Position numbers and translations under genes: made by a program. A DNA stretch of 19,237 nt, taken from assembly GCA_963752155.1 (NCBI GenBank), contig CAVVXH010000013.1, positions 1 through 19,237 of the forward strand, read 5' to 3'. The DNA comes from an uncultured Parachlamydiaceae bacterium (lineage in GTDB: Bacteria > Chlamydiota > Chlamydiia > Chlamydiales > Parachlamydiaceae). Positions 1 to 19,237 of this stretch are shown piece after piece. The notes under the pieces are model-generated. The model was not told the DNA's origin, ran no database searches, and worked only from the letters and a program-made list of their open reading frames with translations. Every line of letters starts with the position of its first letter. Positions within the stretch are counted from its first letter, which is position 1.

Positions 1-65
1 AAGCGCTCGACATCATTGAGAGCAGCGCTTACATATTTGTGTTCACGATAAAATTGATATCTCAT
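1..65 (-). CDS. 5' end of a CDS running off the window (MRYQFYREHKYVSAALNDVER...), possibly hemerythrin-like helical protein
   Basis: Manual translation: ATG at 65, open to position 1, just downstream of the 71..244 ORF. The family guess rests only on an early REHK motif. Confidence 0.5.
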   Translation of the reverse strand, partial: MRYQFYREHKYVSAALNDVER

Positions 66-70
66 CTCAA

Positions 71-244
71 TCAGTCTCTTGTGGATAGTGATTGAAGGGT
101 ATTGTCTTGCATAACACGCAAGATAACAAATTGATTCATGTTAACACCTTTTGATGTGATAAAAATTTGTTGATTTTCATTTTCAATAATTTCTGCACAA
201 AGAAGATTGAAATTAAAAATTGTTAAAAACAAAAAATATTTCAT
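71..244 (-). CDS. Small hypothetical protein, 57 aa, with signal-peptide-like N-terminus
   Basis: Manual translation MKYFLFLTIFNFNLLCAEIIENENQQIFITSKGVNMNQFVILRVMQDNTLQSLSTRD*; MK plus hydrophobic stretch; not in the ORF track. Confidence 0.45.
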   Translation of the reverse strand: MKYFLFLTIFNFNLLCAEIIENENQQIFITSKGVNMNQFVILRVMQDNTLQSLSTRD

Positions 245-370
245 TGCAACCTGCTCTTTGTTAGAATTCTAATTGAGTGTATCAAAATAACATCCTTTTT
301 GTCCATTGATTAAAATCTTTTCCATTGCTAACAGAGGTGCTTTTATGAGAAGTAAATTCTAGGATGAACC

Positions 371-478
371 GCCTTAGCCTTGGTTTCAGACCTGACATTC
401 TGACATTTGCCCTTTTAAGAGGTCTTGTTTTCGTTTAGGCAAATATCAGAATATCAGGTCAGGCACCAATGGCAAGGC
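371..478. repeat. Long imperfect inverted repeat (~41-bp arms, 26-nt loop)
   Basis: GACCTGACATTCTGACATTTGCC (389-411) pairs with GGCAAATATCAGAATATCAGGTC (438-460); outer arms GCCTTAGCCTTGGT / ACCAATGGCAAGGC. Confidence 0.8.
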
Positions 479-688
479 TATTTTCAAGATTTGAGTAAGC
501 TCATGATCAGGAATCACCACTTGACTTTACCGATAATTTTGGTAATATAAAATTACTAGAGAATTGAGTCCTAGCTAGCAGATAAGAGATGCTGAAACGC
601 GTTTATAAAAATACTTTTATTGAGCTTAAGTTATGGATGTGAGAAAGAATGGAAAACAGATTCGTTCCTTTCTCTGTTGACTAATTAA

Positions 689-916
689 TTTTTTGATGAG
701 AGGAAACCATTTTTCTGTTATTCTTCTGTAAGGAAGAAGCAAGTTCAAATATTAAAAGTTATACAGGATGATCCTAAGGTTGTTTATGAGAAGATAGCTG
801 ATTTGTTGGAAAAAGATCGAAGTACAATCAAACGAAATATTCAGCAGCTTAAATCTTTAGGAATTTTACAACGTTTGGGATCTAATAAAAAAGGAGATTG
901 GATAATATTAAGATAA
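689..916 (+). pseudogene. Winged helix-turn-helix remnant lacking an N-terminal start codon
   Basis: Frame reads ...KKQVQILKVIQDDPKVVYEKIADLLEKDRSTIKRNIQQLKSLGILQRLGSNKKGDWIILR*, resembling C-terminal wHTH tails of Fic/RecG_C-type proteins; in-frame TAA at 686-688 and no ATG/GTG after it. Confidence 0.6.
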
Positions 917-953
917 AGTTAACTTTTAAACAAAATTAATGTAAAAAGGTGCA

Positions 954-1529
954 ATGAATCTTAAAAAATATACTCAAAAGCGATCTCTAGAAACACCTGA
1001 ACCAAAAGGAAAGGTTCAACATCATAAACCGATTCCTCTGCAATTTGTTGTTCAAAAACATGCTGCTTCCCATTTGCATTATGATTTTAGATTAGAAGTC
1101 GATGGGGTTTTAAAAAGTTGGGCCGTTCCAAAGGGCCCCTCCTTAGACTCTAAAATCAAACGCTTAGCCGTAATGGTAGAAGACCATCCTTATGATTATC
1201 GAACTTTTGAAGGGGTTATACCTCAGGGATACGGCGCCGGAATTGTCATGGTATGGGATTATGGTACATATAGTGTAGCTAATCAGCCTCCTTTACAGTC
1301 TGAACAGCTTATCCGAGAAGGTTTAAAGAATGGTCATTTTCATTTCATTTTAAATGGAAAAAAGCTTAGAGGGGAGTTCATTTTTATCAGAATGAATCGT
1401 GGTAAAGGAAATGAATGGCTTCTGATGAAATCGGAAGACGATTTTAGTACAAGCGAGGATGTACTCCTGCTTGATCGTTCAGTAATATCAGGCAAAACTT
1501 TGGACATGATCGCTCAACCTGCATCGTAA
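954..1529 (+). CDS. Stand-alone LigD 3'-phosphoesterase (LigD_N) domain protein
   Basis: Motifs FVVQKHAASHLHYDFRLEVDGVLKSWAVPKGPS, LAVMVEDHPYDY, YGAGIVMVWDYGTY, LNGKKLRG, WLLMK. Confidence 0.93.
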   Translation: MNLKKYTQKRSLETPEPKGKVQHHKPIPLQFVVQKHAASHLHYDFRLEVDGVLKSWAVPKGPSLDSKIKRLAVMVEDHPYDYRTFEGVIPQGYGAGIVMVWDYGTYSVANQPPLQSEQLIREGLKNGHFHFILNGKKLRGEFIFIRMNRGKGNEWLLMKSEDDFSTSEDVLLLDRSVISGKTLDMIAQPAS

Positions 1530-1696
1530 TCCGACAATAAGAACTTTGGCTAAGATTATGCATGCAGCTCATTAACATCTACTCATTTTTCTGTTGCTTC
1601 TATTGCTTTATCCTGTTAATATTTAGATACTTAACTTTTTATGAAAAGTTACACTGTGTATTCAATATAAAACAAAATTTAAGTCGAGAATGATTT

Positions 1697-3343
1697 ATGA
1701 ACGTCGATTCAAATAAATTTTTAGTTTGCAATGAATTTGCGGTTGTTTTTTGGGTTAATCCTAAAACAACGGAGGAAAGAGCATGTTTAGAACCAAAGCT
1801 AGACTGGCTAGAAGCCTTTAAGGTTATAAAAAATGGATTTTGTAACAAAGAGTTAGATCAAGATGTAAATTGGATTGAAAAATATAAAAAAATTATTTCT
1901 TTCAGAGATAGATTCCTTGCAGTTTGTTCAAAAATACCCTCAGAAGAATTAGCTCAAGCTGAAAAATATATTACAATTTTTTCAGAAATTTCTGAAGAAT
2001 TATTAGGAGATATTAAAAAAATTTTTCAAAGTGCACATCCTCTTTCTCAAGAAAATATTTCAAAAGCTATTTATTTACACAGTGAACAAAAATTGTTAAA
2101 TCTATATAAAGGGATTGCAGTACAATTAAAGGTCAGGCCTGAATGCAAATTTGCAAGTTCGATGCGTGACATAGATCATGAAGGCAAAAACCCTGTTCGT
2201 AAACATTATAAAAGTGAAAATTCGGATATAATGGCTTTACCAATCAATGTTTTTAAACATTATTCTCAAAAAAATCAATTTGAGAATTCTAATTGGCATC
2301 CTAATCAGGATATTACTGTTTTAATGAAGGAATTAAAGGCTCACGGACCTTTATTAATAACAGGAAGTTTTGGAAGTGATTTTTACTCAATGCCTTCACA
2401 CAAACTTAAGCATATGGTAGGAGCACAGGCAATGTGGGGATGGGATCAAGAGAACAAAGTGTTTAGTCCTAGCCTGAGTAATGCAAAATCTCTTGGAGAA
2501 GAATCGCATAGAGTGATCCTTATCGGGGCTCGAATTTCTAAAGGCAGCACAGGTCATGTTTATATTGTTGATCCGTCTTCGAATGAAGAAAAAATTTACG
2601 TTATCAGTTTAGAAGGCTTAAGAAAGCGTATTCGTGACATTTGGAATGAAATTTTTCTTTCTGATATGGATACTTCTTATTTATTAAATACACCTATTGG
2701 AAAAAGCGGTGCAAAGTTTGGTTTATTTTGTAAAAGTTGCATCTCTCCACAAAATCAGCTACAAGTTTCCAATAATTCTTCAGAAAATTCTACCTGGCAA
2801 CAAAAATATGAAGCATTGATCGAAGCTCAAGGTAAATGTTCACTACATCCATTGAGTGATCCTCCGGAACATCTTATAGAAGTTAAAAATAAGTTTATGG
2901 AAATTTTCGATAAGGCTCCTGAAGAAAAAAGGCGACAACTTGTGAAAGAACCTTTATTTCCTCTTTCAACAAAGTTCAAGAAATTATCTCGAGATTCTGC
3001 AAAACCGCTTAACTATATCATGTTTTGTGGTGACTTTGAAGCTTTAAAGAAAATAGCCCCATATCTAAATCCAGAGGATTATCTCGCACTAGGTCCTTAT
3101 GATTCTACATTCATGCATTGTTTGATTTCTGGATTTCAAAAAAGAGTAATTAAACTCAATTTCGATCCTGGTTCCTTAGAATGTGCCAAATTCTTATTAG
3201 AAAAAGCTCCTGAATTGGCAGTTAAGAAAAATAATTTAGGCACCACTCCGCTTTCTTTTGCCAAAGAAGTATTAAAAACATGCATTAAAGGTCCTTGTAA
3301 TTTAAATGATGTGATTATATTGTTGGAAACAGCAAATTCCTGA
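1697..3343 (+). CDS. Hypothetical 548-aa protein; candidate papain-like protease domain plus C-terminal ankyrin-like repeats (putative effector)
   Basis: Long ORF; LKAHGPLLI...HRVILIG...VYIVDP pattern; ankyrin-like C-terminus (CAKFLLEKAPELAVKKNNLGTTPLSFA). The CDS is solid, the domain calls tentative. Confidence 0.7.
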   Translation: MNVDSNKFLVCNEFAVVFWVNPKTTEERACLEPKLDWLEAFKVIKNGFCNKELDQDVNWIEKYKKIISFRDRFLAVCSKIPSEELAQAEKYITIFSEISEELLGDIKKIFQSAHPLSQENISKAIYLHSEQKLLNLYKGIAVQLKVRPECKFASSMRDIDHEGKNPVRKHYKSENSDIMALPINVFKHYSQKNQFENSNWHPNQDITVLMKELKAHGPLLITGSFGSDFYSMPSHKLKHMVGAQAMWGWDQENKVFSPSLSNAKSLGEESHRVILIGARISKGSTGHVYIVDPSSNEEKIYVISLEGLRKRIRDIWNEIFLSDMDTSYLLNTPIGKSGAKFGLFCKSCISPQNQLQVSNNSSENSTWQQKYEALIEAQGKCSLHPLSDPPEHLIEVKNKFMEIFDKAPEEKRRQLVKEPLFPLSTKFKKLSRDSAKPLNYIMFCGDFEALKKIAPYLNPEDYLALGPYDSTFMHCLISGFQKRVIKLNFDPGSLECAKFLLEKAPELAVKKNNLGTTPLSFAKEVLKTCIKGPCNLNDVIILLETANS

Positions 3344-3344
3344 A

Positions 3345-3453
3345 GTCATTTTTATTATTTCGCTTTAAATGGAAAAAAGCTTAGAGGAGAGTTCATTATT
3401 ATATTGGTGCTGGCAGCGGTTGGAAGATCATCTCAAGATCTTCCATCGTAATC
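3345..3453 (+). pseudogene. Degenerate duplicate of the 3' part of the ligD phosphoesterase gene
   Basis: 3364-3402 matches 1349-1387 at 37/39 nt; CATCGTAATC, which spans the ligD stop, recurs near 3444-3453. Confidence 0.7.
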
Positions 3454-3493
3454 TGTGCATTCATTGTTTTTCCGGAATCGAGCAATGAAGAAA

Positions 3494-4043
3494 CAGCCAA
3501 GCTGGTTGTTTTTGATTGGCAAAATAGATGATCATATTAAATTATAATGTTCAATGATGTCACCACCTTCCCCAATTATCGTTCCTATCGTTCTTATCGT
3601 TGCATCGTTGATTACGTACATATCCAACTCACAGGGCATTTTGAGCTTGTTTTACAGCAATTTCATTGATGTTCACAGCTTGATACGTTCTGTTGCTACT
3701 ATAGATCAACGGTATAAACGATAAGAACGATAAGAACGATAAGAACGATAAGAACGATAAGAACGATAGGAACGATAAGAACGATAAGAACGATAAGAAC
3801 GATAAGAACGATAGGAACGATAGGAAAGATAAGAACGATAGGAAAGATAAGAACGATAGGAAAGATAAGAACGATAGGAACGATAGGAAAGATAAGAACG
3901 ATAGGAAAGATAAGAACGATAGGAACGATAAGAACGATAGAAACGATAGGAACGATAAGAACGATAATTGGGGAAGGTGGTGACATCATTGAACATTATA
4001 ATTTAACATGATCATCTATTTTGCCAATCAACCAGCTTGGCTG
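3494..4043. repeat. ~550-bp element bounded by ~100-bp inverted arms
   Basis: 3494-3601 is the reverse complement of ~3942-4043, apart from a 6-bp indel, one substitution and the order of repeat-unit variants. Confidence 0.92.
3717..3968 (+). repeat. Tandem array of 28 x 9-bp units (AACGATAAG / AACGATAGG / AAAGATAAG)
   Basis: Counted directly; no spacers between units. Confidence 0.97.
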
Positions 4044-4093
4044 GGGGTCGATTTCCATGGTGGTTGACATCAGTAAGGCATCACTTTTACCTG

Positions 4094-4115
4094 CGAAAAT
4101 TAGCAGGAATTGCTG
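4094..4115. repeat. Solo terminal arm of the CAGCARTTCCCGCTAA miniature-element family
   Basis: CGAAAATTAGCAGGAATTGCTG vs CGAAAATTAGCGGGAATTACTG at 8650-8671 (20/22). Confidence 0.7.
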
Positions 4116-4132
4116 TTCATGTTTGCAAAACG

Positions 4133-4161
4133 TTGACTTATTTTTTATAGCAATATAAAAT
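4133..4161 (+). promoter_or_regulatory. Sigma70/sigma66-type promoter for DUF2905-ribF
   Basis: TTGACT-17 bp-TAAAAT, 24 nt upstream of ATG 4186. Confidence 0.65.
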
Positions 4162-4185
4162 GCAATTTTAAAATCTAGGATTCCC

Positions 4186-4404
4186 ATGGGTAAAATAATA
4201 TTTTTGATTGGTCTTGGGATCGCTTTGTTCGGGCTATTTGTTATGTTAGGATCTCGAATCGGATTACCTTTCGGGAAGCTTCCTGGTGACTTTGCCTGGA
4301 AAACAGGCAGTATGTCGATTTATTTGCCTATCGTTAGCTCCATTATTTTCAGTATAGTTTTAACAATTTTAATTAATTTAGCACTATGGCTTTTTCGAAA
4401 ATAG
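4186..4404 (+). CDS. DUF2905 family small membrane protein
   Basis: Two hydrophobic helices flanking FGKLPGDF...IYLPIVSSIIFS. Confidence 0.85.
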   Translation: MGKIIFLIGLGIALFGLFVMLGSRIGLPFGKLPGDFAWKTGSMSIYLPIVSSIIFSIVLTILINLALWLFRK

Positions 4405-5234
4405 AACCAAAAGCGCCTCGAGTGAAAGTTTTTTCATGTTATAAAGATATACCAAGTGACTTAGCACCCATTGTTTTAACAATTGGAAATTTTGATGCGG
4501 TTCATTCTGGACATCATGCTGTATTAAAGAGCGCTAAAGAAATTGTAAAAAAAGTGAATGGAAATCTATGTGTTCTAACATTTACGACTCATCCTATAGA
4601 GGTTCTTAAACCGGAGACATTTCTTCCAAAGTTATGTACGAAAGAACATAAGCTAAAGCTTTTAGAAGAACAGGAAGTCGATCTAGTGATATTCTTCGAA
4701 TTTACGAAGACATTTTCTCAGCAAACGGCTGAAGAATTTTTGAGTTCTTTGCATGATTGTATCTCTTTCAACGCTTTAGTTTTGGGGCATGATGCTTTGA
4801 TTGGGAAAGATCGGCAAGGCGATTCGCTTACAATGCACCAGATTGCGCATCGACTAAGTTTTTTACTGACTTATGTTCCCCCTTATCAAATTGAAGGGGC
4901 ATTGGTTTCAAGCAGCGCAATTCGTAAGGCAATCCAGCAAGGTGACTTGCATTGGGCTGAAAAAATGTTAGGACGGAAATTTTCTATTGTTTCTAAGGTT
5001 GAATCATCAAGTCCGAAAGACATGGCGTTAATTGATGTTTCTTCATTATGTTTACCTCCTGAAGGAATTTATCCTGTAAAAGTTATCTCTGACCATGCAG
5101 AAATGTTTGCTGAGGCAATTATAAGAAAAGAATTTCCTTTTATGGAACTTAAATTTGCAGCAAGTTACGTTTTAAATTCGGATCAGATTTTGGAAATTAT
5201 TTTTGACTCGAAAGGTGAAACTCTTCACTATTAG
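4386..5234 (+). CDS. ribF: FAD synthetase (RibF family) with degenerate riboflavin kinase domain
   Basis: LTIGNFDAVHSGH, LTFTTHP, VLGHD..IGKDRQG, VSSSAIR, MLGR; GFPTAN kinase motif absent. Confidence 0.85.
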   Translation: MAFSKIEPKAPRVKVFSCYKDIPSDLAPIVLTIGNFDAVHSGHHAVLKSAKEIVKKVNGNLCVLTFTTHPIEVLKPETFLPKLCTKEHKLKLLEEQEVDLVIFFEFTKTFSQQTAEEFLSSLHDCISFNALVLGHDALIGKDRQGDSLTMHQIAHRLSFLLTYVPPYQIEGALVSSSAIRKAIQQGDLHWAEKMLGRKFSIVSKVESSSPKDMALIDVSSLCLPPEGIYPVKVISDHAEMFAEAIIRKEFPFMELKFAASYVLNSDQILEIIFDSKGETLHY

Positions 5235-5244
5235 AATTTTTCGC

Positions 5245-5274
5245 TTGCAAAAGAAATAAAAAATATATTATAAT
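5245..5274 (+). promoter_or_regulatory. Putative sigma70-type promoter
   Basis: TTGCAA-18 bp-TATAAT upstream of the 5305 ORF. Confidence 0.45.
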
Positions 5275-5304
5275 TAATCCTATAATACAACAGTGAGGGT
5301 AGTT

Positions 5305-5619
5305 ATGTTTGACCTTTCTTCAGATAAATTTTCAGTTCATGAAAGAAAGCTAAAAGAGCTTAAAATGAGGTCGGAAGAAGACGATGCTTGGTTAGAAAAA
5401 ATTCTCCATGAGCACAAGATTTCGAAGGAAAATTTATTTCTTTTTCTTGCAGATTCTGCCAATTTTGATGAAGAAACATGGAAAACGATGCAAGATTTGC
5501 GTTTAGAGCTTAAGAAGGCTGAAGAAGGAAAATTTCAAGTTAAAGATCCGAGCAAAACAGATAAGAAATACAAAGAGTTGAATAACGCTAATGCTGAAAA
5601 TTGGATTTTAGTGCGTTAG
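5305..5619 (+). CDS. Hypothetical charged coiled-coil protein (~104 aa)
   Basis: ORF track gives 5293; ATG 5305 preferred because GAGGG lies upstream; ends NWILVR. Confidence 0.75.
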   Translation: MFDLSSDKFSVHERKLKELKMRSEEDDAWLEKILHEHKISKENLFLFLADSANFDEETWKTMQDLRLELKKAEEGKFQVKDPSKTDKKYKELNNANAENWILVR

Positions 5620-5692
5620 GGACTGGGCAAAAATAACTTGCACGATTCGGCTGCGCCAAAGCCCTTCCCCAATCGCACAAGTTATTATTGCC
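5619..5692. mobile_element. Degenerate copy of the GGGACTGTGCAA palindromic miniature element
   Basis: TTA-GGGACTGGGCAAAAATAACTTGCACGATTCGGCTGCGCCAAAGCCC...CAAGTTATTATTGC matches the reverse complement of 10222-10296. Confidence 0.8.
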
Positions 5693-5708
5693 TTGGGAGG
5701 ATAAGGTC

Positions 5709-6185
5709 ATGTCAGAGCGTTTAAACATCATCAAAGATGAACTCGTCCCAGAAGAACGTGTTCAACCTAACACAAGTTGGTTTTCTTCCGGTCTGCGCTT
5801 TAAATGTACCGGCTGTGGCCAATGTTGCACGGGGGCCCCTGGCTATGTTTGGGTCACACATGCTGAAATTAATCAAATAGCAGATTATCTAAAGACTACA
5901 GCTGATGAGGTACTGCAAAAATATGTACGTCAGGTGGGTGATCGCTATTCGCTTGTTGAGCACTCTAAAACTTTTGATTGTGTATTTCTTAAGGATAAAA
6001 AATGTCAAATTTATCCTGTAAGGCCTAAACAATGTCGTACGTTTCCTTGGTGGACCCATAATTTGCGGAATGAAACGGAATGGAATGAAGCTTCAAAATA
6101 TTGTGAAGGAATCAATCATCCTCAAGCTCCAATTGTTTCTGCAGAAATTATTTGTCATCAAATCGCTGAACAGGAAAATAATTAA
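5709..6185 (+). CDS. YkgJ/CxxCxxCC family Fe-S or Zn cysteine-cluster protein
   Basis: FKCTGCGQCC, CVFL, CQIYPVRPKQCRTFPWW, CEG; ATG 5709 follows GGGAGG/AAGG. Confidence 0.9.
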   Translation: MSERLNIIKDELVPEERVQPNTSWFSSGLRFKCTGCGQCCTGAPGYVWVTHAEINQIADYLKTTADEVLQKYVRQVGDRYSLVEHSKTFDCVFLKDKKCQIYPVRPKQCRTFPWWTHNLRNETEWNEASKYCEGINHPQAPIVSAEIICHQIAEQENN

Positions 6186-6194
6186 TCCTTAGTT

Positions 6195-7601
6195 TTAACT
6201 AAAGTCATAAAGTACTTCAATATGTGTGAAATCCAATTTGCTCTTTGAAAGACTTTCTAAAAGAGCAATGATTTCTTCATGTGAGCCTACATCTGCTACA
6301 TAGCGGCAACGCCAGCTGTCGATGCAAAGTGTCTCAGGAGCCTTCGTTGGCCAAACCTGTACACCTCTGTTATATATTGCTGAAAGTTTGAATGTCTTGC
6401 TCTTAATCGATTCAAGCTGAGAATTGAGTTTTTCAAGAGAATGATCCCAATCAATAAAAATGTCCACTCCTATGATTTTCTTATGGATTTTACTTAAAGG
6501 AGAGGGGATGCTTTCCTTACTTAGGTGTGTTGGAGCACTAAAATGAGCAGATTTAAATTGATTTGGAGTTTGTCCTAGACGGTTGACAATGGCTTGTCCG
6601 AATTCGCGCGTTCCTACGCATTCTTTGCTAGTTTCAGCTTTATAGATATCATAGGTATGGATCCCATCTTCCAGTGTCTTTAGCCAAGCATTTTGGATCA
6701 AATTAGCTTCTTTGCTTAGGCCTAAATGTACAAGCATCAAAACTGCAGCCTGTAACAATCCTGAGGGGTTTGCCATGTTTTGACCTGCACGTCGAGGGGC
6801 TGATCCATGAATGGCTTCAAACATTGCACAGTGGGCTCCAATGTTAGCAGAACCTGCAAGTCCAACAGACCCAGCAATTTGGGCTGCAACATCAGAAAGA
6901 ATGTCTCCATAAAGATTTGGCATTACAATGACATCGAAAGCTTCAGGAGTATCAGCTAACTTAGCTGCACCAATATCGACAATCCAGTGCTCATTGATGA
7001 TCTGAGGGTATTCTTTGGCTATTTCATCAAATACTTTATGGAATAGGCCATCCGTCATTTTTAAAATGTTGTCTTTAGTAAAACAAGTCACTTTTTTTCG
7101 ATGATTAGAGACAGCATATTCGAAGGCATATCGAACGATCCTTTCACAACCTTGTCTGGAGATGATTTTAAGAGCATGGTACGTATCTCTGGATTGACGA
7201 TATTCAATTCCTGTATAGAGATCTTCCTCATTTTCACGAATGATGACAAGGTCCATATTAGGGTGTTTAGTCGCTACAAGTGGAAAGAAAGATACACAAG
7301 GTCTGACATTAGCATAGAGGCCCAGTGTTGTTCTAATCGTCACATTTAGACTTTTAAATCCTCCACCTTGAGGTGTTGTAATAGGAGCTTTCAAAAAACC
7401 TTTGGAATGGCGAATAGTCTCCCACGTCTCAGGGGCTATTCCAGTTGTTTGTCCACTTAAATACAATTTTTCACCTACATTGACCGGAAGGATTTCTAAA
7501 GCAGCTCCTGATTCCTTGAGCACATGCAGCGTTGCATTCATGATTTCAGGCCCTATTCCATCTCCCTCAGCAACTGTGATAGGTATCTTTTTATCTGTCA
7601 T
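6195..7601 (-). CDS. icd: NADP-dependent isocitrate dehydrogenase (long C-terminal type)
   Basis: GDGIGPEI, KAPITTPQGGGFKSLNV, RENEEDLYTGIE, NLYGDILSD, FEAIHGSAP; GGAGGA RBS. Confidence 0.95.
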   Translation of the reverse strand: MTDKKIPITVAEGDGIGPEIMNATLHVLKESGAALEILPVNVGEKLYLSGQTTGIAPETWETIRHSKGFLKAPITTPQGGGFKSLNVTIRTTLGLYANVRPCVSFFPLVATKHPNMDLVIIRENEEDLYTGIEYRQSRDTYHALKIISRQGCERIVRYAFEYAVSNHRKKVTCFTKDNILKMTDGLFHKVFDEIAKEYPQIINEHWIVDIGAAKLADTPEAFDVIVMPNLYGDILSDVAAQIAGSVGLAGSANIGAHCAMFEAIHGSAPRRAGQNMANPSGLLQAAVLMLVHLGLSKEANLIQNAWLKTLEDGIHTYDIYKAETSKECVGTREFGQAIVNRLGQTPNQFKSAHFSAPTHLSKESIPSPLSKIHKKIIGVDIFIDWDHSLEKLNSQLESIKSKTFKLSAIYNRGVQVWPTKAPETLCIDSWRCRYVADVGSHEEIIALLESLSKSKLDFTHIEVLYDFS

Positions 7602-7788
7602 TTCGTCCTCCTAAAATAAATCTCAAATTCGCATCAATGGTCTTTCTTGTCAAGTGATCAAAAAAGCGAGAGAGTTGTCCGTGCCGTGAAAGATGCTGCA
7701 ATATTAGGAGATAAAGTATAGGAAAAATTAAACTTTGTGTTTAATTTTTCCTAGTATTCCGCATCCGTCGATTTTGTTAATACGCAAT

Positions 7789-8244
7789 CTAATTTGTATC
7801 TACAGGCGTAGAATAGTAATAATAAGGATATATATAAGTTGGGGAAGTATCATAGTAGTTGTCGTAATAGTAATTTGGGTAATAGCTATCATAATCGTAG
7901 TAGTCAGGTGTATAATAATTAAATCCATTGCCATACCAACCGCCGCCCCAATTATTCCAATGATTGCCATGATGATGACCATGTCTATGATGATGTCCAT
8001 GTCCTCCATGGTGGTGGTGTCCATGTCCTCCGTGATGATGACCATGATGTCCTCCGTGACCACCATGATGTCCCCCGTGGCCTCCATGATGCCCCCCTCC
8101 TCCATGACCTCGAGCTATGAGTGCATTTTGATCTATCGAATCGCCATTAAGCTGTATTGATGCTATAGGGAAAAGAGAAATAGTTCCTAAAAGTAAAAGT
8201 AAAAGTTTAAGTGCTAAAGATGAAAATTGATGGGTAGAATACAT
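7789..8244 (-). CDS. Secreted Gly/His-rich and Tyr-rich low-complexity protein
   Basis: Hydrophobic N-terminal signal, GH/GGHH repeats, Y/D/N-rich tail; GGGG upstream of the ATG. Confidence 0.75.
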   Translation of the reverse strand: MYSTHQFSSLALKLLLLLLGTISLFPIASIQLNGDSIDQNALIARGHGGGGHHGGHGGHHGGHGGHHGHHHGGHGHHHHGGHGHHHRHGHHHGNHWNNWGGGWYGNGFNYYTPDYYDYDSYYPNYYYDNYYDTSPTYIYPYYYYSTPVDTN

Positions 8245-8496
8245 ATAACCCCCATATTAAAAGATTTAAAGTAAATAAGATCTTTGAAAATACAAACTTT
8301 GCTCCTTGTTATGAGATGCTTTCTACGAATATATTATACAAGTAAATAAGAAGATTCGTCAAGATTTTTCTTGAAATCACAATTTTAGTAAGAGAATGTT
8401 AAAACTTCGATCTTTTTCAGGAAAATTAGCAGCATATATTGGTGAAAAAAAATGAGTCTTGTGATATGGTAATTTTGTGTTTGAAAGGAGTTTTAT

Positions 8497-8604
8497 ATGA
8501 CCAAAGAAATCGTAAAGCATCGTAAAGATGACAAAAAAAAGCCTGCAATGACACCTAAAGAGCGAAAAGCTAAGAAGGTGGAGAAAAAGGCAACCAAATC
8601 TTAG
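8497..8604 (+). CDS. Small basic Lys-rich protein, 35 aa
   Basis: Manual translation MTKEIVKHRKDDKKKPAMTPKERKAKKVEKKATKS*; strong AAGGAG RBS 6 nt before the ATG. Confidence 0.75.
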   Translation: MTKEIVKHRKDDKKKPAMTPKERKAKKVEKKATKS

Positions 8605-8610
8605 GGATTT

Positions 8611-8671
8611 CAGCAATTCCCGCTAAACTTTCGTGCCCGTGCCCGTGCCCGAAAATTAGCGGGAATTACTG
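8611..8671. mobile_element. 61-bp MITE-like element with 10-bp target-site duplication
   Basis: TIR CAGCAATTCCCGCTAA/TTAGCGGGAATTACTG, (GTGCCC)3 loop, TTAGGGATTT at both 8601-8610 and 8672-8681. Confidence 0.85.
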
Positions 8672-8680
8672 TTAGGGATT

Positions 8681-9631
8681 TTAAGCTTCATCCCATCCGA
8701 AAGGCATGATTTCGGCAATATTATTTGCATTGTGGCGTAGCATCATGAGGCGATCAACACCGACGGCAACCCCACAACAATCAGGAAGTCCTTTTTCAAG
8801 AGCTGAAAGAAAACGTTCATCAAGCGGAAGGTTCTCCTTCCCCAGATTTACCCGTTCGCGATTTGATTCATTGAACCTACTGCGTTGTTCTTTCGGATCT
8901 GCTAGTTCATGATAACCATTTGCTAATTCGACGCCTCGATAATAAATTTCAAAACGTTCTGCTACATTTCCTTCCGGGCGATGCCTGGTTTTCGCTAAGG
9001 CAGCTTGTGATGCAGGATAGTAGGCAAGGGCTATCAGCTCATCTTTTCCAAGTTGGGGCTCTATGAGCATTCCCAAAATTAAATTGAGCAAATTATCCTT
9101 GTTTTCTTCTTCAATAGAACTGTAGAGAGGGAATTGATATTTCTTAAGAAGCGCAAGAAGTTCTTGTTCAGAACTCCTGAACGGATCTATCCCTGCATAG
9201 TCTTGGAAGGCATCGTGGTAGCTCAATACACGGCAGGGAAGAGAGCCTAGGAATAGTTGAGTAAAGTCTAGGGTTTCATTGATCATCTCTTCAAAAGTAA
9301 ACCCTAGGCGATACCATTCAGCCATCATAAACTCAGGATTATGCTTGGTCCCGGATTCTTCTTGGCGAAAAACATGCGCGAGTTGAAATATATCCCCAAT
9401 TCCCTCTGTGAGAAGGCGTTTCATTCCATATTCCGGAGAGGAATGAAGATAACGTTTACCGGAAGAATGATCTGTTGGAATGAGGTCAATATGTGCATCT
9501 ATAGAAGCTGCTGTAGTAATAAGCGGACAGTCCACTTCAAGAAGCTTTCGGTCGTAGAAGAATTTTCGGGCGGCCGCAAGCATAGCGGATCGATCTTGTA
9601 AAATTTTGAGTCGTGGGTTATCAATCATCAT
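8681..9631 (-). CDS. epmA: EF-P lysine aminoacylase (GenX/PoxA)
   Basis: YLHSSPEYGMKRLL, FRQEE..KHNPEFMMAEWY, AERFEIY..GVELANGYHEL, GVAVGVDRL; no anticodon domain; overlaps efp by 4 nt. Confidence 0.95.
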   Translation of the reverse strand: MMIDNPRLKILQDRSAMLAAARKFFYDRKLLEVDCPLITTAASIDAHIDLIPTDHSSGKRYLHSSPEYGMKRLLTEGIGDIFQLAHVFRQEESGTKHNPEFMMAEWYRLGFTFEEMINETLDFTQLFLGSLPCRVLSYHDAFQDYAGIDPFRSSEQELLALLKKYQFPLYSSIEEENKDNLLNLILGMLIEPQLGKDELIALAYYPASQAALAKTRHRPEGNVAERFEIYYRGVELANGYHELADPKEQRSRFNESNRERVNLGKENLPLDERFLSALEKGLPDCCGVAVGVDRLMMLRHNANNIAEIMPFGWDEA

Positions 9632-10194
9632 ACGCGGGAGACATATTCTCCTGTACGAGTGTCGATTTTGACTTTTTCACCTTCATCGATAAAAATAGGG
9701 ACCTGGACTTTTGCGCCGGTTTCTAAAGTGGCAGGTTTTAGAACGCGTCCTGAAGCTGTATTACCGCGGTCTCCTGGAGCTGTTTCAGTAATGCGGAATT
9801 CCATAAATGTGGCAGGTTCTACACTGACAGGATTGCCGTTATAAATTAGAATGCCGTACATAGCATCTTCTAAAAGCCAACGTTCGTTGTCTCCAATGCT
9901 TTCCAAGGGAATCGTAATTTGATCATAGGTCGTTTCGTCCATGAAAACCGCTCCTGCGGGCTCTCTATAGAGGAAACGCATTTCAGTTTCTACAACATCT
10001 GCTAAGTCGAGTTTTTCACCTGATTTGAATGTGCGCTCGATGACACGTCCAGAAAGCAGATGCTTAAGGCGGACGCGGTTGAAGGATTGTCCCTTACCTG
10101 GTTTTACAAATTCATTTGTCACAATGGCGTAGGGTTGACCCTCCATTTCGACTTTCATTCCGGATTTAAATTCATTTGTGCTTACTTGTGCCAT
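9628..10194 (-). CDS. efp: Translation elongation factor P
   Basis: FVKPGKGQ, RTFKSG, PGDRGNT, KPATLETG..VQVPIFI, IDTRTGEYVSR; true start is probably MAQVS at 10194. Confidence 0.96.
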   Translation of the reverse strand: MAQVSTNEFKSGMKVEMEGQPYAIVTNEFVKPGKGQSFNRVRLKHLLSGRVIERTFKSGEKLDLADVVETEMRFLYREPAGAVFMDETTYDQITIPLESIGDNERWLLEDAMYGILIYNGNPVSVEPATFMEFRITETAPGDRGNTASGRVLKPATLETGAKVQVPIFIDEGEKVKIDTRTGEYVSRV

Positions 10195-10221
10195 AAAGGT
10201 CCTTGTAGGTAAATGTGATAA

Positions 10222-10296
10222 GGGACTGTGCAACAATAACTTGTATGATTGGGCTTTGGCGCAGCCCAATCGTGCAAGTTATTGTTGCACAGTCCC
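10222..10296. mobile_element. 75-bp palindromic MITE-like element with TAA target-site duplication
   Basis: GGGACTGTGCAACAATAACTTG...CAAGTTATTGTTGCACAGTCCC flanked by TAA (10219-10221) and TAA (10297-10299). Confidence 0.85.
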
Positions 10297-10307
10297 TAAA
10301 TAACGTG

Positions 10308-10337
10308 ATCGTATCATATCTTTTAACATAATGTCAA
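10308..10337 (-). promoter_or_regulatory. Putative efp-epmA promoter
   Basis: Minus-strand TTGACA-18 bp-TACGAT with a TGn extension. Confidence 0.5.
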
Positions 10338-10370
10338 ATCGAACAAAAAATAGCATTATGCCGGAATGGC

Positions 10371-10399
10371 TTGACATCTCGAGGATAAGCTGGAATGAT
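10371..10399 (+). promoter_or_regulatory. Putative glgB promoter
   Basis: TTGACA-17 bp-AATGAT; AGGAGG/AGGAG RBS before TTG 10459. Confidence 0.45.
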
Positions 10400-10458
10400 C
10401 ACAAAATAGATAAAGAAACATCGGGCACGCATACGGGCACGAGCAAGGAGGTAGGAGC

Positions 10459-12650
10459 TTGGAAAAATTGAAAAATAGATCTGGTCGAGCATGGAATCGC
10501 CTTATTCATGGAGATGAATACAATCCACATTCTGTTCTTGGATTGCACGCTTATGATTTTGAAGCCCAAGAACCCCAAGAAGCAAAAAAGATCTATTTAT
10601 TTCGACCAGGCGCTACAGAAATTCATTTGGAAGTTTTTGGAGAGACTGTTCAGGCTAGAGGTCTCCATGAAAGCGGCTTATTTGAATATGAGGTTCCCAC
10701 AGAAACAACCGCAGCAGATTATCGCATCTATCACGCTAACGGATTACTTGCTCATGATCCTTATGCGTTTATGCCAACAATTGGAGAATACGAGTGTTAC
10801 CTTTACGGTAAAGGTGTTCATTATGAGCTCTATCGTGTTTTAGGAGCACATTTTATCACGCAGTGGGGCATCAAGGGTGTCAGGTTTGCCGTATGGGCTC
10901 CAGGAGCAATTCGAGTTTCCCTGATTGGAGATTTCAATTATTGGGACAGCCGGACTAATCCTATGCGTAGCTTAGGTAGTTCTGGCATTTGGGAAATTTT
11001 TATCCCAGGATTAAATGAGGGGATAAAATATAAATTTGAAATTAAAACACAATCAAATCAGCTTCAAATTAAAGCTGATCCCTTTGCTTTTTCCTCCGAA
11101 TTGCGGCCAGCCACGGCTTCAATTGTTACCAACCTAGATAAGTTTGAGTGGGAGGATCAGGATTGGCTGCGTCAGCGCAGAGAATAAGCGAACAAGCCCA
11201 AACCCCTTACTATTTATGAAGTTCATCTTGGCTCTTGGAAAAAAGAAAACGGACATTTCATTAATTATCGGAAGCTAGCTCTCGAATTAGCCGACTATTG
11301 TTTGAAAATGGGATTTACGCATGTAGAACTAATGCCTATTCAAGAGCATCCCTTGGATGAATCTTGGGGCTATCAAGTTTCAGGATTTCTATGCTCCTAC
11401 AAGCCGCCATGGAAGCCCTGAAGATTTTCAGTTCTTTGTCAATCATCTTCATCAACAGGGGATTGGAGTCATCTTAGATTGGGTTCCAGGGCATTTTCCT
11501 ACAGATGCTTTTTCTTTGGGTCGATTTGATGGCACAGCTCTCTATGAGCATGACGATCAGCGTCAAGGCTTACATCCACATTGGAATACCTATATTTTCA
11601 ATTTCGGCCGCAATGAAGTCGTCGAATTTTTTGATTGCCAATGCATTGTATTGGTTAGAGAAAATGCATGTTGATGGCCTGCGCGTAGATGCTGTGGCAT
11701 CGATGCTTTATTTAGATTACGGGCGCGACAGTGGAGAATGGATACCCAATCGTTATGGAGGCCACGAAAATTTAGAAGCGATTGAATTTTTTAAGCACCT
11801 GAATTCGATTGTGCATCAGAGAATTCCCGGGACCATTGATGATTGCTGAAGAGTCCACTTCTTTTGCAGGGGTTTCGCATCCTGTAGAACAAGGAGGACT
11901 GGGATTTGATTTGAAATGGAATATGGGATGGATGAATGATACCTTGCGTTATTTTTCGACCGATATGCTATTTTCGCAATTATCATCACAATGATTTAAC
12001 ATTTGGGTTGATTGTATGCCTTTTCAGAGCGTTTTGTCCTGGTGTTGTCCCATGATGAAGTCGTGCATGGCAAAAAAAGCTTATTGGGCAAAATGCCAGG
12101 AGATATCTGGCAACAATTTGCCAATATGCGTCTTCTATATAGTTATATGATTTGTCAGCCTGGAAAAAAATTGATTTTTATGGGAGGGGAGATTGGGCAA
12201 TGGAATGAATGGAATTGCAAAGGGGAAATTGAATGGTTTTTACTCAGATTTCCAATCCATCATGGCCTCCAAACAATGATTAAAGACCTCAATCACTTTT
12301 ACTTAGCCCATTCAGCCCTTTGGGAACATGATTTCAATCCATCAGGGTTCGAATGGGTCGATTTTAGTGATAACGCCAATAGTGTAATCAGTTACCTAAG
12401 AAAAGGAAGTGGAGACATTCTTCTATGCGTGCATAATTTTACTCCAGTTTACTACCCCTCCTACACAATTCGTTTGCAAAATGTATCATCTATTCAAGAA
12501 GTATTTAATACAGATGCAGAATGTTATGGCGGTTCTGGTCAGCAAAATGCTAATCCACCACAGTTAGCAAGAGGGGAAAATGGAATCATTTTTGGAGTAG
12601 ATATCGTGTTGGCTCCCTTAGCAACCATGATTTTTGCAGTCAAGTTTTAA
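10459..12650 (+). pseudogene. glgB: 1,4-alpha-glucan branching enzyme, interrupted (1 stop, 5 frameshifts; possibly sequencing error)
   Basis: Motifs across frames: [64 protein letters not shown]; ~728 aa once repaired. Confidence 0.93.
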
Positions 12651-12666
12651 GAATTCGGTGCAAAGC

Positions 12667-12756
12667 CAGCAGTTCCCGCTAAAGATAAAGAATAGCTGAG
12701 CGAGGGCTGTCAGCAGTCCGCAGCCAGCTAGTCTTTATCTTTAGCGGGAACTGCTG
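12667..12756. mobile_element. 90-bp MITE-like element (same TIR family as 8611) with imperfect 9-bp TSD, overlapping the can 3' end
   Basis: CAGCAGTTCCCGCTAAAGATAAAGA...TCTTTATCTTTAGCGGGAACTGCTG; flanks GTGCAAAGC / GCGCAAAGC. Confidence 0.8.
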
Positions 12757-13390
12757 GCGCAAAGCGTATTCGATAGATATTCTCGACCTGATCGATGCTT
12801 GAAATGCAGCAGTCTAGATCTTTAAGTTTGCCGGTTGCAAGGTCGTAAACCCATCCGTGAATCCATAAGAGCTGATTGCGCATCCAAGCCCCCTGCACGA
12901 TCGTTGTGTGGCAAACATTCAATACTTGCTGCATTACATTAAGCTCGACAAGTCTTTTAAAACGTTCATTTTCGTCGGGAATTTTCTCTAATTCGTCTTT
13001 AAAGCGTCCATAAACATCTCGAATAATTCTAAGCCAATTGTCTACAAGACCATGCGGATGGTCTTCCATAGCAGCTTTGACTCCGCCGCAGCCATAGTGT
13101 CCGCAAACAATCACATGCTGGATTTTAAGCAAATCTACAGCATATTCTAGGACAGATAGGCAGTTAAAATCTGTGTGAGGAAATAAATTGGCGACATTGC
13201 GATGCACAAAAAGTTCACCAGGTTCCAGTCCGACGATTTCATTCGCTGGAACGCGGCTATCAGAGCAACCAATCCACAGGTAGAGTGGGTCTTGCGCCTC
13301 AGCCATGCGGCGGAAATAGTTGGGGTCTTTACTGATTTTGGTTGTCAACCAGCTTTGATTATTTTCAAATAAAATTTGTAATTTCTTCAT
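12728..13390 (-). CDS. can: Beta-class carbonic anhydrase
   Basis: WIGCSDSRVP, GELFVHRNVAN, VCGHYGCGGV, IHGWVYDL. Confidence 0.96.
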   Translation of the reverse strand: MKKLQILFENNQSWLTTKISKDPNYFRRMAEAQDPLYLWIGCSDSRVPANEIVGLEPGELFVHRNVANLFPHTDFNCLSVLEYAVDLLKIQHVIVCGHYGCGGVKAAMEDHPHGLVDNWLRIIRDVYGRFKDELEKIPDENERFKRLVELNVMQQVLNVCHTTIVQGAWMRNQLLWIHGWVYDLATGKLKDLDCCISSIDQVENIYRIRFAPAVPAKDKD

Positions 13391-13510
13391 AGATCAGATA
13401 TTACCATATTTGATCTTTAGGGTGCAAATGTGCTATGAAATAAAATAAGTAGCGATTTCTGAAATTTTTCGCGATTATGGGTGTGCCTATTCGCAGAGGA
13501 GAATTATTGT

Positions 13511-16215
13511 GTGGATCTAAGTTTTCTACTTAAGCCAATAGCTCTATTTATCAATCGTTTGGATAAGCGTTGGCAGATATTTTCAATCGCTCTTTTATGT
13601 TTGATTATTATCCTTATCGTCATTGCCATTTCATTAAGTGAGTTAATCCAAAGTAAATCAATTAATCTAAAAACAATATTTTATGTAATTTTATTTTTTA
13701 ATTTTATTATATTATCAATTTTACTATATTTCTTTTCTGTTTTGACAAAAGATTTATCCGATAAAGAGAGTGAAACTCGTGCACTTCTTGAATCAACACC
13801 TGATGGAATTATTGTCTTGAATGAGAGCAATGCAATTCATAACTGCAATAGAGCCGCAGGTGAACTATTTGGATGCAAACCGGAGCAATTAATAGGGGAA
13901 AAAATTCATAGTATTATGACCCTTCCGATTGATCGGAAGACTAAGAAATCAGTGGATCAGTTCGAAATGCTATTTTTAGATTCTAACGTAAACGAGAAGT
14001 ACGAGGCAACAGCACTCAGGAAAGATGGAATTACTATCCCCATAGAAATAATTATCTCAGAAATAAAATCTTCACAAGAACGACAATCGAATATTTGTAT
14101 TTTAAGAGATATTTTAGAAGAAAAACAAGATGAAATTTGCGCAAATATGCGACAAGCGGTCACCCAAATACTTGTTGAATCGCATAATGCTGACTATGTG
14201 ATCCCAAGGTTCTTCAAGTCCTTGGTGAAATCATGGGGCTCGACATAGGGATTATCTGGATGGTCGATCATGAATCAAACGAACTTTATTGTGCTGAAAC
14301 ATGGATTAGGTCTGGACTTGAAAAATATGAAGAAATGAATCGTTTTATTAATGAAGTTTCCAAGCGACGCATCTCTTCTGGAGAAGGAGTCGCAGGAAGA
14401 GCTTTGCAGTTTAAGGAAGCTGATTGGATCGGAGATATCAGTTCAGACTTTGATGTAGAAGTTCCAAAAATAGGCGAAGAATTGAACATCTATAGCGCAT
14501 TTTCTTTTCCATTTCTTGATGAAGAAACAGTTTTAGGAGTTTTTGAATTCTTTTTCCCTTTTACAACTTTACTAAGCTCCTCTTTAATGAGTACACTGAG
14601 CGATATCTCCACCCAAATAAGCGTAGCAATTACTCGAGATCGATTTGCGACTGAATTGAAAAAGTCAACGCTTCGCCTGACCGCTCAATACGGCGCAATG
14701 CGAGCCTTATCAGAAACTTTTACGCTTGAAGACCTTGCCAAAAAGCTTCTTCAAGCTATTTGTGAACCTTTAGGATGGCAATTTGGCTTATTGTGGATGG
14801 TGGACAACCTCTCTAATGATATGCATTGTATTGGAATTTGGAATCCTGGTGACGTCGAAGCAAAAGAATTTGAAAAATTAAATCTTTTAATGCGTATATC
14901 AAAAGGTGAAGATCTTCCAGGAAGAGTTTGGAGTTTCGGTCAGCCTCTTTCAAGCGACCAAGTAAGCCGCGATCAAGATTCACAAAGATTGATTGCTGCA
15001 AAAGCAGCAGATTTGAATTTTGCTATTGGTTTTCCTATTCTCCTTCAAAATAAAGTTCTAGGTGTTTTGGAGTTCTTCATCATAAATAGCCAAGATTTAA
15101 ATGCCTCCTTATTGAGTATGTTGGAAGTCATTGGCCCCCAAGTTGGTCAGTTTATCGAAAGAAAAAAAATTGAAAAAGAACTCAATGAAAGTCATAAATA
15201 TAAAACAGCCATCCTAGAAGCCGCTTCAGACAGCATTATCACTACAAACCTTGATGGAGAAATCTTATCATTCAATTCTAAAACACTTGATTTATTTTAT
15301 ATTTCTAGAGAAGAAATAGAAAATAAGAATATTGATGATTTTATTCCAAATTTATCGCAAAAAATTATTTATCTAGATAAATTAAGTCCGACAGAATTTA
15401 CAGGATTAAGAGCTAACGGTGAGAAATTTCCTGCTGAAGTGACATCTTCAAAGACATATTTAAATAATCAGCAACTTTTAGTTTGTATCATACGAGACAT
15501 CACCGAGCGGAAAAATATTGAAAAAATGAAAAGTGAATTTATTTCAGTCGTAAGTCATGAGTTGAGAACCCCTCTTACCTCCATCAAGGGGGCAATGAGT
15601 TTACTGTTGGGACATTTTAGTGAAGGATTGCCAGAAAAAAGTAAAAATTTATTAAATATAGCCGATAAAAATTGCGATCGTTTAATTCTTTTGATTAATG
15701 ATATCTTAGATATTGAAAAAAGTGAATCAGGTAAAATGATTTTCAAATTTAAAAAAATGAATATCAAAGATTTGTTACAAGAAGCTGTAACCGGAATAGA
15801 ACAGTATGCAAAAAAATTTAATGTGAAAATTAAAACTGTAAACAATGAAGATATATTTGTTGAGGCTGATTATGACCGCTTGATGCAAGTATTGACCAAT
15901 CTTCTCTCTAATGCAATAAAATTTTCGTTTGAACATGGAACAGTTGTGGCAAGCATAGAGAGAATAGAAAATGTAGTAAGAGTAAGCATTAAAGATGAAG
16001 GAAAGGGGATACCAGAAGAATTCAAGCCCAAAATTTTTCAAAAATTTGTCCAGGAAGAGAGCTCTACAACTCGAGGTGTGACAGGGACTGGTCTCGGGTT
16101 AAGTATTTCTAAAGCCATTGTTGAAAGCCATCAAGGAAAAATTGATTTTATTTCTAAAAAAAATGAAGGATCGACGTTTTACTTTGAATTGCCTATCTCA
16201 TTAAAAGAAGGATAA
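13511..16215 (+). CDS. Membrane sensor histidine kinase (2TM-PAS-GAF-GAF-PAS-HisKA-HATPase), split by one frameshift near 14206
   Basis: ORFs 13481..14248 and 14233..16215 join if one base is restored in ATCCCAAGG. PAS (LESTPDGII..CNRAAGELFG), two similar GAF blocks, SHELRTPL, NLLSNAIKF, DEGKGI, GTGLGL. GAGGAG precedes GTG 13511. Confidence 0.88.
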
Positions 16216-16220
16216 ATAAA

Positions 16221-16610
16221 GTGGACAGACCATTAAAAAAAATATTAGTTGCTGAAGATGAACCAGATATCCAATCTGTCATTCAGATCGCATTAGAAGA
16301 TATAGGTGAATTCACAGTGAAAATTTGCAATTCCGGAATTGAAGTTTTGCGTGATATTGAAGCATTTCAACCCGACATCGTATTGTTAGATGTGATGATG
16401 CCAAAAATGGATGGGATCACCACATTAGCCGCTATCCGGCAACTTAAAAATCAGAATCATGTGCCTGTCATTTTTGTAACGGCTAAAAATCAAACAGGAG
16501 AAGCGGCTCATTTTATTGAACTAGGAGCTATAAGTGTGATAAGTAAACCCTTTGATCCGATGACGTTGTCCGATCAACTTCATAAAATCTGGAGAAACTA
16601 TAATGGATAA
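16221..16610 (+). CDS. Single-domain response regulator (REC)
   Basis: ILVAEDE, LLDVMMPKMDG, FVTA, SKPF. Confidence 0.93.
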   Translation: MDRPLKKILVAEDEPDIQSVIQIALEDIGEFTVKICNSGIEVLRDIEAFQPDIVLLDVMMPKMDGITTLAAIRQLKNQNHVPVIFVTAKNQTGEAAHFIELGAISVISKPFDPMTLSDQLHKIWRNYNG

Positions 16611-16920
16611 TAACATCGATCAGAAAATCGCTCTGTTACGAGAAAACTATGCAAAAAAATTGCCCGTAAAAATTGGTGAAATCAAAGAAGCCTGGCTTCA
16701 TTTAGAGAAAGATTGGACTAAAGAAAATCTGACAGCCATGCAGCGCCTCGCGCACAATTTACGTGGAACGTCGGCCACTTTTGGGTATGAAGATTTGAGT
16801 CATCACGCTGAAAAAATAGAGCGTGAAATGGATCTCATTCTTTCAACTTCTTCAATTGAACGGCCGAAACCGGCTAATGTGCAAAGTATTAGTTCTATGA
16901 TCGAAGATTTAAACTTCTAG
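16603..16920 (+). CDS. Histidine phosphotransfer (Hpt) protein
   Basis: LAHNLRGTSATFGY (HxLxG motif), helical ~105 aa, overlaps the REC gene. Confidence 0.9.
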   Translation: MDNNIDQKIALLRENYAKKLPVKIGEIKEAWLHLEKDWTKENLTAMQRLAHNLRGTSATFGYEDLSHHAEKIEREMDLILSTSSIERPKPANVQSISSMIEDLNF

Positions 16921-18165
16921 TGTATCTCCCTCATGCGGGGCAATGACGCGAGTTTTTGAATGAAGAGCTTTTAAACCAGCCTTAGCAAAAGCAAGCTTTC
17001 TGTCGATATCTTTGTCTATTTGATCCGGATCATGGTGATGCAAGCAAAGAAGTTTAATCCTAGCTTCATGAGCAAGTTTAATGACTTCGCTCACAGATGA
17101 ATGACCCCAATTTTCTTTTAATTGATATTCTTCATCCGTATAGGTTGAATCGATGATGAGCATGTCTGCATTGTAAACAAATTCCACAAGTTTCTTATGG
17201 TCGAATTTATTATAATATTTGCTATCTTCCGGATATAATTCATTGTCAGTGATATAACAGAATATTTTGCCATTGTACTCAATTTTGTAACCCAAGCAAA
17301 GACCCGGATGCACGAGCAATATGGTTTTAATCTTAATATTATCGATGAAAAATTCACCTTCATTAAGAGATATATATTCAATGTTTGCAGCAAATTCTTT
17401 TGTGCTCACAGGAAAATAGACACTCTCCATTTGACCTGAAATGATTTGCCGAAGACTAGCCCCAGGATGATCTGTGCCATAGATTTCGAAGGAATTGCTT
17501 TTTATGTAAAAAGGGACAAAAAAGGGAAAACCGTTGATATGATCCCAATGGGGATGAGTGATAAAAATTTTGGCTTTAAAAGGAGTTTTTTTTTGGGCGA
17601 CAATGTAATTTGAAAGAGACTTGATTCCTGTTCCTGCGTCAAAGATGAAAAAATTTTTTTTTTGTCCAAAAGTGAGAGAAACGCAGTTTGTGTTGCCTCC
17701 ATAACGAGAAGTTAACTTTCCAGCCACGGGTAATGTACCACGAACCCCCCAAAATTGAACGATTATTTTGTCAGCTAAAATTTCTAAAATACTGCTTACA
17801 AATGTATTAGGGTCAATCGGTTTTAAAATATATCCATTAATGCCTAGTGAGGCTGCACGAGAGCTGTCAAAGGTGTATTGCCTGCTAGTGACTATGATAA
17901 AACTCGGTTGTTTTATAGAAGTCTCTTTTCGAATGGCTGTAAACAAATCGAATCCGTCTATTCCTGGCAATGCCAGATCACAAATCACACAATCAGGCTG
18001 AATTTTGTGAATGATTTCTAATGCATTTAACCCTGAGGTGCACGATGTGACTTTATGATCTTCATTTTCAAGCAAAATACGATACATTTCGACTAAATCT
18101 TCATCATCTTCGACGATAAAAAAGTGGAATTTTTTTGTTTTTTTTATCTTTTTAGCTTTAGCCAT
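16909..18165 (-). CDS. Response regulator fused to MBL-fold metallohydrolase (RNase Z/phosphodiesterase-like)
   Basis: REC (IVEDDE, CDLALPGIDG, LKP), then WGVRGT, YGGNTNC, DAGTG, THPHWDH, YITDNE, WGHS, HHHDP. Confidence 0.9.
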   Translation of the reverse strand: MAKAKKIKKTKKFHFFIVEDDEDLVEMYRILLENEDHKVTSCTSGLNALEIIHKIQPDCVICDLALPGIDGFDLFTAIRKETSIKQPSFIIVTSRQYTFDSSRAASLGINGYILKPIDPNTFVSSILEILADKIIVQFWGVRGTLPVAGKLTSRYGGNTNCVSLTFGQKKNFFIFDAGTGIKSLSNYIVAQKKTPFKAKIFITHPHWDHINGFPFFVPFYIKSNSFEIYGTDHPGASLRQIISGQMESVYFPVSTKEFAANIEYISLNEGEFFIDNIKIKTILLVHPGLCLGYKIEYNGKIFCYITDNELYPEDSKYYNKFDHKKLVEFVYNADMLIIDSTYTDEEYQLKENWGHSSVSEVIKLAHEARIKLLCLHHHDPDQIDKDIDRKLAFAKAGLKALHSKTRVIAPHEGDTLEV

Positions 18166-18289
18166 TTAGCAGCTCCCACTGTCTCTTAATTTCGTTGTGC
18201 CATTTTCATTTATTTTAGACAAGCTCGACTTGATAAAAGATTGAATATTAGTGATTTACAATAAAAATACGAGTAAGCACAAATTCCGT

Positions 18290-18519
18290 TTGCTAAAATA
18301 AATCGAAATTGTGTATGTTATGACTATTCCCGACAGTGAAATACGCGGCGGTGAACAAAGCGAACAATGATTCGCTTAAGAGGGTTGTTTTGACAGTACT
18401 AGAGAGATAATGTACAAGCGAATAAAGCTTGTGCGAGAATAAACCGATCAAAAGCGTTTATAATCGCGATTAATGAAAATAGGTAAACAATTTCCTTTTT
18501 AAAATTTTCACAAATTTTT
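18290..18519 (+). promoter_or_regulatory. rrn promoter/leader region
   Basis: Directly upstream of 16S; candidate TTGCTA-18-TATGTT; boxA-like GTTGTTTTGACA near 18384-18395. Individual motifs are uncertain. Confidence 0.4.
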
Positions 18520-18784
18520 TTTATTGAGAATTTGATCTTGGTTCAGATTGAATGCTGACAGCGTGGATGAGGCATGCAAGTCGAACGGATATTTAGCTTG
18601 CTATAATTAGTGGCGGAAGGGTTAGTAATACATGGGTAACTTGCCTTTAACTTGGGAATAACGCTTGGAAACGATCGCTAATACCAAATGTGGTGGCACA
18701 AGGCATCTTGTGTTTATTAAAGTGGGGGATCGCAAGACCTCGCGGTTAAAGAGAGGCCCATGGGATATCAGCTTGTTGGTGAGG
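18520..18784 (+). rRNA. rrs: 16S rRNA, 5' fragment (~265 nt), chlamydial type
   Basis: GAGAATTTGATCTTGGTTCAG, GGCATGCAAGTCGAACG, AGTGGCGGAAGGGTTAGTAA, GCTAATACC, CAGCTTGTTGGTGAGG; 16S similarity then stops. Confidence 0.95.
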
Positions 18785-18786
18785 AT

Positions 18787-19155
18787 GTCGCCGACATCGA
18801 TCGATCGGCCGATTTCTATGAAAAGGTCTTCGGCGGCCGCGTTCTGAGCAGAGGCGACAGCAAGGGTGCGTCCGGGCACATTCAGATCGCGAATACGTGG
18901 CTCATCGTGAACGTCGGGGGCGGGCCCACCCCGGACAAGCCGACGGTAACGCTGAGCGTCCTCGCCGACCCGGATAAAATTAGCAGCTTTATGAATATCC
19001 GCGTTGCGGATATTCAAGCCTGCTACAAACTATGGAAAAGTCGGGGGGCAGAGTTCATCACGGAGCCGATCCCTAAGTACGGCGAGATTCGCTGCTACAT
19101 CCGCGATCCGGACGGTTATATCATCGAGGTCGGACAGAGCACCGACCTTACTTAG
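18787..19155 (+). CDS. VOC/glyoxalase family protein, 5'-truncated, GC-rich foreign origin
   Basis: VADIDRSADFYEKVFG, NIRVADIQACY, GAEFITEP, YIRDPDGYIIEV; GC-ending codons unlike the rest of the window. Confidence 0.85.
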   Translation, partial: VADIDRSADFYEKVFGGRVLSRGDSKGASGHIQIANTWLIVNVGGGPTPDKPTVTLSVLADPDKISSFMNIRVADIQACYKLWKSRGAEFITEPIPKYGEIRCYIRDPDGYIIEVGQSTDLT

Positions 19156-19237
19156 GGTTAGCGCCCGGCCCGGTTAAACATGTTCTTACGGGTGTTACTC
19201 CGCCACCCAGATAACATCAATAAACCATTTCCTGCTA

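Follow-up and report, generated by a model that had tools for sequence, protein, structure and literature searches.

The window analyzed here, a stretch of 19,237 nucleotides, is an entire contig (C13) of a 3.13-Mb genome assembly that comprises 22 contigs and is 80% complete. It contains a fold-back element whose inverted arms, 3512–3601 and 3942–4031, are each 90 nt long and 97% complementary. When a 6-nt gap is bridged, arm pairing reaches 3494 and 4043, giving full arms of 3494–3601 and 3942–4043 that differ by this gap and three substitutions. The predicted fold of the element has an energy of −201.7 kcal/mol and a z-score of −16.9, which was matched by none of 100 shuffled sequences. On the strength of the complementarity and the fold score, the fold-back with two inverted arms described in a first-pass annotation of this DNA is real. 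So is the reported asymmetry of 3 versus 28 units, which is borne out by the unit counts in both arrays: the left array (3575–3601, minus strand) consists of three units (AACGATAAG, AACGATAGG, and AACGATAAT), a length close to that typical of relatives, while the right array (3717–3968, plus strand) consists of 28 units of 9 bp, the basic unit being AACGATAAG, and includes the doublet AACGATAGG-AAAGATAAG five times. A 115-bp linker (3602–3716) separates the arrays, and an outer arm lies beyond each of them. Module comparison with sister copies resolves the right outer arm (3969–4043, plus strand), which is passenger DNA, into module C0, an 85-bp deletion, and module C1b with an additional 6-nt deletion. 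The left outer arm (3494–3574, minus strand) is an inverted copy of this right-arm module (C0, the 85-bp deletion, and C1b) and occupies the site of module C2 and the left transposon end in sister copies. The element had been taken to end at 4043, but the sister alignment places the right part of a MITE beyond that point: family sequence continues through module C1c and a shortened subterminal sequence (4044–4099, plus strand) to the transposon end, a surviving right terminal inverted repeat (4100–4115, plus strand) that has one mismatch to the family 16-mer and is without a left partner or a matching target duplication. Two repeat-derived ORFs (3699–3989 and 3706–3996) were taken as by-products of the 9-bp period; frames that cross the linker have stops in the sisters.

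Rather than being single-copy, the locus belongs to a family of 81 arrays of at least three units, which group into 43 loci in this genome. Array length has a median of 11 units and a maximum of 59, and 14 of the 81 arrays have at least 28 units. No locus lies inside a long ORF (0 of 43), several adjoin other repeat families, and across the family modules are shuffled, flanks swapped, and cargo flipped exactly at the arrays. When 38 adjacent inverted pairs were ranked by their unit-count ratio, a ranking that leaves out partner arrays of fewer than three units, the window locus was the most lopsided (9.3-fold), with the next at 3.3 and a median of 1.8. Its asymmetry is extreme yet not unique, because a locus with 30 versus 2 units (C1:92374–92790) exists among the pairs outside the ranking. 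At some array loci the cargo is flipped relative to the leaders, and two further loci (C6:187185–187962 and C10:446748–447398) are symmetric across their arrays, with the same leader or inner module on both arms. Further tandem-word families are found genome-wide, namely AAAGGCAC (44 arrays), AAGGACNNC types, ACAGAG types, and ACGGGC.

Each array marks an end of a cassette built around a GxxExxY (PDDEXK_3) gene. Between inward-facing array pairs lies a GxxExxY gene or what remains of one; PF13366 gave 22 matches at E ≤ 0.1, of which 14 exceed the cut-off. One intact copy of the gene is present in the genome (C10:276731–277069; TIGR04256, 138.6 bits), flanked by arrays of 31 and 10 units; its ATG lies within the last array unit, and the G-x-x-E-x-x-Y and D...ExK motifs are both present. 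The genome also holds many deleted derivatives of the cassette. In G001, G002, and G025, the same GxxExxY clade is bracketed by the same repeat word. Metagenomic relatives were examined more widely: 80 were fetched, 57 had enough flank, and a bracket was defined as two or more AACGAT words upstream together with two or more in inverted orientation downstream. An inward-facing bracket was found in 34 of the 57, with a frequency that followed identity (28 of 33 at ≥75%, 6 of 19 at 65–74%, and none of the five below); the wrong orientation was seen zero times upstream and twice downstream. The cassette arms in these relatives have 2–6 AACGAT words per side, starting at a TCAACG-like outer end. 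AACGAT arrays thus bracket a single GxxExxY clade and face the gene, which is the starting point in the history proposed here. An association with four-helix-bundle genes, raised in the first-pass annotation, came close, but GxxExxY is the cognate gene. Other words flank two related loci: CACAAAG words lie around a second GxxExxY gene (C6:157328), and AAGGAC words around a four-helix-bundle pseudogene (C1:43222). The function of PDDEXK_3 is listed as unknown in the accessible part of one source (PMC3424549), and no published description of the GxxExxY bracket was found in the literature searched, where most subscription papers fall outside coverage.

The window element shares its repeat word and its outer-end motif with the gene-bracketing arrays. 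Its own arrays face outward, a layout also found at ten other loci, and hold no gene or gene remnant between them. The “leaders” and CGTTGAT ends originally described are present, but their orientation is reversed: the leaders lie on what is normally the gene side, and CGTTGAT marks the outer ends of the cassette. Because CGTTGAT is an outer end, the window element is inside out, with a right and a left cassette end joined back to back. The linker had been regarded as a unique spacer of about 100 bp. At 115 bp, it is one of 11 aligned copies, the ten others differing from it at 6–11 of 117 columns. Positions 3616–3676 and 3675–3714 each match, in the same orientation, a different stretch of the left flank that borders a cassette in G001, a genome of the same genus. 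These matches, together with the 11-copy alignment and the polarity of the cassette, point to a linker made of the right outer end, a shortened ancestral left flank, and the left outer end, such that a right cassette end would have been fused to the old left flank and the product later shortened. Such a linker is what one would expect from a circle as well as from a head-to-tail duplication, and an imprecise duplication is favored because the linker includes flank DNA. An imprecise head-to-tail duplication of this kind would have fused right end to left flank and left the arrays facing outward. Cassette ends can occur joined back to back, in a junction that can be tested by PCR as a circle.

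Four sister copies are complete (987, 911, 916, and 918 bp): each has a 16-bp terminal inverted repeat at its two ends and a perfect 9-bp target duplication. Among 48 paired ends genome-wide, the duplication is perfect in 14, has one or two mismatches in 11, and has more in 23 (at most two mismatches in 25 of 48). The same ends bound ~1.6-kb elements in other bacteria, which carry a 440–485-codon ORF and have 9-bp duplications. Having terminal inverted repeats, a target duplication, no transposase, and ends in common with an insertion sequence, the sister family is a MITE, in agreement with the initial suggestion of a nonautonomous element. Relatives of the parent-element protein occur in 28 of 73 family genomes, with fragments in both same-genus genomes, and at two chlamydial loci (L218 and L220) both parent-element ends are intact and accompanied by the duplication. 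Neither the parent transposase nor the insertion sequence was found in the present assembly, at its 80% completeness. In G223, the same transposon end occurs 12 times, ~100 bp from contig ends, which suggests an unassembled multicopy parent element. In NCBIfam, the parent-element protein has IS4/IS701 matches, below cut-off only. The parent is a candidate member of the ISNCY subgroup ISMae2 (CAG ends, 9-bp duplication, DDE), which it resembles in its CAG ends, 9-bp duplication, and ~1.6-kb size but from which it differs in that its NCBIfam matches are confined to IS4/IS701. The parent transposase would then be of the DDE type. With the junction lying between transposon ends that have 9-bp target duplications in the four sister copies, such a transposase may have spread it in trans.

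The window copy can be aligned with its sisters from the linker through the right end, and its left end is absent. As the first-pass annotation stated, no transposase ORF lies within the element and no clear target duplication was found; the 9 bases to the left of 3494 are unlike those at 4116–4124, so that there is no hidden duplication at the left arm. Upstream of DUF2905–ribF in the same-genus G002 ortholog, the element is absent, but the upstream gene there is a different one, and no empty site for the window copy was seen. Only 4 of the 43 array loci are fully MITE-bounded, and the MITE therefore does not account for the spread of the whole array family. Some gene-less cassette copies have nonetheless spread inside this unrelated MITE, and so copy number alone is no proof that the ends owe their movement to GxxExxY. 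Elsewhere in the window, the same 16-bp MITE ends bound two short MITEs (8611–8671 and 12667–12756), with target duplications of 9–10 bp, one of them with a mismatch; the first contains GGGCAC units.

The long stem is private to the window copy, the outer-arm length common to the sister copies being about 31–38 bp. Two features, the junction of the 85-bp deletion and a GGGG variant, have exactly two copies apiece in the genome, and in both cases one copy lies in either arm of the window locus. Because both arms carry two variants that are absent elsewhere, copying between the arms is likely, and the simplest course for it would be a template switch that transferred the right arm to the left side. 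A switch at a short pre-existing inverted repeat would have replaced the left part of the element, with loss of the left transposon end. The copying appears not to be brand new, since the arms have come to differ at three positions and by the 6-nt gap, of which the left arm retains the ancestral state. This divergence also bears on the highly improbable alternative that the left arm is an inversion chimera of assembly or amplification. Such a chimera would explain why the long symmetric arm is peculiar to this copy, and of the five sequencing runs listed, which account for small shares and include none of RNA, four were compared and none has reads over the arms or the linker; a fold-back chimera, however, should have nearly identical arms, which these are not, and the left arm retains the ancestral gap state. 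In addition, the outward-facing layout recurs at the ten other loci, and an independent contig is identical at 3297–3447, though it ends short of the arm. The symmetry could also have come from a chromosomal rearrangement, in which arrays recombined between two loci that both carried the deleted arm. The shuffling of family modules at arrays throughout the genome is consistent with this proposal, but it requires a second locus with both variants as well as a reciprocal product, neither of which is in the assembly, and the crossover would fall in a 27-bp array; we regard it as improbable. A local template switch is favored, and the window element is probably a damaged MITE of ~0.9 kb, likely immobile, with back-to-back GxxExxY cassette ends as its passenger and a fold-back that likely arose by arm copying. 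No source for the outer-arm DNA turned up among the 72 other family genomes, longer proteins, or plasmids, and the outer-arm peptide had only a self-like match among 1.84 billion representatives. The peptide was rejected as a transposase C-terminus: the only Pfam match was below cut-off, there were none in NCBIfam, and the 72 genomes, the longer proteins, and the plasmids gave no match.

The order of units within the long array provides information on its growth. In all five of its occurrences there, AAAGATAAG is preceded by AACGATAGG (an 18-bp doublet, p = 0.0026), the short arm has no AAAGATAAG unit, and unit autocorrelation at lag 2 is elevated genome-wide (z = 6.6). Because the doublet is ordered, is missing from the short arm, and is accompanied by lag-2 repetition, local slippage, not the copying of the short arm or of a fixed RNA template, is the likely source of the long array. 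The right array would have grown by slippage of neighboring units while the left stayed near its ancestral length. The idea that the short arm drove expansion is consequently at odds with the long array, but a part of it survives, in that arm-to-arm copying seems to happen in the family, which speaks against slippage alone: rare unit variants are common to both arms in five cases against 1.0 expected (p = 0.0025, 38 pairs, with the relatedness of loci not controlled), and the window arms have their private variants. Such copying appears to be only occasional, because arrays of one locus resemble each other in overall unit composition no more than arrays of different loci do (p = 0.89, 28 pairs), and by this measure no concerted evolution of entire arrays at single loci was seen. 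It most likely takes place at the DNA level. The involvement of a reverse transcriptase, also raised initially, found no counterpart in the 80%-complete assembly, which has no PF00078 match; repeats made by such an enzyme (retron, DRT, or telomerase-like) were rejected on this ground and because the variants spread in local blocks.

Hardly any long arrays occur outside this genome, which contains 784 overlapping five-unit windows as compared with 6, 3, and 0 in the other 72, although fragmented or short-read assemblies can collapse arrays. Loss of mismatch repair was rejected as the cause of expansion, as mutL and mutS are present. Loss of SbcD was likewise set aside: a search of 41 genomes failed to find it in 35, among them the present one, and its absence therefore does not single out this genome. 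One alternative, compatible with the preferred explanation as to what the element is and different as to the driver, is that the GxxExxY protein nicks or cuts its own AACGAT arrays, leading to array growth, flank swapping, and excision, with the junction recording a circle later captured by the MITE. The co-occurrence of repeat word and gene clade, the intact gene with both of its motifs, the flank swaps and cargo flips exactly at arrays, and the excess of five-unit runs in a genome that has mutL and mutS are all in keeping with this idea. Nevertheless, the junction holds flanking DNA and an internal deletion and not a precise end-to-end joint, gene-bearing relatives retain short arms, the swaps can be explained by ordinary recombination between homologous arrays, and the short-read assemblies used for comparison can collapse arrays. 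The nuclease is accordingly an unlikely driver. A bolder and more speculative extension would have GxxExxY cassettes constitute an undescribed class of selfish element, with a nuclease acting on its own tandem-word arms, whose activity ran away in this genome, lengthening arrays to as many as 59 units, exchanging flanks, and leaving a circle-derived junction between right and left ends that an unrelated DDE MITE later spread. The genome also supplies a candidate substrate–enzyme pair in the intact GxxExxY gene and its AACGAT array.

The preferred explanation leaves the window element most likely as inert selfish-DNA debris, not a new RNA, and there is no indication of a host function. The first-pass annotation had considered a structured noncoding RNA or a protein-binding array. 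The hairpin would be very stable if transcribed, 10 weak promoter-like matches are present in 3330–4200 against 3.1 expected, and the array loci avoid long ORFs. The last of these is expected of any tolerated insertion, however, and the window element has no Rfam match at the gathering score, its outer arms occur in none of the 72 other family genomes, only some 31–38 bp of outer arm are common to its sisters, and it is absent upstream of the G002 ortholog. Retention of the element for the host as a functional RNA or array is thus highly improbable.

Several known systems invite comparison, to the extent that they are covered in the accessible parts of the papers cited. Bacterial MITEs, including those that carry passengers, are defined there with lengths of 70–300 bp or <600 bp (PMC3733652 and PMC2779907). 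The carrier family is like them in its short terminal inverted repeats, target duplication, many copies, ends of a full insertion sequence, and lack of a transposase. It is unlike them in that the carrier is longer (911–987 bp), the passenger is the junction of another repeat family, and the window copy is without a left end. REP/REPIN/BIME elements and TIRtrons, as far as described in the same source (PMC3733652), share with the arrays a single gene flanked by paired inverted repeats, pairs of either orientation that lack the gene, and mosaic clusters. Their gene, however, is a Y1/HUH transposase, whereas GxxExxY belongs to the PD-(D/E)XK family, and their arms are short palindromes, whereas those found here are tandem 9-bp arrays of variable length. 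A RAYT was rejected as the cognate enzyme: the genome has two Y1 genes, the flanks of which carry other repeats. Ssn nucleases and their NTS repeats (Chenal 2025, PMC11893778) likewise combine a small nuclease gene with a cognate high-copy repeat, but in the part of that study available Ssn is a GIY-YIG enzyme with demonstrated activity, in contrast to the PD-(D/E)XK protein GxxExxY, which is known here from its sequence. Finally, in quasipalindrome template switching, as outlined in the available portions of two reports (PMC5941160 and PMC7202029), an imperfect inverted repeat is perfected or lengthened by copying one arm from the other. The putative copying of one window arm from the other is similar, but the tract would extend ~80 bp beyond a tandem array and is deduced from shared variants only.

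Other features of the window are recorded here. A segment just past a 548-aa orphan ORF (3352–3402) is an 88% copy of 1337–1387, a piece of the LigD 3′-phosphoesterase gene. A second dispersed palindrome family, with arms of 49 nt that are 94% complementary, is present at 5616–5664 and 10221–10299. The 151-aa ORF at 7789–8244 (minus strand) is His/Gly-rich and Tyr-rich and has no Pfam match. At 10459–12650, a glgB-like gene, judged by translation, lies in several pieces in different frames, reflecting either a pseudogene or assembly indels. At the contig end, 18520–19237 gives a weak match to bacterial SSU rRNA (95.5 bits, model positions 1–445) that overlaps a 131-aa ORF and is possibly a chimera or a false match.
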